Origin: Octopus sinensis
Lineage: Eukaryota
DNA length: 64,000 nt
Direction: 5' to 3'
NCBI RefSeq assembly: GCF_006345805.1
Contig: NW_021832224.1
Coordinates: 62,001-126,000, forward strand
This document shows positions 1 to 64,000 of the stretch, piece by piece. The translations under genes were made by a program, and so were the position numbers. Under the pieces are notes generated by a model. The model saw only the letters and a list, made by a program, of their open reading frames with translations, did no database searches and had not been told where the DNA came from. Each line of letters begins with the position of its first letter. The stretch's first letter is position 1.

Positions 1-1015
1 CTAGTACAATAAATGTTTGATCACCCACGAAGCTCTCATTTTATGCCTTGCCGCATAAACTTCAGAAATTCTGACAAGTGATTTTATAACCGAAATTTCG
101 ATCTTTTCCTTTTTTCGAGCGTCAAATATTTACATCATTTTGGTAGATGTTCAAAATTAACTTTGTTGAATTGAATAATAACCATGACGTTCTATTCCGA
201 ATCACCCAAAACTCAAATCGAGGGCAAATAACGAGAAATATTCTTCGAAAAATCCCACTAAAAGGTACATTCATGTATTTCCACACGATTTTGAAAACTT
301 CAAATCTTACTTCTATATATTCAATAACGCAGTAGACTAAATAATAATCAGCCAAACTTATCAGAGTCAACTTGTGCATCAAATACCGCGTATTCGAAAT
401 TAGGTTTTGGATAGAATCCTTAAGTCAACAGAATGTGAATAACCTGAAGACGTGGTGTGACAGCAAATAACCACCAAGATAAAGTAGTTCTAAATTAGTA
501 ACTATTGCAAGAAAAGAGAAAATGAAATTGATAAATGAATGAGGAAATTCTTCGTAATGAAAATACCTGAAATATTTTAAAGACAACAAAAACTGAGCAA
601 CGATGGATTGCATAAGTTTTCTGTAAGATCCAAAATGTTTAGTATCACACAGTTCTCAAATATGGAAGATTTGGAGGGGAACTGTGGTACCTAATTCTCG
701 AAAGACGCAGCTTTGTGATGGTTAGATAGGACTATTATTAAATTAAACAATGGAATATCAATATTCACGCCCTTTTTTTCTAATTGTAAATGAGATGAGA
801 TGACACTTTTCAAAAAATATATGGGCCTTCTTAAAATCAAGGAATGTTCCCAGACCGGCAGCCGAGAGAAAACAACATGCAACTCCAATTTGGATAAGCA
901 TGTAGGAAGAACTTCAAGGTCATCCAATTAGGCCTTGAAGTCTGAGACCAAAACCTTGCCGGGAATTGAAGAAAACAGAGGTATATTTTCATTTTATGTG
1001 TATTTTTCAGATGTC

Positions 1016-1333
1016 ATAATTGGGACTCCACGTGCACAGACACCTTCTCAAAGACCAATATAGTTGACTCCGCGATCAGTCCAGGCTCAGCCGCTGAGAA
1101 GGCTGAGGTACATAAAGCTCAGAAATATTCCAACCTGCTGGACAACTTTATCTTCTCCCCAATATCTGTAGAAACCTCCGGGGCCATGAGCCAAAAATCG
1201 TTTGAACTCGTCGTTAAAATCGGGAATCTGATCTCGAGAAGACGGAGAGAGCCTCGGGAGAAGCAATGGTTGTTCCAAAGAATATCCATTGCGATCCTGA
1301 GGGGCAACGTCTTCTCGATCATCAGCAGCTTAA
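1016..1333 (+). mobile_element. 3' fragment of CRE-like non-LTR retrotransposon (restriction-like endonuclease region)
   Basis: Hand translation WDSTCTDTFS...GSAAEKAEVHKAQKYSNL...PISVETSGAM...EKQWLFQRISIAILRGN; closely similar sequence recurs inverted at ~59720-59950. Confidence 0.75.
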
Positions 1334-1599
1334 GATTATGATAATCATTTTCGCTCATTTGTTTTTTTTTTCCTTTTATAAACTCTCTGAACAACAACCG
1401 AATTTGTGAGTCAACAAAATATATCATTTCAAACTATCAAAAATCATCAGACAAATGCCAGTATAAGACATCAAGGATTAAACACGATCACAGAGAGTCA
1501 TCTTGCTCTTGGAACGTCTGTCAAGCGCTGTGATTCGTGGAAATGGCTTAAAGGCCATAAACGAATTAAATTCTGGGCTTAATTCTTTGAATAACTCAA

Positions 1600-3300
1600 G
1601 TTTATATTGGCAGTATCAATTGGTTATTCCAATGCAATCAGATAGTATAAATTCCATTCAAATCATATTAAACGATAAGAAACAGTTAAATAAACATCAC
1701 TTCTTGAAGCTTCGAAATCGTTTCTGGAAATATCCCGTCCGACTGACATCACCACAACTCATAATTCGACGAAGCCCGACAGTCTCCGGATGACTAATAT
1801 CACTATAACAATCCAAAACAGAATTGCTAGCAAATTATGGGCCAAATTTAACTCATCCGTGTCACATTGGAATCCGTTCACCACGTCAAAAATATTGCCA
1901 GAAGATGCAGACAAACCAATACAGTTCCTCAACTGCCCTGTCAGTTATAGAGACATACGTGAATAATATTCTCCCGAAGAAAGCCAAGAGCCTGGACGAA
2001 CTTGTCTGATTTCCTGCCCTTAAAATAGAGAGGGAATCTAAAAACGACACAACAAACAATACGTAATCTCCTCGCCGCCAACGTTTTGAGACAGTGAGGA
2101 CATTGAGGGGTGGAAGTGGAGGACATATGGATAGGACACATTGAATATGACCCCCAATATGTGCAACAGCAGCACCATACTCCCATAAACAGAGGAAGCA
2201 GTCTCTAAAAGAGTAAGACGCTGATTTACTCCAATCGAGACTGGCAACATGTTCAATGTCAAAATTGCATATTCTGTTCTAAGCAATGTATACACACAAC
2301 AACTTGAAATATCAAGGAAAGTGTCGACACCAGGCTGAACTGCCGCCATTTTAAAAGTCTGAGGAGACGGGAATATCTTTCCTTCCTCTCACCCAGATTG
2401 AGATTGACTAACTTGATGATGGCATCCACTTGATTGGAAATGAGGTCGTGGAGTATCATTTCTCCAATACCCACAACAAAGTACCTCTCGACTCACACAG
2501 CCGGGACATGTCCGACAGAGTAGTCAACTGGAACTTGAAGGAATTGCGAACTGTTTTCAACTTGACTCTCAACTGCCCCACTTTGTGTCGGAGTTGTTCG
2601 ACTTGGGAGTTCTACAGTGAGAAAGACAGCTTACGAATGGGACTTGTTTAATCAGTGTGTTCAAATTAGTGCAGTGCTCATTCAATCGACTCCTCGTATC
2701 ACTCAGAGACCGAGAATAGGCCTGCAGACTGGGAAATGAAGGCCTAACATCAACCGCAAAGCTGAATTGGCACAAAATGACCATTTCAATTTGTTCATGT
2801 CGGTTTTACAGTAAAAAGTAGACTTTCCGTGCTCTGTTTGGTCCATATCGGTCGAAACCAAAAACATGTTTCCTCTCAGACTCAAAACAAGTGAATTGGA
2901 GGCAGGCCCGACTTTATTCTGGCAAAAATGAGGACAGTGAATACATTTTTGAAATAAATCAGGTTTTTGAGGTCGACCTCCCAGCGAATTAAAGGAATGG
3001 GCTCAGATTGGTCTGATCTTCCCCACAACATCAACTGGAAAACTGTGGTTACTCAGAACGTAAAACCACGGGAAGCCAACGACTTTTGGTCAAAAAGTGA
3101 CTTTTGTTTGGGACGAATATCCCACGTGAGGCCACAGTTGATCTTGAAATCAGGACTTTGTAAATAGACTATAAACACATATGTAAATAAAACTACCATA
3201 TTCTGATTCATTGCTGATTATATTGAGAGTGAAATGACATGAGGACACGACTTGAAGGTCTCCAACGAGGAGGTTACTGGCTACCACTTTGTCAAGATGA
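1600..3300 (+). mobile_element. Highly degenerate L1/Tx1-like LINE relic
   Basis: Intronless, stop-riddled, GC-richer block; GVVRLGSSTVRKTAYEWDL resembles the xSAYADD region and GMGSDWSDLPHNINWKTV...W...LGR resembles the post-RT region. Boundaries approximate. Confidence 0.4.
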
Positions 3301-3989
3301 CGTACTCTGAACTAATCAAAGCAAGTTATAAACTGCTATATAAATATAGTTAGTACTTGGTTAGATTCAAGCAAATATTGAATTTGATAGCGTTTAAAGA
3401 ATGTATAGGACTCTTCCATGTTAATGAATATTAAGAGAGCACACGTTTTACATTTTATTAAGAAATAATTTCAATTATATTAAATAAAAAATTGGCATTT
3501 ATTTTCAACTAATTGTGCTCAAATATCTTATTGAATATAAAGGTTATCTTTTCTGCAAGCCGATCTACGCACAGTCATAAACATTTTTGCACTTGAATGT
3601 AGCTTCTCTACTCCTATTATACGCTGGTCAAAGAAGTCAGACCAGAATTAAAGCACATTCCTCTTGATTTCGTGTTGGATTTTGTTCCGCAGTTTTCTTA
3701 ATTTGGATTTACTTTAAGATTACAAGTTTCCATTTAAAGTCTAAAATCTCGTTGACGTATGAACAACTGTCGAGTTGTATGTTCTTTTATATTTTCCTTT
3801 CATAGTAGTTTAATGAATCCCAACAGCTTTTATGGGAGTCGTTATTATAGCTTCTAAAGTTGTTTTCTACATTATGTGAGGTAAGCCATCCATGGGATAT
3901 TGGAAAGATGTGATCCAAACACTGCTGGTATTTCATAACAAATCATGGAAGATTACTTCTCGAATCACCGAATTGAATTTCGAGGCCTT

Positions 3990-4160
3990 TTACCTGAGTG
4001 ATAATTTCGCGAGAATTGGTGGCCGACTAAAAACTGGTGACGATTTTGAGGATATTCCTAAACACTCGAGAAACAAGGCTAGATGGAAAGGACTGGCTGG
4101 GAGAATAGTTGAGAGTACGGCATGAGCGAAACATTAGACACTTATACACTTATGCCATTA
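3990..4160 (+). mobile_element. Short 3' end of an RTE-like LINE
   Basis: RLKTGDDFEDIPKHSRNKARWKGLAGRIVESTA* aligns by eye with the C-terminus KTGDDLDELRSLAYDRGKWKKL of the element at 28.9-32.0 kb. Confidence 0.6.
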
Positions 4161-4357
4161 TCTAAGAATGTTCAAAGTCTTTACATCATTCTATGAGGAA
4201 TCTTTCTTTAGTCTGTGAAAGATAGGGAGTATCAACTGACCCAAAAAAGGGACAAGAACAATGAGATGACGAGTTATGACGTCCAACTATAGATTACTTC
4301 CTAACAATGATGGGCTTTAGATGTTGATATAAATAGAAATTGAGCTCCACTGCTGGG

Positions 4358-4842
4358 ATGAACAAAGACAGCGTCTACAGATATAAGGCGTCCATTTCCA
4401 TCGAGGATAAACAACTTAGAGAAAAAAACTTTGTTTTGGACTGTATTGCCGTAGATAACGCCGCCAGTAATAATTTCAAAATACGGCCGAGGGTGGTCGA
4501 TGTGATCCCCCCTTACAAGCCTAACACTGATCCTTCCCTGTCACACTATTTTCTGACAAAACCAGTAAAGGAGGCGCTAAAGTTCAACAAAATCGTAATC
4601 AGTCAACTAACTGGTGATAGAATAAAGTGGAGGACATTTCCTCAATGTTAGGACATGTCCCCGACAAGTTTTGTACAGTCGGACAGGCTGCCGTGTATTT
4701 GGCAACACGCAACAAGTTTGGATCAGGTCACTCATCCTTCGAGAATACAGGCCATGGCTATTTTTTGGGGAACCTGACTCCCCTCATTGGGTACAACGGA
4801 GAGGACGGATACCGCACCAACACTCCTGCACTCAGAAGATAG
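4358..4842 (+). CDS. C17orf98/SPMAP1-like ciliary/sperm microtubule-associated protein; 2 exons
   Basis: Motifs EKNFVLDCIAV...VIPPYKP.DP...YF and YLATRNKFGSGHS...GYNG.DGYRTNTP.LR; one 26-nt GT-AG intron (gtaatcagtcaactaactggtgatag) joins ORFs 4340 and 4627. Confidence 0.7.
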
Positions 4843-5003
4843 CCAACTGATTCCACTTACTAATATTCTCACTAAACATTTTGTTTTAGTATTATTTGGT
4901 AACTTTTGAAGTCAATACAATTTAATAAACTGCTAAATAAAATTCTAAATAAATTGATAAATAAAATTATAATAAAATGGTCAATTGAGGTGGTTATATT
5001 TTG

Positions 5004-6642
5004 ATGGCTGATTTTGCTGATGGTCCATCCAGCAATTTACGATCCAAAAGAAAGTCAAAGTGATATAATAGCAATTTACATTTCCAGTGTGTCACCATCA
5101 AAAAACGAGAATGAAAAAATATTCCTCACCCCCACCAAGCGAAAAAAAAGTGTCCAATCCCCCAAAACGTCTTCTACAAAACTGACCCCCCTGCTGACTG
5201 CCATGAAGGTGGAGGGCATTCTCACACCACCAGGTCTCATCACCCGCCAAAAAGAAAAGATCGAGCCAATTTTCTCCCAAATCGACTGCAAGAACGGCAA
5301 AGATTGTAATCACATTGAAACATTACTAAAATAGACAAAATACAAAGAACAATTGAAAATTGCAGCCCAAAAGTACCAAAATTGTGGCCAAAATCAATTT
5401 TAGCCTGCACTGTTCGACAATCCCGGATGTGTTGGTCAGTCGGGAGGAGGAATTCTCGCAAATAAAGAAATTCACGGAATCCCAACTCAAATCCTTGAAC
5501 GGAGGGTGAGAAATGTCGTCCGATTGCAGATGCCTCTACGTTTCGGGTGTCCCCGGGAGTGGAAAGACGGCCACGGTGACCAAGGTTGTCCGCGAATGCC
5601 AGAAAGCGAGTCCTGCCCGTCTGAAACTACTGGAAGTCAACTGCATGAACATAACCGAGCCCAAACAGATTTATAATTTGATTCACAAGGCCATTTTTGG
5701 CAAAAAAACGAACCCAAAGACGGCGTTGGATAATTTGACTGGCCATTTCTCGACTGAAGGAAAGCCCAAGTGGCCTAAATTGTTTCTCGTTCTGGACGAG
5801 GTAGTAAGAGGGGTCGAATTAGATGGACTTGTTGTGGACTCGACGGCAGGACGTGTTGTACAATATGTTTGATTGGCCAACCCAGTCGTCACTCGCCGTC
5901 ATTGCTATTTCCAACACCCTCGATTTGCCAGAACGACTGCTCAGTCACCGGGTGGCCAGTCGATTGGTGTTTTGTGTATTCTGACTCGAAGGGACCCAAC
6001 CGAGTGTCCTTCAAGCCCTACGTGTTCGCAGAACTCAAATCCATAGTCCTGCAGAGAGTGCGGGATTTGGATATATTCGACCCGGAAGCAGTCGAGTTTG
6101 CTTCCAGAAAGGTGCTGTTTGTGCTGATGGCAGGTGTCCGCTGTTTCGGGGGATGCTCGAAGTATTCTCTCCGTGTGTCGGCGACTCATTGAGGCCAGAC
6201 AGTTGTCTTTGGAAGAACAATCTGACCCCACCTGCTCGAAGATTGGAATTCGGGACATGGACGGAATATTTGCTCAAATACACAATTCGCCCAAAGTGCT
6301 GGCAATTCGGTTATTTCGATGTGGACATAAATAGTAATCTGTCCACAATGGAGAAGTTGTTATTGCAGTGCCTCATCAATGCCCAGAGAAGCATGTCTGT
6401 CGACGACGTGCCTGTGAGTGCCCTTCATGGCCGTTTTGTGGACTCTTCTCGGACAGAGGGTGTCTATTGGGGGTGACGTGGTAGGCCACCACTATGGATA
6501 CAGTCATTCTCAATTCTTACAACTCCTCTCGTCTCTTGCTGCTTGTCGGTTTGTTACTGTCGAGGATACTCGTCTTGGTAACTGCAAGTCTGTCGTTTCC
6601 CTAAATGTGGCATTTGACGATGTTTTGTTGGCACTTTGTTGA
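5004..6642 (+). CDS. ORC1: Origin recognition complex subunit 1, ~460 aa, ~10 mini-introns, no BAH domain
   Basis: Spliced translation [17 protein letters not shown]...[17 protein letters not shown] (Walker A), [23 protein letters not shown] (Walker B), [20 protein letters not shown]-terminal winged-helix region. Confidence 0.93.
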
Positions 6643-6824
6643 TTTTGTATTTAAATTTGACTTATTTGCTGAGAACATTCATTTTAGCTCAAACTGGACT
6701 TTCCTTCAAAATGTGTTCGGCAACGACCAGAATATTTATTAAGAGCAATTTGTGATTTGTTGATATTCTGTTTATATAATGACTAAAATAATTAAATAAA
6801 TAAAGCGGGACTTTTATGTGAAAA

Positions 6825-9800
6825 ATGAGTCACGTTGACGCATCTCAAGACATGACAAGAGTGGCATGTACCATAATCCAGGAGGCAATAACCAAGTGCT
6901 CAAACAGTATTAATCACAATATATTAACAAGTTGAGACTGACCCTCACTGCCTCGACCACCTGTTTGAGTTTATTGAAACATCCCTGGAGACAGAAAAGA
7001 CCTCGAATATATTTCTCTGTGTGGACAACACTGTCTGGCTGTATGAAATCATGCTGGATGTAGCGAGGACAGCCTGCACTCCAGTATTTGACAAGATGGT
7101 CTCATTGGAGTATAAATTGCTGCAATTTAATCTTCAAACAAACCACAAAATCTTCACTTTGATACTCCGCCGACTTGTAATCCTCTTTGGAAGTATTCAA
7201 TGTGTAATTATATTAGAAATCTGCCAACAAACAACCCTCTCAACTATCAAATTAGATGTAATTAAGTTAATTAATAATTAGAAATTTACTGACCAGGACT
7301 CACACCCACAGGTAATCCTCCAAATCAAATCAGCCGACCAAATGCACCAAATTCTGCAATTCTTCTTGTTTATTAATTTATAATCAACTTAGACTGACTT
7401 TCAATCACTTTGGGGACCACATTGCTCTCATTCCCGAGGCTTCCATTATTCTAGACATTGTGATCAAACTCTCCTCCCAATCAGTAAACGACCTTGGTTA
7501 GTCTCAGTTATATTTGAATGTGGCAACTGCCTGTCTCCTATCATTGCTTGAGGGGGACGTCAGTATTGGAATTGGCCATTTTGTGGGCATTTTTTCACTC
7601 ATTGCTCGAGGAATTGGGATTATCCCCAACAGAACTGACACCGCACTGATAACTGCCTTCACTGATTATTTATCACGCAATCCGACTTGTCATTGGCCTC
7701 CATTTTATGTTCTCAATTCTTTAAATTTGATAAAAAACGAAACAATCAGGATCGCCTTCACTGCTGATTGGGAATATTTCAACGGCCTTTTAAAGTTGTT
7801 TATTCAATTGGATTACCACGAAATGAATAAATGGATTGTATTCCACACCATTGACTGCATTCAGAGTGAGTTGGTCGTTGAGGTGGGTCATCTCCGACTT
7901 GAGTGTGTAGAGCATTGTCACACTTGCTGAACTTTGTCTGCGAAATGATTGCGGGTTAAGTGAATCTTTTAGTTTTATGGACTGGTTGGGTGAGCATTTT
8001 GAATCTTTAAGACAGCGAATATCTGACCTACCATTTGTATTATATCAGTATATATCTGTTATAGTCCATCACTGATTTATACTCACTACTCATTCATGTG
8101 CAAATAAAACATGTCAATTTAATAGAAATACAGTATTACGTAACTTTAATAGTATTAGGGTAACTGAACTGTTTGTTTGTCTCTGTAAACAACTGCTCTA
8201 CTCAATCTCATCCCCCGAGTCCCTCGTTGGTGTTTCCGTGATCCGTCACTTGTGTTGCCGAGGTTGTCTGTCCACAGACCTACCTGGTGACTTTAATCAG
8301 GAGAATGTAATAAACGAGTTAATAAACCGAGCCCAGTCTCTGAGCCTAGTCAATGAAAAAGGTTGTTTATATTCATAAGCGTAGTGCTCTACTTTGGAAT
8401 GTTTATAGAACTGTTCACTGGAGGGTTGGAGATATTTCAACATGCACTTGAGTTCTTCTCATCGTGCTTAGTCTCCTTTGATATTAATATAAACAGAGAG
8501 GAGTATACGGACAGGAAGTGCTGGAATTAGTATTAAACAGACTTCCCACAGTTCTACAAAGGTGGACTAACGATGCCTTGTTGAGTGGCGAACTATCCAG
8601 CATACTCGGGTGTCCATTCGTTAATTAGAGCACTAGTCGTGTAGTTGACAGTACTGAACTGCTTATATACCTCCCTTGTGGTCTCGCTGGGTGCCTTGAT
8701 TTAACCCGCGAATGTCACTTTTGTACAAAATGTGATCTTCCACTGAGTTCATACGACACCGCCTCCACTAATATGCACATTTGTCACATTGTAGCAGACA
8801 TTTTTATTAAACTGAGCAACCAAATCACCAATAATGTACGAGGGGTAGTGACACAGTAGAAAATGAGTGCACTGGTGGGGATTGTTCGGTTACTACTGCA
8901 TACTGATTCGATTCTGGCACCCACAATCACCCAAACTGTTTTCGAATGTTTGCTTCAGCTTATGAAAGAATGTCCTTTACAATATTTTATGAAGCACATG
9001 TATTTTGTTGTTTTATTGTGGGGCTCTGGTGGTCAGACTAAAGAAAAGTGCAAAGTGGAAGACCTGCTATTTACCCATCGTCCAGTCGTGGGTTGACAGA
9101 CTTGTGTCCATTGACGAATGGTCCCCTCAAAACCTATCAATTCTCATCTCATTGTGATTCTTTGTAATAATTCGTTTAGTTGTGACAGACACGAGTCAGT
9201 CTCCCAAGTTCTCAATAGTTTATTCCTCAAATACATTTCCGAAACTACTTTCAATCATCTTAAATCAGTCGTATTGTCATATTCACCTTGCAGTTTCACT
9301 TACTACTTGATACTACTAGACTGGAGTTGAACATTAGTTGCATCCACACAGCTCTGATCGAGGTATTGTAGTTGGCTATGATAAGAGTTTTCCGGCATAT
9401 TTGGAATACTCGAATGTGTCCGATTTGCAGTCCTTGTTTGCCCGAATTGCCTTTTTCCTACAAATTCCACTTTCTATTCGCCTCGTTTTGGTTTTGTGTT
9501 TATGACTGATTGCCAGAAAATTGCTCGAAGAACACTTCCGGTGCTCTTTTTGAGAGAGACTCCTTCACTCAACACATTCATTAATTTCGTGGCCAATTTT
9601 TGTTGCATTGTAAACTTGTCCAATCAAATGTAGAGTCGAAGTAAACTGATTGTGGACAATATTGACAAAATATATTCCCATGTGGTCTGCCACTCTCAGT
9701 CCCTTCACGAATCTGACCGTAGATTAGCCAATTTGCAGGTTTGTGTCATTAGTGAGGACCCAGACATTCTCCCGTGCTAACTTGGAGGTGATCATCCGTC

Positions 9801-12800
9801 TTCGACTGCAATCCATTCTGAACAGCTTATTTCTCAATATTTTACCATTTCGGCAAAAAGTACTCCAATTTTGTCACTTGAAGGTCCTTGATGCGCTTAG
9901 TGCGTTGTCCAGACACGAAGATGCAAATTCGGCTTCACTTGTAAATATTAGATGACGTAATGTCTCAGAAATTATTCATTCGTCACCGATTGCTGGGACT
10001 GCTGCTTTTTTGCGAGAATATTTTAAGAAGAAAGAACTGTTCTGTCGACAATAGACTACGAGTACTCCTTTGTGTGATTGTTCAGATTTTAGAAGGGTTG
10101 AGTTGCATCATCAATATTCTCGACTCCAACGACCTGTTCATTAGCTGCCAAAAGATCTGCCATGTCATGTAACCGACAAGACTCATCTTTAGAGGTCTTT
10201 CTGCAGTCCCAGGTCCGCCAGAGTTGATGCACGCTTATTGCCGGGGTTTCCTGGACTTTGTCAGTTGGTTTGAATTATTCTTGTTGATTTTAGTCTTGAT
10301 AAGTCTGTCCGCTCGTGTGTAGCTCCTCGTATTGTTGTACACGTCCTGTCTCTAATTTATGACATTCCCGAATCCCGGGCCATTTTTGATACCATTCTCT
10401 CGCAGGAATCTCCACTATTTTCGAGTCAAGATATGATTCTTCTGCCCTCTGAAGATCATTTGGGACAATTACAAAGTTTTCTGGACGAGAAGAGGGAATT
10501 CAAGAGGTTTGGATATTTCCTAACGTTTAAAGTACGTCAGTCATTGGGAGACTACATCTGATCCTGAATGGAATGAGGAATGAACATTTCCTCGTATGTG
10601 AGTACTCTCTCTCCCAACTCTACGATGAATTAAGCAATGTAGAGTCCCACCCAGTCATTCTCTCGGAGGATCAACTGTTATCGGCCATCTTCTCACAAGT
10701 TAATTGTCACCCTAACCACCAGTTATTTACTGTGTTAGAACAGCACAACACATTCCAAATTCGCCTTCTTTCTGCCAAGTGTCTCGGATTGATTCGTTCT
10801 CTTGACTCAAAGTTGTATTTGTGTATATGTGCTTTAGAATTGCCATTCCACGTAGTTCTGTATTGCCCTTTCGAGACATGTCCGTCAGTTCTGAGGGGTT
10901 TCAGTATAGTCTCATACTCCATCTGGTCAATTTCTATTTCTCTGCCACCGAGGCCAAGTTCCAGGTGTTCAGTTTAGAGTCTATTCTTAGAGCCTGTCTG
11001 CTTTTACACTACAAGAAGTTCTGAAATGGGTCGGGATCGAATTTGACGATAAAAGTCAACAAATAACTGGAAATAGTCTCTGGTCACGTCTCCCTGCCAA
11101 CATCAAGACAGTGTGTCTGCCCCTCTTAACCTCGACGTATTATATTGCCCACATTAGCAGATACTGTATTGTATGGAATCCAGTTCCTGACAATTTGGAT
11201 ATTCCTTTCTATTCCACACAATGTTCTTCTGCGGCGGATTGGGTGAGGAAATGGACTTGTTTTTTGGCCCAAAACATAAAAACCCCTCAAATTCGGGCAC
11301 TAGTGGACATTCTAATGCCAATTCTCCACAACTCTACCGACTTGATCACGTTTTTTCTGTATTATTTGAACATTGTCCGCCATTCTTGATTCTCCGACTA
11401 CTCTCAAGGAATCGGTTGGTTATAAATGACAATTGACAGATCACCCGGGAATTCAACGCAATTCTCAACTCCCAATGCGACAAATCACTCTACCAAGTAG
11501 TCATCGGACTGTACAACTCAATGTGGACTGTTTTCCAAAACACTGGACAAGAACAGTGTTACAATCGAGTGTTGTTGTCTCTACAAGTTGTGGAAGGCAG
11601 CATATGAGTGTGGACTCTACTCCCAGGCACTGCAGTACCTCGAACGACATTTAACTCAAATTGGCAGTGCAGATGATGATTATTTAGGTAATTGACCACT
11701 ACTGCAGTATTGTAGTGTTTTTATGTGATATTTGTACATCTCTTGGCGATTGGGACGAATTGAGGGGGGTCAAAGCTCTTTTGGACTCACGTCACATTTC
11801 CTTCTCAGATTTGGACACAAGTGGTGTGAAGGACCTCTCCAAATGGAAGGAATATGGCAAAGTAATCCATTTAGGTTAATTTAGCACACGGATGTCATAT
11901 GGAATGCATCATTGTCCGACTTACTGGACGACGCTCTAAACAGGGTAACTACTCGACTGATTGTAGAACGTGGACTTATTTTATGGCCGAATGAACCATT
12001 TACTGGTTACTCTGTCATCTCAACTGGACATTCAAAGTCCGACAAGTCACAACAAGTCAATAATGGACAAGTTTTCCATTTGTTCACATTCTGGCAGATT
12101 ATTCGTCATTCGCGACCTTGAACGACTGGTCGTGTGCGGGGGGTTGAAGGAATGGCATTTGAAGGATAATGTGCTGTCGGTTGGTGTCCTTTATTCATCA
12201 AAGAGTGGTGTGGGAGAGTGTCTTCTCTCAGTGAGACAGTATTTGTCATTGGGGACGAACATCTCCACAATTCGTTGACACATAAAGTGATCCATCTGCT
12301 GAGGAAGAATGGCCGATATGAGGAGGCCATTGCTCAATTGCGAGAATTGTCTGGTGTGACTTTGTCCTCGGTATATGAATATGCCAGAATACATGTGGCA
12401 GCTGGCAGTTGGAGGGTATATTTGTATTTGTAGATTTTAGGCACATTTCCCTCAAATGCCGCATCTGCTTAAAGATTCTCTCAACTTTTGTCTCTCCACA
12501 AGTGATAGAACTCAGGAAACGAGGAAAATACAGGGAAAGGTAGTAGTATTCACTAGTCAGCTGTACTTAATGTGGGCAATCTGTTCTGCTGAGGCATGTT
12601 CGTCCCCCATCGACGACATCCTGGAGGCCTTTGAGGCGTCCATTCGGCATCGTCCAACAAAAGAAAAGCCCTACTTCCACCTGGCCAAATACTACGATAG
12701 ATTGGCAAGTGATGGGAACATTGAGAATTTGAAATGGTAATGTAGACGTGTATTGTAGTGGGCACTGCAATCAGGCCATTCTCATGTTTGGACGGTCTCT

Positions 12801-14685
12801 TCAGTTTGGGAGTAAGTTTATCCACGAGTCAATGCAGAGGATGATATTCCTGTGGTTGAAAACCCCACAGCCCCCCAATAAAGTACTACGAGTATAATCA
12901 AGTCCAGGAATTGTCAGTTCTGTTCGAGTCGTTTCCTTCCCACTACTTTATGGGAGTCCTCTCTCAACTGACGTCCCGAATATGCCACAGCGATCAAAAT
13001 ATATTCAACATTCTATCAGTTTTGCCTGTGGATGATTTGTAGGCCATTCTTGTCCGTCTGATCCACTCCTTCCCCCAACAGACACTGTGGGGGATGATAG
13101 CCATATCCAAGGTACTCGTCCTCCCATAACCCAGTCTTCTATCCCACTGAGAGTAGAGCGGTGTCGACATATATTCAACATGGCGAGGTTGTCAGTTCTG
13201 ATCATCTTGAGGGCGGACAAACATCACCCCGTGGCCAAATTGATTGACGACTTTGCTAAACTGGCTGATGAATTGATTCTTGTGGCAAATCGACGACTCT
13301 CCCAATCCTCTTCTCTTAAAGACAACTTCCGGTCATTGCTCCGTCTCTTTGATCGGACGTAAAACACATTGCTTCATCAATTAGTGAGTCGACCAGCCAA
13401 ATTATGTTGCCTCTGCAATCCCAGATGACCCCCTCTGTCCAATCCACCGAGGATGGAGTCATTTATATTGTGGGGTTCAACGACATTGTCCAAGTCCTTC
13501 CATCTTTGCAGAAACCCAAAAAGCTGAGTGTGCGGTGTAGTGATGGGAAATGTCGTTTTATAATGTGCAAGCCCAAGGACGACTTGAGGAAGGACACCCG
13601 AATGATGGAGTTTTGTTCTCTCGTGAATTCTCTGTTCCGAATGACAGGGGAGTCGGGTGTCGTGCCAATTCGGACATATGTAAGACTGTGAGTGGTGTAT
13701 TGGAGTGTGTTGTGCCCCTCAACGAGGAGTGTGGGATAATCGAGTGGATTGACAACACCCGCAGTTACCGCAGCATTCTCACTGATATCTACAAGAGTAA
13801 GGGAATCCACGTCACTCCCAAAATACTCAGACAAGCCGCTCCTGTTCTCTCAGATTCCCTCGAGTAGTCATCCACTCTCACTTTAGTCACAAACTGTCCG
13901 TGTTTCGCGACAAGTTGTTACCGTGGCACCCGCCTGTCTTCTCTGAGTGGTTTCTGTCCAATTTTAACAATTCCGTGGACTGGTAAATCTTGTTGGTTAC
14001 CCGAGGTACTCTGCCAAGAAGAACTTTATACAAAGTGCGGCAGTAATGTCGATTGTGGGGTATGTGGTGGGTTTGGGGGACCGCCATGGGGAGAACATCA
14101 TGTTGGAGGGACAGACAGGGCAGTGCATACACGTCGACTTTAACTGCTTGTTCAACATGGTGACCCAGTCTGAGATCATTCGAAGGGAGATCGATTCGAA
14201 TGGCCGGAAGTCGTCCCTTTCCGTCTTACTCACAACATGACTAAAATGATGGGTGTTTGTGGGGCCGGTGCGACTTTCCGTGAGACATGTCAACGTGTGA
14301 TGAGGATTCTATCACAACATTCGACTCCTCTCCTCAAGTCCCCAATATTTGTATATTTTAGTGTTTTGAGTTCGTTCGTGTATGACCCCCTCGTCGAATG
14401 GAATCGCAAATCAAAAAAGTCCCGAACTCAGAATTCGGAAGAGTTCAACGAACTGGTTGAGAGTGGTCTTTACCAAATCAGGCTTTGCAGCACATTTTGG
14501 CTGTTCAGAGAAGACTCGGCGGGTTTTATGACAACCGTCGTGAAGGGTCTTGTCAGACACTCCCACTGTCTGCTGATGGACACGTTTCCCTACTTATTCG
14601 AGTTGTGTGTGTTTATATTGTCTAGGAAGCCACGGATGAGAAGAATTTGGCACAAATGTTTATTGGCTGGGCTGCTTTTCTATGA
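6825..14685 (+). CDS. ATR: ATR/Mec1 PIKK kinase, many mini-introns
   Basis: LPSLQKPKK...MCKPKDDLRKDTRMMEF, VVPLNEECGIIEW, VMSIVGYVVGLGDRHGENI, HVDFNCLFN, PEVVPFRLTHNM, FATC tail EATDEKNLAQMFIGWAAFL*. Start codon and N-terminal HEAT-region exons not fully resolved. Confidence 0.93.
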
Positions 14686-15747
14686 GTTTTATTCCCAGTC
14701 ATGTTTGTATTGTTATTAGATTATTTATTTTTGTTTTGAGTCAGTTATTTGAATACAAAATAAAAGTAAATCTTCATTTTATAAAATAGCCAATATTTTT
14801 TGCTTATAGATTTTTAGAAAAACCCTATATGGTTGAATTGTCAAGAGTTGTTTCAGAAAAAGCGTGATATAGGTGATCCACAAGCGTATTCCGAAAATGG
14901 CAGATTTTTAAATCATTAGTATTTTTGGAACCTAATGAGGGTATTTAATCATATGATTTGTCAATTTTGACGAGACTTTAAAAAAGAAATGTGAATATAT
15001 TAAGTCTCATTTGAATTATTCAACTGTCTCGCAATAGAAAATAAGTTGAGATTTAGGCGTTCAAGGCAAGACCTTTTGAGAGTCTGCAAGGTCTCAAAGT
15101 ACGTGAATGAATTATTTTCTTATAAGTTTTTGCCAAGTCAGAAGGGGTCCCGGAAAATACACAAATGATGGTTCAATTTTGTTATTAATTAAAAACTTAT
15201 CGTAAATAATCGACATTAATTCAGTTCAGTCAACCGAAATCATAATTTGTATTATCAAAAACATTAAAAAATGTAATTTAATTAGAAAGTAAACTATTGA
15301 TTTCACTTAACTGCCTATTGTTATTACTCCAATACTGTCAACTACAAAGTGTCGCAGCATCTGCTATAGGCCACTTTAACCGCCCGTCTTCTAATAATAA
15401 ATTTATTATTCTTAATTGAAAATGCATTTGACTTGACAGATGAAATTAAATATCAAAATTTTAGACATTACATCAAAAAACTAATTAAAGCTTAAATATA
15501 ACAACAAATGAATGAAATTTCAATTAGTTTTTATTATCAAATCAAAGCAAACCCATTAAATGTAGAGCAAGCCAGGTCACCTAATCACTTGTAATCATGT
15601 CTGGGTTAAACTATCAAATAATTAAGCGTGCCACTCTAAATTTTAATGTCCGTCGTTGACATTTTTGATATTTAATTAAAGCAAAATTTGAACAGATTCG
15701 GGCATTAATGAAATATTTTATTTGATGTATAAAAATATTTGGTTGAG

Positions 15748-16207
15748 TCATAAGGTTTTTAGATATAAATTATTCGGCAAAATATTTGGCGAAATACGCT
15801 CAAATTCAACCATTTTTGTTCGAGGGGATTTGAGCACTGTGAAACACGCCGAAGAATAAGCGTGGGACATCATATTGCAAAATTTGCAAAACCGGTGTTT
15901 GCACTTGAGGCAGTTAACCATTTTATATTCGAAATCAACAAACTTGGATGTTTTACAGAGAGGACAGGCGACCATCCACCCATCCACGGCAGTCTTCTAT
16001 AACTGTGATAATCCAAATACATTATTGTTTTTCTTGTTTGCAGTATTTTGGAATTTGTCCAAAACAATATTTTCCTAAAATATAATTATATTCGCAAAGT
16101 GCCTTGTTTGATTCGTCAAAGTGCGGTCTCTTGGAGGGACTGGAGAACAAACGTGGAGGTTTCTTGCTGGTAAATATATAATTATCAGTGACATGTGATT
16201 GGCACAT
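15748..16207 (-). CDS. EMI1/EMI2 (FBXO5/FBXO43/Rca1)-like APC/C inhibitor, zinc-binding region plus basic-Leu tail
   Basis: Spliced: ...KRPHFDESNK|ENIVLDKFQNTANKKNNN|KTAVDGWMVACPLC...NCLKCKHRFCKFCNMMSH....C...LYLKTL*; IBR/ZBR-type Cys pattern and tail similar to the EMI LRRL tail. Introns 16102-16075 (GC-AG) and 16020-15997. 5' end uncertain. Confidence 0.6.
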
Positions 16208-17040
16208 TTTAGGAAATACTGAATTAAACGCAATTCGAATATTCGAATAAAAAATACGCTTTCGGGGGAATCGATACGTGGAACCAATTTACGATACAAT
16301 TAGATAAAGTACTCACTTTTAGGGACATCAAGGCAACAATGGTGAACAGCTTGGGACTAATCGAATTTTTTCTTTAAAGTCCGCAGACTGTGGGGTTCGC
16401 TAGACAATCGACTTGACCCACAATTAGGTTACTGATAAGCATATCTCCACGCTTTTTGGATCAGATTGATAGTCAATTAAAAAAACACGTGTTTTCATTT
16501 TTTGGAATAATAAATTGATTATTTTTCCTGGAATTTGTAATCTTAATTAAAAAATCGAAAAAAATATTAAAAAAATAATCAGAATTTTACGTCTGTTAAC
16601 TTAATCATGAAAATAATGACATTTATTGTTTAAGCAATTTTGGGTCATATTTGTTTATTAATGAAATTTTATTAAATTCATTTTAATAAATATTGAAATA
16701 TTTTGTCCAAATATAGAATGTCGCCACACAATTGATCCGACGCCCTTCACTGCATTCTATTTATACTTTTTGAAAAATAGATTTCTAATATATTTAAAAA
16801 CAAATCTCCTGTATGATCCTTCAAAATGTCGTAAAGAAAGGCAGCCTGTTCTCCGCAAAAAAACTCTAAAGAAATCGAATCACGGAATTGTCGCGAATAT
16901 TTGATTTTTTGATTAAAATTTTTTAATTTGAATTTTTAATTTTGTAAAAAATAACAATTAACGATTAGCATTGGTTTCGCGGCCGTTCCTGTTGTACATT
17001 GGTATAAACGTGATAATCAGTTAATAAATCACAGACTACA

Positions 17041-20000
17041 ATGAGCATTCCCACAATAAATTCAGAACAATTTTTTACACGAGCATCAAAAATATACCAA
17101 ACATGGAAGGTAGACATATTCCACCTCAAATATTAATCCGGGACATCCCTAACCATTTATAGTCGTCCTCCGACCCAAAGTCCTCTCTGTCGTCCGTGGA
17201 CTCGTTTGTGTTGGCGATTGGCTCGAATGACGTCACTTTTGCCAAGTCCGTGTCCTTACTGGTACCCTATTCCCTATCAACCCTCCAGATTTGGCTCTGC
17301 AGTTTCGAATTGACGGATATTGCTATTTTTTTCACCAAAAATGAAATCTGTATTTTTGCTAGCAAGAAAAAAATAAATTTTTTCCGCCAATTAAAATACG
17401 ACACAACCAAACTGCCGCCCCTCCGTTTCTTCCTCCGAGAAAAAGTATTTCCACCCAAAGTGACCTGAAAGACCACCAAGGACGCTGAGAAAGTCCAAGA
17501 ACTCCTCCAAACCGTCAAAAAATCTGGATCGGTATCAGACTGAGTGACACAGCAGACTGTCGGGAATATCCCAAAGGACGTGTTCTCCGGGGATTTCATT
17601 GAGGCCTGGAACAAGTCCTTCAATGCCGTGGGGTTCAAGACGGTGGACATATCCCGAGACCTGACCCTCGTCATGGCCGCAAAGGACGAGAAGGAACTCG
17701 GCTATGTGCGGGAGGCCTGTCTGACCACCTCCAATCTCTTTGAAAAATTGTTGAAGACCAAAATTATTGAGATCGTCGACGAGGAAAAGGTATTTCTCGC
17801 ACTGACCTGCCAGAAAGTCAAACACAAGAAAATTGCCGAACTTTTGGAGGACAATATATCGAATAAGAAGTACATAGGGGACCTCCCTGGTGACCATGTG
17901 GAGATATGTTACAACCCTATTATACAGAGTGGGGGGAATTACAGTCTTCGGTTTAGTGAGACGAGGTATTTTGAGGACTCATCTGGCAGTTCTGACGCTG
18001 TCTTGAAATTTGATTGCATTATTTGTTGTTTTGGAGTGAGATATCGGTCATACTGCTCGAATATTGTCAGGACTATACTTGTGGAGCCATCCGAGCGACT
18101 CCAAGCAATATACGACTGTTTGTTGGGTGTCCAGAAGGTGGTGGTGGACAATCTGACTGACGGTGGGTGTTTTATTGGAGACTTAGGGGTTCTTCTCTCG
18201 GAGGTCTACAAGGCGGGGGTGAGACATCTCAGGTCCTCAATGCCCGAACTTGTCCCCAAATTGTTGACTAATTTTGGATTTCTGACTGGAATTGAGTTCA
18301 GGGAGTCGAGTATGGTCATAAATGAGAATTCGTCGGGAAGGGCCTCCAAATGTATGATTATTTATGCAGTCAAGCAATGGTATTTAACGTGAATGTGGGG
18401 GTGACTGGTATTGCGGAGAAGGGGGAGAGCAAGGCTGCCATATTCGTGGGGGATATTGCGGTCGTGGGCGGGGAGGGGCCTGCCACTGTGCTTACGTCGG
18501 ACAAGAAGCAGATCAAGAATATTGCGATATTCATGAAGCAGGGCTCGTCCAGTGAGGAGGAAGAGGATGACCGAATCAACCCCGAGGATTTGTACAAGAA
18601 GGCCCCAAAGCGGGCAGTTTCTATTAAAAATAATGTATTGGACTGTGCTGATGTGATAGAACGGGGATAATTTAAAAATGCGTGAAGAACGACAGAATTA
18701 TTTGGCACAGAAAATGAATCAAATGGCACGAGAGAGGCTTTTAAATTCAGATATTGGGACTGACGAAAAGAAACAGTTTGTTTACGTTTTTAACCACCAG
18801 GAGATCACTTTTTGTCAAATCTTATTCGAGTGTGGAACAAATGCCAGAACAGGCTTCGTCGTTGGATTTGGTCGTGGGTTGTCCCTGGTTTGACATTCGT
18901 AGACAAAGACCGTGACACCCTGATCGTCCCCGTGTTTGGAGTGGCCTGTGCATTCCATATATCGACCATCAAGGTGACTGGCTTGTGTATTATGCTGTAG
19001 AATATAAGTCAGTCAATTGAGGGAGGACACACCTATTTGAGAATTAACTTTAATTTATTTCCCACGTCGGATAGTGACAGTTCGCATTCGTTCGTTCGGG
19101 AAATGTTTTTTATTTGTTGATGCATTTGTCAGGACTTTCAGATGTTCGAACGTGCGGTCTTCTGGGTCATTTTCTGCCCCTTCTTTGAACTTGAACACGA
19201 CATTCCGACTGATCAAGGAAGTCCAGAGACAATTAAAGACGAAGGAGACACAGGAGAAACAACGTGAGGTAAAAGTGTTGTGTTTGAATGGAAGGGGATT
19301 GTGCATCAAGACAAGTTAGTGCTCAGTAATTTGACTCAAATCCCCAAAATCCGTGATCTGAATGTCCGACCGAATATATTTAAAAAGCGAGTGGTCGGGT
19401 CATTGGAGGCTCATACAAATGGTATTTCCGTGTTGGCGAATTGTTAGGATTTCGGTATGTTTCGTCACAGGGAAATAAATTTGACTTTCTCTATTCGAAT
19501 GTGGACAAATCATTTTTCCAGCCGGCAGACAACGAACTGATAATTTTGATTCATTTCTGTCTAAAAGTGTGTAGTTGGTGACATACTGCAGAATCCAATC
19601 CTGGTGGACGACAAGAAGGTGGGGGATGTACAGTTCTACTGCGAGGTGGGGGAAGTCGTCAGTGATCTGGGAAAGACTTCCTATTCCAACGACGCTGATG
19701 AGTTGGCAGCAGAACAAGTATTCATTCTGGTGTGATCAATCAGTCCGAGAGAGAGCACAGGAATCACATTAACAAATTATTCCAGTCATTTTGTGACAGA
19801 GTTCATTCCATCAGCCACAAGCAGATTGAGTTTGAGATCCCCCTCAGAGCACTTGGATTTTATGGAAATGTATTCCGCGGGACGTGTTTTCTTCAGCCCA
19901 CCTGCAGTTGTCTTGTTCAATTCGTGGATTGGGTTGTCTAGTTGTGGTTGTCGTAGCCCCCCTTTGTGATGGAGTTGGCCCAGGTCGAGTTCGCCCATTT

Positions 20001-20656
20001 TGAGAGAGTGGGGGACATGGTGGGCAAGCATTTTGATTTGGTGTTTGTGTGGAAGGACTACGCCAAGAAAGTGGTCATTATTAACGCCATCCCCTCCACG
20101 TTCATTGAGCCCATCCGCAATTGGCTCAAGTTTGTTGTCGTCGTAATATTCAGTGAATGTGATATTCGATATACGCAGGGACTTCAGAGTCTCAATTGGG
20201 TCAAGATTTTGAAAGTGGCATGTGAGGATCCTCAGACGTTTTTTGACGACGGTGGATGGGAGTTTTTGAACGATAGAAAGGTTAGTGTTTTTTAATGATT
20301 TAAAGGCTGGTAGTGGGAGTGAGTCCTCCACGGACGACGGTGACTCTGACTATAATCCGTCTTCGTCTGAGAATGACTCCTCCGAGGAGGATGATGACAG
20401 TCTCCCCTCCAATAGTGTTGATGAGGAGGAGGAAGAAGAAATTGGTATTGAAGGTTGTTGACGTTGTAAGACCCGATTGATTCGCTGGAGGATTCTGGAC
20501 AGGATTGGAGTGAATTGGAAGAGAATGCCAGGAGGGGTATGTCTGCATGTATGATTTATAGACGATATGAGAAAGCAAATGGCTGCTTTGGAAAATGGTC
20601 GAAAGAGGGTTCATGAATCGAAATCATCCAGAAATAAGAAATCTCGTAGACGATAA
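17041..20656 (+). CDS. SUPT16H: FACT complex subunit SPT16
   Basis: CYNPIIQSGGNY, GVRYRSYCSNIVRT, NFGFLTGIEFRE, PVFGVACAFHISTIKN, GSLEAHTNGFRY, DVQFYCEVGE, FFDDGGWEFL, acidic tail with GLDWSELE; about 20 GT-AG introns, mostly 21-29 nt. Confidence 0.97.
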
Positions 20657-21549
20657 CTTGATTTTTTGATTTAATTTCTCATTCTTGTAGAATACACTTT
20701 TTTGGGTGAAGGTCTGTTAATTATACTGGTATTAGCTTCCTTTAGGGTTGTAGGGTTTTTTGGTCTGAGTTAAAGTGATATTAGTGAGATATATTACGGA
20801 TAATTGTTTTTTCATTAGGATAGCAATTAGTCATTATCTCGGGTTTATTACCTCCAAAATTAGAGAAAAAACGTTTGTGTGCGAAGAAAATTGCATGACT
20901 GTTTCTCCGAATTATATCAATTGAGATTCTTTGCTAATTTGCGATTATTTCCGTAGGCACTACTACGGGTAGAATTCCTTGTCTGTGGTGAGCCCCTTGC
21001 GATTCCCGAGGTTTTGAATGCGGCCTAGAATGGAGTTTCATACATGTGAACTTTTCCTTCAAGCAATGAAAGCACACAATTTGAAGCAATAAAAACGAAA
21101 TCTTTAGATTCGGAGGCAGGGAATATGTTTGGAGAGAACTAAACAATCGGTTTATGGACAAAAATTCACACTTCATCGTGAAATGGCGGAATTTTGGTGG
21201 AAAATCTCGTGGAAATCATTTTCTAGTACTAGAAAATTTAAACTCCGTTTCATAAACTGGAGTTATGTGAGTTTGTTTTCCAACAAGAAAAGACCTATAT
21301 CATAAATCAAAGATGACTATTTTTAAAATATAAAAAACAAGATTGATGAACCTACTATCCTTCAAAAGTTAAACTCTTGCACGCAAAAGTATTCCTTTTG
21401 ACCTATTTCAAAGATGGGCTACTTGGAAAATTTCCCACATTGTTGCTAAAAATTATGATACCCATGTTTTGGGTGAATCGTTAATAATGCTTTCTATCGC
21501 AGCTGTTTTAAGAAAATATGTTGGGACATAATCCATCTGAAATTTTAAA

Positions 21550-22130
21550 AGTTGTATGATTATTTTGATGTTTTTAGAATTTACCTTTGAGTATACGATT
21601 CGTCGCCAAATTGACAAAATGACCCAAAGCGTTATTAATATAGAATTATCACATACCAGATATTCATCAATTTGCAAGGAAAAAAACAGACGTCTAGTCA
21701 ATGTATCACTGTAATAGGCACCAATTTTGGTTCTGGCAACATTCTACGGTCTGACAAAAAAATTGAATTCGAAAAATCTTATGTGATAAATGTCTGTGAC
21801 GAGTTCTGTATTTTTAAAATACACGGAAGACCAAACAATCTTCCCGAGTCAAAGAATTGTTGAAATATCAAGCAGACCATCACAAAAAGTTTATCCAAAA
21901 TCACGAGTATGGATAACAAAAAAGAGTGGATAAACCACATAAGAAAGGTTATGTTTTTATACTATCAAGTCTCTAATTCATGGATGATTTTTTTGTTTTA
22001 ATTTTTTGCAGCAGTAAGCGGGTTCAAGAAATATCGAGAGATTCTGTATTATGGAAAAATAAACAGGACGATGGGAGTCATAAATCAAAATATAAATTAA
22101 ACGTTGGAGATATTTTATTTATTTTATAAT
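21550..22130 (+). mobile_element. Degenerate rve/DDE integrase, Ginger2/KRBA2-like
   Basis: FGSGNILRSD..IEF...HGRP...IKQTITKSLSKI...KKEWINHIRKV matches the integrase core pattern; in-frame stops present. Confidence 0.6.
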
Positions 22131-23049
22131 CAACTAGAAATTTTATATTCAGAATGATTAGGAGACGAATCTTTCTCATTTGAGAAGTCTGAGCATCAAT
22201 ACGTAGAAAATGTAATTATTGTTGCAAAAAAGTCTAACAAATTTGTCAGCGTTTAATTAAAAGAAGTAAAAATCATTGCTCAAAAAATCAACGAAACAAA
22301 CCATTGTGGGCATAATGCTTTGGATGCACTTTGCAGAAGATTTTTAGTATAGAGTAGGGTTTACATTTTTGGACGTAAATTTCAGAATGCCTATACAATG
22401 GCAGTGATTTACTATACATAACATAAAAAGATAAAAGTAAAAACTAATTATTTATTAATTCATTTATTGGATTATTTCCAAATCTTGATTTTCCAGTAGA
22501 TTTTCAAATGCAGATTCGGTTAAAATGACATCAAAATAGTTTCCATGAGAGAGTTTCAAACACAGTCATCAGAAATACAGCAGAACTGTGCATAATATTA
22601 ATTTCGATTAGTTTGGGTTCATTTACTTAATTATTAAAAAATACTCGAATTTATCACTTTATTCTAAAGTTCAATTATTAGTCAACATCCAAGTCATGCA
22701 TAGATTGTAAATGAGAGCTGTTTAATTGGAGGAAATATCTGGTTAGTGTTTATTTAATCCACATTAGTGTTAAATTAACTAAATCTCCGACGATTTTTGT
22801 TGTTTACACTTAGACAGGTCATAACTAGTGTAATTTTGTTACCACTGGTCAAATAAATTTTATTATCATTGCTGTCGGTCCCCTATTTTTATAATTTATT
22901 TGATAGCACAAAAGTCATAATTTTCTCCTAATTACCCACGATGTAAAACTTCAATCAATAATTGAAGAATCACTTCTAGAAAGGGACTTTTCCGTACAGA
23001 ATTAACGTGGACACTACCAAATTTATTATTTTAATTAAATGAAATCAGA

Positions 23050-24195
23050 AACTAATATGACTATATCGGACCTGGGGGGTCAGTCCGACAAAAACGCACT
23101 GCGGATCGAGAGGCAGTAACCGCATAGAATAGAGACCGAGACCCGCTAGAAGACCCAGCTTGTCTCCTTCCGGTCATGAGTCTTCAAGGCAATTTTATCG
23201 CCGAGCATAGGCAATAACCTTTCGGCCTTATTACCGACAACGCTAGTTGTTTCAAAAGCAAGGGGGCGAACTCGTAAACGCCAGAAAAGAGTACGTATTT
23301 CGACTTTTTCCTCTCCTCCGCAAGCGCGCAAGCGTATCTCTGAGAACATGCTGTCCAGGACAACAGCGTCTCAGAAAAAGAATTCACACAGGTCACGTCC
23401 CAAACGAGTAGCCTACCTCCCCTGAAAGGGAACATAGTCATTCCGTCAGGACGTTTTCCGTCGTTCCGAAGGAGTCCAACAGGTTCCAGTGTAGACGGGA
23501 AACCGGCGGAATCTAAAGTTATTTTTATGACATCATTGAGAAGTGCATGGTGTGGGAAACGGCCAGCACTCATCTTGCATTACAACGTGTGTAACTCTTT
23601 TTTCGAGATCATCGAACCACACCGACAACGGTGCGGTTGGCATATGTTTAATCCCAGCCACAAACACACGCCGATACGGACGGCTCCGTCCTCCAGGAAC
23701 AGACCATTAGAGGCCAGTGGGAGAGCATTTAGCCAATTCCCAGAATGAGGCTGGCAGGCGCAGTTCAACGACGCCAACTGCATCTGATCGCCTTGCGAGC
23801 CAAGGCTTTCCAGCAAGTGTGAACATCTGATGACATCCCAATTCTTCTGTATGAAAGGAATCTCAGGAAAGAATCTCCATTCGTGAACAGCAGCTGGATA
23901 TTCCGATGACTCGCTGAGTTCGAGTGAGTTATTGAGAACAGAGCAAACAAAATTTCCAGAAGCAGACATCGAAGAGAGAGATAGCAAGGCAAGATCTGCA
24001 CAAGAACGAACCGCGATACCCCAAATCGGAGCGGGAGTGCAGCACGAGAGCGACCATCTTTAGTGAACAAAGTATTTAGAAGGAATTGCAACAACAACGC
24101 AACAGCGTCATACAAAACCAGAAGTTCTTGATTTAAACGATAACATGGAGAAGAGCGAAGCAAAATCAGCCGAGGGATATAAAGAAAGTTCAACA
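23050..24195 (-). mobile_element. CRE-like non-LTR retrotransposon, 3' half (frameshifted)
   Basis: SGNWLNALP...LGLNICQPHRCRCG, GRFPHHALLND, EPVGLLRNDGKRPDG...WDVTC, AEERKKSKY (zinc knuckle plus RLE). Confidence 0.85.
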
Positions 24196-24299
24196 TACGT
24201 ATTTAACATATTTTGTTCTTGTAGTGCCATTTATCAAGTCCAAACAATTGTTTTTCTTCTCAATTATTCATGGCCGTTTGTTCTGTTTGTAAAACATCC

Positions 24300-24840
24300 A
24301 ATATTGATGGCATTAAGCCAATCCATTTGAGGGACCTTACATCCCCCCTGATGGCCGATTCAGGCCGTGTTTTATTCTGTTCAATCAATCGACTTTGTAC
24401 TTGGATCATTACTGGCTCTTTACCTGCAGTAGCAAGGGATCTCCTCTTTTTTGCCAATATTACGGCCCTCCTCAAGAGTGATGGCGGATCACTCCCGATC
24501 ACAGTTGGAAGCGTATTCAGACGCCTGACTTCCAAAATAATGTCTCATCGTGTTGTCCCCCAACTGAGGCAGGAGTTCTTGCCTTATCAATTTGGCGTCG
24601 ATGTTAAAGGGGCTTGCGAAGCACTAGCCTACGCTACCCGCCAGTTGTTGTTTTCCAAGCCAAAGAATGTTCCCTTCCTTCTCAAACTTGATGTCAAGAA
24701 CGCTTTCAATAGCGTCAGGAGGGACCACATGCTCGATGCAGTGTCCGAACGCTGCCTCGAGTTATTCCCAATAGTTTCTCTCGCACTTTCCATCTCAAGC
24801 AGCATGCTGTTTTCCGGGAAAGTCATTAGGTCGGAAAAAG
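24300..24840 (+). mobile_element. CRE-like reverse transcriptase N-terminal fragment, opposite orientation to the adjacent 3' half
   Basis: IDGIKPIHLRD, ALLKSDGGSLPITVGSVFRRL, QFGVDVKGACEA, KLDVKNAFNSVRRD; stops before the QQGDP motif. Confidence 0.85.
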
Positions 24841-25408
24841 TAACAATTAATGGCTTTTTGTTCTTGTTTATTTTCAATGATTTTGTCAAATCTTGGCACT
24901 TTTTTGCTAATTGCAATACGAATGTCATTTCATGCTTTAATTGCCAAAAGAGAGGTGAATCCTGACTCGCATAAGTATGTCGTTGAAAATGGAATAATTT
25001 CATACAGGTTAGTTTCCAGCTAGGGTCAATTCTCGTTATCGTTTCCCTGCCGTGAGGCGATGAGTACTTCTGGCACGACACAATTGAAAAATGAAGGATC
25101 TCTTACCCTCCTTCCGGTCTTAGCGTGGCGTTATGGGGTCCACCATGTCAGTTGAAACTTCCAATCGGATATGGCAACGCTCAGGAGGCACTTAATGCCT
25201 ACCGAAAAAGGACTTCTATCAAACCTTTCAGAAGAATCTACACCCCTCGACATAAATATTGGTGAATCTTCAACTTACTTATTCATACAAAGAATGATTT
25301 AATTTTTTCTTCAGATATATTTTAAAATCTGATAAAATTGATAAAAATTAATTTAATTATTTAAATTTTGAAATTTTGTCTAAGAAATTTGGAAAAAACA
25401 ACGACTTT

Positions 25409-26559
25409 CATTGGCATAAAATTTGGTTATTGTGAGATTAATATGTAGAATAACCTCCTTTTGCCGAATAGATCTCCCAACACCTTTTTTTCATTGACTC
25501 AACTAATTTTTCAAGTGTTTTTGATGGAATAGAATTCCAAATATCTAATAGATTTTCCTTCAGTGCCTGAATGTTCTCATTTTTTCTTTGCCTAATTTGA
25601 ACCTTCATATAAGCCCACAAATGCTCTATCGGATTTAAATCCGGAGATTGCGAAGGCCATTCTAATTTTTTAATATTTTTTTCGCGAAGATATTGAATAA
25701 TCATTTTTGATGTATGGCAGGGAGCGTTGTCTTGTTGAAAAATATAGTCAACAATCCCCATTTTTTGTACAGAAAATGGCAAATTATTGGTCAAAATAGA
25801 TTGATATTTTGCAGAATTAAGCGTTTTGTCTATAAATACCAAATCGCCTACCCCATGATAGGAAAAAACACCCCACACCATGACTTTCCCTAATTTTTTA
25901 TTACATCATAATTTACCTTTTCCAAATTTGACAGTTGGAGTAATATTTTCGAATTTATTCATTTCAAATTTTTTTCTATACACAATTTTTCTTTTTTGGA
26001 TCGGTAATAATTCAAAATACATTCATCAGAAAAGATTATTGATCTAAAATCATGGTCTGAAATTTGAAGAAATTTTTGACGATCTCGAATCTGGAAACCA
26101 TGTGTTTTTTTGTTAGAAGTGGTTTTTTCTTTGCAATTCTTCCGAAAATTCCATTTTTATTTAAATTTCGTATTATGGTTCGAGACGAGACACGTGTTCC
26201 AGAACTTTTTCTATTTCATTAGAGAGTTCAGAAGCAGTTAAAGATGAATTTTCCTCTGATGTGCGTACCAAATGATTAATTTGCACATTATTCAAAATTG
26301 ATAGTCTTCCAGAACCATGTTGGCGGTCATATGATCCAGTTTTTGTATTTCTTGATAAAATTTACGACTGTTGAATATGGAACACCGGTTTCTTTAGAAA
26401 TTTTAATATATGACATATTTAAGTCGTATAGCGCAATTATTTTCCCTTTCATAAACGAATCGAGAGTATTATATCTAAAAATATTTTTTTATTAAGATCA
26501 ATCTCTAAATACTAGCATAATTTGACGGTTTAAATTTTATAACCAATTTTATGTCACTA
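25409..26559 (-). mobile_element. Tc1-type DNA transposon (DD34E), frameshifted, imperfect TIRs
   Basis: VMVWG...FQQDNAPCH...WPSQSPDLNPIEHLW; cattggcataaaatttggtta (25409-25429) and taaccaattttatgtcacta (26540-26559) are imperfect inverted repeats. Confidence 0.9.
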
Positions 26560-26849
26560 ACCTAATTGCCGACATGCTTTAAATTTCTTGCAATATTAAA
26601 ATTTAAATCTATTTTAATTATAAATACAAAATAAATATTATTTTAGAAGATCTAAAGGATCTTAAAGTATGAATTTATTCGTTTTTAAATGAAAAAAAAG
26701 CAGGAAAGATTAAATAAGGGGGTGTACTTCGCTTGCATGAATTGGATATCATGGGGGATTATAATTAATTTGCTTACCTTGGTCTTTTGGTAAATTAAAA
26801 TTAATTGAAATAAAAAACTTAGATAAAATAATATTGAAATAAAAACACC

Positions 26850-27110
26850 CCCGGTTGGGAACCGCTGTCCTAGAAGAATGCCTGTTTCGTTCGGTCCCTA
26901 AATTAAATTTAGCACAACAATGGACATTCCAGCATGACAAAGACCCAAAATATAAGTCAAAAATGACTGTTGAATGGTTACTAAAGAACAAAATAAATGT
27001 TTTGGAATGGCCAAGTCAATCACCAGACCTCAATCCAATCGAACATTCATGGAAAATTTTAAAAATGAAAGTTGGTTTAAGGAAACCAAAATTGAAATAT
27101 TTTTCATAGT
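26850..27110 (+). mobile_element. Tc1 transposase fragment
   Basis: FQHDKDPKY...LEWPSQSPDLNPIEHSW. Confidence 0.85.
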
Positions 27111-27464
27111 TATTTTGTGGATAAACTGAAAATATTTCTTGTAAACCACATATAATCGTTTTTATTGAATACTTTTAAACAAAGTACTGAAAAACCCAAA
27201 AGAAAATATTAATTTTATGCCAAAAATGGAGTTAAAAATATATCAGAAGAAATTTCATTTGACATTTCCAATCATCTTATAAATGCAAAACTAATATCTA
27301 ATTATGCATCCAAGAACAAACAGCTCAGATTACCTGCTATATAGAAATAAAAGCAATTTATATCACTACAAATAACCATTTCTAAAAATTGGTAAATTAA
27401 AGGAATTATATTAAAATGATTAATCGTGTTAGTAAAGAAACCAAGTAAAATATTAGTTTAGTGA

Positions 27465-28146
27465 TTATAGTGAATTGAATTTTTTTGTTGGCATATTAAA
27501 CCCTTTTGGAACTTCATCAAAAGTCTATTAAATAAATACACGATCAGAACTTTATCAGTAAGATTGTTAATGCCTTGAATGAAAGAAATCCGTTTGAGTT
27601 GTTTTTCGTTGTGTTTCCTTATTGATAAAATATTTCTTCTAAAAATTGTAAAACGTTTTTGTTTCTCTTCTTCAGAATAGTGGCGGTCTATAATCGACAT
27701 AATAAAAAAACCATATTTTTTTTGGAATTTGATAAACAGGTCAGTAATGGTGGCTTTCTCTATGACACTTTCAAAGTTCATCTAATTTGAAAATTATAAT
27801 TACAAAATCAACAGAATCGACATCTGAGGTAATCTCAATATGTTTAAAACAGCATAATCCAAGATTTGCCGCAGCATTGCTTATTTTTATAAATTTCATG
27901 TTTTCAATGAATATCGGGTAATGAAATTTTTCGGAATTTTTATATGATTTATCTATTAAGTAAAAAAATACGATGAACTGAATTTATCCTTAAAAGAATT
28001 CCAGTCATGTTTCATTTCACACTAAAAATTGAGTTAATATTTATATTTCTTTTTACCGAGCTGTAGATAGGAATTTTGTTATTCGTGGTCGACAAAATCC
28101 AAAAGCTTAGAACTGGTAATAAAAATATTATATAGGTCGATGACAT
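27465..28146 (-). CDS. Secreted protein with two tandem I29 (cathepsin propeptide) inhibitor-like domains and no protease domain
   Basis: Signal-like MSSTYIIFLLPVLSFWILS; domain 1 DWNSFKDKF|NKSY...YPIFIENMKFI; domain 2 LFIKFQKKY|DRHYSEEEKQKRFTIFRRNILSIRKHN...GINNLTDK|TFDEV (ERFNIN and GxNxFxD-like); 5 GT-AG introns; TAA soon after domain 2. Confidence 0.75.
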
Positions 28147-28399
28147 GATTAAATGTAACTATTTTAAATTTTAATTTTATTTAAAATATGTTCGCCAATA
28201 AGCTAAATAAAAAATATAAAGATTTTATTAATTTTTTAATATAAACAAATTATCATTAACAAAAAAAATTCTACACAAACTAATTTTCTGATTTAATTCG
28301 ATTATTCAAATTACTTATTAGAAGTTATCCATATTTACGGAGCACCTTCAAGATTATTCTAATTGTGCTGACAGGGGCGGGTTGGTTTTAACGTGTTAC

Positions 28400-28924
28400 A
28401 AAGTCTATAGAAAAAATTATCTGTTTAAGATTCGTCGAGAAAATGCATTCAAACACTTGTGATGAAAAAGAAACTAGAAAGCATGGTGGTGGAGATCTGT
28501 CTGTCAAATGGCAAACCAATTATGGGAAAACCCCTCGGATGAAACAAATGGAAAAATTATGGATGACTTGGAGAATGACAGTGATAGTGCGTTAGTGGAC
28601 AGTTCTTTCAAAAAAGAAAAAAATTTACAGTCAATGAATTTGTTAATTTCTTATTTTTAAAACGGGGGAAATGCTATTAGACTTCAAATCCGATCTGTCG
28701 TTCATATGGCTCAAGAAAAATTTATTACGCGACTTTGGACTTAGTTAATAGAGTAACATTGTTTATTTTGTCATGAGAGTGAAACCGTTAGAGAAACAAT
28801 GAAAATTATGTCAGCCAAATATGAGGATGTTTGTTAAAGATGATGCAGGACAATCTACTGAAATCCGTCCTTATAGGGGAAAATATTTTGCAGATGACAA
28901 AAAAGAGTGGATAAATTACATTTA
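28400..28924 (+). mobile_element. Ginger/KRBA-like relic that is the target of the RTE insertion (continues at 31969-32100)
   Basis: DDKKEWINYI*KAV|FD matches DNKKEWINHIRKVMF at ~21910; ttatttttaaaacgggggaaatgctattagactt recurs inverted at ~40610-40650. Confidence 0.55.
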
Positions 28925-31900
28925 AAAGGCCGTGATCTCAATTCGTCCAGGTCGTCCCCCGTCTTTAGGTTTTTCCTCACTCGATTTAGGTCTTTGTTTA
29001 AGGCAGTTGGAAGTGTCGATCTAGGTCGTCCGCGGAAGGGTATGTCGCATCTGTCGAAGTAGTCTTCCATCGCTTTGTTAGCGGGTGCGTCCGGGTTCAT
29101 TCTTAGTACATGCCCGAATAGCCTCCACCGGGCATCTACCACATCCCCGCTGATGCAGGAGCACATACACTTGTTGTAGATACCATTGGTTGATATTCGA
29201 CGTGGCCACTCCATTCCGAGTAAGTTTCTTAGTTGCCTTCTATGGAATGAGTCCAGTTTCAGTAGATCGTTGAAGGAACATCCCCATGTCCCAGCGTTGT
29301 ACAGCAGGATCGGTTTTACAAACGCGTTGTAGCGCCTGCATCTGATGCCAACTCCAAGTCCTTTAGCTCTTAGCCATCCTTTCTTCAGTTTCGCCATTGC
29401 CGAATTCGCCAGTGTTTTCCTCCTTAGTACATCTTCAGCGTCTCCCAGTAGGGATCCAAGCTTATTAGTGTGTCTCCATCTTTCATGGGTAGTATCATCT
29501 TCTCTTTTGATTTCCGTAACCTCAGTTTTGTCCACATTTACGCTGAGGACCCATTTCCCAAGCTCCATAGGTGCATTTTCTAGTAGGTGTTGGAGTGCGG
29601 TCACGTCCCGTGATACGAAATCCACGTCATCGGCATAAGATGCCTCTTGGAGGTTGCGGAGTGCAGATTCAAGGTAGATGGTGAATAGTAGGGGGGAGAG
29701 GGAGTCACCCTGGGGTGTCCCAGTCGTTGTTTTGAAACTGCGGGAAGTTGCTCCTTCTGTCCTCACAGATAGTCTTGTGTTCGCAAGTAGTAGTCTGATT
29801 ATCCTAACCGATGATTCATCCAGTATTTGCTCAAGCACATTCATCAGTTTCTGTCTGTTTATTGAGTCGAAGGCTCTGGAGAGATCTATTCCCAGCACGG
29901 TCGTTGTGCTCTTGAATCTTTGGTGCGTTGCGCAGCGCCATCTGTGGCTCCATACAATGTCTGCCGTAGATCTCCCATCTCGGAACCCACTTTGACTCGG
30001 TGATAGGTATTGATCCGCCACACCCTTTATCCGCCTTAGTGCGACGTTTGTCAGCACCTTGCGTATCGAATTCAGGAGTATTATCGGGCGGAGATTTTCT
30101 ACTGGTCCTTTTGGTTTGTTCGGTTTTTGTATGGGTATTAGTAATCCATTTCCAAGTCCCAGATCGGTATTAGTTTCGAAAATTTCATTTAGGGTTTTTG
30201 CAATTGCATCGCTGAGTTTTTTTGGCCCATATTTTAGGAGCTCGGGGCTTATGTTGTCCGGCCCAGCACTCTTGTTGTTCCTCAGTTTATTTATCGCTAG
30301 TTCCACCTCTTCCGCTGTGATTGGGATTTTTAACGCTTTTGCATCTCCCTGGAAACAAGGAAAGTCCGTGTTTTCTTTATTCAGCAAGGTTTCGAAGTGT
30401 CGTGCGATCAGCTCTGCTTTTTCTTTCGGATTACCCACGAATTTTCCATCTTTGTCTTTAATGTGGAGGATGTTTTGTCCTTTCTTAGTAGTCCGCAGTA
30501 GTCGTAGGGCCGCATACATCCTTGAATTGTCTTTTAGGCATTCCACATCTTTTAGTAGGGATGTAATGATTTCTCGTGAGTATTTTCGGTTCATCTTTTG
30601 GATTTTGCACTTTAGTTCCCTTTGTTGGATGTTAAGCTCCTTTTTCTTAATCTCGTCTGACGTGTTTGCGGCTTTTAGCCGTACCTCTCTGCGATGCTTT
30701 GCCATATCTGGCACGTTCGGGTGGTGATCCAGTTTTAGGGCACAATGATTTCGGACTCCAAGGCATATACTGGCCGCCTTGGAAATTACCCGCTTTGTTT
30801 GGTCCCACCGGGTTCGTAATGATAGTTCTGGTGTGGATTTCTCCATAAGAGTCTCAATTTGCTTGTGATAATTGTCTTTACAAGTGGGCTCCAGCCACAA
30901 TTTCTCTGTCTGGAAGTGTATATTTGGCCTTTGTCTCGCCTTCTTCGCGTTTTCGGTGTATTTTTCCCCAGTCAGATGCTTCTTTACGCAGAGTTTTGCG
31001 GTGACCATCCTGTGGTCGCTGTCGGTTGTTGTCCCCTGGTAGGAACGTGCATCGGTTAGCAGGTGTTTATCGGACTTGCGGCAAATAATGTAGTCGATTT
31101 GGTTATATATGTTTACGGTCTCCCCGACCGAGTTTTTCCTTTGTCCGTGCCAGGTCGTCTTGTGGCGTGCTGAGTGCGTAAAGGCCGTGTTGCACAGGAA
31201 GAGGCTATTTGCCTCACAGAAATTCACCAGAGAGGCTCCAGCTGCATTTCTACTTCCGCGCCCGTGTCTTCCGATAGAGGATTCTTCGGGCCCCTTTCGC
31301 TTTCCAGCCTTTGCATTCAAATCTCCCGCAACAAAGACAAGGGACGAAGAGGCATTGTTAGAGTATGTGCTTGATAGTTCTGAGTAGAATTCCTCGAGCT
31401 CACCAGGATTCTTGGCTACTCGTCCACAGTGTGGTGCGTAGACGTTAATGACAGTTAATAGGCTCTTGGACGGGCATAGTTCATTCAGTTTGACTTGTAG
31501 AACACATATTCGGTCGTTGACTTGCCAATAGCGATGTATTTTTTTGGAGTAATCCACGTGCAGGGCAAATCCCATGCCGTAGTGCTTGCATTCGGCTGGG
31601 AAGAGAATCAGTCGGTAATTGTTCCATGTCTCATCGCGTCCATTTACGATTTTCGTTTCTTGTAGGCAGCCGATAGCTATTTTGTATTTCTCCAGATCGT
31701 CACAAAGTACTTTCCTTGTCCAATCTTTCGATATCCCACGTACGTTGAACGTCATTAGCCTGAGTTCTCGGTTGTATAATGAGTGTTTTTCAGACATTTT
31801 TTCTATACAGAGGGACGTCACCACCTCAACCAAAATAGAGATCACTCGCATACGACAGAGGAAAATGGAAAAAACTAACCTTAAATATCGTTACATTGAG

Positions 31901-31968
31901 TGTTGCACATGCGGGGCTATTAACATTATGGCTTTCGTGAAAGTGCTATAATAATAATAAAGGCCGTG
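28925..31968. mobile_element. RTE-clade non-LTR retrotransposon (APE endonuclease + RT) with 5' inversion, (TAA)4 tail and 10-bp TSD
   Basis: Minus-strand ORF with GDLN, QIDYI, SDH (APE) and QGDSLSP, YADD (RT); true C-terminus and tail on the plus strand 31838-31960; aaaggccgtg at 28925-28934 and 31959-31968. Confidence 0.93.
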
Positions 31969-32254
31969 TTTGATACAATCAAATGACTCATTCAGCCATT
32001 TTGCTTTTTTTGTATGTGTTAGTCCGTTTCAGAGATATCGAAAAATCGTCGGTCTGAAGAATTAAAAAACTCCTGCAAGACCATTTGTAAGTCTCAAAAC
32101 AAAGATAAATCCAAAGAGCATAGCAATCCCCTTCAAGTTTATCACGGAGAAATATAGCCGTGTTTGTTTTATTACTTTTGAACTAATATTTATCTAACAT
32201 AAATAAAATATCTAACAAAGTTTTATAGAAAAAGTTAAAACACAAGATAATTAA

Positions 32255-34396
32255 CTAAAGACAGAGCATCTCGACCTTTTTCTGTGATGCCTCATCACCA
32301 TATTGATTCTATACATAATAAAAACAAAAACAACCTCAAACTTACGCCAAAATCGGTACAAAACCCTGCGCTGTTCCTTTACATATTTGAGGGTCATAAA
32401 AGCACGAGAATAAACATCACGTGTCATAAGTACTGCCTTATTGTCCCCTTCCTCCTTCAAAGACAACTCAAACTTGGCATATGCGAGCCAAACCTACAAA
32501 ATTTCGACAATCCAAACTTTAAAGTGGTTGGTTTTTTCGAGGAGGAGGTCGAATAATTGTCTGACCTTCTCATTATTGTTCTGAGATATCTCATAGTCAA
32601 TACACGCCTTCCACACCACGTCAGGAAAGTCCATTCTCGGCTGCTCGATTGCCAACGAGAAAATAGATCTCACTCTCTCGACTTCCTCCAAGACAATCTC
32701 CAATTCTGCAAACTTGGTCCATGTGGAAGATCTCTCCGGGTTGAGAAGCAGCCATTTCTGGTATAATTTCCTACACCTCTCGACTTGTCCTAATTGTATT
32801 TCAATATCAATGTATTCTCTGAATAATTTATCCTTGGGACACTTCCCAATGGCATTCCCCTGCCAGTCATCACCACACACTAACCAACACCAGTCGTGCC
32901 TCCCCCAGTTCGTGACGCCTTATCAAAAACTTTGCATAAAATATCCACATTTTTGCGAATGTAAACTTGCCGTGGGGAATCAAATCGAGACATAATTTAT
33001 AAATTTGACGGGTCCTCTCCAAATCTCCGGCCACAAGTTCTTCATAAAAGGCATAGTTAATCCACAAATATATATAACGACGCCAATATCGTTTGCCCTG
33101 CCAATAATGCAATCACTGACCTGAATTGGGGGAATATTGGCAATAGCCCGTTCATAGACCTCCCTTATGTCATTCGGACGTCCCCCAGCCTCCGTCAACT
33201 TGACCAAATCAAACCAGGCGTCGTAGTCGTGGGGGTCACTCTTGATGGCCTGTTCATACAAGGACTGTCTCTTTCCACATATCATAGTCTCCATCGACGC
33301 CCTCGTTCCGTACTTCTTCTCCAAAATAGCACTCAGTCGATATATCTCACCACACTCCTCCTCCGGCAGAGTGTCCACTGCATATTTGTAGATCACACGT
33401 GCCCGTTCGTGCTACCAATCACCCAGACAGCCCACCTCTCGCTGTCGTTCCTCAAATCGCCCAAAAGAGGCCAGAAGACGGGGACTCATGTAGTCCTCGA
33501 AGTATATCACTCCTCGTTCATAAATATGACGACTCTTCCCTATATTTCCTGCATTCTCTTCAAATCTGGCATATCTGATCCAATTGTCCACATTGTTGTG
33601 CACATGGATATATCTCTCGTATATTTTCCTGGCTCGGCCGTGTTCTTTACATCGAACTTCAAAATTGATGTACGAATTCCACGCCTGTTCGTGTGGCTCG
33701 AAGGCCATCCACCGCTCAAAGACCTGCCGACAGCCTAAATTGAAGACCAAAATATAAACCAGCATAATTTTTGAGTTTTTCCTCCATATAGACATACTTG
33801 TACCATATTTGGTTGGCTCGGGGTAGAAGGGACACTGCTCTGTCTAACAGATTTCGGGCATGCTGGATTTGTTTGTATCTAAAATGAGCAATTGGGGGGA
33901 ATACCTCATTTCTAGTTCGATATATTTAATCCAGATTGGAATAGACCGATGTTCCACGTCCAGTGCCCTCTCCCACACAGAACGAGCTCTTCTAATGAGG
34001 TGGAAAGTCAACCTCTGCAATTCCTGTTGGTCGTCCTCCCATTTGGCGTATTTTATCCAATTTGACATGTTCGAACGGTTCTTTCGAATGTCGTCTTCAA
34101 ACATCTACTCGTTTGGTAGAACAAGGCTGACCTTCCTCTGACGGAATCGAAAGTCCAGTAATTCGTCCATGTCGGTTATCTTTTGAGCCGGGGGCTATGA
34201 ATTAGTATAATCATGTTTTACGGCTTGGATGATCTCAAATTCTCTTTCTTTGGCTACTCGGATTAGCTGTTCTGCGGTGATTTGGAGAGGTGCTGGTGTT
34301 TTGTCTTTGACCTTGGAATTATTATATTTTGATTTGAACTTTTGCTGCTTTTGGTAGTCTGGCAACCATAACTCCATCTTCTGTCATTCGTTTCAT
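32255..34396 (-). CDS. CRNKL1: Crooked neck / Clf1 / SYF3 spliceosomal HAT-repeat protein, C-terminally short
   Basis: LPKAAK|[82 protein letters not shown]; 11 GT-AG introns of 23-28 nt. Confidence 0.96.
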
Positions 34397-35246
34397 GGTT
34401 TTCTGTTGTTTTCAACTATTATTTGAATCAATGAGTTGTACCAACCACGAAAAGAAACTAATTAGATTTTATTAATTAATAGTATTTTAACAGAATATTA
34501 TTATTTAAAATAATAAATATATTAACTCAATCCAAAGCAAAAAGTTATTTATTTTTTTGGGAAGTAAAAGTTTAATTGAAGACCTGGCGCTTAGATTAAT
34601 TGATTTAGTTTATTTTTTGTCTTATCGCCTCAGACCTGGCGTGGAATCTTCTTCACTACCGAAGGAATGTTTGTTTGATTTTATTGACTGTTGAACTGTA
34701 CTAAGAATATAAAAACAATTTGTTCGCCTTCATCAATAATACTGCTCAATACTTGCGTTTTCACAATGTGCAAATAGTCAAAGTATCCACATTTGTTTAT
34801 TTGGAGAAGATTTGAATAAATGTATTTAGATTAGGTAACTAAACAGTATTTAGACTCCCATGAATTACGAATGATATAGTTTTTTGGTCATTTAGCGAAG
34901 ATATGACAAATTGGGACTTTCGATTGGGATTGGAGATAAAGGTATTCTAAGAGTAGTAATCACTGTGTGTTCTGATAGTTATGACTGTTTGCCAACATGT
35001 AATATACGTCTTGATAAAAATAATTAATTTTCCATATTGAACTAAAGTAACATAATTTATGGATTATCGAAGCAGACGCGACCACTTGGTCTGTGAATGA
35101 TGGTCTGTCTGGACAAAAATATGCTAAAAATTCATTTAAATCACATATTTTCATTTTTAGGAATTTTTAACATTAATTCTCTTCCCGGAATTTTTTGCGC
35201 TGCTGCCATCTGACGTTATTTATATCCCAAAACGATACTTTACTCA

Positions 35247-37336
35247 ATGAAATATATACTCAGCATTTTCTGTCTTTCCGATGGACTTAATCTCGACATG
35301 TTGGGATCCGACGGACGACAACTCGTGACAATTTCCTTCAGTCTCTATGAAATCAGTACCTCAAAAGTAAAACTTTTACTAATCCCAGATACTATGTGAA
35401 GATACGATTCTTGTCAAGCCCGGAGATTTTGACAAACCTGATTTTACTTTGTCGCAAATGTGTGTGGATCTGAGCTCAATGTCAAAAACAGATTTGAAGA
35501 ATGCCATTTCGTTCAACGCAGCGATAACCATGGTTGACAAAAACAGCTAATGATTGTAGTTTAGATTGACCAATCAGTTAAAAAACATATAAATCATTCT
35601 ACTGATCAGTTGGTCGTCTGTACGGATGGATGTCTGCACTTGAAACAATTTTTGCATCCACTTGCAGTCAAAAACTCGTTCATTCTTCCAAACTATTTTT
35701 ACAAATTTGTGGATTTAAAGAAACAAGTTTCACAGTTTTCGAAAGTAGAGCCAGTCGATGGGTTGACTGAAGCGGTAAAAAGTATTTCCATGTTTATAAG
35801 AGTGAAGGGGCAGACATTTCAACGTTAAATTACTGCGGAAAGACGTGTTTGGATATGACTTTAACTGTCGACAAATTGGTTAAAAAAGGTACAATTGAAA
35901 TTAATATAATTAGGTCATTTATTTGAAATTAATTATATTAATTTCAATTATGTGCATTCATTAAAGTTCAAATTTTAATAGCATTTCTAGTATCAATGAC
36001 CATTTTTTTCAACAATCCACCACAGTCAAAATCCGGGGACTCCCATGGGAAGCGACTGAGGAGGACATTGCCAAATTTTTTGCAGGACTTAACATAATCA
36101 AGTATTGTCACTCTCTACGCTCAGTGGTGGCATAATGATCTGTCTCTCCAAATTTGGACGCCAAAACGGAGAGGCCTACGTCAGCTTTGAGAGTGACCTC
36201 GACTTCCAATTAGCCATACGCAGACACAAGCACTACATGTTTTCTCGCTACATCGAAATTTACAAGACTTGCCAACATGATATTGTCCATATTTTTGCAC
36301 GTGCATTTATATGTTATGTTGTTTTAGTGAGGGAGATGTTGACCCTTCAAGGTGTCCCCAACGAACTAATGCCAATAATAAAAATGAGAGGACTTCCCTT
36401 CTCTGCGACGGAGAAAGACATTGTTAATATTATTGATGACTATTTCAGCTTAATTTTTTTAAAAAGTCTCCAGAACTGGACTATATTTCTGACGGTAGAA
36501 AGCGAGTTGTGTTTATTTATTGCCCGAATGGGAAACCGAGTGGAGACGCTTTTTTGTATCTTCGGAGTTCCCAAGACGTAAATAAAGCACTTAAATTAAA
36601 TTTTAACAAAATGGGAAATAGGTATATCGAATTATTCAAGAGTAGTATTTATGAATTATATCAAGTATTTTTATTTGTTTAACTTCTAGATGGTAATGGA
36701 AGCGAATTCAAAATACTTTGATGTACTATGGCGACAAAAATACCACAATTTTATTCATAACTGTATAAACTCAAATTTGTTTGCAAAAGTAAATAATAAG
36801 AAAATCATTCGCTTTCTACAACTGCCAAAAAATACTACAATCTTCAATATTCGTAATTTATTGAAGGACTACGCGGATAGGATTGTCGAGAATGGGATTT
36901 ATATGATTTATGGAAACTCGGTATTTGTCGAATATTCGATTTCAGGGATTTCCGCTCGGGGAGGCCATAGTCGAACTCCAAAGCGAGAAGACGGCAATCG
37001 AAATTGTCTCCAAATTGGATGGACAAGAGGTCAAATTTGGGGAATCGCAAAAATTAAATCTTGTCATTGAATTCTGTCCAATCGAAATGTTGTGGCAACT
37101 CAAAAATATGTTTTATTTCAGCCATTTTCCGAGTATTTGATGTCGGTTATTAGATCAGTTATGGAATTATATCAACCGTATGTTGTAGAGGGGTTTCCTT
37201 TCTTCTTTACATCTCTAAACCCTTACTACTACCAGATTAACGACCTTTCGATGAAAAATTATTCTTATTTACCAGACCGCCATATTCAATGGAGTTTGTT
37301 TTATTTTGTATTTTTATTTTAGAATCTGAAATTTAA
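35247..37336 (+). CDS. ESRP1: ESRP/fusilli-like splicing regulator (N-terminal DnaQ-like domain plus quasi-RRMs)
   Basis: LGSDGRQLV, VCTDGCLHLKQFLHPLA, YFYKFVDLKK, KIRGLPWEATEEDIAKFFAGLNI, GRQNGEAYV, RHKHYMFSRYIEIYK, IIKMRGLPFSATEKDI, GKPSGDAF, MGNRYIELFKS. 3' end approximate. Confidence 0.9.
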
Positions 37337-38147
37337 ATTTATTTAAATTACAATTTAATGATTTTCGGTTAATAAAATTTTTTTAGTTCGTTTACCGATA
37401 TATAAAAACTAAAGTCCAAAAACAAAATTAACGAATTTGTTAAATATGAGCTTAAATATGAAGTTCTCAGAGGTATGTATACTCCAAGTGACCTATTTGC
37501 TCTCTCCTACTCAATAAACAATCTGATGTTTATTGACGGCCTGAAAATAATTGAGTCTTGCACATACATAGTCAAATGCAGTCAACTTCTTCAAAGCACT
37601 AAACAAGTAAAAATGTGTCACCTTTTAAAATTTCAAAAAACCGATAAGATGAATAGATGAGAAAGTAAAAATTAAGAATTTTGCCAAACTATTACAATTT
37701 TAAAAAATTTCAAGTTCAAAAACATTTACACAAATTAGGAAACTGGCGTCCTATTGACAGGAATAAAATTATTTAAATAGCCGACAAAATTGTTCATAAA
37801 ACAGGCAGTTAAGAAGTTTTTTCCAATTAAACCTATTTATTCTCTATAACTTATTTTGGTCGAAGTTGAGTCAAAAAAACGAACAACTGATTAGTTTTTC
37901 TCCGGGTTGAATCAAACCAATTTTAATTTATTTGAACGTAGAGAACAGGTCCTCCATTTCTTTTCAGACTTTTATCCGTAGTATGAAAATAGAGAAAACG
38001 ACCAGAATGTGAAATAAAGATAAGTTCATACAAATTTTTAAATATCTATCAAATATATGAACATTATGAAAATTCAATTACTTTTCAAATCAATTCAGAT
38101 TATCAATACTTTAAAAATAAGTAATTTAGAAAAAAGAAACATTTTTA

Positions 38148-39538
38148 TTAAAAATGTAATTTTTTAGTAACAATTTCATAAATGATCTTTCTTCTAACAA
38201 AGGGAATGTCGCCCTGAATCAAAAATCGGAAATAAGCAAACTTGACAGTAAACAAGTGGTCGACGTCGAGATAGCAGTTCAGCGTTAGTACAAGCAAACA
38301 CACCACAATCATTCCCATTCTTCTGCTGTGGATTTACCTATTGGACAATATAGCCACAATTACTAACAGAAGGAGTCAACAATTCCCATTCGTCTTTATC
38401 AAACAAGTAATTTGCTGGTTTTTTATCAGCAAACTCTTCCTGTAGGTAATTCCTAGAGACAGTCAACATTCAAATCAAACAAAATAGTAGTGAGAATATT
38501 CATAGAATTGCCCGAATCCAACCCCGCCAATGAATCATAATATTCGATCTTCTTTTTAGTAAAATCCACAGCCTTGAATGATTAATCCACCAAAACAAAC
38601 CACTAGACACCAATGGATGCTCAAATGGATGGGAATTAGTAATAGTTCGAGAGAAAATATATTAATATTCTGCCTCTTGGTCCATCTCCTCACTCCATTA
38701 TATCCACTCGAACACAATTTTGGGTAGAAAAAAGTATTCAAACAAAAAGTCTCAGCCAAAAAATAGGGAGAAGTCGCCAAATTGGCTTTATGTTCCGCAG
38801 ACCTCGCATTTATTAAATGAACGTAAAAATTGATAACCTAAGCTGAATATAGCAATATTACGTCATTGTTCAGCCAGTTATTAGGCCTCAACGATTCAAG
38901 ATCCTCCGCAGAGATATTTAATCCAAAACCAGAGGATACTACTTGCGGATTTCCCATACAACACTTGTCTACTAATTCTTCCATTGTCGATGTCAGAGGG
39001 GGCCACAGTGAGGGTGGGGGTCTTGAGAAAGGGACTGGCATAGTCGCGGATACGCGGAGCTTCTTGGAAATCAGGTCGGCCAAATCTTGTGTGATTTGAG
39101 TCCTTCTTTCCTCCAATTTGGATAAGAAGGATTGGATTTGTTCGATTGTCCGAGATTTTATTGGAGTGATGGTTTCGGGTCTTAAAATTATTTGGTCGAC
39201 ATTACAGCAATATTGTGTCAACCTGAGATTCCATCCTGACAAGAATTTGTGAAGATTAATTTACTTTTGAGGCCATGATAAGCTAAGAACTGCTGATGAG
39301 TTGTTTTCAGAGAGAATTGTTGAATTTAGACACTTTTTTGGTGTGGAATTAGAAGGATCCTGTGGTTGAGGGATGGCAAGATCATTTCTGTAATTGATAT
39401 CAAAATGATCCTCGATGACTTTATTTAGTCTAAATGAGGCAGACCGACGTAGATTCTAAAATAAATTTTACATTCTGAGAATACATTGTAAACTAAACCC
39501 AGTTTTGGCGGTACTTTTGAACCATCCACAGGATCCAT
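38148..39538 (-). CDS. SUMO-specific protease (SENP1/Ulp1, C48)
   Basis: LRPNNWLNNDVINFY, LNTFFYPKL...YNGVRRWTK, LIPIHLSIHWCL, YYDSLAG, PQQKNGNDCGVFAC (His/Asp/Cys triad). Confidence 0.93.
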
Positions 39539-40249
39539 TATATAAATTACATTTTATTATTATAAAATTAACATTACTAAATATATAAATTTCAAAATTT
39601 ATTTTTCAAATGTTATTTAGATTGTCGCTCGTCTGCTAATTTTGGTTGTTGAGGAAGTTTTTCTCAGAAAATTAATATTTCTGCAAACAAGTGTCTTTTT
39701 GCAAAATATAATTCTTATTTGTGAAAAATATAATTCTTATTTGTGAAACATGAAATTTGTTTTTCTAGAATTCCAAGTCCATTATTCCTATTGGTGCCAT
39801 TTATTTGATTTCAAAAATATGTTTTCGTTATGCGATGGTCAATTGTTATAATCAGTGTAGAGTCACATTAAGCGAGTAATAGTGCCTGTGTTGTTATGGT
39901 TTGATGTAATCTTTCTAAAACTGCTTACGCCTTTCAGTACTAATTTTACCTTAGCTTTGTGAATTGATTATAATTCACTAGTTAGAATGTCATATTTGTG
40001 TAGTTTTTCTACTTCCCCGGATTAAATTATCCATTAACGTGACACATTTTAATGATCCATATTAAATTTTTTCCACCGGTAATAATATTTCAAACAGTAC
40101 TTTTCGGCAATGTCGGAAATTTAGAAATCTCTTTATTACTTTGTCAATTTAAGTCAATTAAATTGCAGTTTCATTTTATATTGCAATTTTAGTTCAGTCT
40201 AAATTGTAGTATCGATTGGGACACAATACAGTGCAAAGAGTGATTTTTC

Positions 40250-40931
40250 AATCTTGTAGATATTTCGTTTCAAATCAATGACATCGCGTTGCGAGTCTGC
40301 CGTTTTATGCAAAGATTTACAAAGTGGGCATTAAAGCCTCTGAAAAAGATGTTCTGTCTGTAAGAAAAGAGAAAATAGCCTCAGATTTAGGAGATATATT
40401 CCCTTTATTTAGCCATGTTGAAGTTTGGATGTCAAATTATTTTACAGCGACTCAAATAGCTTTGTGTGCATAGTGATTTAGCGATTTTCTTGAATTTGCT
40501 TGTTTCATATTTGCAAAAATTCTGTGATTGTAGCCATGTTTGGTTTTCTTTTCTGTTCAGACCAAAAAATTGCTACTTTTCTCATAAGATTAACTTTCTA
40601 AGTCGGATTTAAAGTCTAATAGCATTTCCCCCGTTTTAAAAATAACTGATAGATATTCCCTTCCAAAATATATACAGTTTTCTTTACCGGCTGAATGGAA
40701 GTAGATGTTCAATAGCTTTCTGACAAATTTGTCCATTTCCTTGAAACGAGATGGCCCCAGATCACAAAGACGAAATAACAGAGCATCTTCATTCATTGCT
40801 CCAAATAGGTTGCCAAAATATTTCTTTTGACGAATATTTTTTTTAAGTTTCTTTATCCAGAAATATGTGAAACAACTTTTGTGGAAAATTTTTTTCGATA
40901 AGACCAAGGAAACAATGACGTAAACCGCCAC
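40250..40931 (-). mobile_element. Relic homologous to the 28.4-28.9 kb Ginger/KRBA-like sequence
   Basis: Shared IFKTGEMLLDFKSDL segment; intronless and degenerate. Confidence 0.45.
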
Positions 40932-40934
40932 GTC

Positions 40935-41065
40935 ATTTTTTCATTAGATTTTCAAATTCATTTTCTAAAACATTTTGATTCATGGATCATTGACGGAACT
41001 TTTAAAAGTGTTCAAATCAATCTGAACAGTTATTAACTATCCAGGGAAAATATTTAGGACAAGTA
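40935..41065 (+). mobile_element. MULE transposase fragment
   Basis: WIIDGTFKSV...QLLTIQGKIF, typical first-Asp region of MULE. Confidence 0.55.
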
Positions 41066-41533
41066 ATTCTGGCGAGTTGTCGCAGTATTGGATTTGTCGA
41101 GTTAGGCAAAACTGGCCTACAGGCAAATTGTTACACAGCCAAAAACTTCAAATCATAAAGTGAAACAAAGTTAAGAAACTCGTTTCACCAGTATTGACTG
41201 ATAAATTCTGATATTTTCATAATATCCTATTTAATAGATCCCAAAAGCAGCAAAATAACTGTAGTGAAAGTCACTTTGAAAATTAAGTTTAATATTATTC
41301 GTTCACAGCATGTATCCTTTTTCCAGCATCACTCCCAAACTTCTTTCACAGCGTTTCTAATATATCACGGTAAAAATGAAATGTTTTAATAATAGCAGTT
41401 TATTTTACAACAAAAATTGAATTTTATACTGTTTGTCTCCAATTCAAATCTAACGGCTCTATTATACGAGAATATTTGTCAAAAAAATTTCATACTAATA
41501 AAATATATTTTAAATCATAAAGTAAAAATAATT

Positions 41534-42001
41534 TTAATTAGACGACTGATTTCTTGAATCGAGACACTCCTTTGCTTGGTTAATTTTGGAAGCTAGGTAA
41601 GGAGAGCCTCCTCGATCGGGATGATTGAGGATCATAATGCGGCGGTGGGCATCTTTGATTCGCTGTTTACTAGCATTTGATTGACTTAGTATTATATATT
41701 TAAATTTGACTTTAATCCTAAAATTAAAAGAGATTCTCGGACAGAAATCTTGTCGTCAAAACCTCCTCGATAATATTTGACTGAATTCTAACAAAATTAA
41801 ATTTGGATAAAACAATGTCTGGGATGAATTCGCCGAACTTGATTTTTTCTATTAATCCAGACCTTTTGGCATATTGTATAAAAAATCGACCCACAATTAA
41901 TATATATAAATACCTCCATATCCTACTGCAGCTGCACCAAGACCCACAGCAATTAGAAAACCAGCCTAAATATATTAACATCAATCACACGTCAATACCA
42001 T
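41534..42001 (-). CDS. DNAJC19: Mitochondrial import motor J-protein TIM14/PAM18
   Basis: M|[17 protein letters not shown]|GRFFIQ...[21 protein letters not shown]...[34 protein letters not shown]; 4 introns; largely missed by the ORF track. Confidence 0.95.
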
Positions 42002-42199
42002 TTGGTGATGCACTATTTTAAAATTATATTATAAATTTTTAAACTAATTTTAATATTTTTATAAATTGAGACTAATATAGATTATTTAGTTTCGCCTGAA
42101 TAAAGGACTACAGAATATCGATGTGTTTTTGTTTAGCCAAACTAATGTCAAATTCTTTGCTTTTGTTTTTCCTAATTCGAAATATTTAAGCGAATATTA

Positions 42200-43154
42200 T
42201 TCACGAGACATGCTTTTTTTATTACTTATATATCCTTTCTGATTTGTCCCGCTGGTCAAGTTTACCTTCCTTTGTCAACCGAAAGAATACGTAAACATAT
42301 ACATTGTATGCTTTACACAAATTTTGTCGAATGAACCTCAGAGAGCCAATTGTCCACAGGTTAAATTACAAAGAGCTGAATTTGCGCGAAAACTTTTTGA
42401 ATATCAAGGAGAGTTGCAAACAATATTGTTTGCTGATTAAACAAATTTCAACTTGCATATTCGTCGTTTAAAAGGTAAATTAATTAATTACTTAAAAGGT
42501 TAGTCAAAAGTTGGATCACGTGCATTGTCTATTTCAGCGACTTTAAAAGGTCCAAATATCCATGTAATTAGAGCTATTTCAGTGCATGAGCTTATTCAAG
42601 TCTGACGGTGCAAAATAGTTTTTAAGGAACTGTCTTTGCAAGGCCTATGAAATAATCAACTCCGGGGTCGTAGTTATAATTAACAATGCCCCATGTCATT
42701 CACGACTGGAAGAAATCTTTCGTGAAGAAGAGTTTATTGAATTCTTCGATTGGCGCCATATACTTTTATGTGCAATCCAATTGAAAATGCATTTTAAAGG
42801 CAGGAGTGAAAAAGATTTATCAACTCATCGTTCATCCATTTTAAAAAATAATCAAACGGACTTGACGCAAAAGAATATTGCTCACAGTGCCTTGAGAGGC
42901 TTATTGAAGAAAGCAATAACTGTTCAAAAATGTGTTGCATTTATACCAAAGATTCAGCGCGAACTTCCAAGTGCAAATCAGACGCAGAACGTCCAATTTT
43001 AAAAATAAGGCTCATTTCCCCCTTTTTCTTCAATTTTATGCGTTGTCGATTAGTTAACTTCTAAATTATAAAATTGAAGTTGCCAACTATAAAATTGAAC
43101 TTATGAGTTATAAAATTAAAGTTTTGTGGTATAGAGTCTATACTATAGACTCTA
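42200..43154 (+). mobile_element. Degenerate Tc1/IS630-like transposon with subterminal repeats
   Basis: Remnants ...NNAPCHS... and LAPY...NPIENAF; three tataaaatt(g/a)aa repeats at 21-bp spacing (43067-43120). Confidence 0.55.
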
Positions 43155-43400
43155 AGAGACCAGAGAATTGAGCTGTTCATTTAAAAAACACGACAAATAA
43201 ATCATATTGGAGACATGTGCAAAAAAGCAAGACTCAAAAAATTGCACTATAAATTCGATAGCACTTCGCTTTAAAATATTTTTTAACACTTTTATTTACT
43301 CAAAGCATTTTTATCGCATTTTATTGCTATTATCCGATTATTTAGAATAAAATTACAATCAAACATTTGTTATAGAAATAATCCAACAATATTAAATGAA

Positions 43401-44198
<798 letters not shown>

Positions 44199-44375
44199 TA
44201 AATAAGACCACCACAACTAAATTAAATAAGTTAAAAAAATTAATTCAAATTAATTATTTAATTTTTACTAACTTACTAATATCTAATTAACAAAAATATT
44301 ATTTTATATCACTACTAATTCACGTGACACAACATCACCAACACAAAAATGATTATTAAAGAACACAGTTAGGAA

Positions 44376-44777
44376 TCAGGCGACCCATCGTCCACATTGA
44401 CAGTTTTGAGGCCTAAAATATTAAAAAGGCCAACCCTTGAAGGTCTCGACAGGGACATAGGACGCGGACACAACCCAGTTGTCAGAGTCCTCCTGACGTT
44501 TCCTGTCCAATCGAATTCTTATTCTTCGTGGAACGTTTTTGATTCCTCGATTCCACAGAAATACATTCAATTCGTTGTCGATCTTCACGTTTTTTACACC
44601 CATCGACTTCTCTGCAAATTTTTTGATGACTTTTATGGCCAATGGAGCACGTGAGCGGAGTTTCCTGGGGATTACATCACACGTAGCTTACTTTCCGAAT
44701 AAATGTCGGTGGAGATGGACTGTGTAATCTCTACATGCAGGAGTAATCGTCTTTTTTATTTTCTCAGCACCCACCAT
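44376..44777 (-). CDS. RPL31: 60S ribosomal protein L31 (eL31), 2 introns
   Basis: RDYTVHLHR...RAPLAIKVIKKFA...KIDNELNVFLWNRGIKNVPRRIRIRL...PVETFK|GLKTVNVD. Confidence 0.96.
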
Positions 44778-44874
44778 TGCACTAACAACAAGGAAATAAA
44801 GCACGTGAAATAATTATATTTTAATATAATAATAAAAAGAATATAAAATAAATAATTTATACAGTTGGTTACGG

Positions 44875-45127
44875 ATGTACAGTATGGGGAAGCAACCTAG
44901 AATATACAAATGTCAAAAAATCGAAATATTTAAATGGAGATTGTAAACCTCCTAGCGAATGTCACGGAAACAAAATTCAACCAAAGGGACTAGAAGAAAT
45001 CGTGAAAAAAAACGGTGGAGACCTCAGGAAAAAAGTCCATGTTCGGGATCCCCGGCCTCTTAGTCAATGCGCTGTAGAACACAGAGAAAAGATGCGAAGG
45101 TTTCTAAAAGAGGCTGGGATCACCTGA
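44875..45127 (+). CDS. Candidate small orphan gene divergent from RPL31
   Basis: cagttggttacggATG start context like neighbouring genes, intron-like 28-nt GT-AG, ends KMRRFLKEAGIT*, a terminus shared with the ORF at 63.5 kb. Exon structure ambiguous. Confidence 0.4.
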
Positions 45128-45199
45128 AATAGTTAAATATGGTTATGACGGTGTTTTTGGTCCTAATAAATAAATAGTTATTCTCCAAAATATTGTTAT

Positions 45200-45700
45200 T
45201 ACAAGCAAGGGTGGCCAATTTTCCGCTCAGAAGCACTAATCTATTTTTAGTATAGTAATCTAGTAATAAAATTTAGTTGTTTATAAATTTCTATAACTCG
45301 GGTTTGCATCCCCATCATGGCGTATTAATACTGCATCGCCACTTTCAACTTCATCATATTTCCATTTTCTCGGTTTGTCATCTTTTCTCCCAATTTTACA
45401 ATATTTTCAAGGGCTATTTAACTTTTTGCACAACTTCAGAATTTGTTAGCTTTTTATTTCGTTTCCCCAAATCTATGGAGAATAAATGGGCCCCCGATGA
45501 TTCCGCGGATCTCCTTAGCTGATTTCTTAAGAGCACATTTTACCATAGCAAATTTTTTAAAGGAATCCAATAAAACAAGAATCTATTATTTAGATTACTA
45601 AATTATTCAGGAATAACTATCATTTCGGGTGGAATAGCGTCTTAAATCGATAAGATCTAAAATGTATCGTTCTCTGGGAGAAGAAGCAATAATAGCGTTA
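45200..45700 (-). mobile_element. Probable C-terminal part of a Ginger/KRBA-like integrase relic
   Basis: VESGDAVLIRHDGDANP segment, similar to segments near 22100 and 59070; degenerate. Confidence 0.35.
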
Positions 45701-46100
45701 TTGCTGGTTTAGTCGCAAGCAATCATTTTGACTAGAATTAATAAAATTGGTAATTTACCTGGCAATAAACACATCTAGATACCTAATTTAAATAGACAAA
45801 TATACTACTTCAATGAATTTTAACTTAAATTCAGCGTCTTCGACACAAAAGAATCGCAATTTTAAGCCATTTTATTAATGTAGATGTTGTTTTCCTTGAA
45901 ACTGAATTTTTATTGTCAATATTTTTTTGCAATGAAATGTTTTTTACAAAAAATATTTTTTTTGTATTTAGATAATTGACATGACCGATCTGGCGCCCCG
46001 GCCGGTCTGGGCGGTGACATAAAATTTAGTTATTTATAAATTTTTATTATATATTTTCTAAAAATATTTAAATTATATTTTATTTTAAAGTTGGTTAGCA

Positions 46101-47561
46101 ATGTCCATAAACAAACCAAAACCTGGTGAATTGAAAAACCTGGACAGAACGTAAAATTAATCAAATAATTAAACAAATAGCTCAGACTTTATCTGCCCTG
46201 TTGTATATAAAAACAGACTTCCAGAAATCCCATTCGAGGCCAAATTCCTCCCCTATCCCGTCGACGTAAAAGCGTAATCATACACATAACCCTCCAAGTT
46301 TCGTCCCCTATAAACCCACAACATTGGAGACCAATTATTCCTACGAACTCCACGTAGAACAAGACCTGGGAATTGACATTGATCTCATCGACCTCGACCG
46401 CTATCAAGCCGACCCAACCAGTATAGCCTCCTCCCCAACCACAGTCGAATTGGACCCGGAAGACTCTGCCATTTTGGAGGACGAATTGGAATCTGACCTT
46501 CCCATGCCTGCCAAGTATATTTGACTAAGTCAGCAGGTCTACTCGGCACGGGAAGAGAGTTTCGTGGTTGCGGAAGACTAGTTATATATCCTCCAACACG
46601 ACGGACAAGGAAGTGCCTGTGGGGAGTCAGGATAGAGGGTTTGGGCCAATTGAGTCACCCAGGTTGGAATCCTCCATTAAAAAGTCTGACGTGGCTTCCT
46701 ATTTTCGGGGACGGGACTCTCAAGTTAAGCTCATCGAACAGAGTTTTAGGGATATTCAAAAACCGGTTGGTTTTTAAATTCATTTTTAGATTGAGAGACA
46801 CCCCACAAAGCCGAATTTGCATCCAGTCGAAATCCTGCCTGTTTTCCCCGACTTTGACGTTTATTTGGAATGTTTGTTGATCGTAGTTGTGGAAACATTC
46901 ATTTTCACATGTGGTGTTTGACAGTGACCCGATCATTGCCAATGTTTCTAAGGAAAGACAGAAAAGTATTATGTCGAAGGCAATGGTCCGGTTGTGTGTT
47001 AATGTGTGAGGAGTAGGGGAATGATGGACTCGAATAATAACCAATATGTGGGCTATTTTGTCCCCAATGAAGACACTCTGGATATTCTATCGAGGGAGGG
47101 TGTGTGTGATTCTCAGACTGAGTATGTCTGGTTATTTATATAGACTGACCTACGACCTGATCAGAGATTACAATTGGAATATTAATAGTCTCGCTAACTC
47201 TTCCGATTCGTGTTTTTTTACATTCAAAGATGACTGTGTTTTTTACAATAAACTGCAGACTTGGTGAGTTGTTGTTTTCTATTTTAAGTGTAAAGCTTAC
47301 GAGGAGGCGACATTTGGACAAGAGTGAACATGTCAGTGTTTCCAAACTGATAGTCAGAAACAGGCCTTTTACGGAGGGCGAATTACAGTCTCAGGTTGAA
47401 TAGGATTGAAGAGTTCCTAGTCCAAGAGAACTGCCTTTCTCGAGATGAATGATGATGATGGACAAGATAGTCCAAAGATTGGGTTTTGTCTTTCTTCGGA
47501 GGATGAAAATTTGGAGACCAACGTGTTTGATGGAGACTATGATAATACTTCTTCCAATTAA
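46101..47561 (+). CDS. PAF1: RNA polymerase II-associated factor 1
   Basis: SDFICPVVYKNRLPEIPFEAKF, FVPYKPTTLE, VEQDLGIDIDLID, VSWLRKTSYIS, HPTKPNLHPVEILPVFPDFDLWK, VVFDSDP, RDYNWN. Confidence 0.95.
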
Positions 47562-47637
47562 TAAAGTCGTCCTTTTATATTTAATGTCCATTTACTAGTT
47601 ATTATAAAAAATAATTTATTCGAGAATAAAAAGGGCA

Positions 47638-49581
47638 TTAGATATCTTTGGGAGAAAAATGTTGAATATAAACAAATCCTGCTTTGACGCAGTAAAATAT
47701 CCAATAACACTTCTTTTGGTCATTTATAGAGCGAACAATATTAATATTCGTGTAGAGGGAGGGATTCATGAGTCCCTCCACATCTATATGGGCACAATCG
47801 ACCCTTTCATCTCTGAAGGACATGTCTCGATCATTCGTGGAGTGAATCAACTTTCCATCCTTATAAACAAGAGAGGCCAAGGTCATTGACAAATATCTGG
47901 CATTATCTCGAATGTATTCCCTCGAGACAAGTCTGATATGAACCAGCAATTGACCCAAATTGTCACACGTAACAAAAGCCTGGCCATCCTGACTAAGAAA
48001 TGCGAAATCATTAAGCAATCCCCGATTATGTCTGAGTGTGTAGAACTGAGTCCCCTTCCTGGCTTCAATCATGGCAGCAGATGTCCTGAACATTGGACTC
48101 AAAATCAAATAACATTTTGAATGTTCACTCCAAAACGTCTTTTTTATAGGAACAAAACATTCCCCATAATCAAATCGTTCGAGTACTATTCCACCCTGAA
48201 GGTAATCAACCAGCACTAAATTCCCATACGAACAACACGAATAAATCAGCGATTTCCTCCCCTCTTTGAATCTCACAAAAATAACAGGCCCGTGGTAGAC
48301 AGACACCACAACCAGTGGAAGCACGTCCGCAGAATTAATGTCCCACACCGCAATCACCCCACGGCCAAAACCAGCAGCCACCAAATTGTGTGGAACGTTC
48401 GGGGACCAATCGACACAACAACACTGCCCCACTTTGAACAAATTTGACAATTGCCGACTATCAATCATCAATTTTGATTTAATTTCAAATACAAAATTCC
48501 CTTCAATTTTCCCCAATGAAAAAGGCGGGGAAAACAGTCTGAGCAATCCATCAGAACAAGCCAATGCCAGCAAACCAAGCATCCCTTCCTTCCGATACCC
48601 TGGATTCCACGAAAGTTGGACAATTCGATATTTTTGAGGACTATAAGAATATTCACGAACAGGCGGGAATTCAATTCTCGGATAGTTGAGACCAACAGAC
48701 CACATCTGCAGCACACACTGGGCAGATGTGGGCAGGTGGGTGTCGTAGGGAGTGCTTTCTATCACATTTCCGTACTTTGAAGGGATTTCCGACGTGCAAC
48801 AAAAACTCATATAAAAACGACGATTTTTTGAAATGAGAGGACACCACTCGGCTGCCACTACCAGTCCCCCGACATTGAAACAAGAATTATCAGAATTGTC
48901 GTTTTTTGACTCGTTTTTTACATCATTTTCTTCTCTCAGAGGTGAGACTGGGCGGACATTGCAAATTCCGAACGGGTTTCCTGTCCAGTCAACTGATGGA
49001 TTCTTCCGGTCGCCAATTTGCTTATTTTCCAAGTCAGAAATGGCGGTTCTGACTTTTTTGTTGAATCTGTTTTTGGTTTTTTTGTTGAACTTGTTTTTCG
49101 GGTATTTTGGAAACGGCAAGTCAACATCCCAATTTGCCTCCAAATTTACCTCCGAATTTGATTCAGAATTTTCATCAGAATTTGACTTTGAATTTCCGCA
49201 GTATTCAAAAAATTTGAGCAGTGAAGTCTCTTTTGAGCGTCTTCTCTTGTTGGGTTGAGTGATTGAAGAGTCGATTGAGGTATTTTTGGACTCGTTTTTT
49301 GTAGAGTGATATTGGTTGTAATGACAGAGTGCATTTTCGTGTCCCTGAATGTCAATTTGGCATATAAAGCAATTAAATGTATGTGATGGCTTGTTGTTGT
49401 ATTTGCAGTACTTAAAGTGAATTTTTATATTACGGAGAATTGTATCTTCGTGAGTACATCCGTCGTGTTTACAAATGAATTTATTTATTTTTTGGTATTC
49501 GGATTTCCATTCTTTAACCAATTCTGCTTTAATATAGCTCCCGGGAGGCAAATAAAAGCACTTTGACAACAAACTATCCAT
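47638..49581 (-). CDS. GTF3C2: TFIIIC subunit 2 (TFIIIC110)-like WD40 protein with N-terminal zinc-finger-like motifs; intronless
   Basis: FNVGGLVVAAEWCP, LGLLALACSDG, GQCCCVDWSP..PHNLVAAGFGRGVIAVWDI; N-terminal CKHDGC..HFKYC and CFIC..HYNQYH. Confidence 0.8.
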   Translation of the reverse strand: MDSLLSKCFYLPPGSYIKAELVKEWKSEYQKINKFICKHDGCTHEDTILRNIKIHFKYCKYNNKPSHTFNCFICQIDIQGHENALCHYNQYHSTKNESKNTSIDSSITQPNKRRRSKETSLLKFFEYCGNSKSNSDENSESNSEVNLEANWDVDLPFPKYPKNKFNKKTKNRFNKKVRTAISDLENKQIGDRKNPSVDWTGNPFGICNVRPVSPLREENDVKNESKNDNSDNSCFNVGGLVVAAEWCPLISKNRRFYMSFCCTSEIPSKYGNVIESTPYDTHLPTSAQCVLQMWSVGLNYPRIEFPPVREYSYSPQKYRIVQLSWNPGYRKEGMLGLLALACSDGLLRLFSPPFSLGKIEGNFVFEIKSKLMIDSRQLSNLFKVGQCCCVDWSPNVPHNLVAAGFGRGVIAVWDINSADVLPLVVVSVYHGPVIFVRFKEGRKSLIYSCCSYGNLVLVDYLQGGIVLERFDYGECFVPIKKTFWSEHSKCYLILSPMFRTSAAMIEARKGTQFYTLRHNRGLLNDFAFLSQDGQAFVTCDNLGQLLVHIRLVSREYIRDNARYLSMTLASLVYKDGKLIHSTNDRDMSFRDERVDCAHIDVEGLMNPSLYTNINIVRSINDQKKCYWIFYCVKAGFVYIQHFSPKDI

Positions 49582-50860
49582 TCAACAAAGGACATGCAAT
49601 TTATTTTACAAGATATAAAAATTGGGTGTTATATTAAAAATAACTATTTAATATCATTTTTTATTTAATAACAATTTCTAAAAATATCAGTCATTAACAA
49701 ATATCAAAAATGTTTTTATTATAAACTCATTGTTTTTTTGTTGACTTTTTTGAATTATGAAACTCTTTAGATGACAGATTTATAATTGTTTTTAACGGAT
49801 TTTTAAATTGTGGATCATTGCTTAGAAGAGGGTCCGGATATGAGTAGTCTAATTTATTGCAAAAACTGTCCTTTTTGTTTTTAGTTTTATACGTTTTTAG
49901 AGCTAAATATTATATAAAAATACATATTTTGTTTGTTTTTGATGTCTTTTTATTATTTTTTATGGCGGATAATGCTTGCCCAATTCTCGTGCCAGATACC
50001 ACAAATTGGGCAAAATTTTTGTTGCCATGGGAAAATTGTGTTTTTTTAAAATGTCCAATTTCTATTTCATCTGAGTGATTTTCTTAGTAATTAAACTTGG
50101 TATACATTTTTTATAAAACTCTTTGTTCGACCGATTTTGCTGTAATTTGATAAAATTTAAAAACGGATTTAAAATCGGTTTATTTTGGCGAATTTGCGCA
50201 GGAGACGATTTTTCTATTACTTTTTGTCAATAATAAACCATATTTTCGGGGAAAAAACTCAAATGGACGTAATATGGATTTTTGTTGCGATTCGTGACAA
50301 TTTTTCTTGTTTTTTTGTCGAAATTTTATTTTGTGTGCATCATATGGAACTGTAGGATTTATTCTATAAAAATTCATAAATTGATCGCTAAGTCGAGAAC
50401 AGGGTTAATTTATAGTCGATTTCTGCTACGTCGATGATGTAATTGATGTTATAAACAATAACCATTGAGGTGTGGAAATCGATGTTTAATTAGTTTAACG
50501 TGAAAATATTTTTTAACAATTATACATGTCCAATTATTTTTTTCGGGTATGTACTATATTTGTGGTATTTTTAAGTATCAAATAAATTAGTTTTTTAAAT
50601 TGGATGATGTATTTAAATAGTTTGAGGTATTAAAAAGTTTATGTGAGTAATAAAGATTTAATTTCAATTAAGTTCTTTTATTATAATTTTGAAGAATTAA
50701 ATCGATTAACCTTAATTCTATTTCTACAAATAAAATAGGATTTTGAAATTATTTATTTTTAAGTCTTTCTTATATGCGACAGCAGATTGAAATTACTAAA
50801 CTATTATTTAAGATCTCCAAATATGATTAATTCCAAGTACTATCGGTACAAAATCAATAA

Positions 50861-51365
50861 ATACATCTGTTTGGAAACTTTTAGTGCGCATTTTATACTA
50901 AAGGATTGTAAATTTAAAAATCACGTTCCCATTAATTAAAATAAAACCATTATTTGACAAATGAAACAAAATTCAGGTAAAAAATCATTTTAAATTAGCT
51001 CAACAAAGTTAAAAAAAGCAATAAAAGTCATTTCATTAGCCTGTACTTGAAACCAATCAGCCTTGTTTAAAAAGACGCTGAGAATACACCAAACATAACT
51101 TTGTTGGTGACTTTTGGACACTATTTTTTTGTAGTAAATCCTCAAAATTCTCATAGCCTCCAATCAGGCTGATTTGAAGCCATTATTCTATTAACAGAAA
51201 TATGTGTTTTATAAATTTGAAACCCACTTTTTCAAAGGAAAAGGAAATAAAAAAGATTTTGTGAAAAAACAGTGAAAATGACTCCGTTGCGACCCAAACA
51301 AACGACTTTCCACTTTTGGAAGGTAAGATAGTCATCCTATCCTTAGGTTATTTGTTTCCGAAATC
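50861..51365. repeat. ~500-bp direct repeat, copy A
   Basis: Closely matches 53744-54274; sub-segments re-duplicated at ~51380-51493 and 52684-52795. Confidence 0.9.
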
Positions 51366-51493
51366 AAGCTTAAATAGCCACCAATCAAGTTGATTTGAAG
51401 TTATTATTCTATTAGCAGAAATATGTGTTTTATATATTTGATTTGAAGCCATTATTCTATTAGCAGAAATATGTGTTTTATATATTTGGAAAC

Positions 51494-52683
51494 GCTCAAT
51501 TTCTTTTCTAAGTGAAAGTATGCTCCTTGGACTCCTTTTGGACTTAAAACGCAGAAGTGGTGCTTGCAAAAGAAGCTTCTCGATTCTTCATGCCGAAATG
51601 TTGAAAAAAACTCATCTGGCCACTATTGAAGAATACTTGAAGCACAAATATTCTTTGGAAGATTCACTTTTACTGAAAAAAAACTGTTGTCAGATGCGCA
51701 GAACAAACGCCTACTGGATCAGACCTTCTCAAAAAGTCTTCACTCAATTCTCTATAAAAATTCTAAGGAAGATTTCGTGAAGGTTGAAGATTCCAGTCAC
51801 TGGCTAGCCAGAGGCAATAATTCTCCACGGTCGGAAAGCTTGTTCTGTCTTCTACAGGATAGAAATTTATTTTTCGCAGACCACAATTTAATGTGTCCAC
51901 ATTGTATGAAATGGAAGAAGACTGTCGACCACTGTGCTACCAGATGTGAAAAGATGCTGCATGGGGACTATGTTAGAAGGCATAATGAAGTAGTTAGGTG
52001 TATTCATTTTCATTTATGTCGAGAATTCGGACTCAAGAATCTGAAAACTCACTCTGTACAAACTGTGTCTGTTAATGAGTTTGTCGAAATCAAAGTGGAC
52101 ACCTTCATTAAAACAGACATAATACTAGAACATAACAAGCCCGGTTTGTTTGTCTTTGACAAGAAGAACAACAGGATATTCCTGATTAAGGTTGGGATAA
52201 CATCTGCCCCAAACCAACAACAAGTGGAGGTAAAAAAACTTAGAAAGTATGACCTTATATCAAAGGAACTGGAGTTGATATATATCATGCCAATGTGAAA
52301 ATAGTACCGATTGTATTAACTTGGGACGGACTTGTCACTTCAAAATTCCAACAGTATGCACAATCGTTGAACATCAATGAGAGAACACATGCGTATACAA
52401 TCACTCACTATTAAAAAAACCCTTGAGAGCATGATTGTTTCCTATAGGAACAGAATTAAGCCATGCCAAAGGACTCTCGAACTGGACAAAAGAATAAAAG
52501 CTATTTATCGACAAATAGATATGACCATAACTTCGCCACTGCCTGTCAGCACTTCCCAAGGAAAGAGGCTGGCATCCTTACCTGAGGGAATATCAGAATA
52601 GAGGAAGTAATGAACAGATTGAGAAAATTATACTTTAATTAATACTCAATTTTAATTTCATTTTTATAATTGTATATAAAAAC
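51494..52683 (+). mobile_element. 5'-truncated R4/Dong-like non-LTR retrotransposon (CCHC + RLE), flanked by a probable TSD
   Basis: CPHC..TVDHCATRC, DYVRRHNEVVRCIH, HNKP.LFVFDK..IFLI.VGIT, KKLRKYDL; tatatatttg(g)aaac on both sides. Confidence 0.85.
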
Positions 52684-52809
52684 TATATATTTGAAACCCG
52701 TTTTTAAAGGAAAAGGGAATAAAGAAAGACTTCGTAAAAATGTGAAAATGACTCCGCTGGGACACGAACATGCCACTTTCCACTTTTGGAAAATATTATT
52801 TCCTTTCTT

Positions 52810-53743
52810 TTATTTCCTTTAGATAACCACTCTGAGGATGTGGCTAGATCAACATTTTGTTCGTCCATGCATTTGAATAGAACCGAATGTAGCATTTTAC
52901 AATTGATGTTCTTAAGCAAATATTTTCTTTGAGCATCTTTGATAAACTCAACACCCAAATTCTCCATGTCGAGAATTGCATACTTGGAGACGAGAAATCC
53001 TGCAATTGTGGCCATATGCCATTTATTTGTTTGTATCACACGCAGGATTCCCGATCTCCGTAAGCATACTGTCGACTGTCTTTCTAAACTTTTCATGAAC
53101 TGGAAAAGTATCAGTTCACTTCTGAAGGAGACTGAAGCAAGTCCTCTCCCAAGAGATTTCCGATTTAAATATAACCTCTCTTTATTAGCAGGTTTGAGAT
53201 GGAGTCTGAGAGTCGTAAGAAGTTGTCGTATTTGACGGTCAATACAATCAAATTCATGAGGTTCAATATTAATGAGTCCGATGTAATAATTATATAGAGA
53301 AATGGCATGTTCATCTATAGCGTGGAATAAATTTACCGCATTTAATTTCGTCTTTGAAAGCATGGTTATCCTTTCCTTTACATTTCCAAGGATAGAATCC
53401 ATTACTTTACTCTTAAGAACATTACTTCCTGCATCTTCAAGTACACCCAAGTAGCGATATCCTTTGACTCCTTCCAAAATCTCACAACAAGATAAAGATT
53501 TGACATTTGATGCTGACTTTCTGAATTCATCTCCAAGCCAACAGTTTTAAAGAATCCATCAACAGCTTCCATCATTTTAATTACTACATCTTCTTTAAAA
53601 GCGAATATCTTTAGGTCGTCAATGAAGAACAAATGATTAGTAGAATAGGTCAACATATTTGGGTCCTGTTGATTAATCTGAACCTTTGGAAACATGGCAT
53701 TAAGAATCCTGCTTAGTGGGTCCATCACCATAACAAACAGTTG
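52810..53743 (-). mobile_element. R4/Dong-like RT internal fragment
   Basis: LFVMVMDPLS, NHLFFIDDLKIF, GLEMN, YRYLGVLE, KERLYLNRKSLGRGL. Confidence 0.88.
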
Positions 53744-54274
53744 ATACATCTGTTTGGAAACTTTTAGTGCGCATTTTATACTAAAAGATTGTAAATTCAA
53801 AAATCACGTTCCCATTAATTAAAACAAAACCATTATTTGACAAATGAAACAAAATTCAGGTAAAAAGTCATTTTAAATTAGCTCAAAAAAGTTAAAAAAA
53901 GCAATAAAAGTCATTTCACTAGCCTGTACTTGAAACCAATCAGCCTTGTTTAAAAAGACGCTGAGAATACACCAAACATAACTTTGTTGGTGACTTTTGG
54001 ACACTAATTTTTTTTCATAGCTTCCAATCAGGCTGATTTGAAGCCATTATTCTATTAACAAAATATGTGTTTTATATATTTGATTTGAAGCCATTATTCT
54101 ATTAGCAGAAATATGTGTTTTATATATTTGAAACCCGTTTTTTAAAGGAAAAGGGAATAAAGAATGACTTCGTAAAAAATGTGAAAATGACTCCGCTGGG
54201 ACACGAACATGCCACTTTCCACTTTTGGAAAATAAGGTAGTCGTCCCATCTTTAGGTTATTTGTTTCCGAAATC
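53744..54274. repeat. ~530-bp direct repeat, copy B, with an internal ~48-bp tandem duplication
   Basis: tgatttgaagccattattctatta(a/g)ca(g)aaatatgtgttttatatatt occurs twice in tandem; otherwise matches copy A. Confidence 0.9.
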
Positions 54275-54585
54275 GAGGTCAACACGATCAAGAATTTTAA
54301 AAAATTTAAATACAAAACAGGAAATAATTTCGAGTTTCCTTTCTTTTAGAACTTTCTTTGATTTAAGCTTATTTTGATTGATTTTTTGGAACAATGAGAT
54401 TAAAAACTAGTTTTGATGTGTGATAAAAATATAGAATTTTATTAGAATAATAAATTTACTAATAGATATTTTAAATAAATATTTGTTTATTAATATTTTT
54501 TAAAATTATTCTTAAATAAAATAGCATACGTATATTTTTTTAATCTGTGTGTGGTACAGTCAATACATAATTTCATCGTATAAAT

Positions 54586-57500
54586 ATGAACGATTATACC
54601 AATAATCAACACTATTTTGCAAATCAACAATATCCACCAACGAATTTAAACCAAGAACACGTATTTATCCATCTAATTATCATTAGGTTAAAAACTATCA
54701 ACCAAACTACCCACCAACTACCCAACAGATCTATCAACCTATTCCCCTACAAAGTTACCCTCCAAATACCAACCAGAACTATCCACCTATTCCCCCACAG
54801 AGCAATCCTCCAAATGCCAACCAGAACTATCAATTTATCCCTCCACAGAGTCATCCTCCAAATCCGAACCAGAACTATCAATTTATGGCTCCACAAAGTC
54901 ATCCATCAACCTACCAACCCAAGCAGAACTATCCACCTATTCCCCCACAGAGCAATCCTCCAAATACCAACCAAAATTACCAATCTATTCCCCCACAGAG
55001 TTATCCACCAACCTACCAACCGAACTATCCACCTTCCTCCCAACAGAACTATTTATCTACGTCAAATTCTCATCATACCTATCAGCCAGATTCGCAGCAG
55101 ATCTTCCAACCTATCCCACAGAACTATAACCAGGACTGCCAGCAGAATTACTCGCAAAGTCGATCTCAAAGTTCGACTACGACAAACGAGAGTAATCTTC
55201 CTTCTGTGGTCTGAAAATGTTTTTATTTTTCAGATTCAAAAAGTGGAAGAAGAGAGGACATTTACGTCTGTCTACGAATCGACAAAGACACGAGAAAAAC
55301 CCCCATTTCCGTCATGCAACTTCACCGTGGTTGACAAAGGGTGTGCTTCTCCGCGATTTGTCCGTTCTACCCACCACATATTCCCCGCTTCCACAGAACT
55401 GTACAAAAAACTGACTGTGCCTATGGGATTGCTAATACAACCATTTGCCCGACTCCGTTCTGATGAAGTTGCTCATTTTTTTCAGTTTTGTAGGAGCCGT
55501 TGCCTGTGGTTGACAAAACAGAGGGGACCAGTCGCTGCACTCGTTGCCGAGCCTATTTCTCTCCTTTTATAACCTACCACAGTGGGGGATACAAGTACAT
55601 CTGTCCTCTGTGTGAGAACATCAATGAAGGTATTTATTCAGTATAATGTCCTTAGTGTCGAAAAATGATTTCTGTCCTCTCGATTATACGGGAATGCCTT
55701 CCAATATGTCCGAACGGCCAGATTTGAGGTTTGGTTCGTACGAGTATGTGGTCTCCCCCACAATGTGTCAGGTTTGTCGTATTTGTGATTGTTAGGAGGA
55801 TCGAGTGGCTAGGCCTCCTGTGTTTATATTTATGCTTGATGTGTCTTATTTGAACGTAAATAACGGGCTGGTGGAGTTTTATTGCACGTATTTGAAAGAT
55901 TATGTGCTTTCTGTTCTTCCCAAGTATAATTTGGCTTGTCATTTCAGGAATGGCCAAGAAAATTCAAACATTGAAGTGGCGTTCATAACTTATGATACAA
56001 AAATAACTCTCTACAGCTATTCAGTCAGAAATTTACATATTTATTGATAGTATGAGCTGAATCGTCCCCAGATGATGACTATTACGGATATTAAAGACAT
56101 TTGTGTGCCAATGGCACCTCAACACTTCCTAATTAAGCCACACGAGTCTGCAAAGGAGATTGATAGGTTATCTTGTTGTGTTTATTGCAAGTATTTTGTC
56201 GTTGATTAGACAGGAATATTCCAAAAGCAGTACAAGTGAGTGCATTCTGGGCCCAGTCATCACATTGGGCTGTGAGTTGATTAATTCTCTCAAAGGGTGT
56301 GGGAAATTGCTGGTTTTCCACTCAGCCCTCCCCACGGCCAATGCACCCGGGGGACTGTACATCAGATCGGGGGCAGTTTCCAAAAAGGCGGGGGTTTGCA
56401 TCCTCTTTTATATATAAAGGATTTGTTGAGTCCTCAAAATGATTATTATGACAAATTGGGAGAACTTTGTGCTAAAACTGCCTGTTCAGTTGAACTATTT
56501 TTGTTCCCAAACACATTTTGTGATGTTGTTACTCTGTCGCCTCTCTGTCGGAAAACTGGGGGGAGATTGTACAAATATAACGCATTTCAAGTTGTTTTAT
56601 TGTCATAACACAGGCGTGTACTGACGGGCTTCGGTTTCTCCAAGACCTCCAAATGAACGTGTCGGCGGCAAACCAAGCCTTTGATTGCTGTTTCACTCTA
56701 AAAACGTGTTTAGGTATTTATTGGTGATATTCCGCAGAGGTGGTTGAGACTGCGTCATATGGCAATTTCACGGAAGGGAATTGGCCCACATTAAAAAACG
56801 TGGCTGTTCTCGACGAGTATTCAACTATTGCGATCGAGTTGTCTGTGAATAGCAACTTTTCCTCCTCCGGCTTTGCCTATTTCCAGGTTTTCTTCCCTTT
56901 TTATGTTGTAGGCGCTAATAATATACACAAACATATTCGGACAGAGGATGCTCCGTGTGCATAACGTTGCATACCCCACGGCATCTACTTTGATCACTCT
57001 GGTGGACAATTCCGACTGTTTTGGGCTCGCGACGTTGTTCTGCAAACGTTCGTTGAATACCACGTTGACAAAAACATTCAATGAAGTTGAAGCCGGCATT
57101 GTGAAGGTCGTCGGCATTTCCTTGTCTCGATTCCGGGCGGATGGAAAGTTCGCGAAGGGCTCGAACTTGCTTCTCCCAAAGAGTATTGATATTTTGCCCA
57201 TTTTGATTCTCGGTTTCCTTAAAATTCGGTGTTTCTCAAAACGTGCGTGATTTTGTGTTGTATTTGTAGATCCCTTCGACTGTGATGAAATTGCTACGTG
57301 TTTGACTTTTTTGTCGTCTTGTTCTGTGGATAGTGTGCTTCCGTACTTCTATCCGTCTGTTTATGATTTGGTTTGTTGTTTTGATTTGTTGATTTGTTAG
57401 ACTGACCACCAGTTTGCTTCATTCGAGTCGCTCGATGTTTTGATCAGCAGTGGCACTCTCCGTCCTGTTTCCTGCAACTTTCGAAACTTTGGTCGGCAGA

Positions 57501-57942
57501 AGGCATTTTTAATCGGTTTTGTTTTTTTTGTATTTTTTAGATTCTGGTTTTCGGCGTATTTTATGGATTGGAGACCAAGTTGATGAAAAATGGTTGATGG
57601 ATGTGCTTGGAGTTGCTTCTATCAGTCAATTCGATCCCAACACTCTTCAAAAAGTCGGGATTGTTTGTGTTATGTTTTAGTTGGCTCTCCCAAGGTATGA
57701 CAACGTCCCTTCACGGTGTCTTCATAAGCTTTGTGATTGGCTGTCCATAGGTCGTTCCAACCAGCCGAAGGTTTATATATATTTGCCATTGTTAGTTATT
57801 GTTGGCATGCGGTAGCCCCAATGAGCAGGTTCAGACAGTAAGCGTACAAGACTTTTTGGTGGAAAGTCCTGGTTTGGTGGTGGGAAAGTCGTATCAACAG
57901 TTTTTGATTGATATTAATCATATTACTATTTCTGATAATTGA
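54586..57942 (+). CDS. SEC24C: COPII cargo adaptor Sec24 (C/D type)
   Basis: DKGCASPRFVRST, PMGLLIQPFA, RCTRCRAYFSPF...ICPLC zinc finger, RPDLRFGSYEY, PVFIFMLDVSY, GKLLVFHSALP..APG, SVELFLFPN..CDVVTL, YFQ|ALIYT...RMLRVHN. Confidence 0.92.
54715..55050 (+). repeat. Coding tandem repeat (~48 bp, ~16 aa, e.g. NQNYPPIPPQSNPPNT) in the Sec24 N-terminus
   Basis: About 7 imperfect copies of ccagaactatccacctattcccccacagagcaatcctccaaataccaa. Confidence 0.85.
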
Positions 57943-58189
57943 TATTTATTCTTTTTTAATTTATTTGGTTTTTGAAACTGTTTTTATCAAAAAAGCTGAA
58001 AGAAGATTCATAGGAAATGTAACTTCTATTAAAAAGGCTTAAAGTCCAACTATATTTTGCAATTTTAACTCTGTGATCATGGGCTAAAATTATAATAGTT
58101 ATTCTATACATAAAAAATAAGCCGTAGATGTAAAAATGTCGCTGAATTAAATAATTGTCAAAATTTTTCAATTTGATGTTCATAAATCA

Positions 58190-58400
58190 ACAATCGAGTC
58201 TGCAGTTGGAGTTCAGCAGGGCCACCCTCCACTCTTATTCTTCCTTGCAATCCACTAAATCGCGAGATCTTTTAGAATTGCTATTAACTTATGGTATCTG
58301 GACGATGGTGCAATTGAAGGGAACCCCGAAATCATCCTGGGAACGCTCGATCACTCGTGTTAAGTTTCCGAGCTTTCAAGTTTGAATTCAACTGAGAAGG
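58190..58400 (+). mobile_element. CRE-like RT fragment
   Basis: IESAVGVQQG and, after a frameshift, WYLDDG. Confidence 0.65.
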
Positions 58401-58649
58401 TGCAAATTTCAACAGCCACTCTTGACTCTGAATACTAAGGAATTCCCTATCTATCCCAAACCTAAGAGAAGAGCCAAGTGCTATAAGTAGGGCAACCACA
58501 AAGTTGACCTAAAAAAGCAAAAATTGACCTTCATAAAGATAACAAAATTGATTCAAAAAAGAGGAAAGTTGGCCAAAATGTAGACCAAAAGAAGTTTTAA
58601 GATAAATTTTGAGCAATAATTTTTTTCTAAAAATATTAATTATATAGAA

Positions 58650-59230
58650 TGTCACAGTCCGAAGCTGCCTCGAAAGGTTCAGAATCAGAAAACTATCTGA
58701 TCTTTACATTCGAAAATGGAGTTGTATTCTACAATAGAACTGGTCTAAATTGCATTTTTTTGCGAGGATGAAATGGAGCTGAAGCTTAAATTATTGAAGT
58801 AGAATCTATCTCAATATAATTTAGGCGGAACATAATCTTAATCACTTTGGACGGGACCGCTTATTCTCAAAGCTGAGAAGATTGATTTATGGAGTCACAA
58901 GGGAAGAGATACAGCGTGTAATTTCTCGTTGTGCACCATGCAAGCATACGTGAATTTAATAAATGCTGGTGAAAAAATGGTAAAACGAAGAAAGTGGAGA
59001 TTTAATGAGGGATCCATTGAATTGGAGCTCAGCATTATTAAAGTTGAATTTGTCTTAATTTAATTTTAAGACAAGATAACGATGCAAACATAAGAAAATT
59101 TCCTTTGTTTGATGGAGTTGAAATAAGAAAATTCAAATTCAAGGAAGCAAACAATATATATAAGATCCAAAGTAAAGATGGGGAGATAATCGAGGCAATT
59201 CATCATTTCAGATTATCTAAAATTGAATAA
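58650..59230 (+). mobile_element. Ginger/KRBA-like integrase relic (zinc-binding region)
   Basis: NHFGRDRLFSKLRRLIYGVTREEIQRVISRCAPC, H..C..C integrase zinc-finger pattern. Confidence 0.55.
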
Positions 59231-59419
59231 TTAATTTAAATTTATAATAAATTTCAAAAAAATAATAAATTTGCAATATTAAATTAATGGATAGGCCTAA
59301 ATTTAATAATTAAATTAATGGATAGCCCTAAATTTAATAAAAGCTTACGTTAGCGCAAATTTATACGGTATGTCGGTTTTATTGAAAGAATTTATTGGAT
59401 TTTATCAATTTGATGTTGG

Positions 59420-60520
59420 CGTTTCATTAACGGCGTGTTTCATTAACCGGCTGTGACATAGAATCATATAATATTTGACGTGTTCAGTTTTAAAATTTCG
59501 GTCTTTGGCCAAATTCTATGAAGAGCTGAAAACGAGCGCTTCACTGAACACGTAGTGGCCTGAAACTGGAGTAGTTGAAACTTTTTTAAAGGCAAAAAAA
59601 TTTCATTTTCCGTTAGAATTTTTAGAATTTCTCTTCTCGATATATTCATCTATTTTACATGTATCTTCTTTTAAATCGAGTTTTCTCAGAAAATCGAGAC
59701 GAATAGTCGAAGAAAGCAGTTTAGGTCAAAAACTGCTAATGATTGAGAAGCCGTTGCCCCTCAGGATCGCAATGGATATTATTTGGAACAGCCATTGCTT
59801 CTCTTGATCAATTGTCCGATTCCCCCAACGAGACTCAGAGATTTGTTGGTCATGGCTCCGGATGCTTCAACGGACATTGGGAAAAAGATCACGTTGTTCG
59901 TTAAGTTAGATTATTTTAAGATTTAAGTTCTTCTGCCTTTATAGCGGCTTAGAAAATTGTATGTTTTTGGATAGGAACGTCCTTTGACTCAATTTCACTA
60001 AGAACATCAACGAGTGAAGAATATTTATTTTATGTCTCTTTTAAATCATTAAAAAGTCCTTCAATTTTTTTGTTGATTCCATTGCTCTTCGAATCAAGAT
60101 GGATTCCCCTTTTAGCGAATTGCATATTTCCAACACTCTGCGAAAATTTTCCGCGTAGTACTTGATTACTCGGAGCCAGCTTCCCCATTTAGAAGAAATA
60201 GGTTCTAGAGGTAGACCTATTTCAGCGAATAATTGCCTTCGATTATTAATTTTTAAAAACAAGTTCTTTTTTGAGGGAATTAAGATATCCACTACAAGAT
60301 AATTTAGTTTTATTTTTAATGCACAATTGTGAATTAAATGTGCAATACATGTTACTGGAATAGATTAGAATACAATTTTTTAGTGTTTTACGACTGAAAT
60401 CATATATTTTGCCACGTCGGTTAATAACAAATAAAATTTTTTCCTTTCAACATTTTCACATCTAATCGTATTATCCACAATCTGACATACAATTGATTCC
60501 AATCGATAAGATAGCTAAAT
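59420..60520 (-). mobile_element. Degenerate hAT-like transposase interrupted by a CRE-like 3' fragment (~59700-59960)
   Basis: LLTDVAKYM, VTCIAHLIHNCA, P..SKWGSWL...YY, TCSVKRSFS; the nested piece matches 1016-1333 in reverse complement. Confidence 0.65.
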
Positions 60521-60899
60521 TGAGGATACGTTATTTTCTTAATAAGAATATTTAAATATTTTTCTTTACAGGCATCAGCCTATATTTATATTTTTTTAAA
60601 TCTTTAAACGGAAAATTAAAAAATGGCACAAAAATTGACAAAGTTAACTTAAAAAACTTTCAAAATAAAGGTTTTTTAATAAAAATTGTACTTCTAGTAT
60701 TTTTATGAAAGAATAATTGTTGAGCTGGCTTTATTGACTTTTGGTTACCCTAGCTTTAAGATTACGCTAAAAGAAAGCATTCTGAACATCTGGTTTAATG
60801 CACAGTCATAAAACAAGCTACTCTACCAGTCTCCTTTAGACACTTCGGCCTAAGTAATCCATCTGACCATCACACATGGGGTACTTCTTCAACGTACTC

Positions 60900-61260
60900 T
60901 TATCAAAAAAGTCCTTTTCCACTAAGAACATTATCAGGCTCGAATTCAACTACGGAAAGTGCAAATGTCGACATTGGACTCTTTCTACTGTATAAGTAGA
61001 GCCTTATCCGAACGGGCCGAAGGGAAGAAAAGCCAGAAATATGCAATGTCGAAAATGACAGTGTGTTTGACATTGGCAGTCGAGACGTTTGGAATACATG
61101 GGGCTTCCACTCTAAGTCTGCTCCCACAGATCGGGTCTCGATAACTAAACTAATTGATGCCCAAATTGTCACAAAATCTGACAATAAGAATAAAATGTGG
61201 ACAATACAATAGAATCTCACCTTAAAAACCTTGGAAACCTGTCGGAACTTCTTTCAGACA
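60900..61260 (+). mobile_element. CRE-like 3' fragment
   Basis: RAEGKKSQKY...LAVETFG. Confidence 0.55.
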
Positions 61261-61354
61261 ATACAATAAGTAGTCTTTTCTCCTCTAAAGTTAACCCATG
61301 AGAAAATCACATGTTCAGATTAATCAGTAGCCACAAGCAAGTCCAGAATTGTAA

Positions 61355-63174
<1,820 letters not shown>

Positions 63175-63463
63175 TTGGTTGGCTTTAATTTCTTGACTGT
63201 CTTTATTTTTGGTGGAATCTTTTTTTAATGTCAATTATTTGCTAATTGTTTCGAATGTCGGTGTATATTAGTGATAGTGAGGAATGCTATATTTCCATCA
63301 AAGGTCGGTTGTGAGTTTTTCTTTTTCGAATATGCACTGATTAATCAACAAAAAACAAGACATTGTGATAGAAGATGGATTCTAAATTTCACAGAATCTA
63401 AATTAGGAATTGTCAGTATTATTATTCAACCAAGACCACCGTCTAAAAACACAAAATAACTAA

Positions 63464-64000
63464 TCAGGTGATCCCAGCTTCTCTAAGGTGAATCCTCATT
63501 TTTGAATAAAAATTCTGAGAATGTCGAGTTTCTTTATCACGTGTCTTGCAGTCGTCGGTTATCAACGGAATTGAACAGTATTCAATTTCATTACAAAATT
63601 GTTGAAAACGCAAAAATAAAATTGTTGAAGGAACTTGAGACTTTCTCGAGCGTGTCTCCCTCTTGTCTCTCTGGTGGGCAGTGATGTTCTATGTCATCAC
63701 AAAGCGACTTTCCATCAGTAAGACACGCGACGTTTGCTTCTTTTGCTTTAAGCATTAATGTCAAAGCTCTAAATATTATCCCTTCAAATCGTATATTAGC
63801 AAGCATTAACGTTTTTCTAAAATTTTTGTGTTAGAGCAAGAGCTATGAAGAAAAAGAAATACTATTAAACATTCAATTAATGGAAAATCTAACACAAAAA
63901 TAAGTGACAATCTAAATATGCCTCAATCCTCCATAAACCGAATACTTTGTTGATTTAGAAAATCCGGAGATATTGAGAGTAATTATACAAGCTACGTGTG
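63464..64000 (-). CDS. Unidentified gene, probably 5'-partial, ending KMRIHLREAGIT*
   Basis: Open frame FCNEIEYCSIPLITDDCKTRDKETRHSQNFYSKMRIHLREAGIT*; terminus shared with 45089-45127. Confidence 0.4.

Follow-up and report, generated by a model that had tools for sequence, protein, structure and literature searches.

Twin priming, in which each of the two target DNA ends starts a copy of a single RNA, is known chiefly from mammalian L1; twin-primed, 5′-inverted insertions of human L1 were reportedly described by Ostertag and Kazazian in 2001. Bov-B and RTE-1 are LINEs of the RTE clade, whose members are not known to carry a C-terminal cysteine-histidine finger or RNase H domain. The signature of L1 twin priming is set out in passages of PMC2912911, where matches are commoner at the outer than at the inner junction of L1 inversions, and sections of PMC12016303 give the inverted share of human L1 insertions as 18.4% (germline) and 21.9% (somatic), with arms that overlap in 42% of germline cases (median 12 bp). 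PMC4245944 ties 5′ inversions to L1 in human cells, bar one Nimb-2 insert, and makes them dependent on both the LINE and the host. Passages of PMC4476161 describe twin-primed snRNA chimeras made by L1, whereas those given for L2 and RTE arose by template switching only; in PMC5389967 and PMC2718515 twin priming occurs in the reference lists only. Our literature search on 5′ inversions of non-L1 and RTE elements returned nothing beyond Nimb-2 and the snap-back products of R2, and an earlier report is possible.

The insertion analyzed here occupies positions 28925-31968 of a 64,000-nucleotide stretch of the Octopus sinensis assembly GCF_006345805.1 (contig NW_021832224.1, positions 62,001 to 126,000, forward strand), hereafter the window, to which all coordinates refer. 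Human L1 5′ inversions resemble it in the duplication around the unit, the forward 3′ arm with its tail, the inverted 5′ arm, the short outer match and the small arm overlap, and resemble its family in a rate of roughly one in five. In contrast to human L1, the window element is single-ORF, lacks ORF1 and poly(A) and resides in an invertebrate host; it has 121 nt in forward and 2907 nt in inverted orientation, where the medians in germline L1 are 571 and 751 bp (PMC12016303), and its inverted arm reaches the 5′ end. The Nimb-2_DR insert in chicken DT40 cells (PMC4245944) shares with the window insertion the 5′ inversion of a non-L1 LINE and the link to duplications of at least 10 bp, but was one engineered event in a foreign host, whereas here natural insertions are concerned, 3 of 16 being inverted. 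The 5′ snap-back junctions of R2 proteins also join target to antisense element sequence, often after full-length cDNA, yet they are primed on cDNA rather than RNA and come from a site-specific R2 in human cells (passages of PMC11371274).

One exact 10-bp duplication, AAAGGCCGTG, encloses the whole unit at 28925-28934 and 31959-31968 (plus strand), and the outer breakpoint coincides with the end of the duplication. The inverted arm (28932-31838, minus strand) corresponds to family positions 1-2933 at 97% identity, measured on the natural, colinear full-length copy L002 (3049 nt) as ruler. The forward arm (31838-31960, plus strand) corresponds to family positions 2926-3048 and comprises the last 33 codons, the stop codon at 31938-31940, a very short 3′ UTR and TAA repeats at 31949-31960, the fourth of which shares 2 nt with the right duplication. 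The arms thereby adjoin in element coordinates to within 8 nt, and these 8 nt, at the inner junction (31838-31845, plus strand), are common to both, so that GTGATCTC at 28932-28939 and GAGATCAC at 31838-31845 form an 8-bp inverted repeat. A sequence-only reading of the window had proposed that the minus-strand ORF breaks off at about 28935 and continues, with its TAA tail, on the plus strand at 31838-31960. All of these coordinates hold, the plus-strand frame from 31839 reading RSLAYDRGKWKKL...WLS*, and the 8-nt overlap and flanking 10-bp duplication which it described were recovered in the sequence as well. The last 3 nt of the left duplication (28932-28934), which are at the same time the first 3 nt of the inverted arm, are indeed complementary to the element RNA at the inversion point, a match of at least 3 nt at a random element position being expected by chance in 1.9% of cases. 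At the inner junction, 1 nt is shared exactly, or 4 of 5 imperfectly; the family's first bases vary between copies. This geometry was read from assembled contig sequence.

Two further insertions that arose independently set the family 5′ end: L002-L004, which an 11-bp duplication directly adjoins at this end, and L070. None of the 11 candidates for the first 439 nt, every one of which was scored, reaches further. Because the 5′ end is fixed in this way and no candidate is longer, the inverted arm extends to base 1 of the element. The 8-nt overlap is duplicated 3′-region sequence, since other full-length copies start only at 31838; these bases are foreign to the normal 5′ end and therefore arose with the inversion. 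An inverted repeat already present between the 5′ end and the 3′ region was rejected, as the other copies start at 31838 without it.

Comparison with the rest of the family identifies the rearranged copy. In the genome to which the window belongs (G000), 78 matches were obtained by DNA search, with 40 of 175 candidates scored. The junction word occurs with ORF and tail on one strand at 16 of 21 loci; of the remaining five, four align straight across the joint and one stops short of the 3′ end. The same colinear joint, with window positions 28932 and 31846 joined from opposite strands, is found in contigs of runs X1 and X2 (run X4 was left out for too little cover), and homologous proteins of other organisms have as their C-terminal end the motif DL..LR.LA.DR..W encoded by the tail of the window copy. 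As the other copies run from ORF to tail on one strand, the window copy is the rearranged one and its tail belongs to its ORF, in keeping with the colinearity assumed in the sequence-only reading, which the junction word carries at 16 of 21 loci and alignment at four more. Two further candidates were discarded: a tail derived from a different element is ruled out by the colinear copies together with the C-terminal motif of the homologues, and a re-mobilized inverted master copy by the absence of the window junction from all other copies and by the common flanks of the three copies of a sister inversion.

The inverted arm carries a single APE-RT ORF (28935-31800, minus strand; ATG at 31800) which runs for 968 codons without a stop and ends about 32 codons short of its natural stop codon. 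It contains an apurinic-type endonuclease domain at 31003-31755 (minus strand, aa 16-266; Pfam Exo_endo_phos, E 2e-07) and a reverse transcriptase domain at 29512-30120 (minus strand, aa 561-763; RVT_1, E 1.8e-30). Among the copies examined, a nearly full frame without stops is found in the window copy alone, and to this extent the nearly whole, still open ORF of the earlier description stands; however, its C-terminus is lost, and so are 24 nt (8 codons) just upstream of YADD, an in-frame deletion at 29648/29649 (minus strand) that is private to the window copy, the missing codons being present in 7 of 7 other copies covering the place. Divergence from the column majority amounts to 22 of 2889 sites (0.76%), the lowest among eight copies longer than 1.4 kb (1.1-1.8% in the others), and the insertion is accordingly young, as had been suggested, but only in relative terms. 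The copy is recent but dead, not functional, because its tail and its ORF lie on opposite strands, the C-terminal end is missing and so are 8 codons beside YADD. Its 18 private substitutions divide into 10 non-synonymous and 8 synonymous changes, and some of them were therefore probably inherited from an active lineage. Among the contigs of run X1, the allele without the 24 nt has a residual depth of 53, compared with 43-47 for the unique flanks, which suggests that the window copy is present in this read set; X1 may be the source sample, and would then not be independent of the individual.

On the basis of its anatomy the element appears to be a 3.05-kb single-ORF LINE, which we label RTE-like because no named RTE protein was returned among the protein matches. 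It has one ORF with APE endonuclease and reverse transcriptase, without ORF1, and the ATG lies 38 nt from the family 5′ end. TAA repeats occur in all tail-bearing copies displayed, and target duplications measure 10 bp in the window and 11, 12, 13, 13, 9, 8 and 7 bp in L002, L013, L028, L029, L067, L059 and L007, respectively, while no clear duplication was found in several other copies. Neither a Pfam scan of 27 members nor their last 75 residues revealed a C-terminal cysteine-histidine finger or RNase H. Weak matches to DUF6451, a domain which we take to be linked to RTE, occur in 4 of the 27 and are only a hint. The RTE clade is characterized by a single APE-RT ORF and no ORF1 (PMC13295347), by a microsatellite-like 3′ end instead of poly(A) (PMC6007223) and by duplications of the target that span 7-15 bp (PMC6007223, citing Ichiyanagi and Okada 2008). 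With RTE-clade LINEs the window element thus has in common one APE-RT ORF of ~1000 aa, very short UTRs, a trinucleotide-repeat tail and duplications of 7-13 bp mostly starting with A (parts of PMC13295347 and PMC6007223), but it falls into an unnamed subgroup. The closest proteins are about 30 unnamed sequences of 970-1060 aa and 35-43% identity, one cluster of them from the jellyfish Sanderia; human L1 ORF2p matches at only 69 bits, none of the L1-clade features (ORF1, poly(A) tail, 1275-aa ORF2) was found in the element, and a search of the ESM Atlas gave generic reverse transcriptase clusters only. P0171, a family member of 36% identity, is listed under the name of an octopus species and could derive from a co-sequenced parasite.

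The insertion was received by an older decayed repeat, weakly integrase-like, whose parts lie at 28400-28924 and 31969-32080 (plus strand) and whose family gave 43 matches in the DNA search. Three paralogs (L092, L106 and L108) have left- and right-flank matches in the same order as the window, spaced 155-305 nt further apart; the other 13 of 16 paralogs have no right-flank match above shuffled background. The sequence-only reading had held that removal of the unit restores a continuous integrase-like relic. The order of the flanks is kept in the paralogs, but the integrase label is weak (zf-H2C2 in one natural paralog piece, E 0.033, below cut-off), and stops and deletions interrupt the relic. 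The empty-site form is likewise documented in part: three X1 contigs depart from the window at 28934 and run on into right-flank-like sequence, in agreement with an empty form in paralogs, but no empty allele of the window locus itself was found in the assembly.

Inversion has occurred in this family group more than once. Copy L069 (contig C12762) has family positions 18-2070 inverted and 2765-3048 forward; its outer junction has AGA in common with the sequence after the tail, its duplication is short and uncertain (by eye, 4 nt match exactly, or 7 of 8 if one mismatch is allowed), and at its inner junction there is no match and 694 nt are missing. Copy L059 (contig C12433), from a sister subfamily of about 75% identity, has 1934-2432 inverted and 2432-3047 forward within an 8-bp duplication that ends in a 2-nt match (read by eye). 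The L059 inner junction was assembled at three places on two contigs with common flanks and 93-96% identity, and these three junctions are one old event, duplicated later. When 28 tail-bearing loci were grouped by their flanks, 16 events were obtained, of which 3 are inverted (19%, 95% interval 4-46%); leaving aside the window copy, by which the family was ascertained, the count is 2 of 15 (13%, 2-40%), and in the close subfamily alone 2 of 12. This census is a sample, since the DNA searches scored only part of the candidates (40 of 175, 40 of 78 and 40 of 83), and it omits three short SINE-like loci and the loci without a tail end (L006/L070, L015, L017-L021, L025-L027, L060-L066, L068 and L073-L084). 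A search for hidden short inversions at the other 5′ junctions found none in the 28 loci, with best scores of 7-10. Inversion thus recurs in this family group, at a rate compatible with the 18-22% of human L1, and toward the genome-wide count proposed in the sequence-only reading this sample contributes two further independent inverted insertions, L069 and L059, among the 16 events.

Several other arrangements were noted in the family. A 270-nt element with a common head containing a GTTCGAA (B-box-like) word is found at L057:4714-4987, L056:4773-5029 and L051:1330-1501; it ends in the last 60 nt of the RTE-like element followed by a TAA tail, and its 3′ flanks differ at the three loci, so that it is likely a SINE partner of the RTE-like element. 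ARAGORN at a relaxed threshold made only weak tRNA-like calls in it, and no duplication was established. At L086:3677-4681 (contig C9068), 1 kb of inserted sequence with an 8-bp duplication (family position 2028-2035) splits a family copy; a copy on contig C10089 is interrupted at the same position, though its 5′ flank matches a different insertion. In run X3 of organism B, 14,832 contigs fall on window 28835-32007 with a summed depth of 1e5-7e5 over the element, as against about 40 over the neighboring gene, which hints at a huge expansion or expression of a close relative in organism B, summed contig depth not being equal to copy number. The joints 31835 to 30077 and 31835 to 28222 are also listed for X3, their kind not being given.

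Taken from its product, the window insertion was probably made during integration by twin priming. The endonuclease would nick the bottom strand, and the T-rich end would prime on the TAA tail; the top strand would be cut 10 nt away at a time when the first cDNA was only about 120 nt long, its end (...GTG) would pair with CAC in the RNA, at the position to which the first polymerase had advanced, and this second primer would be extended over 2.9 kb to the RNA 5′ end. The two cDNA ends would then be joined over the 1-nt exact (4-of-5 imperfect) match, leaving 8 nt duplicated. We favor twin priming, as the sequence-only reading did, because it explains the outer match, the overlap and the common duplication in one step, and it is supported by the colinear family, the enclosing duplication, the 3-nt outer match, the adjoining arms and the two further inverted insertions. 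Against it stand a perfect complement of the 10-nt overhang in the RNA that remained unused, where a pairing-driven model predicts otherwise, and an inverted arm that stops at the full-length 5′ end, as in many R2 snap-back products (passages of PMC11371274); moreover, the 3-nt match has a chance background of 1.9%, the L069 duplication is short and uncertain, and the census is small and includes an ascertained copy. A predicted RNA fold of the last 260 nt placed the used priming site within a stem, which is uninformative.

The main rival is a snap-back of the cDNA with subsequent repair, from which the same product is possible: a full-length first strand would fold its 3′ end back near the tail and copy the last 120 nt, and the 2.9-kb loop would be cut and joined to the left target end. 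Such a course, which we consider unlikely, would account for an inverted arm that ends at the family 5′ end in the window and 17 nt short of it in L069, as well as for the 4-of-5 match at the inner junction, and the unused 10-nt site would pose no problem because no pairing with RNA is needed; target joined to antisense sequence by snap-back after full-length cDNA has been reported for R2 proteins in human cells (PMC11371274). However, it requires extra cutting steps and does not directly explain the outer matches of 3, 3 and 2 nt, nor does it sit well with the L069 inner junction, which has no match and lacks 694 nt, or with L059, whose inverted arm stops at 1934. The 8-bp inverted repeat that bounds the flipped part could also be taken to mean that an ordinary full-length insertion was inverted later by recombination or repair, and the 18 private substitutions and the 24-nt deletion tell that time has elapsed. 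Yet this repeat is absent from the family 5′ end and so was not pre-existing, the outer breakpoint is the duplication end in 3 of 3 events and no forward 5′ stub is seen, while two separate insertions in opposite orientation would neither adjoin to within 8 nt in element coordinates nor share one duplication, which makes either course very improbable. Much the same holds for an assembly artefact. The junctions were read from assembled contigs, and the contig seemingly stems from a minor co-assembled organism, but a 10-bp duplication together with a correctly placed TAA tail would not result from an artefact, fold-back chimeras produce inverted duplications, unlike what is seen here, the L059 inner junction was assembled three times at 93-96% identity, and the private deletion allele is found in X1 at about single-copy depth.

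In addition to the two copies that flank the unit, a third AAAGGCCGTG, absent from the sequence-only reading, lies within the element at 31180. Together with the next 2 target bases it makes up a 12-mer (31180-31191, plus strand) which is kept in L002, L005 and L069 and was not used for priming. The whole 10-nt top-strand overhang has its perfect complement in the RNA at position 649-658, 2.3 kb upstream of the used site, with a pairing energy of about -17 kcal/mol, compared with -4.6 at the used site (RNA parameters, a rough guide), and the inverted arm passes unbroken through it. On that strand, such a 12-mer is expected by chance with a probability of 0.0025 in each 22-nt target window, which comes to about 4% for all 16 events, or 9% when either strand is allowed, and the feature was noticed post hoc; complementarity to the target is not supported as a rule of the family, the longest match in the other 15 events being no more than 10 nt. 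If the 12-mer is due to chance, second priming took place next to the first-strand polymerase and not at the best-pairing site; in L1, both breakpoints fall within 20 bp in 132 of 287 inversions (sections of PMC12016303). If it is not, the RNA may have helped to open the target. The full proposal, that an ORF1-less RTE-like LINE of a parasitic invertebrate twin-primes at an L1-like rate and that a 12-nt stretch of its own RNA paired with the target top strand and pried the duplex open, seems to us distinctly unlikely; if true, second priming could start as early as about 120 nt into the first strand, at the place of the first polymerase. Its milder half, an L1-like rate in an RTE-like family with the priming site set by proximity and not by pairing strength, is quite conceivable, and we lean only slightly against it.

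The window holds a crooked-neck (CRNKL1) gene at 32335-34317 (minus strand) whose nine candidate introns (starts chosen by eye) measure 21-27 nt and which shows only 48-64% identity to the listed homologues. A second crooked-neck gene, on the very large contig C2, has about 2 kb between two exons, and all matches to the element family lie on small contigs. Because of the tiny introns, the second crooked-neck gene and the confinement of the family to small contigs, the window is likely to come from a second, compact-genome animal with tiny introns that was co-assembled in G000. Our best guess from the intron size is a dicyemid-like parasite; in Dicyema japonicum, introns average 38 bp, GC content is 36.7% and LINE copies are numerous (parts of PMC6736024). 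A co-assembled origin bears on every finding from these small contigs. Ku-domain matches were found on three small contigs (L112, L113 and L116 on C11397, C12460 and C8459) and on large contigs twice more, which fits two organisms in G000. Host loss of end-joining is not supported as a cause of the inversions, given these Ku genes on small contigs, one of which (C11397) also bears a family copy. Elsewhere in the window are a fragment of a DDE_3 (Tc1/mariner-type) transposase at 26843-27106 (plus strand, E 1.4e-07) and an open frame with a cathepsin propeptide inhibitor domain I29 at 27461-27781 (minus strand, E 1.5e-08).

What is described here is a known mechanism in a clade and host for which we found no printed report; new are the family-level rate and one odd, testable feature, and the advance is moderate because twin priming as such is not new and the events are few. 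If roughly one in six natural insertions of this family is inverted, ORF1p, poly(A) and mammalian repair would all be dispensable for the process, and early second-strand cleavage with 10-bp overhangs would be sufficient. The window copy constitutes a natural experiment in which a perfect 10-bp site was skipped for a 3-bp site beside the first-strand polymerase, making the choice between proximity and pairing testable.
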